This document shows, in pieces, positions 1 to 64,000 of a DNA stretch of 64,000 bases; position 1 is the stretch's first letter, and each line of letters begins with the position of its first letter. Both the position numbers and the translations under genes were made by a program. The DNA lies in contig JBNRMN010000067.1 in NCBI GenBank assembly GCA_050309605.1, positions 148,136-212,135 on the forward strand, given 5' to 3'. Below the pieces are notes generated by a model. The model was not told where the DNA came from. It did no database searches and was given only the letters and a program-made list of their open reading frames with translations. The DNA is from Anaerohalosphaeraceae bacterium (GTDB lineage: Bacteria > Planctomycetota > Phycisphaerae > Sedimentisphaerales > Anaerohalosphaeraceae).

Positions 1-640
1 CCCTCATCGCGGCACATTCCCGATGACGTGGGGAATGGCCCCGTCGCTGGTGGAACTGTCGCCCAACGGCGTGGCGATGTGGTATCGCGATGCGACACCC
101 AACGATGTGTTCATTGCCTATTGTGGGCTGGGGTATTCGTATAACAGCGTCTCGCCGTATTTGCAGACGCACGCCAAACGGCTCGGCGAATGGATGGAGC
201 GTGCCGACTTGCGGGTGCTGCTGCTGATAGATTACGTCCTGCCGCACGATACGCTGGACGACAGCTATTACGAATCGGCCCGGTGGTTTACCGCCCTGGA
301 GCAGGTTGAGGGGCTGATTTATCTTGAATACATTCAGTACGCCCCGCACGATGGAAAGATCCTCTGGTTTGACGGCAAGCCGATGGTGACGGCACGGTTT
401 GATTTTCGCCAGGAGACGTTTTACCCGGCGGTGCGGCCGACCGCCGCGGCTCTGGCCGAGAGCATCAACGCACTGCCGGCCGATCCGTCCCGCCCGGACG
501 GCTATACGGCGGTGACCGTTCATGCCTGGAGCAAAGGGATGGACGATATTGCCGAGGTCATTGGATTGCTGGATGACGATGTACGTGTCGTGGATGCCGA
601 GACCTTTATCCGGCTCATTCGGCGGAATCTGAAACCGTAA
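1..640 (+). CDS. GxGYxYP-family putative glycoside hydrolase, C-terminal part (5' truncated by window edge)
   Basis: Frame is open from the window start (PHRGTFPMTWG...); GLGYSY motif and C-terminal VHAWS motif. Confidence 0.7.
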   Translation, partial: PHRGTFPMTWGMAPSLVELSPNGVAMWYRDATPNDVFIAYCGLGYSYNSVSPYLQTHAKRLGEWMERADLRVLLLIDYVLPHDTLDDSYYESARWFTALEQVEGLIYLEYIQYAPHDGKILWFDGKPMVTARFDFRQETFYPAVRPTAAALAESINALPADPSRPDGYTAVTVHAWSKGMDDIAEVIGLLDDDVRVVDAETFIRLIRRNLKP

Positions 641-671
641 GGCGGTGATGAATGAAAGCGAGGGGTTGCGG

Positions 672-2189
672 ATGAGACGATTCAAACAAGTCGTATGCCT
701 GGCCGCGGTATTCATGGTCGGGGTGATGGCGGCCGGTTTTGCGTCAACGCTGCCTGAACCAAGGCCGGACTCACTGCCGCGCTGGCGAGGGTTTAATCTG
801 CTTGAAAAATTCATCAAGGGCGGTTCGAGCGGCGGGCCGTATCGGCAGGAGGATTTCCGGCTTATTTCCGAGTGGGGATTTAACTTTGTTCGCCTGCCGA
901 TGGACTATCGGTTCTGGATCAAAGACGGCGACTGGACGCAGATTGACGAAACGGCTTTTGCCGATATCGATCAGGCCATCGCCTTCGGTCGCAAGTACGA
1001 CATCCACGTCTGTATTAATTTTCACCGCGCACCGGGCTATACCGTTGCTCAGCCGCCTGAACCGGCCGATCTGTGGACGGATTCGCAGGCTCAGCACGTT
1101 TGTGCAAAGCATTGGGCGTATTTTGCCCGTCGATACAAAGACGTGCCCAACACCCATTTGAGTTTCAATCTGCTCAACGAGCCGGCGGATATCGACGGCC
1201 GGACGTACTATCGTGTGGTCGAAAAGCTCGTCGCGGCTATTCGGGCAGAGGATCCGAATCGGCTGATTATTGCCGATGGACTGAACTGGGGCAAACAGCC
1301 GTGCGAGGAACTGTTCCGCCTTGGCGTTGCGCAAGCGGCGCGCGGCTATGAGCCGTTTGCGCTGACGCACTACAAGGCAAGCTGGGTCGCCGGTTCGCAG
1401 TCCTGGCCGGTTCCGCAGTGGCCTGCGCCGGTGGCCGGCGGCGGTTATCTGTACGGCCCGACCAAGCCCGAACTGCGTTCACCGATGAGGCTCAATGTGA
1501 ATCTTCACGCCCCGGCCACGCTGACGCTGACGGTCGGGACGGTTTCGGCTTCAGCACATCTGGTCGTGTGGCAAGGCGACGAAGAACTCTGGTCGCAGAC
1601 CTTCACGCCCGGCCCCGGCGAGGGGCCGTGGAAAGAGGTGGTCTTTCGACCCGAATGGAATGTGTATCAAAATGTTTATGATCGGTCTTATGAGGTTTCG
1701 CTTTCGGCCGGACGTTATCTCCTGACGCTGGACAATGTCCGGGGCGATTGGCTGACCCTGACCGGTCTAAAACTGAGGACGCAGGACGGCACGGCTGTCG
1801 ATTTTCCGATTCGTCCGGAGTGGGGCCGGCCCAATGAACCGCTCCGGGTCGAATCGGATGCGAACGGCTGCCGATTTGTCGCGCCGCGCCGTCAGGATGC
1901 CCACTGGCTCTGGCAGACGGTATTTAGCCGCTGGCACACGGCACGTGGTCAGGGCATCGGCGTAATGGTTGGCGAGTGGGGCGCGCACAACCGAACCCCG
2001 CACGAGGTGACGCTGCGCTGGATGGAGGATTGCTTAAAAACGTTTCAGCACGCCGAAATCGGCTGGGCACTGTGGAATTTTCGCGGTTCGTTCGGCATTC
2101 TTGACAGCGGACGAACCGATGTCCCATACGAAGACCTTGACGGCCTTAAACTCGACCGAAAAATGCTTGAGCTGCTTCGGCGATATTGA
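672..2189 (+). CDS. Secreted glycoside hydrolase family 5 (cellulase-like)
   Basis: Signal peptide; WRGFNL, GFNFVRLP, NEP acid/base, VGEWG nucleophile, GWALW motifs; start moved to ATG 672 after AGGGG. Confidence 0.9.
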   Translation: MRRFKQVVCLAAVFMVGVMAAGFASTLPEPRPDSLPRWRGFNLLEKFIKGGSSGGPYRQEDFRLISEWGFNFVRLPMDYRFWIKDGDWTQIDETAFADIDQAIAFGRKYDIHVCINFHRAPGYTVAQPPEPADLWTDSQAQHVCAKHWAYFARRYKDVPNTHLSFNLLNEPADIDGRTYYRVVEKLVAAIRAEDPNRLIIADGLNWGKQPCEELFRLGVAQAARGYEPFALTHYKASWVAGSQSWPVPQWPAPVAGGGYLYGPTKPELRSPMRLNVNLHAPATLTLTVGTVSASAHLVVWQGDEELWSQTFTPGPGEGPWKEVVFRPEWNVYQNVYDRSYEVSLSAGRYLLTLDNVRGDWLTLTGLKLRTQDGTAVDFPIRPEWGRPNEPLRVESDANGCRFVAPRRQDAHWLWQTVFSRWHTARGQGIGVMVGEWGAHNRTPHEVTLRWMEDCLKTFQHAEIGWALWNFRGSFGILDSGRTDVPYEDLDGLKLDRKMLELLRRY

Positions 2190-2320
2190 AGAGTATTCTT
2201 CTTTGTCCAGACCCCTTCAACCGGTGGCGTTTGATGCGGGCCTAAACCCAGTCGGGATGCAGAAACAATGCCGGCTGCAAAATGGAATCGCAAAGGGGGA
2301 ACGGTCCTGGAAGTCAGCGC

Positions 2321-2349
2321 TTGCGAAAATCCGAGCAAGCGCGGATAAT
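2321..2349 (+). promoter_or_regulatory. Putative sigma-70 promoter of the sigma factor gene
   Basis: TTGCGA-17-GATAAT, ending 9 nt before ATG 2359. Confidence 0.4.
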
Positions 2350-2358
2350 AGGGGGGTT

Positions 2359-4002
2359 ATGAAGATTCGGATTCATCATCCTGCGTTGCGAGAATTGTTC
2401 GATCAGTTTCGCTTTGCGCCGACTCGCCAGCAGCACAAATATATGGCCGCGGCCGAGAAGCTGATGCTGATCATCGATCCTGATCAGGAATACCCTTATG
2501 AGTTCATTGTTTTTCGAATCACCGGGTTTCGTCCGACCGGATTCAAATATGAAGACTGCCTGATCGCCGGACGCGAGTTATTGGCGGATTTGCGGGTCTG
2601 GCTGTCGCAGGTCAGCGGACGGCTGGAAGTGCCGACCGCGATGCAGCAGGAGCGAATCTTCACCGTCGAAGCGTTGGCCGGGCGGTTTTCGGTCTCGGAA
2701 AAAACCATCCGCCGCTGGGAAAAGCGGGGGTTGACCGGTCGGATTTATGTGTTTGAAGACGGCAAAAAACGCAAAGGCTACGCCGAGTCGGCGGTGCTTC
2801 AGTTTGAGCGGGAACATCGCGGCTTAGTGACCCGCTCGGCGCGGTTTACCAAGCTGAATCAGGCCGAAAAGGAAACAATTTATCAATTGGCGCGCCGGTG
2901 GGCAGGCTCACAGCCGCTGCGCTCTCGAAACGAGCTGCTTAAACGGCTCAGCGAGCGCACCGGTCGGGCGCGCGAAACCCTTCGCGTCGTTCTGGAGCAG
3001 ATGGAACAGCAGCACGGACCGTGCGGTGCGCTGCCGGTGTCGCGCGGACGTCTCAGCGCCCGTGAGGCGGCTCAGATTTACAAACTGCATCGTCAGGGCG
3101 TGCGTATGTGTGAACTGAGTGAGCGGTTCAACAAAAGCCGAAGCTCGCTGTATCGCATCATCAATCAGCATCGCGCCCGCGAACTGCTCAACCGAAAAAT
3201 CGATTATATCGACAGCCCTGCGTTTATCGCCCAAGACGCCGAAACCCGCCTGCTCAAGCCGCCGCTTGAGACGCTGCTGGCCGACTCAAAAGACGGCGGC
3301 GGTCTGCTGACCCGTACGCAGGAGTCGGCGCTGTTTTGCCGGTATAATTTTTTGAAATGTCTGGCCGCACGAGAACGCGCCAAACTACGCCCCAAACAGC
3401 CGGCCGTTGCCCGCTTACGGCGGATTGAGACGCTGCTGGAGCAGGCCGATCGCGTCAAACAGCATATCATCGGCGCCAATATGCCGTTGGTGGTCAGCAT
3501 CGCCGGGCGTCATTTGTCGGCGGGATTGACCATCAATGAACTCATCGGTGAAGGCACCCTGTCGCTGATGGCGGCGGTGGAGAAGTTTGACTACACGCGC
3601 GGCTATCGGTTCAGCACCTATGCCGGCTGGGCGATTGCCAAAGACTTTGCCCGCAAGATTCCCGCCGAGGCTCATCGGCCCGACCGCGCCGGCGGTTCGG
3701 ATGTCGCCGGTCTGCCGTATGATTTTCGGCTCGGCAATTTGCCCGATATCGCCGCGGTCGAGCAGGCGCAGCACGATTTAATCAGCGTGATCAACAGCAA
3801 TCTTGATCAGCGTGAACGGTTTATTATCCTGAATCATTACCCGCTGGATACCGGCGTGATTAAGAAAAAGCCGATGACCCTCAAGCAGATCGGCGACGAA
3901 CTGGGGCTGACCAAGGAGCGCGTCCGGCAAATTGAGCTGCAGGCCCTGCAGAAACTTCGCCACAGTCTCAGCCCCGAACAATTCGACCTGCTGACCGGCT
4001 GA
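2359..4002 (+). CDS. Sigma-70 family RNA polymerase sigma factor with long N-terminal multi-HTH extension
   Basis: Region 2 (ANMPLVVSIA...AVEKFDYTRGYRFSTYAGWAI) and region 4 (TLKQIGDELGLTKERVRQIE); start moved to ATG 2359. Confidence 0.85.
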   Translation: MKIRIHHPALRELFDQFRFAPTRQQHKYMAAAEKLMLIIDPDQEYPYEFIVFRITGFRPTGFKYEDCLIAGRELLADLRVWLSQVSGRLEVPTAMQQERIFTVEALAGRFSVSEKTIRRWEKRGLTGRIYVFEDGKKRKGYAESAVLQFEREHRGLVTRSARFTKLNQAEKETIYQLARRWAGSQPLRSRNELLKRLSERTGRARETLRVVLEQMEQQHGPCGALPVSRGRLSAREAAQIYKLHRQGVRMCELSERFNKSRSSLYRIINQHRARELLNRKIDYIDSPAFIAQDAETRLLKPPLETLLADSKDGGGLLTRTQESALFCRYNFLKCLAARERAKLRPKQPAVARLRRIETLLEQADRVKQHIIGANMPLVVSIAGRHLSAGLTINELIGEGTLSLMAAVEKFDYTRGYRFSTYAGWAIAKDFARKIPAEAHRPDRAGGSDVAGLPYDFRLGNLPDIAAVEQAQHDLISVINSNLDQRERFIILNHYPLDTGVIKKKPMTLKQIGDELGLTKERVRQIELQALQKLRHSLSPEQFDLLTG

Positions 4003-4014
4003 CGGCCGCGGGGG

Positions 4015-5067
4015 TTAGATTATCAGCATCGCATCGCCGTAGGAATAGAAGCGGTATCGTTGCGCGACCGCGTGGCGATAGGCGCCCAGCACCGTGTCCA
4101 ACCCGGCAAACGCCGCCGCCAGCGCCAGCAGCGTAGAGCGAGGCAGGTGAAAATTGGTCACCATTGCATCGACGATGTTGAACGTATAGCCGGGCATAAT
4201 AAACAGCCGCGTGCGTCCGGAGGCCGCCGCCAGCGTGCCGGCAGCGTCGGCAACGCTTTCAAGGGTGCGTACACTCGTCGTGCCCACGGCGATGATGCGG
4301 CCGCCGGCCCGGCGTGCGGCGTTAATGGTTGCGGCCGCTTCGGGGCTGACGTGGTAAAACTCCTCGTGCATCAGATGCGCATCAAGCGTGTCAGTCTGGA
4401 CGGGGCGAAATGTGCCGATACCGACATGCAGCGTCACATAGGCCAGCCGAACGCCCGCGGCCTCAATGCGTTCAAGCAGGGGTTTATCAAAATGCAGACC
4501 CGCCGTGGGGGCCGCCACCGCGCCGGGCTGAGCGGCATAAACCGTCTGATAGCGCCGCAAGTCCTCTTGCGTTTCAGGGCCGGCGGCGGCGCGTTTGATA
4601 TAGGGCGGCAGGGGCGCAAAGCCGATCTGTTCAAGCAGGCCGTCCGGCGACTGGGTGCAGGCCGGTTCCAGTCGCCACAGGCCGTCTTTGAGCCGTTCGG
4701 ATGCGACGGCCTCCATCGCGGGCTGACCGTCCCGATCCAGCAGGATCAGCGTATCACCCGGCCTGAGCTTGCGGGCGTTTTTGAGCAGAACCTGCCAGCG
4801 GCCGTCGGTCTCTTGCATAACGAACAACCCCTCCAGCCGCGCGCCGGTCGGTTTTTGAGCGTAAAAGCGGGCCGGCAGCACCTTGGTATTGTTCAGCACC
4901 AGACAGTCGCCCGCCCGTAAGTAGGAAGGCAGGTCGGTAAACATCCGGTCGCTCAGCGCCCCGTCGGTCCGGTTCAGCACCAGCAGCCGCGAGGCCCCGC
5001 GTTTGTCGGCCGGCTTTTGGGCGATCAGCTCATCCGGCAGCGTGTAATTCAGCAATTCGGTTTTCAT
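4015..5067 (-). CDS. queA: tRNA preQ1(34) S-adenosylmethionine ribosyltransferase-isomerase
   Basis: PLPPYI, YQTVYA, GAVAAPTAGLHF, VGTTSVRTLE, TNFHLPRSTL, YRFYSYGDAMLI. Confidence 0.97.
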   Translation of the reverse strand: MKTELLNYTLPDELIAQKPADKRGASRLLVLNRTDGALSDRMFTDLPSYLRAGDCLVLNNTKVLPARFYAQKPTGARLEGLFVMQETDGRWQVLLKNARKLRPGDTLILLDRDGQPAMEAVASERLKDGLWRLEPACTQSPDGLLEQIGFAPLPPYIKRAAAGPETQEDLRRYQTVYAAQPGAVAAPTAGLHFDKPLLERIEAAGVRLAYVTLHVGIGTFRPVQTDTLDAHLMHEEFYHVSPEAAATINAARRAGGRIIAVGTTSVRTLESVADAAGTLAAASGRTRLFIMPGYTFNIVDAMVTNFHLPRSTLLALAAAFAGLDTVLGAYRHAVAQRYRFYSYGDAMLII

Positions 5068-5177
5068 GGCCGCAAAGCGTATCCTAAACAGAGTGAGTTT
5101 TCAAGTTAATCGAGCCGCCAAAAACTCCGATAAAGCCCGAATGGACAAGACAACATTGATTTCGGAGTGATGGATAT

Positions 5178-5393
5178 ATGTTGATGGATGTAGATTTTGA
5201 GACGGCCTGTGCGAAAGTCACGGCGATGAGTAAATCCGAGGTGACCTGGCAACTGCTTCATTTTAACGGTCCGCTTCATTTGGATTTTACCGCCGAGTAC
5301 CTCAATACGCTGGATGTGGACAAACTCCGTCATATCCTTCTGGCCGCCCTGATTACGTCCCGCCGAAAGGAAATCAGCTGCCCAAGAAATTGA
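5178..5393 (+). CDS. Small hypothetical protein
   Basis: 71-aa ORF with host-like codon usage, GGAG upstream, divergent from queA. Confidence 0.65.
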   Translation: MLMDVDFETACAKVTAMSKSEVTWQLLHFNGPLHLDFTAEYLNTLDVDKLRHILLAALITSRRKEISCPRN

Positions 5394-5419
5394 ACCTTTA
5401 ACTTAAAGGTTTTAAGAAG

Positions 5420-5674
5420 AGGTATTATGACCTAAAAAAACTTGAAGTTCTTGACCATTTTAAGGTGTGTGTGCAATTTGAGGACGGCACATCCGGAGAA
5501 GTGGATTTGGGCGAAATCATTCACGGCGGCGGTGTTTTTGAGGCACTCAAAGATCGTCGGCTTTTTGAGCAGGCTTATATCGACCCTGATTGGAAAGTAC
5601 TTTGCTGGCCGGGCGAGATTGATATTGCTCCGGAAACGCTTTATGAATGTTTGAATGCTTCAAAGAAGACTTAA
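5420..5674 (+). pseudogene. DUF2442-family antitoxin-like protein, start codon apparently lost
   Basis: Reads (R)YYDLKKLEVLDHFKVCVQFEDGTSGEVDL...WPGEIDIAPETLYE; the codon where Met is expected (5420) is AGG. Confidence 0.6.
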
Positions 5675-5711
5675 AAACCCTTTTTTGTCCCCTTTTCTTA
5701 TTTCTGCGCAA

Positions 5712-5849
5712 TAAAAAAGGGCCGGATTCGAGGGGTCCGGCCCTTGCTGAGATGCAAATCGTATTTTTAATATATCAACAGGTATAACCTACATCTCAGC
5801 ACCGAAGAAACACATAGAGCTATAAGAAGAAAAAGAGCAATTATTTCAC
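5712..5849 (-). ncRNA. Candidate small RNA (about 137 nt)
   Basis: Own promoter, GCTGAGATG/CATCTCAGC stem (5800-5746), intrinsic terminator, no convincing ORF. Confidence 0.5.
5713..5745 (-). terminator. Rho-independent terminator
   Basis: AAGGGCCGGA-loop-TCCGGCCC followed by T6 on the minus strand. Confidence 0.8.
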
Positions 5850-5854
5850 TCTTG

Positions 5855-5882
5855 ATTATACGCGAAATATCGGTCGATTCAA
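5855..5882 (-). promoter_or_regulatory. Sigma-70 promoter with upstream A/T tracts
   Basis: TTGAAT-16-TATAAT on the minus strand; A/T tracts at 5885-5952. Confidence 0.6.
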
Positions 5883-6004
5883 GCAAAAAGTTGAAACTTT
5901 TTTCGATTTTTCCAAAAAATACTTGTTTTCAGCACAAAAAACACGGTTTTTTTCATTTAAGCTCCGACGGATTTTGCGTTTCCTTCGATGGCCGCCCGAT
6001 GATT

Positions 6005-6928
6005 TCAGGCGAATAGGGCCTCGACAAAGCCGTCCGGATCAAATTCGGCGATATCGTCGGGGGTTTCTCCCAATCCGACAAACTTGACCGGAATATCGAG
6101 CATATCTTTAATGGCGATGACGATCCCGCCACGAGCGGTACCGTCGAGCTTGGCCAGAAAGATGCCGGTAACCCGGATCGACTCGGTAAAGATTTTGGCC
6201 TGCATAATGGCGTTCTGTCCGGTGGTCGCGTCGATGACCAGCAGCACTTCATGAGGGGCGCCGGGGATTTGTTTGGCCACGACGCTGCGGATTTTGCTCA
6301 GCTCTTCCATCAGGTGTTTTTGGGTATGCAGCCGACCGGCTGTATCGACAATCAGGAAATCCGCCCCGCGCGACACGGCCGCCTGACAGGCGTCATAAGC
6401 GACCGCGGCCGGGTCGGCGCCGGATTTGTGTTTGACAATCTGCACGCCCGTGCGTTCGGCCCAGATGCTCAATTGCTCGACCGCCGCCGCTCGAAAGGTA
6501 TCGCAGGCCGCGACGATGACGGATTTGCCATTGCCGCGCAGATTGGCGGCCAGTTTGGCGATACTGGTGGTCTTGCCGGAGCCGTTGATGCCGGCGACCA
6601 GAATCACCGTCGGGCCGGACGGCGCGATGTTGAGCTGACGGTCGCGGTCGGGCCAGTACGATTTCATCCGGGTCTTCAGGAACGGAATGATGTCGTCGCT
6701 TTGCGTGATCTGACCGGCTTTCCAGGCTGAGCGCAGGTCGTCGATCAGCCGCTCGGTGGTCTCCACGCCGATGTCGTCGCTGATCAGCGTTGCCTCCAGG
6801 TCGTCCAGTAATTCATTGTCAATCCTTCGTCCCATCGGCAGCACCGCCGCCAGACTGGACGAAATCCGTGAGCGCGTCTTGCTCAGGTGGTCTTTCAGGT
6901 ATTGGACCGTTTTCGTGAAAAAACCCAT
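6005..6928 (-). CDS. ftsY: Signal recognition particle receptor
   Basis: GINGSGKTTSIAKLA, DTFRAAAVEQL, DTAGRLHT, KLDGTARGG. Confidence 0.97.
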   Translation of the reverse strand: MGFFTKTVQYLKDHLSKTRSRISSSLAAVLPMGRRIDNELLDDLEATLISDDIGVETTERLIDDLRSAWKAGQITQSDDIIPFLKTRMKSYWPDRDRQLNIAPSGPTVILVAGINGSGKTTSIAKLAANLRGNGKSVIVAACDTFRAAAVEQLSIWAERTGVQIVKHKSGADPAAVAYDACQAAVSRGADFLIVDTAGRLHTQKHLMEELSKIRSVVAKQIPGAPHEVLLVIDATTGQNAIMQAKIFTESIRVTGIFLAKLDGTARGGIVIAIKDMLDIPVKFVGLGETPDDIAEFDPDGFVEALFA

Positions 6929-7006
6929 CGATATCTCCGCAAAATTATAGTTTGAGAAACCGGTATTCTAACGATACCGACGGATTTTTCAAGCCGTATC
7001 TGACCC

Positions 7007-7975
7007 TTACAGCGCGTTGATGATGCCCTCGGCGATGGCTGAAGCGATGCGTTCCTGATAGCCGCCGTCCAGGAGCATCGCCGCTTCGTTGGGGTTGGAC
7101 AAAAAGCCCGTTTCGACCAGAACCGCGGGACATCGGGTTTGCACCAGCACGCGGTAATCGGCCGAGCGAAGCCCTTTACTGGGGATGCCGATGTGGGACA
7201 GGGTGTTCTCAAGGCTTCGTCCGACTTGCCGGGATGTGTTGCTGGCCGAGCGTGCGACATAGACGGTAAATCCCTGATGCACGCGGTCGTTGTGTGAGTC
7301 GGCGTGGATGCTGACGAATAAATCGGCGTCGGCGCGGTTGGCAATGGCCGCCCGTTCTTCCAGTTCAACAAAGGTATCGTCGCGGCGGGTCATAATGACC
7401 TCCACGCCGCGGCGCTGGAGGATTGAGGCCAATCGCCGAGAAATCTGCAAGACAATGTCTTTTTCGTGGTGTCCCAAATAGCTGATGGCGCCCGGGTCTT
7501 TGCCGCCGTGGCCGGGGTCAATCACAACCCGTCCAATGTTGGTACGGGGCGTCCAAGGGGTTGGTGACGGCGTCGGCGTCGGTGTCCAGGTGCTTTGGCC
7601 GGACTGAAGATAGGGGCGAATCTGCGACAACAGGATTTCAGAGACATAGTAGGTCCCGTTGACATCCACCACCGGTCCGACCGAGGCGACCGAGGAGCCG
7701 TTGACATACACCTTCCCATTGTCGTACATAAACAGCAAAACACGGTTGGATGCGTTTTTCAGTTCATAATAGGGATTGCCCGCCGTAGTGACCGACAACC
7801 CCAGTCGGCTGCCCAGATCGTTTACCGAGAGCATATATGACGGCGGGGTGCTGCTCTTTCTGATGGCCGGGCCGCCGGACGTTTGCGTTGGTTCCTGACA
7901 GCCGGCCAGGGCAATTGCCAAAACAGCCCACCCGACACAGCCGATCAACCGGTTCAATGGAATTTTATTGACCAC
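7007..7975 (-). CDS. N-acetylmuramoyl-L-alanine amidase (Amidase_3), lipoprotein
   Basis: Lipobox LAGC; VVIDPGHGGKDPGA, FVSIHAD, PAVLVETGFLSN; Pro/Thr linker. Confidence 0.92.
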   Translation of the reverse strand: MVNKIPLNRLIGCVGWAVLAIALAGCQEPTQTSGGPAIRKSSTPPSYMLSVNDLGSRLGLSVTTAGNPYYELKNASNRVLLFMYDNGKVYVNGSSVASVGPVVDVNGTYYVSEILLSQIRPYLQSGQSTWTPTPTPSPTPWTPRTNIGRVVIDPGHGGKDPGAISYLGHHEKDIVLQISRRLASILQRRGVEVIMTRRDDTFVELEERAAIANRADADLFVSIHADSHNDRVHQGFTVYVARSASNTSRQVGRSLENTLSHIGIPSKGLRSADYRVLVQTRCPAVLVETGFLSNPNEAAMLLDGGYQERIASAIAEGIINAL

Positions 7976-8190
7976 AAAAAACCTCTTAAAATTTGCAGAA
8001 TTCTTATGCCATCCCCAAGCAGGCCGTATTCAATGATGTCAATGGACGATTTTCTTTGCATCGTCAAAACACAAGATGATTCTTTAAGTTTCCGCGTGTT
8101 TTATCTGAAATCAATCGGCCTTGCAAGCGAAAAACGCCGGAAGGAGCCTTTGTAGAACACACGCAAAGACAGGTGTTATATGTCCGAATT

Positions 8191-8904
8191 TCAGAAACGT
8201 CGTATCAAAGACCATCCGCCTGCCAACAGGAGCACCAGCGTCGTCGGCTCCGGCACAACGTGGAACTGAAACACCGCCTGGTGGGTCAGCCGATCGCCTT
8301 CGGCTGACAGCGCCGATGCTTCAAAGGTAATCCAGTAGTTGCCGGGCTGCGAAAAGGCAAGGTTGTAATGGCTGTGGGCGCCGGCCGGGACGGTTACTCG
8401 ATCGTCGGCTAAGATACCGTCGCTGTCGGCCATAAAAACCACAGGCAATCCGAAACTGACTTTATACACGCTAAAATATCCGGGGCCATCGACTGCTATT
8501 AACGTAAGATCAAGTTGGTCGTTCAGGAAGATGCCCGTATCCACCTCTTCGGCCCCGATGCCGACAAACGGCGAGGCGAAGGTTTCCGCGTCGGTTCGAC
8601 TTTGCGGCAGACGCCACGTGTCATCGCCGGCCGCATTGCCCAAAAAATCCCATTCGGCACCCGCAGGGCGCGCAAAAACAGTGGAATTCGGCACAACGAT
8701 GATTATCTCGTCGGGTTCGTATTCGGCATCGTGCGACAGGGCGAGGCCGTTGATGGTCGCTCCGGAATGAGCGTGCAGGTGCAATTCGAGAGCGTCGTGT
8801 TCACCCAGCCCGATATCCGCGTGGCCGGCGGTATATTCAACGTGTGCATCAACCGAACCAAGAAATAACGCCGTCATAGTGAGCATCAAAACACCGGTTT
8901 TCAT
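8191..8904 (-). CDS. PEP-CTERM surface protein with choice-of-anchor M (TIGR03769-like) domain
   Basis: Signal peptide; GHADIG, LHLHAH, WRLPQ, HSHYNLAFSQPGNY; C-terminal VPEP-hydrophobic-RR. Confidence 0.8.
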   Translation of the reverse strand: MKTGVLMLTMTALFLGSVDAHVEYTAGHADIGLGEHDALELHLHAHSGATINGLALSHDAEYEPDEIIIVVPNSTVFARPAGAEWDFLGNAAGDDTWRLPQSRTDAETFASPFVGIGAEEVDTGIFLNDQLDLTLIAVDGPGYFSVYKVSFGLPVVFMADSDGILADDRVTVPAGAHSHYNLAFSQPGNYWITFEASALSAEGDRLTHQAVFQFHVVPEPTTLVLLLAGGWSLIRRF

Positions 8905-8957
8905 TGAAGGGGTTCCTTTCTATCGAGAGAGTTTGTTTGTTCATAGAGTATATTGGA

Positions 8958-9899
8958 TTACGGACATTCGGATTCAAACGGAGTGCCGCACAGCAGCCAC
9001 TGCGTTGCCAATTCGCACAGATCGTCCATCGTGACCTGTCCGGATTCGGTGATGTCGGCCCGGCCGCAGTCCGGCTGCCCGGCACAGGCGTCGCGCAGCC
9101 AGTGTGCGGCAAGCAAGGCAAAGTCGGCCCAATCGACCCTGCAATTACCGTTGATATCCGCCGTCAGCGCCGCATCGCAGCGGACATACGTTGAGATCTG
9201 AAGTTCCACCTCATACCGCCCCGGACGGGTAAACGCCCAACTGTTATGCGCGTGTTGACCGGCGGGAATGTAAAATACGTCCGACTCGGTGATACCGCCG
9301 TCGAAGGTGGAAAAGAACACCGTCGGCGCTGTACCGGCCTCCTGCCACATTGCGATATGGCCGTCTTTGGGACCGCGGACTTCGACAAGATGGACGCGCA
9401 GCCAGCGAGCGGGAGTGTTTGCGCTGCGAGTCGGATCATTCGGATCCCACAGACAAAGGGCGTTGCGTTCGTCGGCGGTCATATCCTGCGAGTCAAATCC
9501 CGGCGCCGGCGGCCGTTCCTGATCGTAGTGCCAGAAGGTTTCTCCCGGTACGGCGCCGATGAAGGCAAACGCCGGCGGCACGGCGCCCTGAAAAGCGAAC
9601 CGATGTTCGGTCCCCAGCGCGAAGTATGCCTGCTCGGCTTCGATGCGGGTATCGGTCGCCGGGCGGTCGGTCTTGATGTGCACATCCCATCCGGAAAAAC
9701 GCAGCGGGATTTCGATGTCCGTATGTGCCGCCGGTATCATCTGCGCCGCGTTCGGGTCGGACGGCGATGTTTCCACGCCGAAGTGCAGCGTGACGACAGG
9801 GCTTTGGCTCAGGACACAGTAATCGCCATAGACGGCCGCATTGCCATATAACGCAACGCACAAACAGGACACACGGACAAAAAAGTTCAGCGGTTTCAT
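8958..9899 (-). CDS. Secreted choice-of-anchor M (TIGR03769-like) protein with C-terminal dockerin-like domain
   Basis: Start at MKPLN (9899); HTDI, HAHNSWAFTRPGRY; paired ADINGNCRVDWADF / ADITESGQVTMDDL repeats. Confidence 0.75.
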   Translation of the reverse strand: MKPLNFFVRVSCLCVALYGNAAVYGDYCVLSQSPVVTLHFGVETSPSDPNAAQMIPAAHTDIEIPLRFSGWDVHIKTDRPATDTRIEAEQAYFALGTEHRFAFQGAVPPAFAFIGAVPGETFWHYDQERPPAPGFDSQDMTADERNALCLWDPNDPTRSANTPARWLRVHLVEVRGPKDGHIAMWQEAGTAPTVFFSTFDGGITESDVFYIPAGQHAHNSWAFTRPGRYEVELQISTYVRCDAALTADINGNCRVDWADFALLAAHWLRDACAGQPDCGRADITESGQVTMDDLCELATQWLLCGTPFESECP

Positions 9900-9912
9900 G
9901 GAATCTGTTCCT

Positions 9913-10668
9913 CTATCGGCTTGGTTTTGCAAAATTGAAATTGCGGTCAGACATGTCTTTGACGGCTTCGGCGGTGATGACCTCGGTGCGGGTATCGGCG
10001 TACAGAAACAGCGTAGAGCCGCGGGTGTTGTCTTCGTTGGGGCTGCCGGTTCGATAGCGGTCCGGCTGGATGTCGGCACGTATGGCGGTCCATCGCTGCT
10101 CGGCTTCGTCGGATACGAACCAACTGCGCGAGTGGGTATGATCCGCCCCTGCGTCAATCGCGTTCCAGCGGTCGGCGGCGACAAAGACGGTTATTGCGGT
10201 GTCTTTGCGCCGAAGACGATGGAGGTTATGAAACGATTCGTCGGCGACAAGCTGACCGAATCGATACCACGGCGTCATATAGTCATTCATAATATAGCTG
10301 GTGGTGTTGTTTTCAAGCCGTTCTTTGCCCTGCGGATCGGCCGGGCAAATACGGATTTGATCGACATTGGACAGATACGGCGACAGGGTGTAAATCCAGG
10401 TCTGCCGCACATCGGAGACGGTATGAGTGGTCAGCGGAAAATCTCCTTCATAGTCGTCGGCGTAAAGCGTCATCGCGATGCCGATCTGCCGCAGATTGCT
10501 CATTGACACAAGGCGTTTGGCCGTTGTTCGCGCAGTGCGCAGGCCGGGCATAACGATGGCCAGCAGCATCGCAACAATCGCAATCACCACCAGCAATTCA
10601 ATCAGGGTAAACCCTTTGGAAGGAATTGTCGTACGCATGAGACCTGCTTTCTTTGTGGACAGACGCAT
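9913..10668 (-). CDS. Prepilin-type N-terminal cleavage/methylation protein (DUF1559-like)
   Basis: KGFTLIELLVVIAIVAMLLAIVMPGL, SNLRQIG, ICPAD, C-terminal FLYAD; DHTHS motif; alternative start 10638. Confidence 0.88.
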   Translation of the reverse strand: MRLSTKKAGLMRTTIPSKGFTLIELLVVIAIVAMLLAIVMPGLRTARTTAKRLVSMSNLRQIGIAMTLYADDYEGDFPLTTHTVSDVRQTWIYTLSPYLSNVDQIRICPADPQGKERLENNTTSYIMNDYMTPWYRFGQLVADESFHNLHRLRRKDTAITVFVAADRWNAIDAGADHTHSRSWFVSDEAEQRWTAIRADIQPDRYRTGSPNEDNTRGSTLFLYADTRTEVITAEAVKDMSDRNFNFAKPSR

Positions 10669-10722
10669 GGTCTGAAAACAAGAATGTCCGTAATCCGTAA
10701 AACGAACAGATCGATTGTTGGA

Positions 10723-11079
10723 TTAGGCGACAGGCGGCGCGCGGGCAATCGCGGCGTGCAAGAAAGCGGTGCGGACTGAAAAAGACCGGCAAGCAGCCTG
10801 ACCCCCTTGCCCTTCGTCGATTAAACAAATCGGCTGCGGCAGGGAGGAAAAACCGGTGTCAATCAGTGATTTTAAGAGATGACAGGTGCCGCACCGGGTT
10901 GGCGCATGGCTGCCGAGAGGGTCGGGTTGATCATCCTGATTGTGTCGGTCGCACTCGGCGGGCTGGATATGGCAGGCGGATAAATGCAGCGACAGCAGCA
11001 CAGAAGGGCTTGCCGTTGTCAAGCACAACAGGCTTACAAGGAGAACGAGCAGCGGGATGTTCAAAAGCCGTTTGTTCAT
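10723..11079 (-). CDS. DUF2946-like small exported protein with CxxC and C-terminal RAPP
   Basis: Hydrophobic N-terminus, H-x4-CGTCH, ends ARAPPVA; ATG 2 nt after the fur-family stop codon. Confidence 0.7.
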   Translation of the reverse strand: MNKRLLNIPLLVLLVSLLCLTTASPSVLLSLHLSACHIQPAECDRHNQDDQPDPLGSHAPTRCGTCHLLKSLIDTGFSSLPQPICLIDEGQGGQAACRSFSVRTAFLHAAIARAPPVA

Positions 11080-11081
11080 GG

Positions 11082-11501
11082 TTATTGGCACAGGGCGCAA
11101 AGTCCTTCAATTCGAATTTGCTGGCGGTGCATCGTCAGGCCGTCGGGCAGCTTGACCAGCGGGGCCTCAATGCCGATCAGGCATTCGGTGCGCCGGCAGC
11201 GCACGCAGGTAAAATGCGGGTGGCACTGGGTTGCCGTGCAATGATGCGCCGGCTCAAAATGCCATTGCCGCTGCTGCACGAACGCCTTGTGGACCAGATT
11301 GGTCTTAACCAGGCTCATCAGCGTGCGGTAAATGGTCGTCTTGTCCGGCGCATCATGGCCCAGACGTTCGGCGATTTGCTGTTGGGTTAAGGGGCAGCCG
11401 GCCTGCAGCAGGGCCGTCATCACCGCCACCCGCGGCGTGGTGATGCGCAGCCGTTTTTGTTTCAGCATGGCCACGGCCAGAGGGTCAGTGTTGTGTTTCA
11501 T
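11082..11501 (-). CDS. Fur-family transcriptional regulator (Zur-like)
   Basis: LRITTPR, DKTTIYRTL, HPHFTCVRC and GLCALC; ATGA overlap with the upstream gene. Confidence 0.9.
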   Translation of the reverse strand: MKHNTDPLAVAMLKQKRLRITTPRVAVMTALLQAGCPLTQQQIAERLGHDAPDKTTIYRTLMSLVKTNLVHKAFVQQRQWHFEPAHHCTATQCHPHFTCVRCRRTECLIGIEAPLVKLPDGLTMHRQQIRIEGLCALCQ

Positions 11502-12256
11502 GGGGCGGTCTCCTTTGGCTCTGCCGGGTCGTGCTTTCCGCATAGCACACAGCTATGGCGGCCCAAATGGACGCCGTCGGCACGGAGAAACAGCGTCGGA
11601 AACACAATATCGCTCAGACAGCACGGCAGCCAGACGGCCAAAAACAGGACAATAAACATCCCTAAAAGCAATCCAAAGCTCAACTGGTCGGGGCTGCTGA
11701 TCAGCATAAAACTGGCTGAGGCCCACGTGCTGACCAGGATATGCCCGGCGTGTGGAATTTTGGTCAATGGACGGAAATAGGCCAGTACCACGCCCAGCAA
11801 GGCGGCCGGAGTGACCAGATACCACTCTTCGATAAACCCCAGATGCAGGTGGGGTTCGTGGCCGTGATCGCAGTCCGGGCCGTGGGCATGGTCGCTGTCG
11901 TCGAGGGTGTGCAGGGCGGCATGGGTCGGAATCGCCGCCCCAAGAACCGATTGCCCCAGATACGGTAAAAGCGAGTCGCTTAATGTCGCAATGCCGATAG
12001 AGCCGACATAGCCGATCACTAAAATAACCAAAAAACTGCTTGCCTTGCGGTGGAGTTTGAACAATGCGGCGGTGACCATCGCGCTGAGCACCACGTGCAA
12101 AGGATGAAAAACCGAAAACAGCCGCAGGGCATTCTCCTTGCTGATGTCTTTAAACAGCAGCATAAATCCAATCCCCAGAGCGGCACCGAGCAGGGTAAAC
12201 GGACTATGGGCTTTCAGTTCCAGCCCGATGTGTTTGAATCGATCCCATACGCTCAT
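11498..12256 (-). CDS. Polytopic membrane protein with His-rich loop (possible metal transporter)
   Basis: Multiple hydrophobic segments; HPLH, DHAHGPDCDHGHEPHLH, PHAGH, PCCLSD; start at ATG 12256. Confidence 0.7.
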   Translation of the reverse strand: MSVWDRFKHIGLELKAHSPFTLLGAALGIGFMLLFKDISKENALRLFSVFHPLHVVLSAMVTAALFKLHRKASSFLVILVIGYVGSIGIATLSDSLLPYLGQSVLGAAIPTHAALHTLDDSDHAHGPDCDHGHEPHLHLGFIEEWYLVTPAALLGVVLAYFRPLTKIPHAGHILVSTWASASFMLISSPDQLSFGLLLGMFIVLFLAVWLPCCLSDIVFPTLFLRADGVHLGRHSCVLCGKHDPAEPKETAP

Positions 12257-12285
12257 ATCTCTGCCTGCCTGAAAAAGGGCTTCTT

Positions 12286-12304
12286 TTTGCAACTTAGTTG
12301 CAAA
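12286..12304. promoter_or_regulatory. Perfect 8-3-8 palindrome, putative Fur/Zur operator
   Basis: TTTGCAAC-TTA-GTTGCAAA just downstream of a minus-strand TTGAAA-16-TATAAA promoter (12337-12310). Confidence 0.7.
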
Positions 12305-12345
12305 TACAATTTATACTCTGATTTTGTTCATTTTCAACCACAAAA

Positions 12346-12732
12346 TTATGAATTTTGTACGGCCGTGGCGATGATTTCCACCGCCGCTCCGGCCGGCAGG
12401 GCCGCGACGGCATAGGCGGCACGGGCGGGGTAGGGCGGCTTAAAAAAATCTTTATAAAGTGCGTTTATCGCACCAAAATCATCTATATGAGTCATTAACA
12501 CCACGACTTGAACCACATCGGCCACGGCAAAGCCGGCCGCATCAAGGATGGCCTGGATGTTCTTCAGCGCCTGAGCGGCCTGAGCGGCGGTATCGGCGGA
12601 AACCAGTTTGCCGGTGGTTGGATCAAGGCCGAGCTGACCCGACAGATACAGGGTGTTCCCGACCTGAATTGCCTGAGAATAGGGGCCGATGGCCGCCGGG
12701 GCGGCGTCCGTTCGGATGGCTTTCGGGGGCAT
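12346..12732 (-). CDS. ridA: RidA/YjgF family enamine deaminase
   Basis: APAAIGPYSQA, LYLSGQLG, PYPARA, ALPAGAAVEI. Confidence 0.9.
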   Translation of the reverse strand: MPPKAIRTDAAPAAIGPYSQAIQVGNTLYLSGQLGLDPTTGKLVSADTAAQAAQALKNIQAILDAAGFAVADVVQVVVLMTHIDDFGAINALYKDFFKPPYPARAAYAVAALPAGAAVEIIATAVQNS

Positions 12733-12904
12733 TGTTATCCTTTCTTTTTGCATTGTTTGACCCGTTTTTCAATTGTTTTCGCAGATTTTGCCGCAAACAT
12801 CCACGTTCTCAGCCGCCTATTGTATCTCAAGACGGCCTGAAGGAAAGGCTTGCTCGGTCCGCGTGAGCATTGTATGATGCTACTTTTATTTGTGGGAAAC
12901 GCAA

Positions 12905-13876
12905 ATGCAGATTGCTGAATCGATTGAACAAATCAGCCAACTGCCTCGGGGTATGGCGCTGAGTATTGGCAACTTTGACGGTGTGCATCGCGGGCACCAG
13001 ACGATCATTGCCGCGGCCAAACGCGCCGCCGAGCAGCGCGGCGCGCAAACGGCGGTGATGACGTTTGATCCGCACCCGGCGGCGATATTACGGCCCGACA
13101 AGGCGCCGGGGGTGTTGACGCCTCTGCCGCAAAAGCTGCGTCTGCTCCAGGCGGCCGGGGTGGATGTCGTGATTGTGATTCGCGACAGTTTGAGTCTGCT
13201 GAATCTGTCGCCGAGCGATTTTGTTGATCGGTTCCTGATGTCGCATCTGTCGCCGTCGGTGATTGTCGAAGGGCCGAATTTTACGTTCGGCTACGGTCGC
13301 AGCGGCACAATGCAGACGCTGCGCAAACTCGGTGCCGAGCGCGGTTTTGAGGTCATCGAGGCGCCGTTTACCGAGGTGCGGCTGGGCAAAGATCGGCGTG
13401 CGGCGACCTGTTCCAGCTCGCTGATTCGCGAGATGCTCGAAAAAGGCGCTGTCTTTGAGGCCGCCCAACTGCTGAGCCGTCCGTACCGATTGGCCGGATC
13501 GGTGGTGACCGGTCGCGGCATTGGACGAACCCTTGGGTTTCCGACCGCCAATGTGCATCCGGCTGGGCAAATTCTGCCGTCCGAGGGCGTGTATGCGGGC
13601 TATGTCGTGGTCGGCGGTTCGTTTGAGGACGTGTGCTTTGGCGGTCAGCGACGCCCGGCGGCGCTGAGCATCGGACGGGCCAAGACGTTCATTACCGATT
13701 ATCCGCTGCTGCTGGAGGCGCATTTGCTGGAGGATAATGTTGAAAATCTCTACGGCCAATGGGTCGGACTGGACTTTATGGAGTGGCTGCGCAATCAGCG
13801 GCGGTTCACCTCACGGGAAGATCTGTCTGAGCAAATCGCCCAGGATTGCCGCGACGCTTTGGCGGTGCTGATATGA
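12905..13876 (+). CDS. ribF: Bifunctional riboflavin kinase/FAD synthetase
   Basis: IGNFDGVHRGH, TFDPHP, GRTLGFPTAN, LEAHLL. Confidence 0.96.
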   Translation: MQIAESIEQISQLPRGMALSIGNFDGVHRGHQTIIAAAKRAAEQRGAQTAVMTFDPHPAAILRPDKAPGVLTPLPQKLRLLQAAGVDVVIVIRDSLSLLNLSPSDFVDRFLMSHLSPSVIVEGPNFTFGYGRSGTMQTLRKLGAERGFEVIEAPFTEVRLGKDRRAATCSSSLIREMLEKGAVFEAAQLLSRPYRLAGSVVTGRGIGRTLGFPTANVHPAGQILPSEGVYAGYVVVGGSFEDVCFGGQRRPAALSIGRAKTFITDYPLLLEAHLLEDNVENLYGQWVGLDFMEWLRNQRRFTSREDLSEQIAQDCRDALAVLI

Positions 13877-14220
13877 GGTCAGAAGACAGAGGTCAGAGGA
13901 CAGAGGTTGGAATGGACGGTGCGATTCGAAACGTGAATGATTTGAAAGTTTATCGACTTGCTTATCAAGACGCTACCTTCAGGTTTTTATACGTCACCTC
14001 AACGATGCTTTGGGGTCTGGAGAAGAAACGCGAGGCTGGCTGAATTTCTCTATGGATTGTGATTATATCAACAAGGAGCAATTTCAGCGGCTGGACAGCC
14101 GCTACGATGAAGTGAATGCAATGTTGTATAGGTTAATGAATGGATGGAAAGACAGAAAGTAAAATGAAGAAGGCAAAGGTTCGATTATCTCGACCTCTGA
14201 CTTCTGTTCTCTGTCTTCAG
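13875..14220. repeat. Inverted heptamer arrays flanking the four-helix-bundle remnant
   Basis: GAGGTCAGAAGACAGAGGTCAGAGGACAGAGG (about 13875-13906) versus CCTCTGACTTCTGTTCTCTGTCTTC (about 14194-14218). Confidence 0.7.
13912..14162 (+). pseudogene. Four-helix-bundle (23S rRNA IVP / TIGR02436-like) protein remnant
   Basis: MDGAIRNVNDLKVYRLAYQ joins out of frame at about 13968 to RRYLQVFIRHLNDALGSGEETRGWLNFSMDCDYI...EVNAML; the usual QIRRS..SV..NIAEG segment is missing. Confidence 0.8.
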
Positions 14221-14248
14221 TTCAAGAAAACAAGGAATATGATTTAGA

Positions 14249-15277
14249 ATGCCGAGCAACACGGATTATGATCAAGTGGTGAAGGTATTGATGAACGCCG
14301 AGCGTGTGCTGTTGACGACGCATCTGCGTCCGGACGGGGACGGGTGCGGGTGTATGCGGGCGTTGATGGAACATTTAACGTCCGCCGGCAAGACGGTGCA
14401 TCCGCTGGTGCTCTCGCCGCTGGCCAATTGGTACGCGGAGTTGTTTGACGGCCCGGTGCCGGTGCTGGGCAATGACGTCCGGCCCGACGACCTGCCGCGG
14501 GTTTATGGCGATTGCGATTTGATGGTGATCGTCGATACAAACAGTCTGGTTCAGCTTCCGGGGCTGGAGGCCTTTATCGCGCATAGCCGCACGGCCGGTC
14601 GCCCGAAGATATTAGTCATTGATCACCATATTACCGGCGATCATCTGGGCGATGTGGAATTGCTTGATCCGGCTGCGGCTGCGGCCGGAGAAATCGTTTA
14701 TGATTTGTTCAAGACGGTCGGGTGGGACATGACGCCGCGAATTGCCGAGGCGATTTTTGTTGCGCTGGCGACCGATACCGGCTGGTTCAAGTACGGCAAC
14801 GCCGACAGCCGCATCTTTCATACCGCCGCCGAGCTGGTCAGCATCGGCGTGCATCCCAACGAGATGTATCGACGGTTGTATCAGAGTTTTTCGCCCGCCC
14901 GGCTGGCACTGATGACACGGATGCTTGAGCACCTGGCCCTCCACGCCGACGGACGAATCGCCACCCAGTATATTCTGCGCAGGGATTTTGATGAAACAGG
15001 CGCATCCGGACCCGATACCGAAAATCTCATCGATGAATGCCAGCGGATCGGTACGGTTGAAGTGGCGGTGCTGCTGGTGGAGCTGTCCGACGGGCGGTTT
15101 CGCTGTTCGCTGCGAAGCAAAGGCGATGTGGATGTGCGGGCGATTGCCCAGGCCTATGGCGGCGGGGGTCATACGCTGGCGGCCGGGGTGACCATGGACG
15201 GGCCGCTTGATGCGGCGATGGAGCGGCTGGTGGAGGATGTCCGAGGTCAGATGGCAGAGGGCAGGTTCGGAATTTGA
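14249..15277 (+). CDS. DHH/DHHA1 phosphoesterase (NrnA-like)
   Basis: HLRPDGD, IDHH, TDTGWF, SLRS, GGGGHTLAAG. Confidence 0.93.
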   Translation: MPSNTDYDQVVKVLMNAERVLLTTHLRPDGDGCGCMRALMEHLTSAGKTVHPLVLSPLANWYAELFDGPVPVLGNDVRPDDLPRVYGDCDLMVIVDTNSLVQLPGLEAFIAHSRTAGRPKILVIDHHITGDHLGDVELLDPAAAAAGEIVYDLFKTVGWDMTPRIAEAIFVALATDTGWFKYGNADSRIFHTAAELVSIGVHPNEMYRRLYQSFSPARLALMTRMLEHLALHADGRIATQYILRRDFDETGASGPDTENLIDECQRIGTVEVAVLLVELSDGRFRCSLRSKGDVDVRAIAQAYGGGGHTLAAGVTMDGPLDAAMERLVEDVRGQMAEGRFGI

Positions 15278-15333
15278 AATCTGAAAATTGAGATCAGATT
15301 TGAAATCATAGGATTTACAATTTGAGATGAGTA

Positions 15334-16671
15334 TTGGGTATCGGACCTCGAAAATACCAATTTGATGTGTTGTCCGGTCGGTTTCTGGCGGCTCGGCTTC
15401 CGCTGCTGGCGGCGTCGGTGCTGCTGGTGTGTTTGAGTCTGGTGACGATTTATGCCATCGGACATCCGCAGGTCGAGCCGGACAATCCGGCCGAGGCCGC
15501 CGAGCAGACGGGCCGGGACGAAGCATCGGTTCGCAGCGCGGCCGCGACCGGCCGCTATGCGGGCTACTGGCTGCGGCAGGCGGGGTTCGCGGTGGTGGGG
15601 CTGGGGTGTTTGGTCGGCGTTAACCTCTTTGATTACAGGCGGTTAGGGCCATACAGCTACACGCTTTACGCGGTCATTCTGGCGCTGTTGATGGTGCTGA
15701 TGATCGACAAATACATTGACCTGCCGTTTGTGCCGGTGGTCAACAATGCCCGGCGGTGGATTCGTGTAACGATTATGGGGCGCGATTTGCTCAACATCCA
15801 GCCGTCGGAGTTCTGCAAGGTTGGCTTTATTATTGCGTTGGCGTGGTATCTTCGGTTTCGCGAGAATTATCGGACGTTCAAGGGACTGGTCGGGCCGTTC
15901 GCGATTACGCTGCTGGCGATTGTGCTGATTTTGCGGCAGCCGGACTTGGGGACGGTGATGCTGCTGATGCCGATCTTGTTTGCGATGCTGTTCGTGGCCG
16001 GGGCGCGGGTCAAGCATCTGTTGTTCATTATAATGATGGCGGCGCTGGCGGCGCCGGTCTTGTGGAATTTTATGCACAGTTACCAGCGAATGCGGATTGC
16101 GTCGGTGGCACTGCAGAATGAACGGATTTTTGAAGCGGTGCGGTCGCGTCCTCGGCTGGCCAATTATCTGGTGGGCGACGCCGAGCGGCTGCGGACGTGG
16201 CGGCGGGACGAGGGCTACCACCTGCTGCACTCCAAACAGGCCATTGCGTCCGGCGGTCTGTGGGGGTATGGGCTGGGCAAAGGGCCGTACATACGCTACG
16301 ATTACCTGCCCGAACGGCACAACGACTTTATTTTCGCGGCCATTGCCCATCAATTGGGCCTGGGCGGGTGTGTGGTGGTCTTGCTGCTGTATGCGGTGAT
16401 TATTGCCACGGCGATGGAGATTGCATGGCTGAATACCGATGCGTTTGGTCGGCTTGTGGCCGCCGGCATCGGGGCGATGTTTGCGGTGGAGGTGTTGGTC
16501 AATATCAATATGACGCTGGGGCTGATGCCGATTACAGGATTGACGCTGCCGCTGTTGAGCTACGGCGGCTCGAGTATGGTCGTGCATATGATCGCTATTG
16601 GGCTGCTCAATAATATCGGACGCGACCGGCCGTTCTCCGTGGCCAAAAAGCCGTTTGAGTTTCAAAATTAG
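15334..16671 (+). CDS. rodA: SEDS family protein (RodA/FtsW), RodA-like
   Basis: ARRWI, IQPSEFCK, QPDLGT, LPERHNDFIF, PITGLTLPLLSYGGSS; exact start uncertain. Confidence 0.85.
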   Translation: MGIGPRKYQFDVLSGRFLAARLPLLAASVLLVCLSLVTIYAIGHPQVEPDNPAEAAEQTGRDEASVRSAAATGRYAGYWLRQAGFAVVGLGCLVGVNLFDYRRLGPYSYTLYAVILALLMVLMIDKYIDLPFVPVVNNARRWIRVTIMGRDLLNIQPSEFCKVGFIIALAWYLRFRENYRTFKGLVGPFAITLLAIVLILRQPDLGTVMLLMPILFAMLFVAGARVKHLLFIIMMAALAAPVLWNFMHSYQRMRIASVALQNERIFEAVRSRPRLANYLVGDAERLRTWRRDEGYHLLHSKQAIASGGLWGYGLGKGPYIRYDYLPERHNDFIFAAIAHQLGLGGCVVVLLLYAVIIATAMEIAWLNTDAFGRLVAAGIGAMFAVEVLVNINMTLGLMPITGLTLPLLSYGGSSMVVHMIAIGLLNNIGRDRPFSVAKKPFEFQN

Positions 16672-16683
16672 AGGTCAGAAGAC

Positions 16684-17212
16684 ACCAGCGCGGCACACCA
16701 GCGCGCACAACAGCGCGGCGGCGCAAGGGCGCGGTACAATAGCGCGGCGGCGCGAGCCGCCCGATAAGGGGATGCGGGTGTATGGAGCGTTTTGCAAGTC
16801 GCCACATAATCCGGCCGCTTGCGCGGCTCGGCTGTTGTACGATGACGCGGCGCAACAGCGCGGCGGCGCAAGCCGCCCGATACGGGGATGCGGATAAATG
16901 GGACGTTTTCCAAGACGCCACAGGATCCGGCCGCTTGCGCGGCTCGGCTATTGTACGATGGCGCGGCGCAACAGCGCGGCACAATAGCGCGGCGGCGAAA
17001 GCCGCCCGATAGGGGGATGCGGATGGATGGGGCGTTTTCCAAGTCGCCACATAATCCGGCCGCTTGCGCGGCTCGGCTATTGTACGATGACGCGGCGCAA
17101 CATCGCGGCACAACAGCGCGGCGGCGCGAGCCGCCCGATACGGGGATGCGGATAGATGGAGCGTTTTGCAAGTCGCCACATAATCCGGCCGCTTGCGCGG
17201 CTCGGCTGTTGT
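16684..17212. repeat. BIME-like tandem array, about 4 units of 129 bp, each with two inverted REP-like hairpins
   Basis: ATCCGGCCGCTTGCGCGGCTCGGCT recurs at 16809, 16925, 17054, 17183 (spacing 116, 129, 129). Confidence 0.85.
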
Positions 17213-17362
17213 GGGTATCGTCATCCGGCCGGTGGTGGGTAGCCGGATGCTGATTTTCAGGCTGATAATGGGGGTTGTGAATAAAAATACGACGTAGCAG
17301 TACTGAAAAAGGCTGTTTTTTCGGGGTTTTTCAAAATTTTTTGTTCCTTCGGCAATTTTTTC

Positions 17363-17391
17363 TTGCAATGCATCGCGTTTTTTAGTATTAT
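17363..17391 (+). promoter_or_regulatory. Sigma-70 promoter with upstream T tracts
   Basis: TTGCAA-17-TATTAT, about 185 nt upstream of ATG 17578. Confidence 0.6.
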
Positions 17392-17577
17392 CAGCAGAGT
17401 ACCAAGGAAGCTGAATTTCGGATGGGAGAATCCGGGGCGGTTTCGTGGCACACAGCGCGGCGAGCCGACAGGTTTGCCCGAAGCGAAAAAATGCGAGCGA
17501 GATGCCTTCGAGGCGCGGGGCCTTGAGGGTGATGTAAAATAGAGTAACCGAAGAAAAAGAGAAAGGGATGGTGTCAA

Positions 17578-18306
17578 ATGAGAAAAGTTCTGTTAAGTTT
17601 GCTCGTTATGGCTCTGGCAGTCCCGGCGTTCGCGGCGGTTGAGTTTTCCGCGGTGGACAACGGGGATGGAACCGTGTCGGTGGTGATTGACACGGCTGAT
17701 GTCGTGCGCGGTCTGGCCCTGAAGGTGACCTGCAGCGAAGGCGCTGAGCTGGTCGATCTGGAGCCGGAAGTCAACGCGGCGTTCAACACGTTCATCGACT
17801 TTGCTTTTACGACCGAAGCGGGTGCTCCGGGCACGTATGAAGTCGGCGACGGGCATCCGTTTGCGCTGGCTGATGAGGCCGGTGTGGCCGCGGCGGGCGC
17901 AACCGAGTTCAGCATCAGCATGGGCGTGCTGGATGAGGGCGGCAATCAGGAAGGCTTTGTCTCCGAAATCGGCGGCGAAGTGCTGATTACCTTCAAGACC
18001 GGCGCGGGAATGGTGTGCTTTGAGCTGGATACCCTTCGCGGCGGCGTGGTCGGCGATGAGGCCCTGACCACCAACCTCGACGATGAAGGCATCTGTGTCG
18101 CGGTCACCGATGGCCCGGAATGCTGGAACTACCCGAGGTTTGGCGAAGGCGATGGAAATGGCGATGGTGTGATCACTTTTGCGGATTTACAGATATTGAT
18201 TAATGCGTGGGCACCCAATCCTTACAATCCGTGTGCGGACTTCAACAAGGATGGTGTGGTTACATTTGCGGACCTGCAGATTCTCATTAATAACTGGCCG
18301 CAATAG
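17578..18306 (+). CDS. Secreted acidic protein with C-terminal dockerin-like domain
   Basis: Signal peptide ending AFA-A; repeats GDGNGDGVITFADLQILINAW and ADFNKDGVVTFADLQILINNW. Confidence 0.8.
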   Translation: MRKVLLSLLVMALAVPAFAAVEFSAVDNGDGTVSVVIDTADVVRGLALKVTCSEGAELVDLEPEVNAAFNTFIDFAFTTEAGAPGTYEVGDGHPFALADEAGVAAAGATEFSISMGVLDEGGNQEGFVSEIGGEVLITFKTGAGMVCFELDTLRGGVVGDEALTTNLDDEGICVAVTDGPECWNYPRFGEGDGNGDGVITFADLQILINAWAPNPYNPCADFNKDGVVTFADLQILINNWPQ

Positions 18307-18453
18307 TATTGAGAAATAGAGTTTTTCATGTTTTAATGATTCACTCTAAATCAGTATAAGATAAAATTAACACACACTTTACACCAAGTAAGTTAACGTT
18401 AACGTGAGTTTTGTTCGAACAAAAACAACAACAAGTTTTTCGAAAGGGGAACG

Positions 18454-18951
18454 ATGATGAAGAAGTTAATGGTTTTGAGTTTGGTTTTGGCAGTTGGTTC
18501 GATGGCGACAGCAGGTTTGTCTCTGACACCGTCGGAGCCACTCTTGTCTGGGACTTTGTCGATAGTCTTTGAGAAAACTGAAGCCGGTAACTTGGAAGGT
18601 TACGACTTGATCCTTCGAGTAGTCAGTGGCTCAGTCGTTTTCGGCGATGCATCATTAAGTGAAAAAGGTAATTGGATGGTTGCTCCTGCTTTTGTAGCCG
18701 GCGATCAACTGCGCATTTCAGCAGGGGCCTTCCCGGGTTTTGGTTTTTTAGGTCTGACCGAAGCTGATTCAATTTTGACCGTCGATTATGCTGGTGAAGA
18801 AGGTTCTGTAATTGAACTTTGGTCAGTAGCTACGACCATCGGTGGCGTTGACTATAACCAAACCACTTTTGATTCTGTCACGTTGGTTCCCGAGCCGATG
18901 ACGATGGGTCTGCTGGGTGTTGGCGCTCTGTTCCTGCGTCGGCGCAAATAA
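18454..18951 (+). CDS. PEP-CTERM sorting domain protein
   Basis: Signal peptide; C-terminal VPEPMTMGLLGVGALFLRRRK. Confidence 0.9.
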   Translation: MMKKLMVLSLVLAVGSMATAGLSLTPSEPLLSGTLSIVFEKTEAGNLEGYDLILRVVSGSVVFGDASLSEKGNWMVAPAFVAGDQLRISAGAFPGFGFLGLTEADSILTVDYAGEEGSVIELWSVATTIGGVDYNQTTFDSVTLVPEPMTMGLLGVGALFLRRRK

Positions 18952-18995
18952 GCGAGACCGAACCGCTTAACCAAACTCGTAAAGACAATGTGTGT

Positions 18996-19031
18996 AAAGA
19001 GGCGCAGCCGCTGAGGCGGGCGCCTCTTTTT
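18996..19031 (+). terminator. Rho-independent terminator
   Basis: AAAGAGGCGC...GCGCCTCTTTTT after the PEP-CTERM gene. Confidence 0.7.
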
Positions 19032-19039
19032 ATGTTTAA

Positions 19040-19365
19040 GCTCCTCCCCTGTCAAGGGGAGGTGGCCGCGCAGCGGCCGGAGGGGTATATTACAACCTCC
19101 GGTGCAGGCGGCTCATTAATTGTTTACCTTTTGGATGCCGCCCTATGCTGTATGTCACCATAGAGGCGCTCAGGTCGCTTCCCAGCGTTGCCTTATCCTC
19201 CCTATGGCAAAGGCATTATAGCCTGCCCTGCTGGAGTCTTAAAGCGTTAAATCCAAAATACTTATAGTTTTCAAAGAGCATTTTTTATCAACTTTATTGG
19301 ATAAGAGCCTACTTTTTTACACCCCCTCCCCCCTTCGGGGTACTCCCCCTTTGCAGGGGGAGAGC
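19040..19365. repeat. Inverted pair of CTCCCC(T)-N4-(A)GGGGAG REP-like elements enclosing about 230 bp
   Basis: CTCCCCTGTCAAGGGGAG...GGAGGGGT (about 19040-19086) and reverse-oriented ACCCCCTCC...CTCCCCCTTTGCAGGGGGAG (about 19321-19365). Confidence 0.7.
19096..19210 (-). ncRNA. Candidate structured RNA with two internal-loop hairpins
   Basis: TTTAAG-17-TATAAT promoter (19243-19215); stems at 19207-19158 and 19143-19106; GGAGG at the end with no ORF following. Confidence 0.4.
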
Positions 19366-19395
19366 ATTTAGCCGCGAGGCTGTGCCTCTTTTTTA

Positions 19396-19424
19396 TTGAC
19401 CAATGACGATTTAGAGTTTAGAAT
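19396..19424 (+). promoter_or_regulatory. Sigma-70 promoter
   Basis: TTGACC-17-TAGAAT upstream of the nucleotidyltransferase ORF. Confidence 0.6.
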
Positions 19425-19441
19425 TATATTCGTGCCAATCC

Positions 19442-19873
19442 GTGCAATCTGTGGTTGAAAAGAGGGTAACGAGACATGCTCTAACAATCGAACAAATTAA
19501 ACAGGCAGCCCAAAAAGCTGCATTGCATTATCCTATCCGCAAAGTTTTCCTGTTCGGGTCGTATGCGGCCGGATATGCGGATGAGACCAGTGACGTGGAT
19601 ATGCTGGTGGAATTTGCGGCCCATCCAATATCCCTTTTTGAATTGGCGGGCTTTAATCAGGAATTGCGGGACGAGTTGAATACATCGGTAGATACCGTGA
19701 AACTTCCGCTTAAGCAGGACAGCATTATTGATATAAATCAGGCGATTTGCTTGTATGAACGTATGGGAAACCGCAATAAAAAGCATTCCCGAATTGGGCA
19801 GGCAATTATGCGACATATTACGAGACGACCAATAAACCTCTCGACTATCGAAATCCGAAACAAATTCAAATGA
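19442..19873 (+). pseudogene. Minimal nucleotidyltransferase (MNT/MntA-type antitoxin), probably degenerate
   Basis: VFLFGSYAAG...SDVDMLVEF; the SD-preceded ATG 19476 is out of frame (ATG CT CTA ACA); no HEPN partner follows. Confidence 0.65.
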
Positions 19874-19989
19874 CAAAAAACGCAATGCTCCAAACCGGAT
19901 CAAAACCTGATTAAAATTCTTCGTGCTCTTTGTGTCCTTCGTGGTATAATTCAGAAGTCAGAAGACAGAGTTCAGAAAGGAACATTTTC

Positions 19990-20193
19990 ATGAAACTTCG
20001 TATTGTGTTGGAACCCAGCGACGAGGGCGGTTATACAGCTATCGTTCCGGTTCTTCCCGGCTGTATCAGTCAGGGCGACACCCGTCAGCAAGCGCTGGAG
20101 AATATTCAGGAAGCCATCGCGCTTTATCTGGAACCGGTGGACGATGACTATAGCTTAAACGCCGAATCGGAAGTTTTAGAGATCGCTGTATGA
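19990..20193 (+). CDS. hicB: HicB-family antitoxin (UPF0150)
   Basis: EGGYTAIVPVLPGCISQGDTRQQALENIQEAIALYLE. Confidence 0.92.
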   Translation: MKLRIVLEPSDEGGYTAIVPVLPGCISQGDTRQQALENIQEAIALYLEPVDDDYSLNAESEVLEIAV

Positions 20194-20416
20194 GCAAGGT
20201 CCCCAGCCTGGATTATCGACAGGTTATTAATGCACTGAAGCGCGACGGGTGGGTTGTAGTGCGGCAAAAGGGCGTCATATTCGACTGCACAAGCATACGG
20301 CCGACAATATGCTGAAAATTACCATACCTGCCCACAAACCAATCAAGCGATCTACTTTGTCGCATATTCTAAAGCATGCACGAATACGTGTCGATAGATT
20401 GAATAAATTGCTGTAA
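20190..20416 (+). pseudogene. hicA: HicA-family toxin, frameshifted
   Basis: MSKVPSLDYRQVINALKRDGWVVVRQKG, then 1 nt missing at about 20274, continuing (S)HIRLHKH...ITIPAHKPIKRSTLSHIL. Confidence 0.85.
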
Positions 20417-20590
20417 AATGATTGGTTTGTGTCAGGGGTTTAGATTTACCACGGAGAGCACGAAGGTCATGAAGTAAAGAGATAGAGATAAAAAAGAATG
20501 AATTTGAATTCTTCGTGCTCTTTGTGTCCTTTGTGGTTCATATAAATCCGTGTCCATCTGTGTAATCCGCGGTTGATAGAGGAACAGACA

Positions 20591-21112
20591 ATGAACAATT
20601 CAACATTAAAAATTGCGTTTTTCCTTTTGCCTTTTGCCCTTTGCCTTTTGTCCGGCTGTCAGTCTTCGGTGCACAATATGCAGACGGCTTTTCCGAAAGA
20701 ACTGGCGGGCGTTTGGCAGGTGGATTCAGGCCGTAAAGCGGTGGAACTGGACGAGGCGGGCAATCTTGTTTCATTTACCTTAGCGTCAGGTCTGAAGATT
20801 AATATTGCGGAGGGCGGATTGCATAAAAAAGGCCCGACTCAGGGTTCTATGCTTATGATAATCTTGGGGGAGGCGCCAGTTGAATTTGATCACAACACAC
20901 GAGCTTTAAAGATTGCTATTCATTTTGAGGATTATCGGATTGAACTGCCCGGAGTTGATTTTTCCGGTACGATGACGGAAATTCTTGAAGGAACAGTCAA
21001 CAAACACAATACGGAATGGCTGGCCACTTCAACCGTTACCGGTACGGTTGAAAATCTACCGCAGATGGACGATACGACAGATACTCTTTATCTGTTTCGA
21101 AAGGTCAACTAA
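20591..21112 (+). CDS. Hypothetical lipoprotein
   Basis: Lipobox LSGC; ELAGVWQ beta-barrel-like start; lower GC than flanks. Confidence 0.7.
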   Translation: MNNSTLKIAFFLLPFALCLLSGCQSSVHNMQTAFPKELAGVWQVDSGRKAVELDEAGNLVSFTLASGLKINIAEGGLHKKGPTQGSMLMIILGEAPVEFDHNTRALKIAIHFEDYRIELPGVDFSGTMTEILEGTVNKHNTEWLATSTVTGTVENLPQMDDTTDTLYLFRKVN

Positions 21113-21118
21113 TCTGCG

Positions 21119-21658
21119 TTAATAGGCATAGAAGTTTACACCTTCCGAGTCGGTTTCCGGATAATCAAGGCGCACTTCTTTAGTTTTGGGTTTGTATATC
21201 CAGCCGTACTCTCCCGATGCCTCGGCGGGAAAAGATTCCGAATCGCCAAGAATCCGAAAATCATCTTTTTTATTGAAAGGGTTTTTCGGCAATTCGTTAA
21301 AATAAGGACCATAGATATATGAACCACTTTTTGTTTTTTGCAAAATGGTGTCGCCGTTAATGTTGGTACAATAGAGAAGTTGCGCATTTACAATAAATGT
21401 ATGATCCGAGAATACACCGTTCAAGTAGCCTGGCGGCATTCCGTTGTGTTCGGCGGTGTATCTTTCGATGGCTTCTCTGAGGAGTTTTAGGTTGGCTTTG
21501 GCCTGGGTTTCTTTTGCTTTTTGTTGGTGGTTTTGGAATTCGGGGATGACGACGGCGGCCAGGATGCCGAGGATGGAGACGACGATCATCAATTCCACGA
21601 GCGTGAACGCTCGTGGAATTAGTTTTGAGTTTTGAGTTTTGAGTTTTGAGTTTTTCAA
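21119..21658 (-). CDS. Type II secretion pseudopilin GspG-like / prepilin-type protein
   Basis: RAFTLVELMIVVSILGILAAVVIP, LREAIERY, PYFNELPKNPF, GWIY; start uncertain (inside heptamer repeat). Confidence 0.85.
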   Translation of the reverse strand: MKNSKLKTQNSKLIPRAFTLVELMIVVSILGILAAVVIPEFQNHQQKAKETQAKANLKLLREAIERYTAEHNGMPPGYLNGVFSDHTFIVNAQLLYCTNINGDTILQKTKSGSYIYGPYFNELPKNPFNKKDDFRILGDSESFPAEASGEYGWIYKPKTKEVRLDYPETDSEGVNFYAY

Positions 21659-21890
21659 GTTTTTTAGTTCGCAGTTTTTGGTTTATTATATCTTTTTTTA
21701 TGTCGTCATATCTATACACGGTGTACTTATCGGCCTGTTTTTTGCACGGATTCACTGATTTTCACTGATTTTTAACCGCGGATTACGGGGCTTGCGGGGA
21801 TTTTTTATTTTTCTATTTAATCCTTATGATTTATAGTTTGGTTTACTCTGTGTAATCCGTGAAATCTGTGGTTTCAATGAAGAGGTTATT

Positions 21891-23156
21891 ATGAATGTTT
21901 TATTGGTTGGCAGCGGGGGTCGCGAGCACGCGCTGGCGTGGAAGTTGGCTCAATCAAAGAAGTTAGATCATTTGTACATTGCGCCGGGCAATCCGGGGAC
22001 AGCGGCATTCGGGACAAATGTCGATATTGCAGACACAGAAATTGATCGTCTGGTTGAATTCGCCCAGGGCAAGCAGGTTGATCTGGCGGTGATTGGGCCG
22101 GAAGATCCGCTGGCGGCCGGGGCGGTGGACGCCTTCGAGGCCGCGGGCATCAAGGCGTTCGGGCCGAGCAAGGCCGCGGCCAAGCTGGAGGCCGACAAGG
22201 CATTTGCCAAGCAGATTATGCGGGCCAACAGTATTCCCACGGCTGAAAGCCGGACGTTTACCGATTTCAAGGACGCCAAGGCGTATATCGCCAGTCGGGA
22301 TGAGGCGGTGGTGGTCAAGGCTGCCGGGCTGGCCAAGGGCAAGGGGGTGTTCGTGTGTGATGAGCCGTCCGAGGCGATTTTGGCCGCCGAGCGGATTATG
22401 GTCGATGGCCTCTTCGGCGACGCGGGGCGGGTGGTTGTGGTTGAGGATAAGCTGCTGGGACAGGAGGCGTCGATTCTGGCATTTGTGGATGGGCGGAGTA
22501 TCTATGTAATGGAAAGTGCCCAGGATCACAAGCCCATCGGCGAGGGGGATACGGGCGATAATACCGGCGGGATGGGGGCGTACAGTCCGGCGCCGATTGT
22601 GACGGAGAAATTGCTGGCTCAGATTGTGCGCGAGGTGCTGGTGCCGACGGTTGATGGGATGAATCGCAACGAGACGCCGTACAAGGGGGTGCTGTATGCG
22701 GGGATGATGCTGACCCAGGGCGGGCCGCGTGTGCTGGAGTTTAATGTGCGGTTCGGCGATCCGGAGACGCAGCCGATTTTGATGCGGATGAAGGGGGATT
22801 TGCTGGAGGTGATGCTGGCGGTGTGCGAGGGCAGGCTGGATCAGGTGAGTCTGGATTGGGACAAGCGTCCGGCGGTGTGTGTGGTGATGGCCTCGGGCGG
22901 ATATCCGGGAGCGTATGAGAAGGGCAAAGAGATTTTGGGGCTGGAGGAAGCGGGGAAAATGGAAGATGTGATGGTGTTTCATGCCGGTACGGCCACACGC
23001 GACGGGCAGATTGTCACCAGCGGCGGGCGTGTGCTGGGGGTAACGGCACTGGGCGAAACGATAGCCCGGGCCAAGTCACGGGCCTATGAGGCGGTGGACA
23101 AGATTTCGTTTGAGGGGGCATACTATCGTCGGGATATTGCGGATAAGGCGATTTGA
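21891..23156 (+). CDS. purD: Phosphoribosylamine-glycine ligase
   Basis: GSGGREHALAW, QDHK, NTGGMGAYSP, EFNVRFGDPETQ, TSGGRVL. Confidence 0.98.
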   Translation: MNVLLVGSGGREHALAWKLAQSKKLDHLYIAPGNPGTAAFGTNVDIADTEIDRLVEFAQGKQVDLAVIGPEDPLAAGAVDAFEAAGIKAFGPSKAAAKLEADKAFAKQIMRANSIPTAESRTFTDFKDAKAYIASRDEAVVVKAAGLAKGKGVFVCDEPSEAILAAERIMVDGLFGDAGRVVVVEDKLLGQEASILAFVDGRSIYVMESAQDHKPIGEGDTGDNTGGMGAYSPAPIVTEKLLAQIVREVLVPTVDGMNRNETPYKGVLYAGMMLTQGGPRVLEFNVRFGDPETQPILMRMKGDLLEVMLAVCEGRLDQVSLDWDKRPAVCVVMASGGYPGAYEKGKEILGLEEAGKMEDVMVFHAGTATRDGQIVTSGGRVLGVTALGETIARAKSRAYEAVDKISFEGAYYRRDIADKAI

Positions 23157-23230
23157 TTGTTGTTCGTTTGCAGGTCGTCGTTTTGAGTTTTGAATTGGAT
23201 TGGTCAGCGGCGTTCGATTGATGTTAACAG

Positions 23231-26200
23231 ATGGGTAAGATGCGCAGGGTTATGCGATGGCTGGGGCGGTGGCTGCTGCGGCTTGCGGTGTGGTCGGCGG
23301 TGACGGCGGGGCTTGCGTATGGGGCGAGCCGATGGTATCTGCCGGCGGTGGTGCAGCGTCAGCTTTCGCAGCGATTGCCGGAGGCGGCGGTGGCGGTGCA
23401 GGGGGCGCGGTTCAGCGGTCTGGGCGTGCTGATTAAGGGGCTGTCGGTTGCGGAGGATGAATCGCTATTGGCCAATTCACCGATTTTTTTTGCGGAACGT
23501 GTGCGGGTCAGTTATACGCCGGGCAAGTTGGTGCAGCGTCAGTTGTCAATCGGTTCGGCGGTGGTCGCCGATGCGGTGCTGACGATTGAATATGAGAAGG
23601 GCAAAGGCTGGAATGTGCAGCGGTTGGGAGCGGTTGCCGGCGAAGCGTCCGCCGCTGGGCTGCCGCTGGTGCGTGTGGAGCGTGCGGCGGTTCGCGTGCG
23701 GCGGAACGAGGCGGGCAACGTGGAGACGATTACGGCGGTGGGGCTGAACGGGCGGATGGCCGCGGCGGGCGATGAGGGGTTGTATGGGTTTTCCTTTCAG
23801 GCGGATGATCGGCTGGCGCTGTCGGGCAGTTGGGCGGAAGGGACGTTACGCCTCGGCGATGGCGAGGTGATGCATCGTCTGCGTTTGACGGGGCAATTAC
23901 GGATGCCGCGGACGCGGATACTGGACAATGCCTGGAATGTGGATGATGTTCAGTTGGCCTGTGCGTTTGACGCCGAGTCGGTGGAGGTTGAGCGTTTGAC
24001 GTTTCGGATGGGTCAGGGTGTGGGCGAAGCTTCAGGACGTGCGAAGCTCTTGCGAGAAGGAGGGTTTGAGGCGTCGGTTGATCTGACGGGGTTTTCGTTG
24101 ACGGATGCGCCGGCGGTTGACGCCGTGGTGTACGGGCAGTCGGTGCTGGAGTTGCTGGGGCCGGCGGCGTCGCGATTTTTGAATCGTTTTCGGCCGCGGG
24201 GGGCAGGCGATGTGCATCTGCAAGTCCGCGGGCGATGGGATCATCTGCGAGAGGCGGAGGTGTACGGGCAGGTGATCTGTCGGGACATTTCGGTGCAGGA
24301 CGAGCGGTTTCCCTATCGATTGGAGCACATGGCCGGGACGATTGAGTTTTCGGGGCGGTCCCTGACGCTCAATCGGCTTGTGTGTCGGCACGGCGAGTCG
24401 GAGTTTGCCATTGAGGGTGGTGTTGATGGGTTCGGTCCGAATGCGGAGCTTTGGCTGCGCGTGGTCAGCGGGCAGATTCGGTTTGATGAGGATGTCTATC
24501 GGGCGCTGGGGCCGGAGGCCAAGCGGCTGTGGTTTACATTTATGCCGTCGGGGACGGGGGCGATTGATCATCGGTACCGGCGGTTCGGCGATGGTCGGCG
24601 AACGCGGCGGCTGGAGGTCGAATTGATTGATGCGGCGGTGATGTATGAGCATTTTCCCTATCCGCTGGAGCATTTGACAGGGCGCGTGGTGTTTGAGCCG
24701 AATTGGGTTATGCTGTCAAATGTCAGGGCGGCCTATCCGGACGGCCGCAGCGTGGCGATTAGCGGAACGGCGGCGGGCAGCGACGATTTTTCGATTCGTA
24801 TTCACGCGAATCGGATACCGGTGGACGCGATGCTGCTTGAGGCGATGATGGCAACGCAGCGGGATTATTTGGAGCGGTTTGAAATCGACGGAGGGATGGT
24901 GTCCGCTGAAATTAATGTGTTTGCCGATCCGTCGGGCGAGCGCCCGTTTGATTATCGGATTGACACGGAGGTGTCGGCGGATCGCTTCGTGTACGCAGAT
25001 TTTGCGGTGCCGCTGGAGGATGTGCGGATTACGGCCGAAGCAAAGCCCCGGACAATTGAATTGGAACGGTTGACGGGCCGCAGCGGACAGGGTCGCTTAT
25101 CGTTGTCCGGGCGTTTAACAGAGCAGGGTGTTGATCCCGATTTGCCCGGCGTGTGTCTGGATATTGAGGCGACGGCGTTTCCGCTGACAGAGGCTTTCTG
25201 GGCGGCTGCTGAACGGCATATCCGGGCGGATATGTTTAAGATCAGGCCGTATGGCCCGGTCCATGTCTCAGGTCGCTGGGGTCGGAATCTACCTGAAGCG
25301 GAGTGTGCGCCAATGGATGTGACCGTGGTCTGTCATGCGACGCCGCTGCGGATGGACGGGCAAACGGCCGGCGAGGCCTTCGGGACGGTGCGGATAGAAA
25401 AGCAGCATGTTCGACTGGAGCATTTTCGTATTGAGCAGGCGGCACTGACTGAGTCACTGGCCGCGGTCATGCCGGATCGGATGCGACAGGCTTATGAGCC
25501 AATGGACCTGTCGGGACGGATTGATGTGTCGGTTTCGACGGCGGTGCTGACGCTGGACGAAGAGGGATTTAGCGGTTTGGAAGCGGCCGGGCGATTGTCC
25601 ATGAAGGAGGTCAAGAGTCGAACGACGGATTTTGTGGAACGGCTGAACGGATCTATTGAAGGACGTTTTTCTGTTGACGCCGATCAGGTTGTCCAGGAAC
25701 TGGAGGCGTTTTACCAAATGGAAGGATTTCGTTTCCGCGGACGTGACATTGACCGGCTTTCGGGGCAGGTGGTGTTTGATCCGAATGACGGAGTACTCGT
25801 GAGTCGGAATTTTTCAGCGGTGCTGGGGCAAGGCATTGCAAACGGTTCATTGACGATGGATATTCAGGGGTCTCAGTCGTTTTTAGACTATACACTTGAC
25901 CTGATGTTTGAGGGGCTTGATGTGGCTCGGCTGGTTTCAGCCGGTCAGGTATTTGAACGGAACGATACCGGGGAGCGAGGAAAAGTGAAAGGAACGCTGA
26001 GCCTTCAGGGGCGCGCCGGGCGGAGCGAAATGAAACAAGGTCGGTTGATCGCGACGGTTTCCGAGATGAGGCTTGGCAGACAGTCGCTGATCGGTAAGGT
26101 TCTGACGGCGATCCAGTTCCGCGAGCCGAAAGATTATGTTTTCAATCGGATGGAACTGGATGCCTTTATTCGAGGCGACGAAGCGGTGCTGGACCGTATT

Positions 26201-26449
26201 CGGATTGTGGGGCGGCCGTTTGTTTTTCACGGAGACGGGCGGTTGAATCTGAAGACCTATCGCGTTGCGGTGGATCTGGTGGCATTGGGGGGACTGGCGG
26301 GAACGGAAACGGTGATTCTGGATTCGCTGCTGCGGGGACTGGGGTCGGCGTTCTGGAAAATTGAGATACGAGATGATATGCGCGATCCGACGATTCGGAC
26401 GATTTCGCTGCCCATCCTGCAATTGCCGCTGGACTTGCTGAGGCGATAG
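23231..26449 (+). CDS. AsmA-like beta-rich protein with N-terminal membrane anchor
   Basis: 1072 aa, N-terminal TM segment, internal repeats FPYRLEHMAG / FPYPLEHLTG, beta-strand pattern. Confidence 0.65.
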   Translation: MGKMRRVMRWLGRWLLRLAVWSAVTAGLAYGASRWYLPAVVQRQLSQRLPEAAVAVQGARFSGLGVLIKGLSVAEDESLLANSPIFFAERVRVSYTPGKLVQRQLSIGSAVVADAVLTIEYEKGKGWNVQRLGAVAGEASAAGLPLVRVERAAVRVRRNEAGNVETITAVGLNGRMAAAGDEGLYGFSFQADDRLALSGSWAEGTLRLGDGEVMHRLRLTGQLRMPRTRILDNAWNVDDVQLACAFDAESVEVERLTFRMGQGVGEASGRAKLLREGGFEASVDLTGFSLTDAPAVDAVVYGQSVLELLGPAASRFLNRFRPRGAGDVHLQVRGRWDHLREAEVYGQVICRDISVQDERFPYRLEHMAGTIEFSGRSLTLNRLVCRHGESEFAIEGGVDGFGPNAELWLRVVSGQIRFDEDVYRALGPEAKRLWFTFMPSGTGAIDHRYRRFGDGRRTRRLEVELIDAAVMYEHFPYPLEHLTGRVVFEPNWVMLSNVRAAYPDGRSVAISGTAAGSDDFSIRIHANRIPVDAMLLEAMMATQRDYLERFEIDGGMVSAEINVFADPSGERPFDYRIDTEVSADRFVYADFAVPLEDVRITAEAKPRTIELERLTGRSGQGRLSLSGRLTEQGVDPDLPGVCLDIEATAFPLTEAFWAAAERHIRADMFKIRPYGPVHVSGRWGRNLPEAECAPMDVTVVCHATPLRMDGQTAGEAFGTVRIEKQHVRLEHFRIEQAALTESLAAVMPDRMRQAYEPMDLSGRIDVSVSTAVLTLDEEGFSGLEAAGRLSMKEVKSRTTDFVERLNGSIEGRFSVDADQVVQELEAFYQMEGFRFRGRDIDRLSGQVVFDPNDGVLVSRNFSAVLGQGIANGSLTMDIQGSQSFLDYTLDLMFEGLDVARLVSAGQVFERNDTGERGKVKGTLSLQGRAGRSEMKQGRLIATVSEMRLGRQSLIGKVLTAIQFREPKDYVFNRMELDAFIRGDEAVLDRIRIVGRPFVFHGDGRLNLKTYRVAVDLVALGGLAGTETVILDSLLRGLGSAFWKIEIRDDMRDPTIRTISLPILQLPLDLLRR

Positions 26450-26569
26450 GTCGGAGGCTTGGATTTTGGATTGGGGTGAACCGGTGTGCGTCGGCGGGAG
26501 TATATTATAAAAAGCGGGAGTTTTTTTGTCTGGCAGCGGGGAAAATCGATAATTTCCTTCTGCAAGCGT

Positions 26570-26597
26570 TTGACGGGCTGTTTTTTTGTGATAGTAT
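26570..26597 (+). promoter_or_regulatory. Putative sigma-70 promoter with extended -10
   Basis: TTGACG-16-TAGTAT with TGn before the -10. Confidence 0.45.
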
Positions 26598-26660
26598 GGA
26601 GGCGGTTTGGTCGAAGATATCGATTAGATGTCGGTTTTTTTCGCACTCGTAGATATAGGA

Positions 26661-28901
26661 ATGGGTTTGCCGATGCGCTGGCTTGTGACGCTGTTTTTTC
26701 TTGGGATCGTGGTTCTGCCGTATCCACTTTCGGCGGCGGAACCGTCTGTGTCCGCAACGGCGTCTGAGGATGATCCCGCCCGTCAGTTGCGGATTTATCG
26801 GGAGGCGCTTCTTCAGGGCAGTACGGAAGAGATTCGTATCGACGCGGCCGTAGGGTTGCTATTGAATCGGGATTCCGCCGGTCGTGATCTGTTAATTTCA
26901 GCGTTGCGTATGCCTGATAACACGGCGGCCACGCGGGCTGTTTGTCGTGCCTTGATTAAGACCCGCGCCGCGGGCACAAGCATTGGTTCGCGGGAGATGT
27001 TTATGGCGCCGCTGGTGGATCTTCTGATCGGTGCTGACGGGGAATCGGCGCGGCTTGCGGCCGAGGCGCTGCTGGTTTTTGGGTTTGACGATCTCAGTGA
27101 CCGTCTGTATGCCTTGTCACGGGATACCTCATTGGACCGACGTGCGAGGCAAAATGTGATTTATGCCCTTCAAATTCGTCCGGAACCGGCGGCTCTTAGC
27201 GAACTGATCCGGCTATTGGATGAGCCGGATGCCGAAGTGGCCCGCGCGGCAGAAGCGGCGCTTCAGGAGGCGTTCGGTATTCCGGTGGGGACGAGTCGGC
27301 AGGTTTGGAAACAAATACTGGATGATTTGAGGCAGAAAAGCCCAAATGAGATTCGGCGCGAGCGTCTGCTGCGTCAGGAAATGAAGCTGCGTGAAATGCA
27401 GGCCGAGCGCGATCGCTGGCAGCGATTGTATCTCGAGTCGCTGGACAAGCAGTATGAAACCGCCGATGAAACGGCGCGGACGACGATGATCCTGAGTCGG
27501 CTGGATTCGGAGATGGCGGCGATTCGTGTGTGGGCGCTGGATAAAATTGATCGTTATCCGTCCGACGGACAGGCCGCGATGCGTGAAAAGCTGCTGGCGC
27601 TGCTGGCCGATGAGTCGCGTTTGGTTCGGCTCAAAACCGCACGGGTGTTGAACAATATGAGTGCCTTGAATCCGGCTGAAAAATTACTGGAGCGGCTGCG
27701 CCTTGAGGAGGATTCGGAGGTGGCACTGGCGATGTTTGAGGCGCTGGGCGAGGCGTGTTTTTTTGCGTTTTCGCCGGGGTCGAAGATAGAACTGCCCGAA
27801 GCGATTAAACATCAGACGCTCGAAATAGCGGAGACATATCTGGATTCGGATAATATTGAGACTGCTAAGAAAGGCGCCGAAATAGTACGTAAGTTGCTGG
27901 AGTTAAACGGCTTGCCGCCGGAAAAGTCAATGCATTATTTGACGCTTCTGGCCAAGCGTTACGAGATTTCGGTGCAGCGCACTTCTGCCTTGCGGGGTGA
28001 ACTGCTTGGGATGATGGCGCGGTTGTGCGGTCAGGGTGCTCAACGGGAGCGTGCGGCGGGGCTGTATCAGCCGTACTTTGTCGAGGCGATTGGGATTGAC
28101 GATAATCTGCCGGTGCGTTTGGCGGCGGCAAGAGGGCTGTCGAATCTGGATAAGTCCGAGGCGCTGAAACTGTATAAGCAGCATAATTTGACCCAAAAAG
28201 GCAGTGCGGCTGTGTTACAGCTTGTGATTGAAGCGGCCGCTCAGGCGGGGCGACCAGAAGATCTTGAGTGGCTGGCCGGGTTTTTGACTTCAAATGGACA
28301 TTCGGAGTCATCTATTCAGGCTTTTCGTGCGATTTGTCAGCGTGCCGGAGCCGGGATTTGTGCGGAGTGGGCGAATCGACTGGCTAATGATGGATTACAG
28401 ATCGGTCTTGTTCGGGAATTATTGGAGCTTGCCGAGCAGAAGGCCATCGTCGAAAAGAATGAGCTTTTGCTGGCGGATGTGCGAATCCGTCTGGCCGAGC
28501 GATTTGTGGAGCGGCAGATGCCCGATCAGCTTGCCGGGTATGTGCAGCGGCTCAAGGCCGCAGGCGGGAATCTGGCGTTTCCGGATGCTGTGGCCGGACG
28601 CGTAGTCGAGGTGCTGGTGAGGGGTGGTTTTTTTGATGCGGCCTGTGATCTGGTGCGCGTTCGGCTGGATCGGGAAAGCCTGCACAAGGATTCTGATATT
28701 GTGGTTAAACTGGATGAATTTTTCCACTCTGAGTTAATCCATCGCGAGGCGAAAGCCAGTCTGCTGGAAAAATTGTCGGGATTGGGCGGGTATGCCGAAA
28801 ATGGACTTTTTTCGTCTATGATCAGGGTTTGGCAGGAGCATGTGGCGGTTTTGCCTGTGGCCGTGAGCGCGTCGGAATCAAACGAGCTGCAAAGGCCGTA
28901 A
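26661..28901 (+). CDS. Exported HEAT-repeat protein
   Basis: Signal peptide; helical repeats such as LLDEPDAEVARAAEAAL, LADESRLVRLKTARVL, PVRLAAARGL. Confidence 0.75.
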   Translation: MGLPMRWLVTLFFLGIVVLPYPLSAAEPSVSATASEDDPARQLRIYREALLQGSTEEIRIDAAVGLLLNRDSAGRDLLISALRMPDNTAATRAVCRALIKTRAAGTSIGSREMFMAPLVDLLIGADGESARLAAEALLVFGFDDLSDRLYALSRDTSLDRRARQNVIYALQIRPEPAALSELIRLLDEPDAEVARAAEAALQEAFGIPVGTSRQVWKQILDDLRQKSPNEIRRERLLRQEMKLREMQAERDRWQRLYLESLDKQYETADETARTTMILSRLDSEMAAIRVWALDKIDRYPSDGQAAMREKLLALLADESRLVRLKTARVLNNMSALNPAEKLLERLRLEEDSEVALAMFEALGEACFFAFSPGSKIELPEAIKHQTLEIAETYLDSDNIETAKKGAEIVRKLLELNGLPPEKSMHYLTLLAKRYEISVQRTSALRGELLGMMARLCGQGAQRERAAGLYQPYFVEAIGIDDNLPVRLAAARGLSNLDKSEALKLYKQHNLTQKGSAAVLQLVIEAAAQAGRPEDLEWLAGFLTSNGHSESSIQAFRAICQRAGAGICAEWANRLANDGLQIGLVRELLELAEQKAIVEKNELLLADVRIRLAERFVERQMPDQLAGYVQRLKAAGGNLAFPDAVAGRVVEVLVRGGFFDAACDLVRVRLDRESLHKDSDIVVKLDEFFHSELIHREAKASLLEKLSGLGGYAENGLFSSMIRVWQEHVAVLPVAVSASESNELQRP

Positions 28902-28964
28902 TGGGCCGGCGTGATTGAAGGGGCTTGTTTTTTTGATTTTTTTGAAAAAATCAAATTTTTCTGT

Positions 28965-28993
28965 TTGATTTTGCGAGGCGGCAACTATATACT
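28965..28993 (+). promoter_or_regulatory. Promoter of the tRNA-Thr/tuf cluster
   Basis: TTGATT-17-TATACT preceded by an AT-rich UP-like region. Confidence 0.65.
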
Positions 28994-29134
28994 CTCCCTT
29001 TTGCAATGGTTGCAGGACGAAGAATCCCTCTTTAGAAACAGCGAGCCGATGCAATCGGCGGGTGGTGAGCAGGGTCAGACGGGTTGATTTCCGACGGACG
29101 GAAACAACCTGAAGTATTTTATTTACAGGCAGTT

Positions 29135-29207
<73 letters not shown>

Positions 29208-29361
29208 CGGTAATCCAAACAGACCGGCGGATATTGCGGGGCGGTTTTGCCCGGCAAGAGTCGGTATTTTTTTGAATAGGCGGCAAGCGATCAGCGGTTA
29301 ACAATAAACCAGGAAACTTAGCAGATTAGAGGAATCAACCGAATATCAGGAGATTGTAAAA

Positions 29362-30576
29362 ATGGCTAAGGGTGTATTTCAGCGTACAAAACCACACGTG
29401 AACATCGGGACTGTCGGTCATATTGACCACGGGAAAACGACGTTGACCGCAGCGATTACGATGCGTATGGCGGTCAAGCACGGCAGCGGCAATATCCGCA
29501 AGTATGATGATATTGACAATGCGCCGGAAGAAAAAGAACGCGGTATTACGATTAACACGGCTCATGTCGAATATGAGACCGCCAATCGCCATTACGCGCA
29601 CGTGGACTGCCCCGGTCACGCGGACTATATCAAGAACATGATTACCGGCGCGGCCCAGATGGATGGCGCCATTCTGGTGGTGGCGGCCAGTGACGGCCCG
29701 ATGCCTCAGACCCGTGAGCACATCCTGCTGGCTCGTCAGGTGAACGTGCCGCGCATCGTGGTGTTCCTGAACAAGACCGACCAGGTGGACGATCCGGAGC
29801 TGATTGACCTGGTGGAAATGGAACTGCGCGAGCTGTTGAGCAAGTACGAATTTCCGGGTGATGATATTCCGATTATTCGCGGCTCGGCCCTGAAGGCTAT
29901 GGAAAGCGAAGGCAGCGACGACGAGGCCTGTAAATGCATTGATGAGCTGATGGAAGCGGTGGACGATTACATTCCGGTTCCGGAGCGTGCGGTCGATCAG
30001 CCGTTCCTGATGCCGGTCGAGGATGTGTTCAGCATTAAAGGTCGCGGGACGGTCGGTACCGGTCGTGTTGAGCGCGGCATTGTCAAAGTCGGCGATGAAG
30101 TTGAGGTTGTGGGTTTATCCAAGGAAATTCGCAAGACGACCTGTACGGGCGTTGAGATGTTCAATAAGACGCTGGATCAGGGTCAGGCCGGCGATAACGT
30201 GGGTCTGCTGCTTCGGGGTGTTGAGAAGAAAGAACTGGAGCGCGGTCAGGTGATCGCCAAGCCCGGTTCGATTACGCCGCATACCAAGTTCAATGCCGAA
30301 GTGTACGTGCTGACCAAGGACGAAGGCGGCCGTCATACGCCGTTCTTTCCTGGGTATCGCCCGCAGTTCTTCTTCCGGACAACGGATGTTACGGGCGCGA
30401 TTACCGAGATTCGCAGCCGTGAAGGCAAACCGGTCGAGATGTGTATGCCGGGCGACAATATCGAAATGGCGGCTGAAATCATTGCTCCGATCGCGATGGA
30501 AGAAGGCCTTCGCTTTGCGATTCGCGAGGGTGGACGAACGGTTGGCGCCGGCGTTGTCACCAAGATTGTTGAATAA
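29362..30576 (+). CDS. tuf: Elongation factor Tu
   Basis: [29 protein letters not shown]. Confidence 0.99.
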
Positions 30577-30688
30577 CGATTGACTAACTCGGACGGCGCC
30601 GCACGGGTGTGAGTGCGGCGCCTCTTTTAACCTTTCCGCGGCGTCAAGGGGCGGGGAGGTTGTCGTGTTTAGAGAGGATTAGCAGTAT

Positions 30689-30856
30689 ATGGCCAAGGCA
30701 CAGAAAACCGAATGGGTTTGGCTTGAGTGTAAAGAGTGCGGCGACCGCAATTATCGTACGCCCGTCAATGTTCAGGGCGGTGTGCCGAAGATTGAATTGA
30801 AGAAATTCTGCAAGCGCGACCGCACGCATACGGTTCATAAGATCCGTCGCAAGTAG
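30689..30856 (+). CDS. rpmG: 50S ribosomal protein L33
   Basis: Read manually: MAKAQKTEWVWLECKECGDRNYRT...IELKKFCKRDRTHTVHKIRRK. Confidence 0.95.
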   Translation: MAKAQKTEWVWLECKECGDRNYRTPVNVQGGVPKIELKKFCKRDRTHTVHKIRRK

Positions 30857-30864
30857 CGGCACAC

Positions 30865-30937
<73 letters not shown>

Positions 30938-31003
30938 TTTTTATCGGCACCGTGATACCGAACGAGACGACGGCGATCCTGTTTCTATGAGGTGGCATCG
31001 ACA

Positions 31004-31393
31004 ATGAATCTTAAGATATATAAACGCGGACAAGGCAAAAATACCCGTCTGTGGACCGGTTTGGTGTGTTTTGTGATAGCGGCCTACGGGTGTGTGGTGC
31101 TTCATCAGAAGCTTCAGGCGGCCACCGATAATGTGTGGATTGAGACGCTGCTTCCGGCCGGCGTGTGTGCGGTGTTTGCGTCGCTGATCTGGTGGCTGAG
31201 CAATCGTCCGTCGGTGGCGGATTTCCTGATTGCCGCCGAGGGCGAAATCAAGAAGGTCAGTTGGTCGAGTCGCAGGGAAATCGTCAACTCGACGATTGTG
31301 GTCATTATTGTCGTGGCGGTGATGTCGGCGGGTATCGGTTTTTGGGATATTCTGCTGGGCTATTTCTTCAGCGGGATTGTCGGTCTTTATTAA
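31004..31393 (+). CDS. secE: Preprotein translocase subunit SecE
   Basis: EIKKVSWSSRREI motif; located between tRNA-Trp and nusG. Confidence 0.93.
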   Translation: MNLKIYKRGQGKNTRLWTGLVCFVIAAYGCVVLHQKLQAATDNVWIETLLPAGVCAVFASLIWWLSNRPSVADFLIAAEGEIKKVSWSSRREIVNSTIVVIIVVAVMSAGIGFWDILLGYFFSGIVGLY

Positions 31394-31425
31394 CAGCAGC
31401 GGGCTTGGTCAAGGACACAGCGTCA

Positions 31426-31971
31426 ATGGCAATGCAATGGTTTGTATTACGGGTCGCTTCGAATAAGGAAGAGCAGGTGCGCGAAGCGCTGGCGCGGAAG
31501 ATGCAGGTGGAAGGCGTCGAGAGCGTCGGTCGCATCCTGGTTCCGAGCGAACAGGTCAAGCGGATTCGCGGCGGCAAACAGCGGGTTCATAAGCGCAAGC
31601 TGTATCCGGGTTATGTGTTTATGGAGATGGAGCTGAAAGAAGACGGTCGCGTGCCGGAGGATGCCTGGTACGTGATCAAGGATACGATGGGCGTGGGCGA
31701 TTTTATCGGGACCGAAGGGATTCCGACGCCGATGCGCGATACCGATGTGGCCAAGATGCTCAAAGAAGCGGAAAAACCGGAAGATACGCCGAATATCAAG
31801 GTGGAGTTTCAAAAGGGAGATATGGTCAAGATTCGCGAGGGGGCGTTTGAGAATTTTGAGGGGACGGTCGATTATATCGACGCCGAACGCGGTGTGGTGC
31901 GTGTGATTGTGACGATATTCGGTCGCAGCACGCCGCTGGATATTGAGTACTGGCAGATTGAGAAAGTGTAG
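31426..31971 (+). CDS. nusG: Transcription termination/antitermination factor NusG
   Basis: WFVLRV, KLYPGYVF, KOW domain, VTIFGRSTP. Confidence 0.97.
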   Translation: MAMQWFVLRVASNKEEQVREALARKMQVEGVESVGRILVPSEQVKRIRGGKQRVHKRKLYPGYVFMEMELKEDGRVPEDAWYVIKDTMGVGDFIGTEGIPTPMRDTDVAKMLKEAEKPEDTPNIKVEFQKGDMVKIREGAFENFEGTVDYIDAERGVVRVIVTIFGRSTPLDIEYWQIEKV

Positions 31972-32073
31972 GGTGTGCCCGCGGGGCGGTTTGCCCCTTA
32001 ATGCATACCTGGATTTTTGATGGGTTGAGGCCCATTTTGTGAGAGACAGGCACCTATTATCGGGATTTGTTCA

Positions 32074-32499
32074 ATGGCTAAAGAAGTAAAAGCGGTCATC
32101 AAGCTTCAGGCGCCGGGCGGTAAAGCGACGCCGGCGCCTCCGATTGGTCCGGCGTTGGGTCAGCACGGCGTGAATATCGGTCAGTTTGTTTCGCAGTTCA
32201 ACGAGCGAACACGGGACGCCGACGGAATGACGATACCGGTTGAAATTACGGTGTACGGGGATCGTTCATTTGATTTTATTGTCAAAAGTCCGCCGGCGGC
32301 GGTGCTGCTGAAGAAAGAGGCGAATCTGGCCAAGGGCAGCGGCGTGCCGAATAAGGAAAAAGTCGGCAAAGTGACCCGGGCGCAGATTCGCAAGATCGCG
32401 GAAACGAAATTCAACGACTTGAACGCGTATGATCTTGAGCAGGCCGACCGAATTATTGAAGGCACGGCCCGAAGCATGGGCATCGAAGTAGAAGGTTAA
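32074..32499 (+). CDS. rplK: 50S ribosomal protein L11
   Basis: [26 protein letters not shown]. Confidence 0.99.
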
Positions 32500-32502
32500 G
32501 AG

Positions 32503-32637
32503 AAAATTTGAAATATGAAATTCTAAATCCGAAACAAGTGTCATATTCAAATCACAAACGATTCAACCAGATTGAGCGGAAGTGTTATGAGTGTTTGGAT
32601 TTGTTTCGAATTTCGATATTTGAATTTCGATATTAGA
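32503..32637. repeat. AT-rich inverted-repeat element between rplK and rplA
   Basis: ...GAAATTCTAAATCCGAAACAA versus TTGTTTCGAATTTCGATATTTGAATTTC. Confidence 0.6.
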
Positions 32638-32715
32638 CTGTGATGTTCTGAAAAGAACCTGCAAACCACGGCAGCGACGGTGGGAGCGAAACGACATTTT
32701 TTCGCGGAGAACAAG

Positions 32716-33402
32716 ATGCAATTTCGAAGTAAACGTTACAAGGCCGACGCCCAGAAAGCGGTCAAAGAGCCGCTGAGTCTGAACGAGGGCGTCAAGAAAG
32801 TGAAAACTTTTGCCAGCACCAAGTTTGATCAGACGGTTGAATGCGTGATGCATCTGGGTATCGATCCCAAGCAGGCCGACCAGATGATTCGCGGCGCAAT
32901 CAGTCTGCCGCACGGTATCGGCAAATCGCGTCGTGTGGTCGCCTTTTGCGACGATTCGGAGGTCGAAGCGGCCCTGGCCGCCGGTGCGATTGAGGCCGGC
33001 AGCGATGAGCTGATCAAGAAGATTTCAGACGGCTGGCTGGATTTTGATGTGGCGATTGCCTCACCGAAGGTGATGGGCAAAGTCGGCAAACTGGGTCGAG
33101 TGCTCGGCCCGCAGGGCAAGATGCCTTCGCCCAAGAACGGGACGGTGACGGCCGATGTGGTGACGGCCATCAAGGAATTTGCGGCCGGCAAGGTCGAGTT
33201 TCGCAATGATTCGGGTGGCAATGTGCACGGCGTGGTCGGCAAGCTGAGTTTTGACGACGCGAAGCTGAAGGAGAATATCCAGGCGTTTATCGATCACATT
33301 AAACGCAGCAAGCCCAGCGGCGCCAAAGGGACGTATATCAAAAAGGTGTGTATCAGCGCGACGATGAGTCCGTCGGTGGTGCTGGACGTGGGTGGTGCGT
33401 AA
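32716..33402 (+). CDS. rplA: 50S ribosomal protein L1
   Basis: [29 protein letters not shown]. Confidence 0.98.
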
Positions 33403-33439
33403 GAATAACATAAACAGTCAACGGTAAAAAGGCCAAAGT

Positions 33440-33973
33440 ATGAGTTATTTTGTAAAAGAACTGATTCAGAGCGATTACAGCGCGAAGTTTGCCGGGATGA
33501 CGGAGTTTGTGGTGATTTCCACGATGGGCGTCAGCGGGATCAATAACAATGTGATGCGCGGCGAGTTGAAGCAAAAGGGGATGCGTGCGGTTGTCGTTCG
33601 CAACAATTTGATGCGTCGGGCATTGGATGAGCTGGGGTTGTCGCCGGCTGCCGGGTTGTTCGCGTCGGGGCAGTGTACGGTGGTGTTCGGCGGCGACGGG
33701 GCCGGCAGCGTCGCCAAGGAAGTGGTCGAATGGGCTAAAAAGCTCAAGACGATTCAGCTCAAAGGCGCGTTCGTTGAAGGTACCGTGATGGACGGCGAAG
33801 CGGGCGTCAAGGCGCTGGCGGCGATGCCGACGCGAGCCGAGCTTCAGGGTCGCGTGGTGCAAATTGCTCTCTCGCCGGGCAGCAACGTGGCCGGGGCGAT
33901 TTTGGGCGCTGGCAGTACGATTGCCGGCTGCATCAAGAGCCTGATCGAGCAGCGCGAAAAAGAAGCGGCATAA
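33440..33973 (+). CDS. rplJ: 50S ribosomal protein L10
   Basis: VVRNNLMRRAL, LAAMPTRAEL; gene order. Confidence 0.95.
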   Translation: MSYFVKELIQSDYSAKFAGMTEFVVISTMGVSGINNNVMRGELKQKGMRAVVVRNNLMRRALDELGLSPAAGLFASGQCTVVFGGDGAGSVAKEVVEWAKKLKTIQLKGAFVEGTVMDGEAGVKALAAMPTRAELQGRVVQIALSPGSNVAGAILGAGSTIAGCIKSLIEQREKEAA

Positions 33974-34216
33974 GTAAATTAAAAAGGCAAAAGGCAGATG
34001 GCAAACGTGTGGAGCCGACCTTTGGCCGCGGATGTTTTGATTTAAGGTCAGTCATTTGAAGCTTGGGATTTGAGGTGACGGATAGCGCCAAGCTCAAATC
34101 CAAGAGCTAAGAACTAAGAACTAATTCGGATTGCTGCAGAGTTGCCCGAGCAAGCGGTTAAACGGACGGCGGAGTCCGGCTACTTTGCGGCGCAGTGTAT
34201 AACAGGAGTTTATAAA

Positions 34217-34618
34217 ATGTCGGAACGTGAATTTGCAGCGGACATCAAAGAACTGGGAGACAAGATTGCGGGGTTGACCCTGATTCAGGCCAAGGAACTG
34301 GCGGATTATCTGAAGGACGCCTATGACATCGAGCCGGCTTCGGGCGGCGCGGTGATGGTGGCCGGTCCGGCGGCGGGCGGCGGCGAAGGCGATCAGGCCG
34401 AAGAGAAGACCAGCTTTACGGTGATGCTCAAGAGCATCGGCGATAAGAAGATCCAGGTGATCAAGGAAGTGCGCGCCCTGACCAATCTGGGGCTGAAGGA
34501 AGCCAAAGACCTGGTCGATGGCGCTCCCAAGCCTGTCAAGGAAAACGTCAGCAAGGACGAGGCCGAGGCGGCCAAGAAGCAGCTTGAAGAAGCCGGCGCG
34601 ACGGTGGAACTGGTTTAA
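34217..34618 (+). CDS. rplL: 50S ribosomal protein L7/L12
   Basis: [27 protein letters not shown]; start after AGGAG. Confidence 0.98.
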
Positions 34619-34923
34619 CGGTGTTGATGGGTACGGAGGTTTTATGCCGCGCGGCCGGTTGAACCGGCGCGGCCGGAATAACGAGGCAGCGACCGCGTTG
34701 TTCGAAATAAAGACCGATAACATAAGCCCGAACGGCGGCCGGGACAAACGTTCCGGCCGCTGCGGGTCTTGATGTTTTTAGGGGGCAGGCGGGCGGTTGT
34801 CACGGAACCGGGACGCTTGTGCCTTGAAATTCGGATTCCGAGTTGAGCGTTTTGTCGATAAGCGCTGTTTGTGTAATTATTCAATAGTTAATGAACGCAT
34901 CAAGCATAATGGAGACTGGTCGC

Positions 34924-37900
34924 ATGAGATCACGAACACTCCGTAATTTTGCGAAAATCGCGGATGCCATTGAAGTTCCCGATCTGATAGAAGTGCAGCT
35001 GAAAGGCTACGAGCGTTTTCTGCAGTCCGATGCGGCGCCGGATCAGCGCGCCGATATCGGTCTGGAGTCGCTGTTTCGGGAAGTGTTTCCGATCGTCAGC
35101 TATGACAAGACGGTTGAGCTGGAATATCTGGGCTACGAGCTGGAGAAGCCGCGTTATACCATTGAACAGTGCAAGGAATTGCGTCTGAGCTATGCCTATC
35201 CGCTGAAAGTGCACTGTCGGCTGAAACGCAAGGATGCGCCCGATGTGGCCGAGCAGGGGATTTATCTGGGCGAGATTCCGGCGATGATCGGCGGCGGCGA
35301 GTTTATCATCAACGGGGCCGAGCGTGTCATCGTCAATCAGCTTCACCGCAGTCCGGGTGTGGATTTTGTGATTGACAACAAGGACGGCGACCGGCTGCTG
35401 CACGGGGCGCGGATTATTCCCGAACGCGGAAGCTGGATCGAGATGAGCGTGACCAAAAAAGACGTGCTGGTGATTCGCATTGACCAGTCCAGCAAGATTC
35501 CGGCCACGGCGTTTCTGCGGGCGATGGATGAAAAATACGGCAAGACCGAAGAGATTCTGCGTCTGTTTTACAAGACCCAGAAGATCAAGACCAAGAAGCT
35601 GGAGCCGACGATGTGGGCGGTCGGGCCGGTTGTCGATACCGAAACCGGCGAGATTCTCGTGGAGGCCGGCACGCAGATCGGCGATGCGATTACGGCGCTT
35701 CAGGCCAGCAGTCTGGACGCGGTGGAAGTGATTGCTCAAGTGCTTGATCCGCTGGTACTGAATACGGTTGCCGAGGACGGTTGTGAGACGCATGATGAGG
35801 CATTGCTGAAGATTTATTCGCGTCTGCGTCCGGGCAACCCGGCCAATCTTGAGAAGGCCAAACAGCTCTTTGAGGAGAAATTCTACGATACCAATCGGTA
35901 TCGTCTCGGTGCGGTCGGTCGATTTCGTCTGAATCGCAAGTTCGGCACCGACATTGAGTTGAGCGAGATGCGGTTGTGTGCTGAGGACTTTTTGCAGACG
36001 ATGAAGTATATTCTCGGCCTGCGCAACGGCGAAGGGGAGATTGACGATATTGACCATCTGGGCAACCGTCGGGTACGGACGATTGATGAGCTGGCGGCCG
36101 GCGAGGTGCGCAAAGGCCTGCTCAAGCTGCGGCGAACGGTCCAGGAACGGATGAGTATGAAATCGCCCGAAGAGATCGCGCGGATCGCGGATCTGGTCAA
36201 CAGCAAGAGCGTTTCGAGCAGCATTGAGTTTTTCTTCGGTCGGGGTGAACTGAGTCAGGTGGTCGATCAGACCAATGCGCTGAGTCAGTTGACGCATGAA
36301 CGGCGTTTGAGTGCACTGGGGCCGGGCGGGTTGAACCGCAAACGCGCCGGCTTTGAGGTGCGCGACGTGCACATCAGTCACTACGGCCGTGTGTGTCCGA
36401 TTGAGACGCCGGAAGGGACGAACATCGGGCTGATCGTGTCGCTGGGGATATTCTCCAAGGTCGATGAATACGGCTTTTTGATTACGCCGTATCGCAAGGT
36501 CAAAAATAAGCAGGTCGTCGATGAAATTGCTTATCTGCGGGCCGACGAGGAAATGAAGGCGATTTTTGCGCCGCCGAGTATGGTCGATACCTCGACCAAT
36601 CGACTGCACGAAGGGCTGGTGCTGGCGCGGCAGGAAGGCGACTTGACGCAGGTGGACAGCAGTCAGGTCGATTATGTTGACGTCTCGCCGCGACAGACGG
36701 TGGGTGTTTCAGCGGCGTTGATTCCGTTTTTGGAGCACGACGACGCCAACCGCGCGCTGATGGGGTCCAATATGCAGCGTCAGTCGGTGCCGCTGCTGAC
36801 CACCGAGCCGCCGCTGGTGGGGACGGGTATGGAAGTGGAAGTAGCCAGGCATTCGAGCATGGTCGTGCGGGCGCGACAGGCCGGGACGGTCACGGCGGTT
36901 GATGGGTCGTGCATCGTGATTGATCAAACCGATGAGTATCCGCTCAGGAAGTTTGTCGGTCTGAATGAGCGGACGTGTCTGAATCAAAGGCCCGTCGTGA
37001 CGCTGGGCCAAAAGGTTGAAAAGGGCCAGATCATCGCCGACGGCGGAGGCACCAGCGAGGGAGTGCTGGCGCTGGGACGGAATGTGCTGGCGGCATTTGT
37101 GCCGTTTGACGGGTATAACTTCGAGGATGCGATTTTGATCAGCGAACGGCTGGTCAAAGACGACGTGTTCACGAGTGTTCATATTGATGAGTTCAGCATT
37201 GAAGTGCGCGAGACCAAGCTGGGGCGTGAAGAATTCACGCGGGATATTCCCAACGTCAGCGAAAAGGCGCTGCGCAATCTGGATGAATACGGCGTCGTCC
37301 GCGAAGGGACGCGGGTTGCGCCGGGCGATATTCTGGTCGGCAAGGTGTCGCCCAAGAGCAAGACCGAACTGACGCCGGAAGAAAAGCTGCTGCATGCGAT
37401 TTTCGGACGCGCCGGCGAAGATGTCAAAAACGATTCACTGGAGGTGCCGCACGGCTACGAAGGCGTGGTCATCAAGACGCGGCATTTCCGCCGTCGGGCT
37501 GCCGAGACCGACGAGCAGCGCAAGCTCCTCAAAGAGCAGATGAAGCGCCGCGAGCGCGAAATGACCGCCCGCGAATGCGAGGTGTTCAAACGGATGATGG
37601 AGACGATTCATTCGGAGCTGCAGATTGAGGTGGTCGATCCGACCAGTCGTCAGAAGGTCGGCGCCAGCGACGATGTGGATGTGATTTATGAGCAGATTGA
37701 AAACTTTGATATTGAATGGGTCAAGCCTGCATCCAAACGCGGCGACGCGCAGAAGATCGTCGATCGGTATTGGCCCAAGCTGGTGGAACTGAAAGACCAG
37801 AAGAAGCGCGAGCTGGAGCGGCTCAAACACGGCGACGAGCTGCCCAGCGGGGTGCTGGAGATGGTCAAGGTTTATATTGCGACCAAACGGACGTTGTCGG

Positions 37901-38679
37901 TCGGCGACAAGATGGCCGGACGGCACGGTAACAAGGGCGTGATCGCCAAGATTATGCCGGTGGAAGATATGCCGTATCTTGAGGACGGTACGCCGGTGGA
38001 TCTCTGTCTGAATCCGCTGGGCGTGCCCAGTCGTATGAACGTCGGTCAGATTCTGGAAACGCTGTTGGGCTGGTCGGCCAACGTGCTGGGCTTTCGCGCG
38101 ATCACGCCGGTGTTTGCCGGCGCCAGCGAGGATGACATTGTCGCGGCGATCGAAGAGGCCAACGCCCATGTTCGCAGTCGGGTTCAGGAGATTGAGCAGC
38201 AAAAGGCCGTACCGCCGGCGGATGAGATTTTTGCGCAGATGCCGCCGTCGCTCAAGATGCCGCTGTATGACGGACGAACGGGCGAGCCGTTTTTGCAGGA
38301 AGTGACGGTCGGGTATATGTATATTCTGAAGCTGCACCATCTGGTGGACGACAAGATTCACGCGCGTTCGACCGGACCGTACAGCCTGATTACGCAGCAG
38401 CCGCTGGGCGGCAAGGCGCGAACGGGCGGACAGCGTTTCGGCGAGATGGAAGTCTGGGCGCTGGAGGCGTACGGTGCGGCCTATACGCTTCAGGAATTGC
38501 TGACGGTCAAGAGCGACGACATCGAAGGCCGGACCAAGATTTATGAGTCGATGGTCAAGGGCACGAACACCCTTGAGGCCGGTACGCCGATTTCGTTTGA
38601 TGTCTTGTGCAATGAAATTCGCGGGCTGGGCCTGAATATCCAGCTTGAAAAGAAACGGATCGGCGTAACGCCCTTGTAA
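34924..38679 (+). CDS. rpoB: RNA polymerase subunit beta
   Basis: [46 protein letters not shown]; alternative starts 34891/34909. Confidence 0.99.
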
Positions 38680-38747
38680 GAATTAAGAATTAAGAATTCA
38701 AAATTAAGAATTAATGATAAGTGGACGTTAAATCGGAGTAGAGCCAC

Positions 38748-43022
<4,275 letters not shown>

Positions 43023-43140
43023 GGGATATGCGATTCAAGGGATGATTTTACATCTTGTCGAAATTCGGATAAGAGACAAAAATCCGTGCTTATATTTAAG
43101 GTGAAAGAGAGATGAACATAAAGAAGTTTTTGGAGAGAAT

Positions 43141-43509
43141 ATGCCAACTATAAATCAGTTAGTGAGCAAAGGCCGAAAGGGAAAAGGCAAAAAGCGCGTT
43201 TCGGATATCGCCGGCTCGCCGCAGAAGCGTGGTGTGTGTCTGATCGTGCGGACGCAGACGCCCAAGAAGCCCAATTCCGCGTTACGTAAGATCGCTCGTG
43301 TGCGTCTGACCAACGGCAAGGAAGTGACGGCTTATATTCCGGGCATTGATCACAACCTGCAGGAACACAGTACGGTGCTGATCCGGGGTGGTCGAGTACG
43401 GGACCTGCCGGGTGTGCGTTATCATATTGTTCGCGGCGTGCTGGATACCGGCGGGGTGAGCGGGCGCAAGCAGGGACGCAGCAAGTATGGCGCCAAACAG
43501 GGCAAATAG
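43141..43509 (+). CDS. rpsL: 30S ribosomal protein S12
   Basis: [29 protein letters not shown]. Confidence 0.99.
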
Positions 43510-43626
43510 AAAATATTAGGAATCTAAAATATTCAAAGACAGCCTTTGGTCGTTACGGGTTTTCAGGATAAAAGAACAGCGGGTTTCAGATCTGCGATTA
43601 AGGTTACTTGTATAAGGTAAAATGGC

Positions 43627-44100
43627 ATGGCCAAGAAATTTACAGCGTCGTATGAACAATTAAAACCGGATCCGGTTTATCAAAGTAAGCTGGCGTCCAA
43701 GTTTATTAATTGCCTGATGTGGGACGGCAAAAAGAGCGTTGCATCGAATGTTTTTTATGATGCAATGAAAGAAATCGAGAAGAAGATTTCAGATGTGTCG
43801 CCGATTGAGGTGTTTGAGACGGCGGTCAACAATGTCAAGCCGATGCTTGAGGTTCGCAGTAAGCGCGTCGGCGGGTCCAACTATCAGGTCCCGATGCAGG
43901 TCGGTCCGAAGCGCCAATTGTCGCTTGCGATTCGCTGGATTCTGGCCGCGTCGCGCGGCAAAAAAGGCAAGCCGATGTCGATTCGGCTGGCCTCGGAACT
44001 GATGGATGCCTACCGCAAGGAAGGCACTGCGATGACGACGCGCGAAAACGTGCATCGTATGGCCGAGGCCAACAAGGCATTCGCCCATTTTGCCTGGTAA
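43627..44100 (+). CDS. rpsG: 30S ribosomal protein S7
   Basis: [23 protein letters not shown]. Confidence 0.99.
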
Positions 44101-44113
44101 GCACCGTTTGTAC

Positions 44114-44156
44114 ACTGCCACGGTTTTTGTTACAGACAAACCGTGGCAGTTTTTTT
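44114..44156 (+). terminator. Rho-independent terminator between rpsG and fusA
   Basis: 13-bp stem ACTGCCACGGTTT/AAACCGTGGCAGT followed by a T run. Confidence 0.75.
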
Positions 44157-44283
44157 ATTGCCGGTTGGCAAAGCCGAGCAAGTTAATTGTAAGTATTTTG
44201 TTTTCAATTAGTTACAGTTTTTTTGTAAGTTCTTTTATGCCCGTGCATGAAGAAGATAATATCATTTTGATATAAAGAGATTT

Positions 44284-46365
44284 ATGGAAACAGATTTAAG
44301 ATTTGTACGCAACATCGGCATTATGGCGCATATTGATGCGGGCAAGACGACGGTCTCTGAGCGCATCCTGTATTTCAGCGGCAAAACGTATAAAATCGGC
44401 GAAGTGCACGACGGTACGGCCGTGATGGATTTTATGCAGGAAGAGCAGGAGCGGGGCATTACCATTACGTCGGCGGCAACGAAGTGCCCTTGGAAAAACC
44501 ATACCATCAACCTGATTGACACGCCGGGACACGTGGATTTCACGGCCGAGGTGGAACGGTCGCTGCGCGTGCTGGATGGGGCGGTTGCGGTGTTTGACGC
44601 CTCTGAAGGGGTACAGGCGCAAAGCGAAACGGTCTGGCGTCAGGGACAGAAGTATAAGCTGTCCTGTCTGTGTTTTGTCAATAAGATGGACAAAATCGGG
44701 GCCGATTTCGAGATGGCGGTCAATGATATTCGCGACAAGCTGCTGGCTCACCCCGTGCCGATTCAGATCCCGCTGGGGTCCGAATCCACGTTTGAGGGGA
44801 TGATTGATTTGGTTACCCGCAAGGCGGTGTATTTCCACGAGACCGCCACGGCGGGGGATTTTTGGGAAAAAGAGGTACCGGAGGAGATGGCCGATCAGGT
44901 TGAACACTGGCGGCATGCGATGATTGAGGCGGCCGCGGAATTTGACGAGGAACTGATGGACGCCTATATCCATGATGGATCCATCAGTGAGGCGTTGATT
45001 CGCCGTGCGCTGCGCAAGGGAACGGTGGCCGGCAAACTGCATCCGGTTCTGGTCGGATCGGCGCTGCGGAATATCGGCGTTCGCCGTTTGATGGATGCGG
45101 TGGTGGATTATCTGCCGTCGCCGCTGGATATGCCTCCGGTTACGGGGTGGAAGGGCGGCGATAAGGAAAAACCCATTGAGGTGGTTTGCGATCCGAAAAA
45201 GCCGTTTGCGGCACTGGCCTTCAAGATTACCAGCGACAAGCATGGGGATTTGTACTTTTTGCGGATTTATCAGGGCACGCTCAAGAAGGGCACGCGGGTC
45301 TATAACAGCACACGCGACCGCAAGGAAAATATCACGCGGCTGTTCCATATGCACGCCAATGCACGGCAGCTTCTGGAAGCGGCCCATGCCGGCGACATTG
45401 TGGCGGTGGTCGGTCTGAAGGATACGCTGACCGGCGATACGCTTTGCGATACACATCATCCGGTGGTGCTGGAGAGCATCCAGTTCCCTGAGACGGTCAT
45501 CAGTATGTCCATTGAGCCGAAATCGGCGGCGGATCGTGCCAAACTGGGCGAGGCGCTGGGGCTTTTGCGTCGTGAGGATCCGACGTTTGCCTATAAATAT
45601 GACGAGGAAACCGGCCAGACGATCATCAGCGGGATGGGTGAGCTGCATTTGGAGGTGCTGGAGCATAAGCTGGTGCGGGATATCGGCGTCGATGTGCGGG
45701 TCGGTCGCCCTCGGGTGGCGTATAAGGAGGCGATTAGCGGTCAGGCTGAGGCGGTCGGTCGATTTGTCAAACAGACCGGCGGACGCGGTCAGTTCGGGCA
45801 TGTGGTCATCCAGGTCGAGCCGCTGTTCGAAGAGGACGGTCACTACGCACGGCGTAATGAGTTTGTCAATGCGGTGGTCGGCGGAACCGTGCCGCGTGAG
45901 TACATCCCGGCGGTTGAAAACGGGGTGATGGAGGGACTGGCCAGCGGGGTATTGGGCGGCTATCCGGTGGTAGGGGTCAAGGTGACGCTGCTGGACGGGT
46001 CCTATCATGAGGTGGATTCATCGGAACTGGCGTTCGAGCAGGCCGGGGTGCTGGCCATTCGTGAGGCGCTGCCCAAGGCCGGGCCGGTCTTGCTGGAGCC
46101 GGTGATGCGGGTTCAGGTGATAGTGCCGGAGCAGTATTTTGGTGCCATTCAGGGCAACCTGATCGCCAAACGCGGTATGATTACAGATACGCGGCTGCAC
46201 GGGACCATGCGGATTATTGACGCCAAAGTGCCGCTGTCGGAGATGTTCGGCTATTCCAGTCAGATTCGCGGGGCGACCGCCGGACGCGGGACGTTTACGA
46301 TGGAGCCGCTGTGCTACGAGAAAATTCCGGAACAAATTTCAGAAAAAATTTTATTAAACTATTGA
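44284..46365 (+). CDS. fusA: Elongation factor G
   Basis: AHIDAGKTT, ERGITI, DTPGHVDF, GMGELHLE, KQTGGRGQFG. Confidence 0.98.
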   Translation: METDLRFVRNIGIMAHIDAGKTTVSERILYFSGKTYKIGEVHDGTAVMDFMQEEQERGITITSAATKCPWKNHTINLIDTPGHVDFTAEVERSLRVLDGAVAVFDASEGVQAQSETVWRQGQKYKLSCLCFVNKMDKIGADFEMAVNDIRDKLLAHPVPIQIPLGSESTFEGMIDLVTRKAVYFHETATAGDFWEKEVPEEMADQVEHWRHAMIEAAAEFDEELMDAYIHDGSISEALIRRALRKGTVAGKLHPVLVGSALRNIGVRRLMDAVVDYLPSPLDMPPVTGWKGGDKEKPIEVVCDPKKPFAALAFKITSDKHGDLYFLRIYQGTLKKGTRVYNSTRDRKENITRLFHMHANARQLLEAAHAGDIVAVVGLKDTLTGDTLCDTHHPVVLESIQFPETVISMSIEPKSAADRAKLGEALGLLRREDPTFAYKYDEETGQTIISGMGELHLEVLEHKLVRDIGVDVRVGRPRVAYKEAISGQAEAVGRFVKQTGGRGQFGHVVIQVEPLFEEDGHYARRNEFVNAVVGGTVPREYIPAVENGVMEGLASGVLGGYPVVGVKVTLLDGSYHEVDSSELAFEQAGVLAIREALPKAGPVLLEPVMRVQVIVPEQYFGAIQGNLIAKRGMITDTRLHGTMRIIDAKVPLSEMFGYSSQIRGATAGRGTFTMEPLCYEKIPEQISEKILLNY

Positions 46366-46390
46366 CAGTCTTTTGTGTTTGTGCTAAATA
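46362..46390 (+). promoter_or_regulatory. Putative S10-operon promoter overlapping the fusA stop codon
   Basis: TTGACA-17-TAAATA with TG upstream of the -10. Confidence 0.55.
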
Positions 46391-46752
46391 AGAGGGCTTT
46401 CAGCCGGAGCGAGCACGAAAAGGACTTTTGTGCGTTTCGAGTTGGGCTGTGCATCTCATTGAGAATTGCGTCCCAAGGACGGCAGATATAGGGCCTGGAT
46501 ATGACGGCAATACAATCGGTTGTGGTTGCCGGACAATTAACCCAGCAGGCCGGGAAAGTTCGAGAGGACTTTTCAAGTGGTTTTTAAGGAAGGCGAATTT
46601 GGATGCCTTACCTGCCTAAAAGAATAGCGGAAAATCTCACTGTGCTGCAAAACAGGGAGAATTTTTTCGCTGATTTCATTTTGAATTTTTAAGAGATATC
46701 TGTAACAGGTCTTGTATTATAGACACTGCCAGTAGAGAAATAAGGAAAGACA

Positions 46753-47064
46753 ATGGCCGATAGCGAACGAATCAGAATCCGGATGGAGGCGTATGACCAT
46801 CGGGCGCTGGACAGCAGCGCCAAGGAAATTGTCGAACAGGCGCGCCGGACGAACGCGCGGGTAAGCGGTCCGATTCCGCTGCCGACGCGAATCGAGCGTT
46901 ATACGGTGCTGCGCAGCCCGCATATTGACAAGAAATCGCGGGAGCAGTTTGAAATGCGCACACACAAACGCCTGATTGATATTTATGACGCCAACGCCCG
47001 TACGGTCGAAGCCCTGAATCGGCTTGTTGTCCCTGCGGGTGTTTTTGTTAAGATCAAGGCGTGA
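46753..47064 (+). CDS. rpsJ: 30S ribosomal protein S10
   Basis: [32 protein letters not shown]. Confidence 0.99.
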
Positions 47065-47110
47065 CGGGACTGATGCAGAGACGAGTCCGACGATCAGAGG
47101 AAAGATGACC

Positions 47111-47767
47111 ATGGCGATGTTGCTTGGAAAAAAAATCGGAATGACGCAGGTGTATGACGAGCAGGGCAAGATGATCCCTGTAACGGTCCTTCAGGCCGGT
47201 CCGTGCACGGTGCTGCAGGTCAAGACGCCGCAGACCGACGGGTACACCGCGGTTCAGTTGGGATATGAGGATGTCAAGGCCTCGCGGGTTAAAAAGCCCG
47301 CCGAAGGTCACGCTCACAAGGCCAATACCGTTGCGAAGCGGTTTGTACGGGAATGGCGGCTGGGCAAAGATCAGGAACCGAATTGTGCGGCCGGCGACCG
47401 GATTGATGTGGCTTCGTTTGCCGAGATCAAGTTTGTTGATGTGGTCGGCACGAGCAAGGGCAAAGGCAACGCGGGTGTGATGAAGCGGCACGGGTTCGGC
47501 GGCTTTCCCGCCTCGCACGGTACGGAGCGCAAGCACCGTGCCAGCGGCTCGATCGGCAGTCACGGCAGCAACCGCGGCCACGGCGGCAACCTCAAGAAAG
47601 GCAAACGGATGGCCGGTCGTATGGGCGGTCAGCGTGTAACGACCAAGCATCATAAGCTGGTCAGCATTGATGAACAAAACAATCTGCTTGTGGTCAAAGG
47701 CGCGGTGGCCGGCCCGGTGGGCGGTTATGTGGAAATCCGCAGTTCCAAGACCCGACCGCAGGCATAA
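47111..47767 (+). CDS. rplC: 50S ribosomal protein L3
   Basis: LGKKIGMTQVY, DGYTAVQLG, KGKRMAGRMG. Confidence 0.98.
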   Translation: MAMLLGKKIGMTQVYDEQGKMIPVTVLQAGPCTVLQVKTPQTDGYTAVQLGYEDVKASRVKKPAEGHAHKANTVAKRFVREWRLGKDQEPNCAAGDRIDVASFAEIKFVDVVGTSKGKGNAGVMKRHGFGGFPASHGTERKHRASGSIGSHGSNRGHGGNLKKGKRMAGRMGGQRVTTKHHKLVSIDEQNNLLVVKGAVAGPVGGYVEIRSSKTRPQA

Positions 47768-47804
47768 AGACAGACAGGCGACAGAGTTTAGGCTGGACAC
47801 GAAT

Positions 47805-48431
47805 ATGATTGAAGTAGCCGTATATAATCGAGAAGGCAACCCGGTCGAGACCCTTCAGGTCGATGAGGCTGTATTGGGAGGATCGGTGCGGTATCCGCTG
47901 CTTAAGCAGGCGATTGTGATGTATCAGGCCAACAAGCGGATTGGTACTGCGGCGACCAAAAACCGTTCTCAGGTGGCCGGTTCCACCCGCAAGCTGTATC
48001 GGCAAAAGGGTACCGGCAATGCCCGCGCCGGCACGATTCGTACGCCGGTTCGCGTCGGCGGCGGTGTGACGTTTGCCAAGCGTGCCCGTGATTTCGGCAA
48101 AGATATGCCCAAAAAACAGCGACGCCTGGCGCGGGATTCGGCGCTGTTGGCCAAGCTGCAAAGCGGCCGGGTGGTGATTGTTGATGAACTGTCGTTTGAA
48201 TCGCCCCGAACCAAAGAATTTGCCCGGGTGCTTGGCAATCTGAAGATTGATCGAAGCTGTCTGGTCGCCACGCCGCAGTTGGATGTGAATGTGTATAAGT
48301 CCGCCCGGAATCTGCCGAAGGTGGATGTGATGGTGGTCGGCGATCTGAATGCGGGCATTATTTGCAACAAGCAAAAGGTGCTGTTTACCAAAGAGGCGTT
48401 TTTGACGCTGCTGAACCGGGATGAGAATTAA
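47805..48431 (+). CDS. rplD: 50S ribosomal protein L4
   Basis: RQKGTGNARAG, GGGVTF. Confidence 0.98.
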   Translation: MIEVAVYNREGNPVETLQVDEAVLGGSVRYPLLKQAIVMYQANKRIGTAATKNRSQVAGSTRKLYRQKGTGNARAGTIRTPVRVGGGVTFAKRARDFGKDMPKKQRRLARDSALLAKLQSGRVVIVDELSFESPRTKEFARVLGNLKIDRSCLVATPQLDVNVYKSARNLPKVDVMVVGDLNAGIICNKQKVLFTKEAFLTLLNRDEN

Positions 48432-48449
48432 GCAAGGCAGGGCAGACGC

Positions 48450-48728
48450 GTGAACGAATATAATGTGATTATCAGACCGTTGGTGACCGAGCAGGGAATG
48501 CATTTTGCGAATGTCAAGAATGCGTATTCCTTCGAGGTGAACAAAAAAGCCAATAAGGTGCAGATTCGCCATGCGATTGAGCGCCTGTATAACGTCAAGG
48601 TAACGGATGTGCGAACGGCCAACGTCAAAGGCAAGCCGCGTCGTCGCGGACGCAGCTTCGGACGTACGCCGGACTGGAAAAAGGCGGTTGTTGTGCTGCA
48701 TCCGGATTACCGTATCGATCTGTTCTGA
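48450..48728 (+). CDS. rplW: 50S ribosomal protein L23
   Basis: IIRPLVTE, ANKVQIRHAIE, WKKAVV; GTG start. Confidence 0.97.
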   Translation: MNEYNVIIRPLVTEQGMHFANVKNAYSFEVNKKANKVQIRHAIERLYNVKVTDVRTANVKGKPRRRGRSFGRTPDWKKAVVVLHPDYRIDLF

Positions 48729-48759
48729 TAACGCGCTAGCATAAGGTTAAACGAAAACG

Positions 48760-49614
48760 ATGGCCATACGAATTTACAAACCGACCAGCAACGGCCGACG
48801 CAACGCCTCGGTCATTGATTACAGGGCGGTACTGACGACGGACAAGCCGGAAAAGACGCTGTGTTTCCGCATTAAGAAAAGCGGCGGACGCAATCATCAC
48901 GGCCGGACGACGTGTCGGTTTCGCGGCGGCGGCGCCCGTAAGATTTATCGCGTCATTGATTTTAAGCGGAACAAGGACGGGATGGCGGCCAAGGTGCTGA
49001 CCATAGAATACGATCCGAACCGCAATTGTTTTATCTCGCTGGTTCAGTACGACGACGGCGAAAAGCGTTATATTCTGGCGCCGGAAGGGCTTAAGGTCGG
49101 CCAGCGGGTTGAAAGCGGTCCGAGTGTTGAGCCGCGGACGGGTAATGCAATGCCGTTGGCGGCGATTCCGGTCGGTGTGGAGGTTCACAATATTGAGATG
49201 ATCGCCGGTCAGGGCGGCAAACTGGTTCGCAGTGCCGGCGGCGTCGCCCGCTTGATGGCCAAAGAAGGCGACTGGGCGACGATTGTGCTGCCCAGCGGCG
49301 AAATGCGTATGGTGCGCAAGGAATGCCGTGCGACGATTGGCCAGCTCAGCAATTCGGATTATCAGAACGTCAAGCTGGGCAAGGCCGGTCGCAAACGTCA
49401 TATGGGGCGTCGCGGTCATGTTCGCGGCAAGGCACAGAACCCCGTCGCTCACCCGATGGGCGGCGGCGAAGGCCGGGCCAACGGCGGTCGCCATCCCTGT
49501 TCGCCGACCGGCGTGCCGGCCAAGGGCGGCAAGACGCGAAATCGCCGCAAGGTCAGCAATCGCCGGATTATCCGCCGACGGAAGAATAACCGCGGCCAGC
49601 AATTGGTGTTGTAA
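48760..49614 (+). CDS. rplB: 50S ribosomal protein L2
   Basis: IEYDPNR, LPSGEMR, HPMGGGEGR. Confidence 0.99.
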   Translation: MAIRIYKPTSNGRRNASVIDYRAVLTTDKPEKTLCFRIKKSGGRNHHGRTTCRFRGGGARKIYRVIDFKRNKDGMAAKVLTIEYDPNRNCFISLVQYDDGEKRYILAPEGLKVGQRVESGPSVEPRTGNAMPLAAIPVGVEVHNIEMIAGQGGKLVRSAGGVARLMAKEGDWATIVLPSGEMRMVRKECRATIGQLSNSDYQNVKLGKAGRKRHMGRRGHVRGKAQNPVAHPMGGGEGRANGGRHPCSPTGVPAKGGKTRNRRKVSNRRIIRRRKNNRGQQLVL

Positions 49615-49693
49615 GAGCATAAGAACATAGGCGTTAATCGTTAACTGTGGCAAGGCGGCTTTGGCCGCGGTAAACATATTTTGAGGACAGTGA

Positions 49694-49963
49694 ATGGGAC
49701 GTTCGCAAAAAAAAGGACCATTTGTCAACGAGAAGCTGTTCGTGAAGGTACAGAAACAGATTGATTCAGGTTCTCGCGAACCGATTAAAACCTGGGCGCG
49801 GGCCTGTACGATTATCCCGGAATTTGTCGGGTTTACCTTCATGGTGCACAACGGCAAAATGTTCCATAAGGTTTTTGTAACGGAAGATATGGTCGGGCAC
49901 AAGCTGGGCGAATTTTCACTGACGCGGAACTTCCGAGGTCATTCGGGGGGTAAAAAAGGTTAA
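49694..49963 (+). CDS. rpsS: 30S ribosomal protein S19
   Basis: [18 protein letters not shown]. Confidence 0.99.
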
Positions 49964-50019
49964 GCGGCCGAGTGTGAACGCCGGCCAAGAGGCCGATAAA
50001 CACGAATAAGGTTGACATT

Positions 50020-50568
50020 ATGTTGAGCGGAAAAAAGTTAAATCAGATATGTGAACAGCGAAACATCGGCGACAGGGAGCTGGCCGAGCATCTGGCGCAC
50101 GGCGGCATGAGCGCCGACGATGCGTCCGGCGCGATAGGGAACTGGCGTCGCGGGTTGTATAAGCCCATTCCGACCCGTCGTGATGTCGAACGGCTGGCCG
50201 AGGCGCTGGGCGTTGAGGCCACGGAGATTTCGGAATGGCGTGCCAGTTATCGATATGCTCCGATGTCAGCGCGAAAGGCGCGGCTCGTGACGGCGATGAT
50301 TGCCGGTCGGGATGTGCAGGATGCGCTGGATGTGCTGACGTTTACGCCCAAGCGTGCCGCCGAGGCGATTAAAAAGGTGCTCAGCAGCGCGATCGCCAAC
50401 GCCGAAGAGCAGGAGGCGGATAAGGACGAATTGTTCGTGGCCGAGGCGCGTGTGGATCAGGCCGGTCGTCGGCTGGGAACCAAGGCATGGCGCGCCAAAG
50501 ACCGCGGTCGGGCGCATCCGATCCGCAAGGAAGCCAGTCATATTCATATAACGGTAGCCGAGGTATAA
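50020..50568 (+). CDS. rplV: 50S ribosomal protein L22 with N-terminal XRE-like HTH extension
   Basis: L22 core (SARKARLV, SAIANAE, RGRAHPIRKEASHIHI) preceded in frame by about 70 extra residues. Confidence 0.93.
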   Translation: MLSGKKLNQICEQRNIGDRELAEHLAHGGMSADDASGAIGNWRRGLYKPIPTRRDVERLAEALGVEATEISEWRASYRYAPMSARKARLVTAMIAGRDVQDALDVLTFTPKRAAEAIKKVLSSAIANAEEQEADKDELFVAEARVDQAGRRLGTKAWRAKDRGRAHPIRKEASHIHITVAEV

Positions 50569-50585
50569 CAGGAAACGGGTACAGT

Positions 50586-51383
50586 ATGGGTCAGAAGACA
50601 TCACCAATCGGGTTTCGAACCGGAATTACGCTGGGCTGGCAAAGCACATGGTTTGCGCCGAAGGCCAACTACGGCGATTTTTTGGTGGAAGACTATAAGA
50701 TTCGTCAGTATGTGGACAAGAAATTCAACCAGCAGCCTCCGTTTGCGGCGGTCTCGCGTGTTGAGATTGCCCGAACACGCAACGAGGTGAAGGTGACGCT
50801 TTATACGGCGCGGCCGGGTTTGGTGATCGGCCCGCGCGGGGCGGAGGTGGATAAACTTCGCGAAGAACTTGAAGACCTGATTGACCGGAAGATCAACGTC
50901 AATGTGATTGAGATCAAAGAGCCGGCCCTGGACGCCCGGCTGGTCGGCGAGAACATCGCCGCTCAACTGAAAAAGCGGGCGTCGTACCGCCGTGTGACCA
51001 AGATGGCCTGCGAGCAGGCGATGAACGCCGGCGCCAAAGGGGTTAAGATTATGGTCAGCGGCCGATTGGGCGGGGCGGAGATCGCCCGCAGTGAAGTCCA
51101 GAAGCTGGGCAGTATTCCGCTTCAGACGCTGGAAGCCAATGTGGATTATGCGATCATCGGGGCGCGGACGACGTACGGGACGATCGGCATTAAAGTATGG
51201 ATTTATAAAGGCAAATTCGGCGACGAGATTGTGCCGGTGCAGCGAACCGAACGGCGCGGCCGCTCGGAGCGCGGCGAAGGCAAGTCCCGCCGCAGTCGTT
51301 CGGGTCGTTCGCGGTCGGAGCGTCGTCCCAAGGTCCCTGAAGCCGAAACGACCCAGGTGCAGGAATCTACCGAGAACAGTTAA
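50586..51383 (+). CDS. rpsC: 30S ribosomal protein S3
   Basis: MGQKTSPIGFR, SGRLGGAEIARSE, TTYGTIGIKVWI; Arg-rich tail. Confidence 0.99.
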   Translation: MGQKTSPIGFRTGITLGWQSTWFAPKANYGDFLVEDYKIRQYVDKKFNQQPPFAAVSRVEIARTRNEVKVTLYTARPGLVIGPRGAEVDKLREELEDLIDRKINVNVIEIKEPALDARLVGENIAAQLKKRASYRRVTKMACEQAMNAGAKGVKIMVSGRLGGAEIARSEVQKLGSIPLQTLEANVDYAIIGARTTYGTIGIKVWIYKGKFGDEIVPVQRTERRGRSERGEGKSRRSRSGRSRSERRPKVPEAETTQVQESTENS

Positions 51384-51407
51384 CCGGATATGACGAGGAA
51401 GTAAGTT

Positions 51408-51830
51408 ATGGCCTTGATGCCGAAACGAGTTAAATACCGCAAGCATCAGCGCGGTACGATGAAAGGCAACGCCAGTCGCCGCAATTATGTGGCGTTCGGC
51501 GAATACGGGCTTCAGTCGCTTGAGCCGCACTGGATTACCGGCCGTCAGATTGAAGCCGGGCGTATTGCGGCAACGCATTATCTCAAGCGTGAGGGCAAAG
51601 TATATATTCGGATTTTTCCGGATCACTCGTACTCGGCCAAGCCGCTGGAAACCCGAATGGGTAAGGGCAAAGCGGAAATTGAAGGCTGGGTTGCGGTGAT
51701 CAAGCCCGGCACCGTGATGTTTGAAATCGGCGGCGTGGATGAAGAAGTCGCCAAAGCGGCTTTGCTGCGTGTGGCTCACAAGATGCCTGTGCGCTGTCGT
51801 TTTATAACACGTCGTCATAGTATTGGATAA
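51408..51830 (+). CDS. rplP: 50S ribosomal protein L16
   Basis: [21 protein letters not shown]. Confidence 0.99.
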
Positions 51831-51841
51831 ACGAGGACTGT

Positions 51842-52039
51842 ATGAAAGCTGCACAAATACGCGATTTGCGACCGGATGAGCGGCTGGAGAAGCTGGATGA
51901 ATTGCAGCGGAGGCTGTTTGAGCTGCGCTGCCAGGCCGTAACGGAAAATCTGGAAAATCGGCACGCAATTCGCGATGTTCGTCGCGATATTGCCCGGATT
52001 AAAACGATCATCAGACAAGACCAGTTGAAGGGCCAGTAA
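51842..52039 (+). CDS. rpmC: 50S ribosomal protein L29
   Basis: [18 protein letters not shown]. Confidence 0.97.
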
Positions 52040-52043
52040 AGGC

Positions 52044-52313
52044 ATGGAAACCGAAACCAAAAAAATGCAGAAAACCCGACGCGCCGTGGTAACCAGTAAG
52101 CGCGGCGACAAGAGTATTACGGTGCAGATCGATTATCTTGTCAAGCACCCGAAATACGGAAAATATATCCGCCGGCGAACGAAGCTGGGCGTGCATGACC
52201 CGAAGAATCAGGCGGGTGTGGGTGATATTGTGGATATTGCCGAATGCCGTCCAGTCAGCAAGATGATCAGTTGGCGGCTTGTGAATATTGTGAAAAAGGC
52301 AGTCATTGAGTAA
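52044..52313 (+). CDS. rpsQ: 30S ribosomal protein S17
   Basis: [17 protein letters not shown]. Confidence 0.97.
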
Positions 52314-52324
52314 AGGGCAGACCA

Positions 52325-52714
52325 TTGATTCAGCAAGAAAGCATGTTGGAAATTGCCGATAACAGCGGCGTCAAGTTGGCTCAGTGCATCAAGGTGCTGG
52401 GCAAGTGCAGTTCCGGCAAGGGCAAATACACCCGTCCGACGGCGACGGTTGGTGATGTGATCTGTGTGGCGATCAAGAAACATCTGCCCAACTGCCAGTT
52501 GGACAAAAAGAAAGTGCACAAGTGCGTGATTATCCGCACGAAAAACCCTGTGCGCCGGCCTGACGGCAGTTATGTTCGGTTTGACAGCAACGCGGCGGTG
52601 TTTATCGACGCTGAGAATAATCCCATCGGGACGCGCATCTTCGGCGCGGTGGCGCGTGAGCTGCGTGAAAAGAACTTTATGAAGATTATCTCACTGGCCG
52701 GCGAAGTGGTGTAA
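52325..52714 (+). CDS. rplN: 50S ribosomal protein L14
   Basis: MIQQES (TTG start), ADNSG, GTRIFGAVARELR. Confidence 0.98.
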   Translation: MIQQESMLEIADNSGVKLAQCIKVLGKCSSGKGKYTRPTATVGDVICVAIKKHLPNCQLDKKKVHKCVIIRTKNPVRRPDGSYVRFDSNAAVFIDAENNPIGTRIFGAVARELREKNFMKIISLAGEVV

Positions 52715-52742
52715 GGCGTGAGATGCAATTGAGAGCATGATT

Positions 52743-53081
52743 ATGGCACGACATATTAAAAAAGGCGATCTGGTCGAGGTGATTTGCGGCGACGACAAAG
52801 GGGTAACCGGCAAGGTCATGCGGGTGCTTCCCGATAAAGGACGTGTGCTGGTCGAAGGGGTGAATCTGGTGCACAAACACGTGCGTCCGTCGCAGCGGAA
52901 TCCGCAGGGCGGACGGATTCGTGTGGAGCGTCCGATTCATATCAGCAATGTGCTGCCGGTCAATCCCAAGACCTCGCGCGGCACGCGGGTCCGGTTTGCC
53001 ACGGACGCCAAAGGGATCAAAAAGCGGATCGCCGTTGACGGATCGGAAATCGATGTGGTCGTCAAGGCCAAACGGAAATAA
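52743..53081 (+). CDS. rplX: 50S ribosomal protein L24
   Basis: IKKGDLVEVICGDDKG, VEGVN, PIHISNV. Confidence 0.98.
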   Translation: MARHIKKGDLVEVICGDDKGVTGKVMRVLPDKGRVLVEGVNLVHKHVRPSQRNPQGGRIRVERPIHISNVLPVNPKTSRGTRVRFATDAKGIKKRIAVDGSEIDVVVKAKRK

Positions 53082-53111
53082 TTCGGTAAGCGCAAGATAA
53101 AAGGGTTGTCC

Positions 53112-53657
53112 ATGGCTCGTTTGAAAGATATGTATAAAAGCAAAATTGCTCCGGCCCTGCGTGACAAGTACGGGTACACTACGCCGATGGCGATTCCGCA
53201 CCTGGAAAAGGTTGTGGTTTCGATGGGGCTGGGCAAGGCCGTCCAGGATAAGAAGTTTCTGGAACAGGCGGCCAAAGACCTGACCGTTATTACGGGTCAG
53301 AAGCCGATGGTCTGTGCGGCAAAAAAGAGCGTGTCGAACTTTAAGGTACGTCAGGGCGACAAGACGGGTCTGAAGGTAACGCTGCGGAAAGATCGGATGT
53401 ACGAGTTTCTGGATCGTCTGATCAACCTGACGATTCCCCGTGTCAAGGACTTTCGCGGGCTGAATCCAAAGGGCTTTGACGGTCGGGGTAACTATTCGAT
53501 GGGACTGGATGAACAGAGCGTGTTTCCGGAAATCGATCCGTCCAAGATCGAGTATCAGCAGGGGATGAATATCACCTTTGTGACCTCGGCGCAAAACGAT
53601 GATGAAGCACGTGAGATGCTGCGGCTGTTCGGGATGCCGTTTAAGGCGATGGGTTAG
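53112..53657 (+). CDS. rplE: 50S ribosomal protein L5
   Basis: ITGQKP, PRVKDFRG, FDGRGNY. Confidence 0.99.
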   Translation: MARLKDMYKSKIAPALRDKYGYTTPMAIPHLEKVVVSMGLGKAVQDKKFLEQAAKDLTVITGQKPMVCAAKKSVSNFKVRQGDKTGLKVTLRKDRMYEFLDRLINLTIPRVKDFRGLNPKGFDGRGNYSMGLDEQSVFPEIDPSKIEYQQGMNITFVTSAQNDDEAREMLRLFGMPFKAMG

Positions 53658-53692
53658 GATTCGAGATTTAATACGATATCGGAGTTGATGAT

Positions 53693-53878
53693 ATGTCCAC
53701 CAAGGCGCTTGAAAATAAAGCCGAAAAGAAACCGAAATATCGCAGCCGGGCCTATACGCGCTGCCAGATTTGCGGACGTGCACGGGCGGTTTATCGTAAG
53801 TTTAAGGTATGCCGCATTTGCCTTCGCAAGATGGCCAACGAAGGGTTGATCCCCGGCCTGAAGAAAGCAAGCTGGTAG
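53693..53878 (+). CDS. rpsZ: 30S ribosomal protein S14 type Z (zinc-binding)
   Basis: 61 aa, RCQICGR...CRICLR...KASW. Confidence 0.97.
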
Positions 53879-53938
53879 GCCGCGTGTGCATACGTAACAA
53901 AAAATGAGAACCCAACAGGTTACAGTGGAGTACAGTGG

Positions 53939-54337
53939 ATGAGTTTTAATGATCCGATTGCGGATATGCTGACACGAATACGCAACGCCGCCCGCGTCAA
54001 TAAGGCCCAGGTCAAAGTGGCTGCCAGCAAGGTGTGCGAAGGCGTCGCGGCGGTGCTGAAAGAAGAAGGCTATATCCGGGATTACGACCGTATCGACGAC
54101 GGCAAGCAGGGCATCCTTCGGATCGCTCTGAAATATACGCCGGACGGCGCGTCGGTGATTCACTCGATTGACCGGGTCAGCAAGCCGGGATGTCGGGTCT
54201 ATAGAGGCAAAGATTCGCTTCCGCAGATGCTGGGCGGGCTGGGAATCTGTATTGTGTCCACAAGTCGAGGCATAATGAGCGATAAGAAATGCCGAACTGA
54301 GAATGTCGGCGGTGAACTGATTTGCACGGTGAGCTAA
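53939..54337 (+). CDS. rpsH: 30S ribosomal protein S8
   Basis: DPIADMLTRIRNA, SKPGCRVY, GGELIC. Confidence 0.99.
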   Translation: MSFNDPIADMLTRIRNAARVNKAQVKVAASKVCEGVAAVLKEEGYIRDYDRIDDGKQGILRIALKYTPDGASVIHSIDRVSKPGCRVYRGKDSLPQMLGGLGICIVSTSRGIMSDKKCRTENVGGELICTVS

Positions 54338-54910
54338 ATGAGTCGTATAGGAAAAAAACCAATCGTTATCCCCGGCGGCGTCAAGGTTGAAGTGCAGGGC
54401 CGTACCGTCAAGGTCAGCGGTCCGAAAGGCACGCTTCAGATGACCCGACATCCTGATATTGCGGTGAACGTTGAAGACGGCGCCGTGGTGGTCAGCAACC
54501 CGGCCGGCGACGACCGCGTTCATAAGGCGCTGCACGGCACCATGCGGGCGCTGGTGAACAATCTGATTATCGGCGTCAGCCAGGGCTTTACCCGCGAGAT
54601 GAAAGTGTTCGGGACCGGCTTTAACGTGAAAGAACAGGGCGGCAAGCTCGTTCTTCAGGTGGGCTATTGTCATCCGGTCGAGATGAAGATCCCCAAGGAT
54701 ATCAAGGTCGAAATAAAAGTGGCGGCGACCAAGGGCAACGATGTGCCGGCGGTCTTTACGCTCAGCGGCCCGGACAAGCACGCGCTGGGGCAGTTTGCGG
54801 CCAACGTTCGTCGCACTCGTCCGCCGGAGCCGTATCAGGGCAAGGGGATTCGCTACGCCGATGAGCACGTCATCCGCAAGGAAGGCAAGGCGCTCGGTTC
54901 GGGCGGCTGA
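54338..54910 (+). CDS. rplF: 50S ribosomal protein L6
   Basis: MSRIGKKPI, GPKGTL, PEPYQGKGIRY. Confidence 0.99.
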   Translation: MSRIGKKPIVIPGGVKVEVQGRTVKVSGPKGTLQMTRHPDIAVNVEDGAVVVSNPAGDDRVHKALHGTMRALVNNLIIGVSQGFTREMKVFGTGFNVKEQGGKLVLQVGYCHPVEMKIPKDIKVEIKVAATKGNDVPAVFTLSGPDKHALGQFAANVRRTRPPEPYQGKGIRYADEHVIRKEGKALGSGG

Positions 54911-54973
54911 TTCAGGTAAATGTAAAACGGTAACAGGCAAATATGTGGAGGCGGCTTTGCCGCGGACGGAATT

Positions 54974-55339
54974 ATGCAGAAAGAAAGAATACAAAAAGCC
55001 AAAAATCGCCGTAATTGGCGTTCTCGCAAGCGGGTTTTCGGAACGCCGGAACGTCCCCGGCTGGTGGTGTTCCGTTCGGCGCGGCATATTTATGCCCAGA
55101 TCATTGACGATCAGGCCGGTGTGACGCTGGCGGCCGGCAGTACGATGTCCAAGGCCCTGCGCGATGCCGTCAAGTGCGGCGGCAACCGACAGGCCGCCGA
55201 GATGGTCGGCGCGGCGCTGGCCAAACAGGCGATGGAAGTCGGTATCAAAGCGGTCTGTTTTGACCGCAACGGCTATCACTTTCACGGTCGCGTCAAGGCG
55301 CTGGCCGATGCGGCCCGCAAGGCCGGGTTGGCGTTTTAG
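54974..55339 (+). CDS. rplR: 50S ribosomal protein L18
   Basis: [21 protein letters not shown]. Confidence 0.98.
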
Positions 55340-55391
55340 GAACATACGTTGACAGAGACTGAAAATCGGATTTTAGTGTTGGAGATATAAG

Positions 55392-55913
55392 TTGGCCGAG
55401 GAAGCAATCAGAACAGCAGACATGCAGAGCGAGCAGCCGCTGGAAGATACGGTGGTCAAGGTCTTCCGTAATGCCAAAGTGGTCAAAGGCGGACGGCGTT
55501 TCAGCTTTTCCGCTCTGGTGGTGGTCGGCGACCGCAACGGTACGATTGGCTACGGCTACGGCAAAGCCAATGAAGTGCCGCCGGCGGTCGAGAAAGCGAT
55601 CAAGGACGCCAAGAAGAATCTGCACCGCGTACCGGTGGTGGACGACACGCTGCCGCATCCGGTGATCGGCAAATGCCGGGCGACCCGCATTACCCTGCTT
55701 CCGGCCAGTCCCGGTACGGGTGTGATCGCCGGTTCCAGCGCGCGGGCGGTTCTGGAATATGCCGGTTTCCGCAATGTGCTGACCAAGATCAACGGCAGTC
55801 GGTCGGCCAAAAATGTCGTCAAGGCGGTCATGAACGGATTGCTTCAACTGCGCGATAAAGAAACCGTCGAATCTCAGCGCGGAGTTGAGATCGAAGTTGA
55901 AAAAAGGTGGTGA
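55392..55913 (+). CDS. rpsE: 30S ribosomal protein S5
   Basis: KVVKGGRRFSFSALVVVGD, PGTGVIAG; TTG start after GGAG. Confidence 0.98.
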   Translation: MAEEAIRTADMQSEQPLEDTVVKVFRNAKVVKGGRRFSFSALVVVGDRNGTIGYGYGKANEVPPAVEKAIKDAKKNLHRVPVVDDTLPHPVIGKCRATRITLLPASPGTGVIAGSSARAVLEYAGFRNVLTKINGSRSAKNVVKAVMNGLLQLRDKETVESQRGVEIEVEKRW

Positions 55914-55920
55914 TAACGTC

Positions 55921-56370
55921 ATGCTGAGCAATGAAATAACTGCAATCGTCGGCGCGTATTCCAAGCGCAAACGAATCGGACGCGGCAAAGGCAGCGGACA
56001 CGGCAAGACCTGCGGACGGGGCCATAAAGGCGCCGGCAGCCGTTCGGGCAACAGTCTGCGTCTGCTGGATGAAGGCGGCCAGATGCCGCTGTTTCGCCGT
56101 CTGCCCAAACGCGGCTTTAACAACGCCAACTTTGCGACCAAATATGAGATAGTCAATGTCGCGCAACTGGAACGCGTCTTCAAGGACGGCCAGGCGGTCG
56201 GGATTGATGACTTGATCGGCGTCGGTCTGGTCGGAAGCCGCCGCAGCAAGGTCAAGATTCTCGGCGACGGGGAGCTGACCAAAAAGCTGACGGTCTCGGC
56301 GCACAAGTTCAGCAAAAGCGCCGAGCAGAAAATAGCCGGATGCGGCGGGTCGGTCAAAGTCGTTGCCTGA
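55921..56370 (+). CDS. rplO: 50S ribosomal protein L15
   Basis: RIGRGKGSGHGKT, EGGQMPLFRRLPKRGF. Confidence 0.98.
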   Translation: MLSNEITAIVGAYSKRKRIGRGKGSGHGKTCGRGHKGAGSRSGNSLRLLDEGGQMPLFRRLPKRGFNNANFATKYEIVNVAQLERVFKDGQAVGIDDLIGVGLVGSRRSKVKILGDGELTKKLTVSAHKFSKSAEQKIAGCGGSVKVVA

Positions 56371-56394
56371 TAACGGAAGCCGGAAGGGTCAACT

Positions 56395-57753
56395 ATGCTT
56401 GGAACATTTGTCAATATATTTAAGATTCCGGACTTGCGGAATAAGATTCTGTTTACGGTGGCGCTGTTGTGCATCTACCGCATCGGGTTTCATATTCCTG
56501 TGCCGGGCTTCGACGCGGAGCGGATGACCGAGGTGGCTCAGCAGCGCGATACGGATTCGCCGCTGAGTCGAGCGGCTGATTATCTTCAGATGTTTACCGG
56601 CGGTACGCTGAGCCAGAGCAGTTTGTTTGCGCTGGGGATTATGCCGTATATTTCGGCCTCGATTATCCTGATGCTGCTGGGCGAGGTGGTTCCGCAATTG
56701 AAGAAACTTCGACAGGAAGGTATGAGCGGCCATAAGAAGATACAGGAATATACCCGGTATCTGACGGTTCCATTATGTATCATCCAGTCGCTGATGTTTA
56801 TGCGGATGTTTGCCGGCAGCGAGTTTGTCTATCCGGGGATGCACACCTACGCGACGGTGATGGGTGTGCTTGGGATGACCGCCGGGACGATTTTTCTGAT
56901 GTGGCTTGGCGAGCAGATCGACGAATACGGCATCGGCAACGGCATCAGCCTGATTATTATGGCCGGGATTCTCTCGCGGATGCCGGGGGTGATCCTGGAT
57001 GTGGTTCGCAATACCGAGTTCCGCGTCGGCGTGGCCGAAGGCAAATACGGGCCGGGTACGCTGGTGTTTCTGGTGTTGGCGTTTGTTTTTGTGGTGGCCG
57101 GAGCGATCCTGATTACCCAGGGTCAGCGGCGCATCCCGATTCAGCAGGCCAAGCAGATGCGGGGCCATCGGATGGTCGGCGGCGCGCGTCACTATCTGCC
57201 GCTGCGGGTCAATCACGGCGGTGTGATGCCGATTATCTTCGCTTCGAGTCTGATGATGTTTCCGCCGATTATTCTGGAACAGTTCAGGCGTTTCTGGCCG
57301 GAGTCCAATCTGCTTCAGCAGGTCATTGAGGCGTTCGGGCCGATGGCCTTTACGTATAATGTGGTGTATATTGTATTGATTTTTCTGTTTGCTTATTTCT
57401 GGACGACGGTTCAGTTTCAGCCGAAAGATATGGCCAAGAATCTGCGCGACCGGGGCAGTTTTATTCCCGGTTTGCGGCCGGGCCACCGCACCGCCGAGTA
57501 CCTCGAAACAGTGATGGTGCGGATTACGTTCTTTGGGGCGGCGTTTTTGGCCTTTATAGCGGTGGTGCCCAGCCTGGTTACACAACTGGCCGGCGTCAGT
57601 TTTATGGCCGCGTCGTTTTTGGGCGGGACGGGACTGCTGATTGTGGTCAGCGTATCCCTGGACCTGGTTCAGCGGATCGAGTCCAATTTGATTATGCGAA
57701 ATTACGAAGGTTTTAGTGAATCCGGACGGATCAAAGGAGCGTTCAGAGGATGA
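56395..57753 (+). CDS. secY: Preprotein translocase subunit SecY
   Basis: LGIMPYISASII, WLGEQI..GIGNGISL, FIPGLRPG, GGTGLLIVV. Confidence 0.99.
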   Translation: MLGTFVNIFKIPDLRNKILFTVALLCIYRIGFHIPVPGFDAERMTEVAQQRDTDSPLSRAADYLQMFTGGTLSQSSLFALGIMPYISASIILMLLGEVVPQLKKLRQEGMSGHKKIQEYTRYLTVPLCIIQSLMFMRMFAGSEFVYPGMHTYATVMGVLGMTAGTIFLMWLGEQIDEYGIGNGISLIIMAGILSRMPGVILDVVRNTEFRVGVAEGKYGPGTLVFLVLAFVFVVAGAILITQGQRRIPIQQAKQMRGHRMVGGARHYLPLRVNHGGVMPIIFASSLMMFPPIILEQFRRFWPESNLLQQVIEAFGPMAFTYNVVYIVLIFLFAYFWTTVQFQPKDMAKNLRDRGSFIPGLRPGHRTAEYLETVMVRITFFGAAFLAFIAVVPSLVTQLAGVSFMAASFLGGTGLLIVVSVSLDLVQRIESNLIMRNYEGFSESGRIKGAFRG

Positions 57754-58397
57754 GATTGATACTGTTAGGTCCTCCCGGCGCCGGTAAAGGCACGCAATGC
57801 AAACGCATTGTTGAGAAGTACGGCATTGCGCACCTGTCCAGCGGTGATATTCTCCGTGCTGAACGGGCCGCGGGAACGGAGCTGGGCAGTAAGGCCCAAA
57901 GCTATATGGACAGCGGCGCGCTGGTTCCGGACGAGCTGATCATTGATATGATGATCGGGGCGATCAAGAAGGCCTCGGCGGGGTATGTGCTGGATGGATT
58001 TCCGCGTACCGTGATACAGGCCGAGGGGCTGAATCAGGCGCTGTCCAACGCCGGCGAGAAAATCGATGCGATTGTTGAGCTTCAAGTGCCCGATTCGGCG
58101 ATATTGTCGCGGATGACCGGCCGACGAAGTTGTCCGGTATGCGGCCAGGTGTATCATATTGAAAATCTCAAGCCCCACGTTGACGGCCAATGCGACAAGG
58201 GGTGCGGCCCGCTGGTGCAGCGCAAAGACGATACGCCGGATGTTGTGAAAAATCGACTCAAGACCTACCACGAACAGACCGCTGCGGTGGTGGGATATTA
58301 CGAGGATAAGTTTCCGATTCTGACGATCAACGCCGATCAGGATATTGATACGGTAACGGCGGATGTCTTCAAGGGTCTGGAATCGCTTGTCCAATAG
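57750..58397 (+). CDS. adk: Adenylate kinase (zinc-lid type)
   Basis: GPPGAGKGTQ, LDGFPRT, CPVC...CDKGC lid. Confidence 0.98.
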   Translation: MRLILLGPPGAGKGTQCKRIVEKYGIAHLSSGDILRAERAAGTELGSKAQSYMDSGALVPDELIIDMMIGAIKKASAGYVLDGFPRTVIQAEGLNQALSNAGEKIDAIVELQVPDSAILSRMTGRRSCPVCGQVYHIENLKPHVDGQCDKGCGPLVQRKDDTPDVVKNRLKTYHEQTAAVVGYYEDKFPILTINADQDIDTVTADVFKGLESLVQ

Positions 58398-58409
58398 GTT
58401 CGGCAATTG

Positions 58410-59195
58410 ATGGCGATAACGCTACGAAGCAATCGTGAGTTGGAACAGCTTCGCAAGGCCGGTTTGGTGGTTGCGAGGGTTCTTTCAAAATTAAAAGACA
58501 ATGCCAAGCCCGGCGTCAGTACCGGTCAATTGGATGCGATGGCCGCTCAAATGACGCGGGAGGCCGGGGCCATCCCCTTGTTCAAGGGGGTTCCGTGTCC
58601 GTACAAAAAATATCCGTTTCCAGGCGTGATTTGTGCGTCGGTCAACGAACAGTTGGTGCACGGGATACCGTCGGAAAATGTGATTCTTCGTGAAGGCGAT
58701 ATTTTGAGTGTGGATTTCGGCGTCAAGCTGGACGGGTATTGCGGTGATTCGGCCTTTACGGTCGGGATCGGTCGGATTGCTCCTCAGCGGCAGCGATTGC
58801 TGGATGTGACGCAGCGGATGCTGGAGATCGCTGTGGAGATGATGGCGCCGGGCGTCAAGTGGAGCGTTATTGCCGCCCAAATGGAAGCATGCTGCCGGAA
58901 CGCCGGTTTTTCGGTGGTGAAAGAGTATGTCGGCCACGGCATTGGCACGGAGATGCACGAAGAGCCGAAAGTGCCGAACTTTGTCAGCCGAGAGTTGCAG
59001 AAAAACGACATTGTGCTTAAAGAGGGTATGGTTTTGGCGGTCGAGCCGATGGTCAATATGGGCAAAGCCAAAGTTCGGACGCTGTCGGACGGCTGGACGG
59101 TTGTGACGCAGGACGGGAACTGTTCGGCGCACTTTGAACATACGATTGCCGTGGTCAAAGGCGGCAGCCGTGTGTTGACCCTGAATGAGCGGTAG
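58410..59195 (+). CDS. map: Methionine aminopeptidase type I
   Basis: VHGIP, GHGIG, HEEP, AVEPM, SAHFEHT. Confidence 0.98.
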   Translation: MAITLRSNRELEQLRKAGLVVARVLSKLKDNAKPGVSTGQLDAMAAQMTREAGAIPLFKGVPCPYKKYPFPGVICASVNEQLVHGIPSENVILREGDILSVDFGVKLDGYCGDSAFTVGIGRIAPQRQRLLDVTQRMLEIAVEMMAPGVKWSVIAAQMEACCRNAGFSVVKEYVGHGIGTEMHEEPKVPNFVSRELQKNDIVLKEGMVLAVEPMVNMGKAKVRTLSDGWTVVTQDGNCSAHFEHTIAVVKGGSRVLTLNER

Positions 59196-59225
59196 ATTTT
59201 GAGGTTTGCGAGCCGGGTAGCAAGT

Positions 59226-59441
59226 ATGGCAAAAAAAGACGCAATCAGACTGGAAGCCAAAGTCATTGAGGCATTGCCGAATGCGATGTTTAAGGTACAG
59301 CTTGAGAACGGGCACCAGATTTTGGCGCACGTGTCCGGCAAGATGCGAATGCATTTTATCCGGATTTTGCCCGGTGATACCGTGACAGTGGAGATGAGTC
59401 CATACGATCTGACCCGCGGTCGGATTGTCTTGCGGAACTAA
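59226..59441 (+). CDS. infA: Translation initiation factor IF-1
   Basis: [31 protein letters not shown]. Confidence 0.98.
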
Positions 59442-59477
59442 AAGAACGCAGCACAACAAAGCGAAAGTGATACGATT

Positions 59478-59594
59478 ATGAAAGTACGAAGTTCAGTCAA
59501 GCGAATTTGTGAAAACTGCAAAGTCATCCGACGCAAGGGTGTTCTGCGGGTGATCTGCCCGGCGAACCCCCGCCATAAGCAGCGTCAGGGCTAA
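59478..59594 (+). CDS. rpmJ: 50S ribosomal protein L36 (zinc-binding)
   Basis: Read manually: [38 protein letters not shown]. Confidence 0.97.
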
Positions 59595-59629
59595 GCAACG
59601 TCTAATATCAGTCAAATACAGGAGTTATT

Positions 59630-60013
59630 ATGCCGCGTATTGTTGGTGTTGATGTACCAAATGATAAACCCGTGTGGATTGCGCTGACCTATATCCACGG
59701 GATCGGTCGTTTCTGCGCCAGGAAAATTCTTGACGAAGCTCAGGTGGACGGTACGGTTCGCGCCGGCAAACTGAGCGAAGATGAAGTCAGCCGGATCAGC
59801 CAGATCATTGACCGCGATTATGAGGTGGAAGGTCAGTTGCGTCGGCGAATTTCTCAGAATATCGCTCGGCTCAGGGATATCGCCTGTTATCGGGGGATTC
59901 GTCATCGTCGCGGGCTACCGGTTCGCGGTCAGCAGACCCAGAGCAACGCCCGTACACGCAAAGGCAAACGCAAGACGGTGGCCGGCAAGAAGGGCGTCAA
60001 GGAAATGCGCTAA
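59630..60013 (+). CDS. rpsM: 30S ribosomal protein S13
   Basis: [25 protein letters not shown]. Confidence 0.99.
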
Positions 60014-60059
60014 TCCATCGAAACCTTAGAACTATCGGGATTCAGGGAATACTTATCCA

Positions 60060-60440
60060 ATGGCAAAGAGTACCAGAAGAAAAGTCAAAAAGAATGTGGT
60101 TCGCGGTATCGTCCACATTAAAGCGTCGTTTAACAATACGCTGGTGACCATTACCGATCCGGACGGCGGAGCGATCTGTCAGGATTCCGGCGGAACGGTC
60201 GGCTTCAAAGGCTCACGAAAGAGCACGCCGTTTGCGGCTCAGCGAGCGGCCGAGAAGTGTGCGCGAACGGCGATGCGGTCGGGCATGCGCGAGGTGGAAA
60301 TTCGGGTCAAAGGCCCCGGCTCCGGACGCGAATCGGCTATCAGCGCCATTCAGCAGGCGGGATTGCGAATTTCTTCGATTGAGGACGTTACGCCCATTCC
60401 GCACAATGGCTGCCGTCCGCGCAAACGCCGTCGGGTCTGA
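60060..60440 (+). CDS. rpsK: 30S ribosomal protein S11
   Basis: [26 protein letters not shown]. Confidence 0.99.
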
Positions 60441-60504
60441 TCGCCGCTTCTGTGGTTGTGAAACGAAAAACAGTCAAACTATTCTATAAAGGAACGGTTC
60501 AAAG

Positions 60505-61137
60505 ATGTCACGTTATTTAGGTCCAGCTTGCAGACTATGCCGTCGTGAAGGCATGAAATTGATGCTCAAAGGCCTGCGCTGTGAAACAGCGAAGTGCTCG
60601 ATTGAGAAGCGCGAACGGAGCATGGCGCCGGGACAGCATGGCTGGCGCCGCGGCCGCTCCAGCGATTACGGCGTGCGACTTCGCGAAAAGCAGAAAGTCA
60701 AACGCTATTACGGCCTGATGGAAAAGCAGTTTATGAAGTATTTTTTCAAAGCCCAGAAAGGCACCGGCAATACCGGGCAGATGCTGCTTGAGTTGCTGGA
60801 ACGTCGGCTGGACAACGTTATTTATAAGCTGAATTTTGCACCGTCCCGCAAGGCGGCTCGTCAGTTGGTGGCGCATGGACATATCTATCTGAACGGACGT
60901 CGTGTTGATATTCCGGATATGCTGGTCAAAATCGGCGACAAGATTACGCTGAAGAATTCCGACCATTCGCGCAACATCGTCAAGGCGCAGTTGGAAGCCA
61001 ATCCGAATTTTCAGGTTCAGGGCTGGCTTCAGTTGGATGCCTCCAAGCCGATGGCGACGGTGGTCGGGCTGCCGACGCGCGATGATGTTCAGTTGGCGGT
61101 GGAAGAACAGCTCGTGGTCGAATTCTGTTCGAGATAA
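60505..61137 (+). CDS. rpsD: 30S ribosomal protein S4
   Basis: CRLCRREG, LREKQK, LERRLDNV, VEFCSR. Confidence 0.98.
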   Translation: MSRYLGPACRLCRREGMKLMLKGLRCETAKCSIEKRERSMAPGQHGWRRGRSSDYGVRLREKQKVKRYYGLMEKQFMKYFFKAQKGTGNTGQMLLELLERRLDNVIYKLNFAPSRKAARQLVAHGHIYLNGRRVDIPDMLVKIGDKITLKNSDHSRNIVKAQLEANPNFQVQGWLQLDASKPMATVVGLPTRDDVQLAVEEQLVVEFCSR

Positions 61138-61252
61138 TCGATATTATTGATAAATGTTTTAGACGGCGGGTAACAGAGAGCGGTGTGCGTTCGACACGAC
61201 GGCCCGAACGGCAAACGCTGAGAACATCCGCCTGAGATGGGAGGCCCATACA

Positions 61253-62248
61253 ATGCGAATTACCTGGAGAGGTCTGGAACTGCCCACACGGGTCGAGTGC
61301 GATGAGCAGGTGTCAACCGACTGCTACGGTCGGTTCGTCATTGAGCCGTTTGAGCGGGGATTCGGCACCACCATCGGCAATAGTCTCCGACGTGTGTTGT
61401 TGTCTTCGCTGGAAGGCAGCGCGGTTGAATCCATTAAGATTGCCGGTGTGGATCATGAGTTTACCACCATCAAAGGGGTGATGGAAGATGTAACCGATAT
61501 TGTGCTCAATGTCAAGAAGCTGATCGTCCGAATGCAGGACGAGGGCACGCGGGTGATGACGGTCTCCGCCGACAAGGCCGGGCCGGTTACCGCCGGGATG
61601 ATTCAATGCGATCCGTCCATTCAGATTGTCAATAAAGAGTTGGTGCTGGCGACGCTGACCGAGGATGTCAAGTTCGAGATGGAGATGGAAGTCGGCAGCG
61701 GGCGCGGCTATTCGCCTGCCGCCGAGCGCATCAATGAGATGGATCGCTTCGATCAGGAGCTGGGCCGCATCGAAGTGGACGCGATTTATTCGCCCGTACT
61801 CCGCGTGCGATATAAAACCGAAGATACCCGCGTCGGCCAGCGCACGAACTATGACAAACTCATTCTCGAAATCTGGACGGACGGCACGGTAACGCCGGAT
61901 ATGGCGCTGGTTGAGGCGGCCAAGATTTTACGAAAGTATATCAATCCCTTCATTCAGTATGATACGGCCGGCGAAGAGACGGTGGAAGAAGAAGTCCATA
62001 TCGAAGAAGAGACCGCCGGCGTTGATGAAGAATTGGCGGCCAAGCTGGCCATGCCGATTGAAAGCCTCGATTTGACGGTGCGGTCGAGCAATTGCCTCGA
62101 ATCCAATAATATCCAGACCGTCGGCCAATTGGTGCGGATGACCGATGCCGATTTGCTCAAGATTCGCAGCTTCGGCAAGACCAGTCTGCGTGAAGTCCGT
62201 CGAAAACTGGCCGAGCTGGGGTTGTCGTTGGGTATGACGGATGTGTAA
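61253..62248 (+). CDS. rpoA: RNA polymerase subunit alpha
   Basis: EPFERGFGTTIGNSLRRVLLSS, VRSSNCL, FGKTSL. Confidence 0.99.
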   Translation: MRITWRGLELPTRVECDEQVSTDCYGRFVIEPFERGFGTTIGNSLRRVLLSSLEGSAVESIKIAGVDHEFTTIKGVMEDVTDIVLNVKKLIVRMQDEGTRVMTVSADKAGPVTAGMIQCDPSIQIVNKELVLATLTEDVKFEMEMEVGSGRGYSPAAERINEMDRFDQELGRIEVDAIYSPVLRVRYKTEDTRVGQRTNYDKLILEIWTDGTVTPDMALVEAAKILRKYINPFIQYDTAGEETVEEEVHIEEETAGVDEELAAKLAMPIESLDLTVRSSNCLESNNIQTVGQLVRMTDADLLKIRSFGKTSLREVRRKLAELGLSLGMTDV

Positions 62249-62319
62249 GGCCGTTCCGGAACGGGCAAACGCAGCCGAAGAATAAGAATGTTAACCGACA
62301 AGAGTAAGGGTGTAACCAT

Positions 62320-62754
62320 ATGCGTCATCGTGTAGCAGGACGACAATTAAACAGAACCAGTGAGCACCGTCTGGCCATGCGGCGTAATTTGACGGCGTCG
62401 CTGTTTGAACATGAGACCATTTCGACGACACTCGAAAAGGCTAAAGATGTTCGCGGTTTTGCCGAAAAGCTGATTACGCTGGCCAAGAAAGGCACGCTTC
62501 CGGCGCGCCGTCGGGCCATTGCGCTGCTGAACAATCGCGCCATTTATGAAGAAGATGAAAAAGGTCAGCTTGTCAAGAAGGGCACCGTGGTTGGCAAGCT
62601 GTTCAGCGATATTGCGCCGCGCTATTTGGATCGTCCCGGCGGTTATACCCGCATTATCAAATTGCCCAAGCGGCGGCTGGGCGATGCTGGGCAGCTCGTA
62701 CTGCTTCAACTGGTTGGCGCCGGCCAGGAAAAAGTCGGCGAAAAGAAGAAGTAA
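62320..62754 (+). CDS. rplQ: 50S ribosomal protein L17
   Basis: [22 protein letters not shown]. Confidence 0.98.
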
Positions 62755-62814
62755 TCATTTGTTTCGAAGCGACTTTCGGTTTTACCGACGGCACACAAAG
62801 GGAGGTGTTAAGCG

Positions 62815-63231
62815 ATGTCGGAATGTGTTTTTTGTGAAATTGTCGCCGGACGTATCCCCTGTACGCAGGTCTATGAGAACGACAAGGTGCTGGCGTTTCT
62901 GGATGTCGGTCCGATCAGCGACGGCCATACGCTGGTCATTCCCAAGGCGCATTACGACCGCCTGCATCACTGTCCCACGGAGGTGCTGGCTGAAGTCGCA
63001 AAGGTCGTCGGGCTTTTGGCCCATCCCGTCGCCGAGGCCGTCGGAGCCGACGGGTATAATGTACTGAGCAATAATGCTCCCGCCGCCGGGCAGGTGGTCG
63101 AGCACCTGCATGTGCACATTATTCCGCGAAAATCGGGGGACGGCGTTTTTAATCGATGGCCGGCCTTCAAATATCCGTCCGGAAAAGCCGAGTCCATCGC
63201 AGAAAAAATCAAACAAAAACTTGCAAAATAA
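62815..63231 (+). CDS. HIT family protein
   Basis: CVFC, GHTLVIPKAH, QVVEHLHVHIIPR. Confidence 0.95.
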   Translation: MSECVFCEIVAGRIPCTQVYENDKVLAFLDVGPISDGHTLVIPKAHYDRLHHCPTEVLAEVAKVVGLLAHPVAEAVGADGYNVLSNNAPAAGQVVEHLHVHIIPRKSGDGVFNRWPAFKYPSGKAESIAEKIKQKLAK

Positions 63232-63244
63232 TCCGGATAATTTC

Positions 63245-63273
63245 TTGAAAAGTCGGGCTTTTTGCTTTACACT
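63245..63273 (+). promoter_or_regulatory. Promoter of tRNA-fMet
   Basis: TTGAAA-17-TACACT, 11 nt before the tRNA. Confidence 0.6.
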
Positions 63274-63284
63274 AAAACCTTTAT

Positions 63285-63358
<74 letters not shown>

Positions 63359-63374
63359 ATTTCATTAACTACTT

Positions 63375-63414
63375 AAAATAAAGGACTTACAGCAATGTGG
63401 GTCCTTTATTTTTT
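63375..63414. terminator. Hairpin/terminator downstream of tRNA-fMet
   Basis: AAAATAAAGGACTTACA-GCAA-TGTGGGTCCTTTATTTT. Confidence 0.7.
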
Positions 63415-63546
63415 GCCCTCAAATCAGCAATTGTACAGTGTGTAGTTGTCAGGCGTGCGTAGGACAGTTGGAAGAGTGACAAATTGACGGTAATGGCTCA
63501 TTGAGAAAATTGAATATGCGACTGAAGCCAGTGGGCAAAGTCAGTC

Positions 63547-63830
63547 TGTATTGCCTCAATTGGAAATGGACAAATCCTTTTAAAGTGTTATTCTTTTGTG
63601 GACATTTTTGAAAGGGATTTGGCATGAGCAAGCAACGCAGGCGGTTTGAACCGGCAGAAAAGGTAAAAATCATTCGGGAACATCTTGTTGATAAGCGGCC
63701 GCTGTCGGAGGTGTGTGACCAGTACGGCATCGCCCCGACCCAGTTTTACCAGTGGCAAAAGCAGTTTTTTGAGCAGGGCGCGGCGATCTTTGAACCCCGG
63801 AAAAGGACTTGCGATCACAAAACCGGGGTG
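63547..63830 (+). mobile_element. Truncated IS3-family element (left end and partial orfA)
   Basis: TG-starting end TGTATTGCCTCAATTGGAAATGGACA; ORF from 63624 RRRFEPAEKVKII...SEVCDQYGIAPTQFYQWQKQF; no orfB; right boundary approximate. Confidence 0.8.
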
Positions 63831-63925
63831 ATAGGTGGTGGCTCTTTTTAATGGGGCGGATTTTTAATTTGTGGAGGCCGTTGCGGCCGTGTTGCAGTTA
63901 AGCAATTCTTATATGATTGAATAAG

Positions 63926-64000
63926 ATGGCGATAGTTGAGCCGATAGAGTTGTCGTTTGATCAGGGGACGCTTGTGCTGTCGGGGGCGGCGGGGCAGGTG
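63926..64000 (+). CDS. Start of a CDS running off the window, possibly an XPB-like DEAD/DEAH helicase
   Basis: MAIVEPIELSFDQGTLVLSG resembles the L.FD.GTL N-terminus of that family; only 25 codons visible. Confidence 0.35.
   Translation, partial: MAIVEPIELSFDQGTLVLSGAAGQV

Follow-up and report, generated by a model that had tools for sequence, protein, structure and literature searches.

Which metal is served by an operon that places a histidine-rich membrane protein and a Fur-family regulator in front of a pilin-like protein and two histidine-motif surface proteins, and how could such an unusual set of proteins handle it? The locus lies in a window of 64 kb (the whole stretch of DNA that was analyzed), where the ORF list and the sequence itself reveal six tightly linked minus-strand ORFs behind a perfect 17-bp palindrome.

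12308..12337, minus strand: promoter-like TTGAAA-18-TAAATT (consensus scan, 9/12 matches)
12287..12303, minus strand: operator palindrome, TTGCAA-CTAAG-TTGCAA (6-5-6)
11498-12256, minus strand: His-rich membrane protein, 252 aa, with an ATG start common to orthologs
11082-11501, minus strand: Fur-family regulator gene, 139 aa, PF01475
10723-11079, minus strand: CxxC/RAPP gene (gene 3), predicted CruR/CutF-type, DUF2946-like leader peptide
9913-10668, minus strand: prepilin-type DUF1559 gene, likely start 10638
8958-9899, minus strand: secreted choice-of-anchor M (CAM) protein with a dockerin-like Cys-rich tail, NF038134
8191-8904, minus strand: secreted choice-of-anchor M protein with a PEP-CTERM anchor, NF038134 and TIGR02595

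The ATG of the Fur-family gene overlaps the TGA of the upstream membrane gene as ATGA, and the later intergenic gaps are 2, 54, 13 and 53 nt, so that the arrangement given in the original prediction was recovered exactly, together with its His, CxxC/RAPP and DHTHS motifs, all of which were located in the six ORFs. Judged by sequence, the six genes are an operon common to a family of anaerobic Phycisphaerae, most likely switched on under shortage of a trace metal, nickel or zinc. It combines a putative membrane transporter of an undescribed kind with a pilin-like protein and with surface proteins lined by histidines. As a general architecture, an uptake regulon controlled by this repressor is quite probable; its nickel/cobalt version, a metal-starvation uptake operon of anaerobic Phycisphaerae, is the preferred reading, with a probability of roughly 0.45.

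The Operator and the Fur-Family Regulator

The operator (TTGCAACT-A-AGTTGCAA, at 12287-12303) is a perfect 8-1-8 palindrome that also parses as TTGCAA-CTAAG-TTGCAA (6-5-6) and sits 4-5 nt downstream of the -10-like hexamer. The exact form, TGCAAC-N3-GTTGCA, is found once in the whole 3.4-Mb genome, against 0.19 copies expected from composition. The operator is kept in front of membrane-gene orthologs, and its presence follows that of the regulator gene: across 75 loci both are present in 59 and neither in 11, with the regulator gene alone in 3 and the operator alone in 2. The box is present in 49 of the 70 genomes of the family, and 71 of the 76 sites with at most one mismatch in 969,765 bases fall inside 420-nt upstream windows. 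This supports a real and conserved operator under the Fur-family regulator of what appears, as had been proposed, to be a metal-linked operon. Of the single promoter and palindrome originally predicted, the palindrome thus stands, perfect and conserved, and TTGAAA-18-TAAATT is a plausible promoter and nothing firmer, because such sites are not commoner in the region than in shuffled sequences (4 vs 2.5 +/- 1.9). In 43 of 64 loci (a raw count, without shuffle control) a half-site precedes a TATAAT-like hexamer by 16-18 nt, a spacing at which the bound regulator would block the -35 element. The operator, as TTGCAA-N5-TTGCAA, is identical to the Nur box, whose consensus is printed as tTGCaa-N5-ttGCAA in the accessible text on this regulator (PMC2691836).

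The assignment of the second gene to the Fur family held (PF01475, 34.9 bits vs a cut-off of 23.1). Of 80 related loci, 65 have this gene next to the membrane gene, and in 65 orthologs its product keeps H71, E83, C88, C93, H94, H96, C99, C102 and C107 invariant, with C135 and C138 near-invariant. The regulator profile finds E. coli Zur as its best match in the PDB (4mtd, 7.4e-16, 61.6 bits), with XcZur at 54.5 bits, ScZur at 46 and Nur (3eyy) at 39, in rank 17; with the single sequence as query, the top three places go to one XcZur and two ScZur entries. In XcZur and EcZur, the zinc-sensing site 2 is described as H99, C110, H118 and E133 in the available part of PMC8216289, and H71, C88, C93/H94 and C107 map onto it by spacing, a mapping that is our own. 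The protein is presumed to be a divergent autorepressor that acts at the palindrome, to which it probably binds. The genome has one other Fur-family gene, PerR-like and adjoining rubrerythrin, and therefore offers no further Zur candidate.

The Membrane Protein

With the regulator, the membrane protein is the conserved core of the system. It has ~6-7 helices and a variable His-rich central loop, and profile searches matched it to no Pfam or NCBIfam family. At E<=1e-3 its homologs number more than 6,638, none of them named; at 50% identity there are 435 representative clusters. H17, H51, H54, H69, D94, H138, E143, H169 and H172 are invariant in 20 sequences, as are C212, C213, D216 and C236; the protein has a CC pair within a helix and a C-terminal CxxC. 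Its model (pLDDT 72) finds TRIC channels as best structural matches (Z 10.4 and 9.9; next 6.5). It is likely an inner-membrane metal permease of an undescribed family, a candidate that amends the claim that the locus has no transporter of its own: there is indeed no ABC transporter in the 64-kb window, but the conserved membrane protein could fill this role.

Gene 3, a CruR/CutF-Type Leader Peptide

Gene 3 encodes a hydrophobic N-terminus, CGTC, 46 residues, RAPP, and two residues before the stop (CGTC...RAPPVA), in agreement with the hallmarks of the DUF2946 family as given in the accessible text of PMC9426467 (CxxC, 45 +/- 2 residue spacing, RAPP). Its match to the family profile (PF11162, E 0.0019, 19.4 bits) is below the cut-off of 23.7. 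The pattern CxxC-(44-46)-R[AG]PP gave 23 matches among the 9,256 ORFs taken from 80 loci; in 22 cases the ORF immediately follows a Fur-like gene. In the genome itself, the one match among 33,950 ORFs is gene 3. By these motifs, gene 3 is an exported CruR/CutF-type (DUF2946-like) leader peptide. It heads a swappable downstream module, to which it may add a second, post-transcriptional layer of control by analogy with its two studied relatives: in the parts of those studies available, CruR and CutF respond to Cu through their CxxC and a proline-rich arrest motif at the C-terminus (PMC9426467; bioRxiv 10.1101/2025.02.05.636593), this motif being RAPP in CruR (PMC9426467). The accessible preprint words the role of the family more widely, as "metal ion homeostasis" (bioRxiv 10.1101/2025.02.05.636593), and two DUF2946 genes are listed as downregulated in a Caulobacter Zur-regulon table, one of them with a predicted Zur-binding sequence and beside czr RND genes.

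The Pilin-Like Protein and the Choice-of-Anchor M Proteins

The pilin-like protein matches N_methyl (33.6 bits vs 21.2) and DUF1559 (26 vs 23.3), the latter over the first 60 profile positions only. When 23 orthologs are aligned, the second ATG, at 10638, is the better candidate start. It carries DHTHS, whose D176, H177 and H179 are kept in 87% of 23 module-linked orthologs; counted from the second ATG, H72, D166, H167 and H169 are invariant in 7 sequences.

Both secreted paralogs are choice-of-anchor M proteins by profile: NF038134 scores 98.2 bits on the PEP-CTERM protein and 71 on the dockerin-tailed one (cut-off 55), which bears out their description as TIGR03769-related, TIGR03769 itself scoring 28.5 and 30.6, below its cut-off of 30.9. 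Of the two anchors predicted, PEP-CTERM scores above its cut-off (TIGR02595, 20.8 vs 16) and the dockerin-like tail below (Dockerin_1, 19.4 vs 22.9). The genome has two exosortase genes and encodes a prepilin peptidase. The histidine motifs read GHADIG and AHSHYNLAFSQPGNY in the PEP-CTERM protein and AHTDIE and QHAHNSWAFTRPGRY in the dockerin-tailed one; in 64 sequences H177 is invariant and H28, D30 and H179 nearly so, and H59, D61, H216 and H218 of the dockerin-tailed protein are invariant in 7. The PEP-CTERM protein is modeled as a beta-sandwich (pLDDT 93.8), whose top structural matches include many cupredoxin-like proteins (FtrB, Cupredoxin_1, multicopper oxidases, a Cu(I) chaperone at 21% identity; Z 5-6.3), although these cupredoxin-like Z values fall within the noise of the search, where a typical best Z is 7-8.

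A complex of the pilin-like protein with the dockerin-tailed CAM protein is predicted with an ipSAE of 0.67 (runs 0.65, 0.67, 0.67), against a best value of 0.00 in three controls; the contacts are at least 91% consistent between runs, and pLDDT is 88 or higher for the partners. Among solved complexes 116 of 157 reach this ipSAE mark, as do 2 of 215 mismatched pairs, counts that hold only roughly here because the prediction used our own 7-row alignments. The predicted interface comprises residues 57-59 and 214-218 of the CAM protein, among them H59, H216 and H218, and includes H72 and H169 on the pilin side. The model supports binding between the two proteins, with conserved histidines of both at the interface.

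A Swappable Module and a Wider Regulon

As had been anticipated, the pilin-like and His-motif genes recur together in other genomes. This recurrence agrees with the proposal of a module of a pilin and two binding proteins, but the module is a replaceable accessory part rather than the core, being exchanged for another in sister lineages. There, the position after the leader peptide may instead hold a porin-like protein and a ZnuA-type ABC transporter, with a ZnuA-family binding protein and ABC-3 permeases filling it in four cases (L019, L022, L027, G590); NCBIfam ranks AztC (zinc) and MntC (manganese) highest for this alternative module, with scores far short of the cut-off in both cases. Module copies without the membrane gene also have the box in front of them (G407 C95, G413 C128), and in G413 C128 the leader-peptide gene is the first one after it. 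In six related genomes an extra box stands before an OprB porin and a CbiMNQO- or DsbD_2-type transporter: OprB with CbiM-PDGLE, CbiQ and CbiO in G401/G530 and G543, and OprB with a DsbD_2-type membrane protein in G206, G551, G552 and G554. G551 and G554 have NikR next to these genes in divergent orientation, and G401 has it nearby. The genome's own NikR locus has no such box, which argues that the box is not NikR's.

A Possible Mechanism and the Identity of the Metal

When metal is sufficient, the regulator would bind TTGCAA-N5-TTGCAA at the promoter and repress the operon, including its own gene. Under scarcity the membrane protein would be produced and serve as inner-membrane permease, its family having invariant His, Cys and Asp in the helices in addition to the His-rich loop. 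The His/CxxC segment of the leader peptide could sense the metal in the periplasm, and through the C-terminal RAPP arrest motif this signal could govern how the three following genes are expressed. These would form an extracytoplasmic capture module in which the prepilin-type DUF1559 protein binds the dockerin-tailed CAM protein through the predicted histidine-rich interface, while the PEP-CTERM-anchored paralog stays at the cell surface, and which may hand the metal inward.

Nickel is suggested by the identity with the Nur box and by the boxes before OprB with CbiMNQO or DsbD_2-type genes, some of them beside NikR. The genome encodes a [NiFe]-hydrogenase large subunit, also counted for nickel, and no CbiM was found in it. 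Nur binds the nikA and nikM promoters nickel-dependently, as given in the accessible text (PMC2691836), and a 2009 census, available in part, lists no known Ni/Co transporter in three Planctomycetes genomes (PMC2667541). Counted against nickel are the regulator's closeness to E. coli Zur, its Zur-site-2-like residues, the ZnuA-family modules and the copper sensing of the two studied DUF2946 peptides. As the genome already has NikR, nickel would imply a second nickel sensor.

Zinc, with the same architecture, a divergent Zur, a zinc importer and zinc capture by the CAM and pilin-like proteins, is rather unlikely. The Zur matches of the regulator, its invariant His/Cys pattern at site 2 positions, the ZnuA-family/ABC-3 modules in the same slot and the lack of another Zur candidate all favor it. 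However, the operator here is unlike Zur boxes of the 7-1-7 type, and the further regulon members pair OprB porins with transporters of the CbiMNQO and DsbD_2 types, for which we know of no zinc role. Moreover, the ~20 annotated clusters among the 30 most frequent neighbors in 80 loci contain no zinc-independent ribosomal paralog or COG0523 gene, and a ZIP transporter elsewhere in the genome is without the box. The Caulobacter Zur-box examples printed in the available excerpt also differ from the operator. Zinc is also favored by C. diphtheriae, where zinc and Zur repress cmrA/cmrA2 and the "anchored repeat" troA cluster, among them proteins reported similar to the surface-anchored protein of that cluster (accessible part of PMC6711530). 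The earlier "Zur, probably Zn" survives in the regulator's kinship with E. coli Zur and not in the operator, a Nur box also found before CbiMNQO- and DsbD_2-type transporters.

A role other than uptake, either of the pilin and CAM proteins as a metal-regulated surface feature (adhesion, sequestration, protection from excess metal) or of the membrane protein as an RcnA-like exporter, is improbable. In three distant Planctomycetota genomes a CAM gene does adjoin a DUF1559 gene in a neighborhood that has no metal genes, and RcnA-type exporters also have helices and a central His-rich loop in the available text of PMC11247825; however, all other members of the box regulon are importer types or porins, the box overlaps the promoter at the position of a repressor site, fitting expression under scarcity, and NicO/RcnA in Pfam gives no match to the membrane protein even at E 5.

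Copper, with a downstream module responsive to it as in the two studied DUF2946 systems and with CAM proteins that handle it, is the least probable, since the 46-residue spacing, the cupredoxin-like matches and the helix CC pair and C-terminal CxxC of the membrane protein are met by Z values at noise level, by alternative modules and extra regulon members of ZnuA/ABC-3, CbiMNQO and DsbD_2 types, by annotated neighbor genes with no copper-homeostasis gene among them, and by the wider wording and Caulobacter Zur-regulon entries for DUF2946; we know of no Fur-family copper sensor.

Comparison with Known Systems

The nearest parallel to the preferred nickel/cobalt reading is the Nur regulon of Streptomyces coelicolor (nikABCDE, nikMNOQ and sodF in the accessible text of PMC2691836), with which it shares a Fur-family protein, a 6-5-6 palindrome with TTGCAA half-sites and an ECF-type Cbi/NikMNQO transporter among the targets. 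It differs in a regulator that scores 39 bits on Nur vs 61.6 on E. coli Zur and has an invariant Cys set (C88, C93, C107) where the sites of Nur are described as His-only (PMC2691836). It is also presumed to be autoregulated, in one operon with the new membrane protein, the leader peptide and the pilin/CAM module, three additions that the available text does not report for Nur.

The regulator resembles E. coli and Xanthomonas Zur in its His/Cys at site-2 positions, as far as the accessible descriptions go, and in the C. diphtheriae Zur regulon TIGR03769/choice-of-anchor M surface proteins likewise accompany ZnuA/TroA-type ABC transporters and are metal-repressed (PMC6711530, in part). In contrast, the surface proteins here carry PEP-CTERM and dockerin-like anchors in place of sortase signals, the operator is no box of the Zur type, no ABC transporter occurs in the window, and the system also includes a pilin-like partner and a leader peptide.

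Gene 3 shares with CruR (Bordetella bp2923) and CutF (Rhodobacter), as they are described in the available texts, an export-signal-like N-terminus, the CxxC, the spacer, the C-terminal RAPP and a position directly in front of uptake-type genes. Unlike them, it scores below the Pfam cut-off, is third in its operon, behind a Fur-family gene, and is followed by no TonB-dependent transporter; the gap to the next gene is 54 or 84 nt, vs 162 nt in Bordetella.

Like type II secretion pseudopilins, the pilin-like protein has a prepilin-type N-terminal methylation motif, and like DUF1559 proteins it has the beginning of that domain, but it falls far short of the GspG model (38.7 vs a cut-off of 88.85). 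Planctomycetia have large DUF1559 expansions, whereas this genome has three DUF1559 matches only. Unlike other DUF1559 proteins, this subgroup has a conserved DHxH and, according to the model, a CAM-binding face of its own.

Organization of the operon

The six minus-strand ORFs were found with the spacing originally predicted for them, an ATGA overlap followed by gaps of 2, 54, 13 and 53 nt. The features of the locus are the following:

11498-12256, minus strand: His-rich membrane protein, 252 aa (ORF reading; no Pfam or NCBIfam family)
11082-11501, minus strand: Fur-family protein, 139 aa (PF01475)
10723-11079, minus strand: gene 3, 118 aa, with CGTC and a C-terminal RAPPVA (motif reading)
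9913-10668, minus strand: prepilin-type DUF1559 protein (Pfam), whose likelier start is the second ATG, at 10638
8958-9899, minus strand: secreted protein with a dockerin-like tail (NF038134)
8191-8904, minus strand: PEP-CTERM protein (NF038134 and TIGR02595)
12287-12303: perfect palindrome TTGCAACT-A-AGTTGCAA, a few bases past a -10-like hexamer

A locus scan using one genome per species gave 80 related loci (L-numbers), nearly all of them in Phycisphaerae, Sedimentisphaerales, Anaerohalosphaeraceae and Pirellulales-labelled MAGs, and the synteny common to them comprises a DHH phosphoesterase, an FAD synthetase, the membrane protein-regulator pair and an Amidase_3 gene. Synteny across the 80 loci shows the operon as an insert between housekeeping genes and, because the pair itself sits in this conserved housekeeping synteny, the genes past the regulator are a lineage-variable insert. 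The window ORFs 7007-7975, 12890-13876 and 14249-15277 flank the operon where the 80 loci have Amidase_3 (downstream) and RibF/FAD synthetase and DHH (upstream), these family names coming from Pfam matches of orthologs in other loci and not of the window ORFs themselves. A terminator scan was uninformative (5 sites versus 6.0 ± 2.6 in shuffled sequences), Rfam gave no match at E ≤ 0.1 between positions 7000 and 13500, and over the whole window it found three tRNAs only. Two runs labelled as transcriptomic, probably of DNA, covered the operon only in places, with short contigs of low depth, and are uninformative on expression and co-transcription.

The membrane protein and its conserved pairing with the regulator

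By comparison of loci, the conserved core is the membrane protein together with the regulator: in 65 of the 80 loci the membrane gene is followed by a same-strand Fur-like gene, as it is in 50 of the 60 with at least 3 kb of downstream sequence. Homologs of the membrane protein number more than 6,638, all unnamed, and among 20 diverse members invariant His, Cys, Asp and Glu residues stand in helices around a variable His-rich loop. The locus offers a transporter candidate open to testing, a family that lacks a Pfam model and falls into 435 representative clusters at 50% identity. A Pfam search at E ≤ 5 on all 20 members gave no consistent family (15 have a weak DUF4257 match), the ESM Atlas returned unnamed clusters only, and Foldseek found no PDB match at E ≤ 1e-3 for the membrane protein model or for that of the choice-of-anchor M (CAM) protein discussed below. 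With VIA-align the membrane protein model was closest to TRIC channels (Z 10.4 and 9.9; next row 6.5), a resemblance that is a lead only, because for helical proteins the tool urges caution up to Z values higher than these. Five longer proteins with mixed partners, considered as fused forms, were rejected as probable gene-calling artefacts.

In 16 of the 80 loci the membrane gene has a divergent gene for a DsbD_TM/DsbD_2-type membrane protein directly upstream (e.g. L017:6986-7735, minus strand), and the operator region would be common to the two. The DsbD-type protein matches best the ArsG family in NCBIfam (78 bits, below cut-off), and it is absent from the window. A reduced operon in a genome of the window's genus (locus L108 of G299, 6724-8288) keeps the membrane and regulator genes and, of a CAM protein, a C-terminal piece of 118 aa, without leader peptide and pilin.

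A probable operator of Nur type

The perfect palindrome described ahead of the operon was confirmed, and its presence tracks the regulator gene: of 75 evaluable loci, 61 have a TGCAAC-N3-GTTGCA site (≤1 mismatch) ahead of the membrane gene, with both site and regulator gene in 59, neither in 11, the gene only in 3 and the site only in 2. The consensus over 71 sites is tTGCAACTnAGTTGCAa, and the window copy reads TTGCAA-CTAAG-TTGCAA. Among 969,765 bases scanned, 71 of the 76 sites with at most one mismatch fell within 420-nt upstream windows. The own genome (G000) holds one exact site, against 0.19 expected, and two one-mismatch sites (C5:16852 and C29:3537). The 17-mer (≤1 mismatch) is carried by 49 of the 70 genomes of the family, and the exact 15-mer by 27 of 151 genomes of the class, in 9 of which a reversed-pattern control matched as well. 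An extra site in another genome (G403), inside a Peptidase_M78 gene, was taken as chance.

In 43 of 64 loci, a count made with no shuffle control, a TATAAT-like hexamer is preceded at 16-18 nt by a TTGCAA half-site, which by this spacing doubles as the -35 element; unlike in this layout, the window box is placed after the -10. Both placements are those expected of a repressor site and, on this comparative evidence, the palindrome is very probably a real operator. The 6-5-6 TTGCAA box is the only conserved palindrome of the related loci, which show no Zur-type operator; it differs from the printed Caulobacter Zur sites, and also from Zur boxes as generally known. In form the window copy fits the published 6-5-6 recognition box of the Streptomyces nickel regulator Nur, tTGCaa-N5-ttGCAA (PMC2691836), and is a putative binding site of that type.

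The Fur-family regulator

The assignment of the second gene to the Fur family holds (PF01475, 34.9 bits against a gathering score of 23.1), and a profile of 14 orthologs matches at least 20 solved Fur-family chains. Both CxxC motifs of the structural zinc site are present in 65 orthologs, C99-x-x-C102 being invariant and C135-x-x-C138 98% conserved. In the profile search E. coli Zur is closest (61.6 bits), with Nur at rank 17 (39 bits). The sensing residues are less easily placed: H94 and H96 stand 5 and 3 residues ahead of the first CxxC, like H88 and H90 of Nur, and the remaining positions of the Nur Ni-site (His70/His72/His126) and M-site (His33/86/88/90; PMC2691836) have no confident alignment in the regulator. 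By spacing, in a non-structural mapping, H71, C88 and C93/H94 match H99, C110 and H118 of site 2 in EcZur/XcZur, although the acidic ligand E133 of XcZur is replaced by an invariant C107. The locus poses the question of how a protein resembling Zur acquired an operator of Nur type, which matters for the extent to which Fur-family metal specificity is readable from sequence.

The only other Fur-family gene of the genome is PerR-like; its best NCBIfam match is PerR (103 bits, below cut-off), and it lies directly before a rubrerythrin gene (G000:C2:46064-47136; 1432-2504 in locus L083), an arrangement typical of anaerobes.

Gene 3, a candidate arrest peptide

Gene 3 scores below the gathering threshold of PF11162 (DUF2946; 19.4 bits versus 23.7, E 0.0019), and it carries the hallmarks of CruR/CutF: CGTC, 46 residues, RAPP, VA and the stop. 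The hallmarks published for DUF2946 are a CxxC plus a RAPP at the C-terminus with 45 (± 2) residues between them (PMC9426467), and a hydrophobic N-terminal stretch, LLNIPLLVLLVSLLCL, is also readable in gene 3. When CxxC-(42-48)-R[AG]PP at the protein end was used as a search pattern, the 9,256 ORFs of the 80 loci gave 23 matches, 22 of them directly behind the Fur-like gene, and the 33,950 ORFs of the own genome gave one, gene 3 itself. Motif and position together indicate that gene 3 is a CruR/CutF-type leader peptide. Work on CruR describes a nascent peptide that senses copper, the uptake genes downstream being subject to Rho-dependent termination (PMC9426467), and that on Rhodobacter CutF a copper-induced stalling (bioRxiv 10.1101/2025.02.05.636593). 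A DUF2946 arrest peptide nested in a Fur-family operon would extend such regulation, itself only recently discovered, beyond copper and Proteobacteria.

Gene 3 is the third gene of the operon in the window, and the first behind the box on a contig of another genome (G413 C128). The RNA between gene 3 and the pilin gene has a predicted fold with z = -2.38, as stable in 4 of 200 shuffles, which does not decide on masking of the RBS; the three relatives that could be aligned are too close to show covariation.

The pilin-like protein and the two CAM proteins

Both secreted proteins exceed the curated cut-off (55) of NF038134, choice-of-anchor M, with 98.2 bits for the PEP-CTERM protein and 71 bits for the dockerin-tailed one. 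The original prediction had brought them together with TIGR03769-type domains: their relatedness stands and their membership does not, since scores of 28.5 and 30.6 bits narrowly miss the cut-off of 30.9, and they are consequently called TIGR03769-related. The PEP-CTERM signal is recognised by TIGR02595 (20.8 bits versus 16) and falls below the cut-off of Pfam PF07589 (17.4 versus 20.7), and the other tail is named only 'dockerin-like' because it misses the PF00404 gathering score (19.4 bits versus 22.9). The fourth gene product is a prepilin-type DUF1559 protein as described (N_methyl 33.6 versus 21.2; DUF1559 26 versus 23.3, over profile positions 2-60 only) and is below the GspG threshold (38.7 versus 88.85). 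As judged from gene content, the genome has the anchoring machinery for both kinds of protein, two exosortases and a prepilin peptidase.

CAM proteins are rare in the phylum, occurring in 10 of the 401 genomes searched, and the own genome has these two copies only. Three distant genomes, all of one family, have a PEP-CTERM CAM gene and a full-length DUF1559 gene as divergent neighbours, and a fourth is without this arrangement. In two distant Planctomycetota (L103:5221-7797 and L104:9089-11737) the CAM gene adjoins one for an 860-880-aa protein with a spermine/spermidine synthase domain.

The CAM-PEP-CTERM protein is modelled as a beta-sandwich (pLDDT 93.8), for which the best VIA-align Z is 6.6, with many cupredoxin-like and Ig-like rows at 5-6; these values are at the tool's noise level and, therefore, no fold family is claimed. 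Complex prediction was run on CAM-dockerin residues 30-313 and soluble pilin residues 33-241 with self-supplied 7-row alignments, giving an ipSAE of 0.67 (runs 0.65, 0.67 and 0.67), versus 0.00 for the best of three controls; the mark applied to this score is reached by 116 of 157 solved complexes and by 2 of 215 mismatched pairs, a calibration that is only rough here given the 7-row alignments. The runs agreed in at least 91% of contacts, with partner pLDDT of at least 88, and all these scores are the model's own confidence, not a measurement. The predicted interface includes the invariant H59, H216 and H218 of the CAM protein and H72 and H169 of the pilin, and the model does show both CAM His motifs on one face, which meets the conserved histidines of the pilin. 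The full-text literature on TIGR03769/choice-of-anchor M, DUF1559 and Planctomycetes Zur, as far as it was accessible, contained no paper on the function of these operon parts, and the locus would be the first functional setting, with a predicted direct contact, for DUF1559 pilin-like proteins and choice-of-anchor M domains.

Variants of the downstream module

In the window's clade (L003, L004, L024, L069, genome G395 and a second copy in G407) the leader is followed by pilin, CAM-dockerin and CAM-PEP-CTERM genes. Many Sedimentisphaerales loci encode instead a His-motif protein of about 300 aa, a DUF1559 pilin and a dockerin-tailed His-motif protein of about 265 aa, in some the protein ahead of the pilin is a PEP-CTERM His-motif protein instead, and in L019, L022, L027 and G590 the leader precedes genes for a porin-like protein of 470 aa, a binding protein of the ZnuA family and a pair of ABC-3 permeases. 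Downstream sequence sufficed for a count in 60 loci: the leader is present in 17, the pilin in 17 and both in 14. The expected recurrence of pilin and His-motif genes together in other genomes was found, and the module is swappable, being of ABC type in L019, L022, L027 and G590. Two modules are detached: on G413 C128, where neither the membrane gene nor the regulator gene is close by, the box stands directly before genes for the leader, a His protein with PEP-CTERM, the pilin and a dockerin protein, and on G407 C95 it precedes a second regulator copy with a pilin/His-protein module. Since both are preceded by the box, the module is placed in the same regulon.

Three more secreted families occur beside the module pilin, carrying an HxHIG-like motif N-terminally, an HxHxxF-like one C-terminally and dockerin or PEP-CTERM tails: family A (L037, L042, L048, L051, L058, L062, L070, L072), family B (the eight family A loci and L040, L043, L030, L077) and family P (L030, L043, L069, L040, L135). 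Pfam matches in them only the anchor tails (Dockerin_1, PEP-CTERM), and two representatives run against NCBIfam gave none over cut-off. Joining A and B to the CAM proteins was rejected (hhalign probabilities 9% and 2%), and the 96.7% reached by P was confined to 61 columns at the C-terminus, the PEP-CTERM tail among them; the HxHIG/HxHxxF likeness of the three families to CAM remains a resemblance by eye.

A putative uptake route

Comparison of the genomes shows a dedicated regulon, defined by the box and comprising one to three loci per genome, and every recognisable member is of an importer type or a porin. In the proposed mechanism, the metal-loaded regulator would repress the operon, and metal scarcity would derepress permease and regulator; the exported leader peptide would then read periplasmic metal and gate the capture module, in which the surface PEP-CTERM CAM protein and the pilin/CAM-dockerin complex would hand metal inward via their histidine sites. 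As a whole, we propose only tentatively, and with more doubt than belief, a nickel or zinc route in which a His-lined complex of a membrane-anchored pseudopilin-like protein and surface-anchored CAM proteins replaces a TonB-dependent receptor or periplasmic binding protein and feeds new His/Cys-rich permeases, under the control of a Nur-box-binding Zur-like Fur protein and of a CruR-type arrest peptide recruited beyond copper, the same front end (pilin plus dockerin-tailed protein) serving the NikR-linked ABC transporter of this genome. If true, this would be a trace-metal route of anaerobic Phycisphaerae with no described counterpart. The kinds of parts are already known (Fur-family repressor, Nur-type box, DUF2946 leader, CAM domains, pseudopilin-like proteins); their combination, the membrane family, the predicted contact of pilin and CAM protein, and the pairing of a Zur-like regulator with a box of Nur type were not found described in the accessible portion of the literature searched. 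To our knowledge, the uptake of nickel, cobalt or zinc in Planctomycetota is poorly known, a gap on which this locus bears.

Metal specificity

Uptake of nickel or cobalt is the reading that we favour, with a probability of about 0.45. The operator is identical in form to the box of Streptomyces coelicolor Nur, whose binding to the promoters of nikA and nikM depends on nickel (PMC2691836). Extra boxes stand before an OprB porin with CbiM-PDGLE, CbiQ and CbiO (genomes G401/G530, G543) or with a DsbD_2-family membrane protein (G206, G551, G552, G554), with NikR as a divergent neighbour in G551 and G554 and at a short distance in G401, these six extra-box genomes being one genus-level group and, hence, non-independent. 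PF13386 is presumably the family of UreH-type nickel transporters. Nothing was found in Rfam at the gathering score in L117 and L087, so the CbiMNQO genes have no B12 riboswitch ahead of them. The own genome has a [NiFe]-hydrogenase and lacks CbiM, and a 2009 census of known Ni/Co transporters lists none for the 3 Planctomycetes genomes that it included (PMC2667541).

Zinc, the metal of the original prediction, is possible but on the unlikely side. In its favour, the regulator is closest to E. coli Zur and, in the mapping by spacing, its invariant H71, C88, C93/H94 and C107 would lie at the zinc-sensing H99, C110, H118 and E133 of XcZur; against it is the operator, which is Nur-type and not Zur-type. 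Zinc is also suggested by the ZnuA/ABC-3 alternative modules, by the PerR-like nature of the only other Fur-family gene, beside rubrerythrin, and by the Zur repression of the Corynebacterium diphtheriae 'anchored repeat' cluster and CmrA proteins (PMC6711530). A role other than uptake seems improbable, the recognisable regulon members being putative importers or porins, and copper, which has the CruR and CutF precedent as its only support, is more improbable still.

The ZnuA-type systems complicate the choice of metal. At G000:C33:312500-317500 (L087, 4530-9422) NikR is divergent from a metal-transporter operon whose products are a secreted protein of 344 aa with a dockerin tail, a prepilin-type protein of 227 aa, a lipoprotein of the ZnuA family, an ABC ATPase and an ABC-3 permease; no TTGCAA box is found at this locus. 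It holds the single ZnuA-family ABC transporter of the genome and, because this copy adjoins NikR, such systems may not mean zinc in this lineage. The front end of pilin plus dockerin protein recurs, judging from the encoded families, at a second probable metal system of the genome.

Follow-up and report, generated by a model that had tools for sequence, protein, structure and literature searches.

Ribosomal protein uL22 lines the ribosomal exit tunnel, and whole globular domains are rarely gained by bacterial core ribosomal proteins. The rplV gene described here raises the question of whether such a gain has taken place in uL22, and of what a domain resembling those of phage repressors would do at its N-terminus. 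The window (the whole stretch of DNA analysed, 64,000 nucleotides from an Anaerohalosphaeraceae bacterium) has the usual gene order around rplV, L4-L23-L2-S19-L22-S3-L16-L29-S17-L14-L24 (ORF list). The features that concern rplV are as follows.

50020..50568, + strand: rplV, encoding the fused HTH-uL22 protein; 182 codons plus stop, ATG start (ORF list, sequence)
50020..50241, + strand: N-terminal domain with predicted Cro/C1 (XRE) fold, residues 1-74 (AlphaFold2, Foldseek, VIA, profiles, alignments, dN/dS)
50242..50565, + strand: uL22 core, residues 75-182, including the tunnel beta-hairpin (PF00237, TIGR01044, phmmer, Foldseek)
50008..50011, + strand: AAGG, Shine-Dalgarno-like by resemblance to the consensus only, 8 nt 5' of the ATG (sequence)
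49694..49963, + strand: rpsS (uS19), upstream neighbour, separated from rplV by a 56-nt spacer (ORF list, tblastn)
50586..51383, + strand: rpsC (uS3), downstream neighbour, beginning 17 nt past rplV (ORF list, sequence, tblastn)

The earlier note on this DNA had pointed to a gene of 182 aa in the rplV slot, and the ORF between S19 and S3 is indeed of this length; solved bacterial uL22 chains (~110 aa) cover only residues ~73-181 of its product (phmmer against PDB chains, E 1e-19). S19 adjoins rplV in all 48 comparison loci (tblastn). The fused rplV is the sole uL22 gene in the 99.7%-complete window genome, which yields one match to PF00237 and one match when searched with the protein itself.

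The start codon of the extended rplV

Neither a stop codon nor a well-placed internal start had been noticed ahead of the L22 core, and comparison with relatives bears this out. Met1 is kept, with the protein starting 'ML[S/N/C]' in 12/12 aligned proteins of the order, and AAGGTTGA is found again 5' of the same start codon in relatives (upstream strings of 18 relatives), 'aaggtt' being present upstream in 8 of the 14 clade-A loci listed. The frame upstream of Met1 opens one codon earlier in L009, L018 and L019, and two codons earlier in L012 and L017. Thus, with the frame opening only one or two codons ahead of Met1 in several relatives, the 74 conserved residues could not be read from further upstream. 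Internal Met30 and Met82 are not conserved, being replaced in several relatives by R or F and by S or T, respectively (alignment), and a start at Met82 would delete the first beta-strand of the uL22 fold (chain alignments, AlphaFold model).

Among six genomes of the genus, dN/dS over codons 2-74 of the N-terminal domain is 0.065-0.189 in 15/15 pairs (Nei-Gojobori), and that of the uL22 core in the same 15 pairs is 0.048-0.117. The low dN/dS and the conserved Met1 indicate that the N-terminal domain is coding and subject to purifying selection, which is about twice as relaxed as on the core. Some close homologues are recorded publicly in shorter form, with 153 aa (P0060, P0229), 160 aa (P0253) and 122 aa (P0264), as might be expected if the real start were an internal codon and the upstream frame were open by chance. 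However, the upstream 74 codons are conserved as protein in ~89 genomes, with substitutions biased to synonymous ones, and the internal Met codons have the failings described above. An annotation artefact of this kind is therefore extremely improbable, and we read the four short records as start-calling errors at internal codons. As far as sequence comparison goes, the HTH-uL22 fusion is thus shown to be real, translated from Met1 and under purifying selection.

The uL22 core

Residues 75-179 match Ribosomal_L22 (PF00237) with E 4e-30 and 104.4 bits, against a cut-off of 28, over model positions 1-103 of 104, and the core scores 95.6 bits with TIGR01044 (rplV_bact; cut-off 73.65). With scores above these curated cut-offs, a sole copy, a place in the rpsS-rpsC slot and an alpha/beta fold with a long beta-hairpin (strands 138-154 and 167-181 in the AlphaFold model of HTH-uL22), the protein is a member of the uL22 family. 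In Foldseek comparisons with the full-length model, solved uL22 chains have TM scores of 0.81-0.90 normalised to the targets and ~0.5 normalised to the query, and no solved uL22 aligns past the core (~109-127 aligned columns).

Fold and relationships of the N-terminal domain

The first ~70 residues had been described as an XRE helix-turn-helix (HTH) with a short insertion in the turn, a description that agrees with the predicted five-helix fold (pLDDT 94) and with profile matches to genuine XRE proteins. Modelled alone from a 16-sequence alignment, the domain has a pLDDT of 94.1 and a pTM of 0.80 in AlphaFold2, with helices at residues 4-14, 18-27, 32-43 and 53-63, to which the full-length model adds a short one at 67-70. 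A failure to fold as an HTH, named beforehand as an outcome that would count against the claim, is at odds with this prediction and with its structural neighbours, which in the top Foldseek and VIA rows are all XRE-fold domains. Residues 4-70 match HTH_19 below threshold (21.8 bits in the whole protein and 25.0 as an isolated domain; cut-off 30.2). Since 67 residues are aligned over 58 positions of this profile, the short insertion in the turn is real. When 16 members of the domain are compared with Pfam, 13 touch HTH_31, eight HTH_19 and seven HTH_3, all at E 1e-5 or weaker, and none of the 16 reaches a curated cut-off of these three families. Being below all Pfam cut-offs, the domain is not filed under any single Pfam HTH family.

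In a Foldseek search of the PDB, the top rows are all of XRE fold: P22 c2, the 434 repressor, DdrO, C.Csp231I, C.AhdI, the CapH N-terminal domain, lambda cI and SinR. The match with C.Csp231I has a TM score of 0.74 and an rmsd of 1.8 Å; the E-values are weak (0.1-0.4), with 0/324 matches reaching 0.001. VIA-align superposes 68 of 74 residues on C.Csp231I with an rmsd of 2.2 Å and a Z of 9.9, which is a middling value, as by the tool's own note a Z below ~13 is not decisive for helical domains; all of the 50 best rows are XRE-fold domains. A profile of the domain was also run against 1.84 billion protein representatives, giving 108 matches. The 44 matches at E<=1e-10 lie at the protein start and begin no later than position 27 of the domain profile; where length allows, the uL22 core follows. 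The sole exception is P0122, a protein with tandem HTHs whose score adds up nine repeats. The weaker matches (E 1e-8 to 1e-3) are XRE proteins, many with tandem HTH repeats, and 8/10 of those scanned against Pfam are above the HTH_3 or HTH_31 cut-offs. In the PDB, the sequences matched are the TniQ N-terminal region (E 0.0026), the CapH N-terminal domain (0.009) and Cro (0.017); ribosomal chains are not matched. From the predicted fold and remote homology, we place the domain in the Cro/C1 (XRE) superfamily, whose fold overwhelmingly serves DNA binding.

Positions L21, A22, G29, A35, A38, N41, W42, P49 and A60 are invariant or nearly so across both of the clades in which the fusion is found (see below). 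By our reading of the alignments, the residues conserved across both clades are fold-defining XRE positions and not those of the outer face of helix 3. Helix-3 positions 33-37 and 40 are variable, and the outer face is Ala-rich, small or acidic, and variable in the order (DDASG, ADASG, DEATT, RASSL, AKEAV). The 12 aligned clade-A domains have no gaps in 74 residues and 11 invariant columns. Net charge ranges from -1 to +9 over 22 sequences, with -1 in the window protein; by composition, the domain is only mildly basic, unlike typical rRNA-threading tails. A homodimer prediction (score 0.01, mark 0.42) carries no weight either way.

The full-length model (pLDDT 87.8, pTM 0.74; 22 sequences) has the N-terminal domain passing straight into uL22 strand 73-80, through a linker of ~2 residues, none of low confidence. 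An aromatic residue is found at the junction (W73, or F/Y in the second clade; alignments). The length of the protein is near fixed: clade-A proteins have 182 aa, and those examined from clade B have 180-181 aa. The short linker, the junction aromatic, the near-fixed length and the single confident full-length model suggest a fixed rather than a loosely tethered module.

Distribution of the fusion

A search with the single protein finds an end-to-end match in 38 of the 41 genomes around the window (eight families, one order). The exceptions are G038, which matches from residue 38 (full-length by profile), G014, with a 33-residue fragment at a contig end, and G004, with no match (77% complete). 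A full-length profile of 22 sequences gives 396 matches in 401 genomes of the class, and the scores fall into two groups with a clean gap between them. On one side of the gap, 90 rows cover positions 1/2 to 180-182 with E <= 9e-60, the contig-end copy in G604 ending at 165. All other genomes of the class have a best E of 3e-51 or weaker, with a core-only range (31-73 to 181) among the first 150 rows; genomes beyond these rows were sorted as carriers or non-carriers by E-value. The 90 rows correspond to 66/67 genomes of the order (families f1, f2, f5, f7 and f8), 19/19 of f10, 4/4 of f119 and the extra copy in G604. The remaining genome of the order, G497, has no uL22 match at all, and no truncated form is seen in the order. 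G604 (f104) is an assembly of 620 contigs with a plain uL22 in addition to the fused copy at a contig end. Since it is fragmented and also carries plain uL22, the fused copy is probably contamination. G581, a genome with plain uL22 that is flagged as unpublished, is also among the 401, and no claim depends on it.

Twenty loci were inspected directly: the domain is present in 5/5 f10 genes, and the 15 genes of f9, f11, f104, f107, f109, f110 and f113 begin 'MA[WY]..' at the core. Across 301 genomes of the phylum, 16 full-length rows are found, nine from the order and seven from f10. By profile, the fused form is found in 0/272 genomes outside the class, and the HTH domain is not found in 17 other families of Phycisphaerae. 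The fusion is thus confined to two clades of Phycisphaerae, the Sedimentisphaerales (clade A, 66/67) and f10+f119 (clade B, 23/23). Neither absence from close relatives nor a start at the L22 core, the two other outcomes against which the earlier note had set its claim, is observed, given the conserved Met1 and the 66 carriers among the 67 genomes of the order. Its structural reading, a translated and conserved Cro/C1 HTH, holds; a spread across the Planctomycetota was too wide a scope, as the genomes of other classes show. Named carriers among the uL22 records are Anaerohalosphaera lusitana and Limihaloglobus sulfuriphilus, both Sedimentisphaerales, and the named records of the second clade are 'Phycisphaerales bacterium' MAGs.

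Origin of the fusion

To place the carriers, phylogenetic analyses were carried out on seven proteins (L2, S19, the uL22 core, S3, L16, S17 and L14; 49 taxa, 1018 columns) with FastTree, and with IQ-TREE -fast plus the AU test; one row lacks three proteins at a contig end. In the seven-protein tree, the window's order is one clade (support 1.0), and f10+f119 nest in another clade together with f118, f9 and f11 (support 1.0). Forcing all carriers to be monophyletic costs 367 log-likelihood units (AU p 7e-69). When a profile is made of the order's N-terminal domains alone, its top match is the uL22 N-terminal domain in 5/5 second-clade genomes (E 3e-15 to 9e-9), and the next-best locus in each of these genomes is at 0.02-0.5 or there is none. 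Within the family, identities are 55% for the N-terminal domain and 76% for the core; the corresponding values are 42% and 64% for different families of the order, and 26% and 48% for the two clades. As the domains of the two clades are mutual and specific best relatives, and as the identities fall in parallel, one origin is indicated, and a long shared history of domain and core.

The two carrier clades are not sisters, yet their domains are closest relatives, which points to a single origin followed by several losses, or to an old transfer. The distribution would be accounted for by one ancient transfer or, with an ancestral fusion, by four losses or more. Loss would in principle be easy, through a shift of the start to the junction. 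Transfer of the whole gene between the two clades was considered and rejected: a tree of the uL22 core only (108 residues, poorly resolved) does not join them, and the N-terminal domains are no more alike than the core predicts.

Function of the fused domain

With rplV present in a single copy, the HTH domain should be part of every 50S subunit. Structural models and analogy suggest, with a probability of roughly 0.6, that it is a permanent surface domain of the large subunit, located near the uL22 N-terminus and touching rRNA, a partner protein or both. The descriptive part of this statement, a fused and conserved XRE-fold domain, is near certain. In the mechanism proposed, the compact five-helix Cro/C1 (XRE) domain would sit permanently on the surface of the 50S subunit, beside the uL22 N-terminus, and would act by touching rRNA, a neighbouring protein or ribosome-associated factor, or both. 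It might, for example, steady the rRNA junction at this place, where solved N-terminal uL22 extensions contact 23S H2, H19, H24 and H46, or provide a docking site on the solvent-facing side close to the tunnel exit. It would not act as a classical dimeric operator-binding repressor. An old DNA-binding fold may thus have been re-used as a part of the ribosome, as the Cro/C1 HTH of EDF1/Mbf1 has been for 18S rRNA.

The 23S rRNA genes of five carriers (L103-L107) and five non-carriers (L109-L113) were aligned with E. coli rrlB numbering, the window genome's own 23S being cut at a contig end. The alignment has 15 indel blocks of >=4 columns, and 0/15 separate carriers from non-carriers, including those at H98 (Ec 2791-2807) and in the variable element at Ec 272-295. 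As no 23S indel tracks the domain, a compensating change in the rRNA is not apparent, which speaks against a surface domain of this kind, as do its only mildly basic charge and its absence from most relatives. Among ribosomal proteins, bL17 (window 62320..62754) and bL32 are present; uL30 is not found in the window genome or in any of 151 class genomes, and as it is lacking throughout, its absence does not track the HTH domain. An ORF at 62546..63067, considered as the gene after rpoA, is spurious, as it has no Pfam match and overlaps rplQ. The 17 families of the class and the other sampled classes that are without the domain indicate that it is dispensable for ribosome function as such.

Two roles had been suggested in the earlier note, a DNA-binding autoregulator and an extra domain that binds rRNA or factors. 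By analogy, a surface domain binding rRNA or a factor fits the data better, given the sole uL22 gene, the ~2-residue linker, the fold-defining nature of the conserved positions and the precedents in solved ribosomes. As a moonlighting regulator, free unassembled HTH-uL22 would repress ribosomal protein operons or others, linking transcription to the free pool. Such a role would suit the fold and remote homology, which are those of Cro/C1 repressors, and the mildly basic character of most members. Free ribosomal proteins (L4, S8, L1 and others) also autoregulate in E. coli, although through RNA. However, one copy per ribosome would be a very large excess over the need for an operator factor, and the helix-3 outer positions are small or acidic and vary in the order, A35 and A38 being the conserved ones. 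In a crude scan of one promoter, the region upstream of rpsJ in the window has no perfect palindrome (arms >=7, spacer <=8). An equally crude scan of the window together with four clade-A loci reveals no common palindrome and no conserved block; 2/5 of these rpsJ upstream regions have a genome-specific palindrome, one each. Overall, no result here supports this role, and it is improbable. In a further proposal, the HTH would still recognise specific nucleic acids and uL22 would thereby have a second job, as a DNA or leader-RNA regulator coupling expression to assembly, or as an on-ribosome sensor or bridge like MBF1/EDF1. In the on-ribosome form, the HTH would sense or bridge neighbouring ribosomes, the nucleoid or an exit-site factor. 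Taken as a whole, this proposal is unlikely.

Alternatively, the domain may have a role with RNA off the mature ribosome, binding the mRNA leader of the operon or aiding early 23S folding during 50S assembly. uL22 is an early assembly protein that contacts several 23S domains, which is in keeping with such a role. In addition, a Cro/C1 HTH can bind structured rRNA (as described in the accessible text of PMC7486125), and the N-terminal extension of uL22 clamps four 23S helices in C. acnes (likewise for PMC10085706). However, no 23S indel correlates with the domain, and the chance given to this role is as small as that of the repressor. An assembly clamp would also remain on the ribosome, so this explanation overlaps heavily with that of a surface domain. 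Finally, the domain could be a largely neutral passenger, an XRE fragment that was fused once to rplV, retained without selection for its removal and repeatedly lost. The patchy distribution, for which an ancestral fusion would imply four or more losses, and an evolution of the N-terminal domain at about twice the rate of the core are what would be expected of a passenger. Its dN/dS of 0.07-0.19 is, however, far below 1 in 15/15 pairs; the 12 clade-A domains are gapless with their 11 invariant columns, and the match is full-length in 66 of the order's 67 genomes, with no truncated form. Neutral retention is accordingly doubtful, with a slim chance at best.

If the domain is a permanent part of the ribosome surface, as preferred here, this may be a new case of a DNA-binding fold re-used for binding RNA or the ribosome. 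The fusion sets two lineages of Phycisphaerae apart by a large subunit of distinct structure, and a natural experiment is provided by close relatives, some of which have the domain and some of which do not. By named records, Anaerohalosphaera lusitana and Limihaloglobus sulfuriphilus are cultured carriers. If a second job were true instead, uL22 would be the first universal ribosomal protein shown to have a working domain of transcription-factor type. The short records also hold a warning for annotation, as public records begun at internal codons hide the HTH domain.

Comparison with known systems

Lineage-specific uL22 extensions and a C-terminal L22 fusion are known already. No prior description of an HTH-uL22 fusion is found in the full-text literature, subscription journals being outside this scope, and a Cro/C1 fold on uL22 is not found in solved ribosomes by comparison of PDB chains, profiles and Foldseek alignments. 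The uL22 proteins of Cutibacterium acnes and Mycobacterium and chloroplast uL22c likewise consist of the universal core plus lineage-specific extra residues. In the C. acnes ribosome, the N-terminal extension of uL22 anchors 23S H2, H24, H46 and the tip of H19 (accessible text of PMC10085706). In the chloroplast, a uL22c-specific domain works with uL13c and bL21c on rRNA, where it helps to hold the uL13c helix that replaces H98 (accessible text of PMC5694952). The N-terminal extensions of these proteins are shorter than the 74 residues found here, at ~20-30 residues in bacteria and ~60 in uL22c (chain alignments, our own reading), and unlike those of C. acnes, Mycobacterium and uL22c, the addition in the window protein is an autonomous transcription-factor fold.

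Another uL22 fusion is catalogued as NCBIfam NF008917 (PRK12279), '50S ribosomal protein L22/unknown domain fusion protein'. In this model of 311 positions, the L22 part is at 9-109 and the extra part is C-terminal, whereas the extension in the window protein is N-terminal. At 48.6 bits, reached through the L22 part only, the window protein is below the cut-off of 526 and so is not a member of this family.

Like the HTH_3, HTH_19 and HTH_31 domains (C.Csp231I, P22 c2, 434 repressor, SinR), the N-terminal domain is predicted to have five helices, and the profile matches are reciprocal. The XRE hallmark is present, with ..LA.. in helix 2, ..A..NW..G...P past helix 3 and ..LA..L in helix 4. Unlike in usual XRE domains, the stretch from helix 2 through the turn to helix 3 is longer by ~4-5 residues, the scores are below the Pfam cut-offs, helix 3 is rich in Ala and acidic or variable on its outer side, and the domain is fused to a ribosomal protein. 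The XRE fold is also found as a fused N-terminal module in HppE, HEPD and MPnS, which are among the top structural neighbours (Foldseek, VIA); there, the fusion partner is a cupin-type enzyme, unconnected with the ribosome. The XRE-fold domains of HppE, HEPD and MPnS are not known to bind DNA.

MBF1/EDF1 is reported to be absent from bacteria (accessible text of PMC7486125), and no specific affinity to it is seen among the structural and profile rows listed, nor is Pfam MBF1 among the matches listed. It is a free factor of the small subunit, with an N-terminal MBF1/zinc-ribbon part and a C-terminal HTH, whereas here the HTH is N-terminal and fused to a protein of the large subunit. In EDF1/Mbf1, the cro/C1 HTH is wedged between 18S h33 and h16 (accessible text of PMC7486125 and of bioRxiv 10.1101/2020.10.31.363135). 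The likeness is thus a precedent for the way of working only, in that a cro/C1 HTH is held on the ribosome through rRNA helices, as may be the case for the domain on uL22.

uL22 hairpin tip and variant uL22 forms

The uL22 beta-hairpin, which extends into the exit tunnel, is three residues longer at its tip in all 12 of the aligned proteins from the window's order (Sedimentisphaerales). In the window the region concerned is:

50458-50490, uL22 residues ~147-157: hairpin tip containing the three added residues

The aligned tip reads ..DQAGRRLGTKAW.. in the window's order, whereas ..GGPx---IKRF.. is found in the second carrier clade (families f10 and f119). The tunnel constriction could be altered by the three added residues.

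In the Phycisphaerae family f107, uL22 (L038-L043) lacks the N-domain and has a Lys/Arg/Ala-rich C-terminal tail continuing ~20-30 residues past the core. Among the deposited uL22 homologues, some annotations start at an internal codon (P0060, 153 aa; P0229, 153 aa; P0253, 160 aa; P0264, 122 aa), and the HTH domain is therefore partly or wholly hidden in these records. A second, HTH-bearing uL22 copy was found in one f104 genome (G604):

G604:C360:2-496: HTH-bearing uL22 gene, right at one end of a short contig

This genome also has a plain uL22, and its assembly comprises 620 contigs. The HTH-bearing copy is probably contamination.

Other genes of the window

The window uS3 (rpsC, 50586-51383) has an Arg/Ser/Glu-rich C-terminal tail (..RTERRGRSERGEGKSRRSRSGRSRSERRPKVPEAETTQVQESTENS) of ~45 residues past the usual core. 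Further along lie the following:

55392-56370: rpsE and rplO, with an S5-L15 junction without space for a uL30 gene
63624-63851: small ORF encoding a transposase-type HTH (HTH_Tnp_1, E 6e-11)

The junction leaves no space for uL30 because the longest L15 frame runs over the end of S5. A search for uL30 (PF00327) gave no match in the window genome, which is 99.7% complete, or in any of 151 genomes of the class, and PF00327 is present in 13 of the 14 control genomes. The transposase-type ORF follows the rpoA-rplQ-HIT genes, close to the window end.

23S rRNA genes

The 23S rRNA gene of the window genome is located outside the window:

G000:C1:63548-66367: 23S rRNA gene, matching model positions 15-2472 only

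This gene ends at the contig end, and the 3' domain is therefore missing from the assembly. The two 23S rRNA genes of another genome, G031 (L104 and L108), are each ~3170 nt long. The copy that was aligned, L104, carries a 289-nt insertion at approximately E. coli position 1872, possibly an intervening sequence or intron; the nine other Phycisphaerae 23S genes in the alignment have 0-6 nt at the same site.
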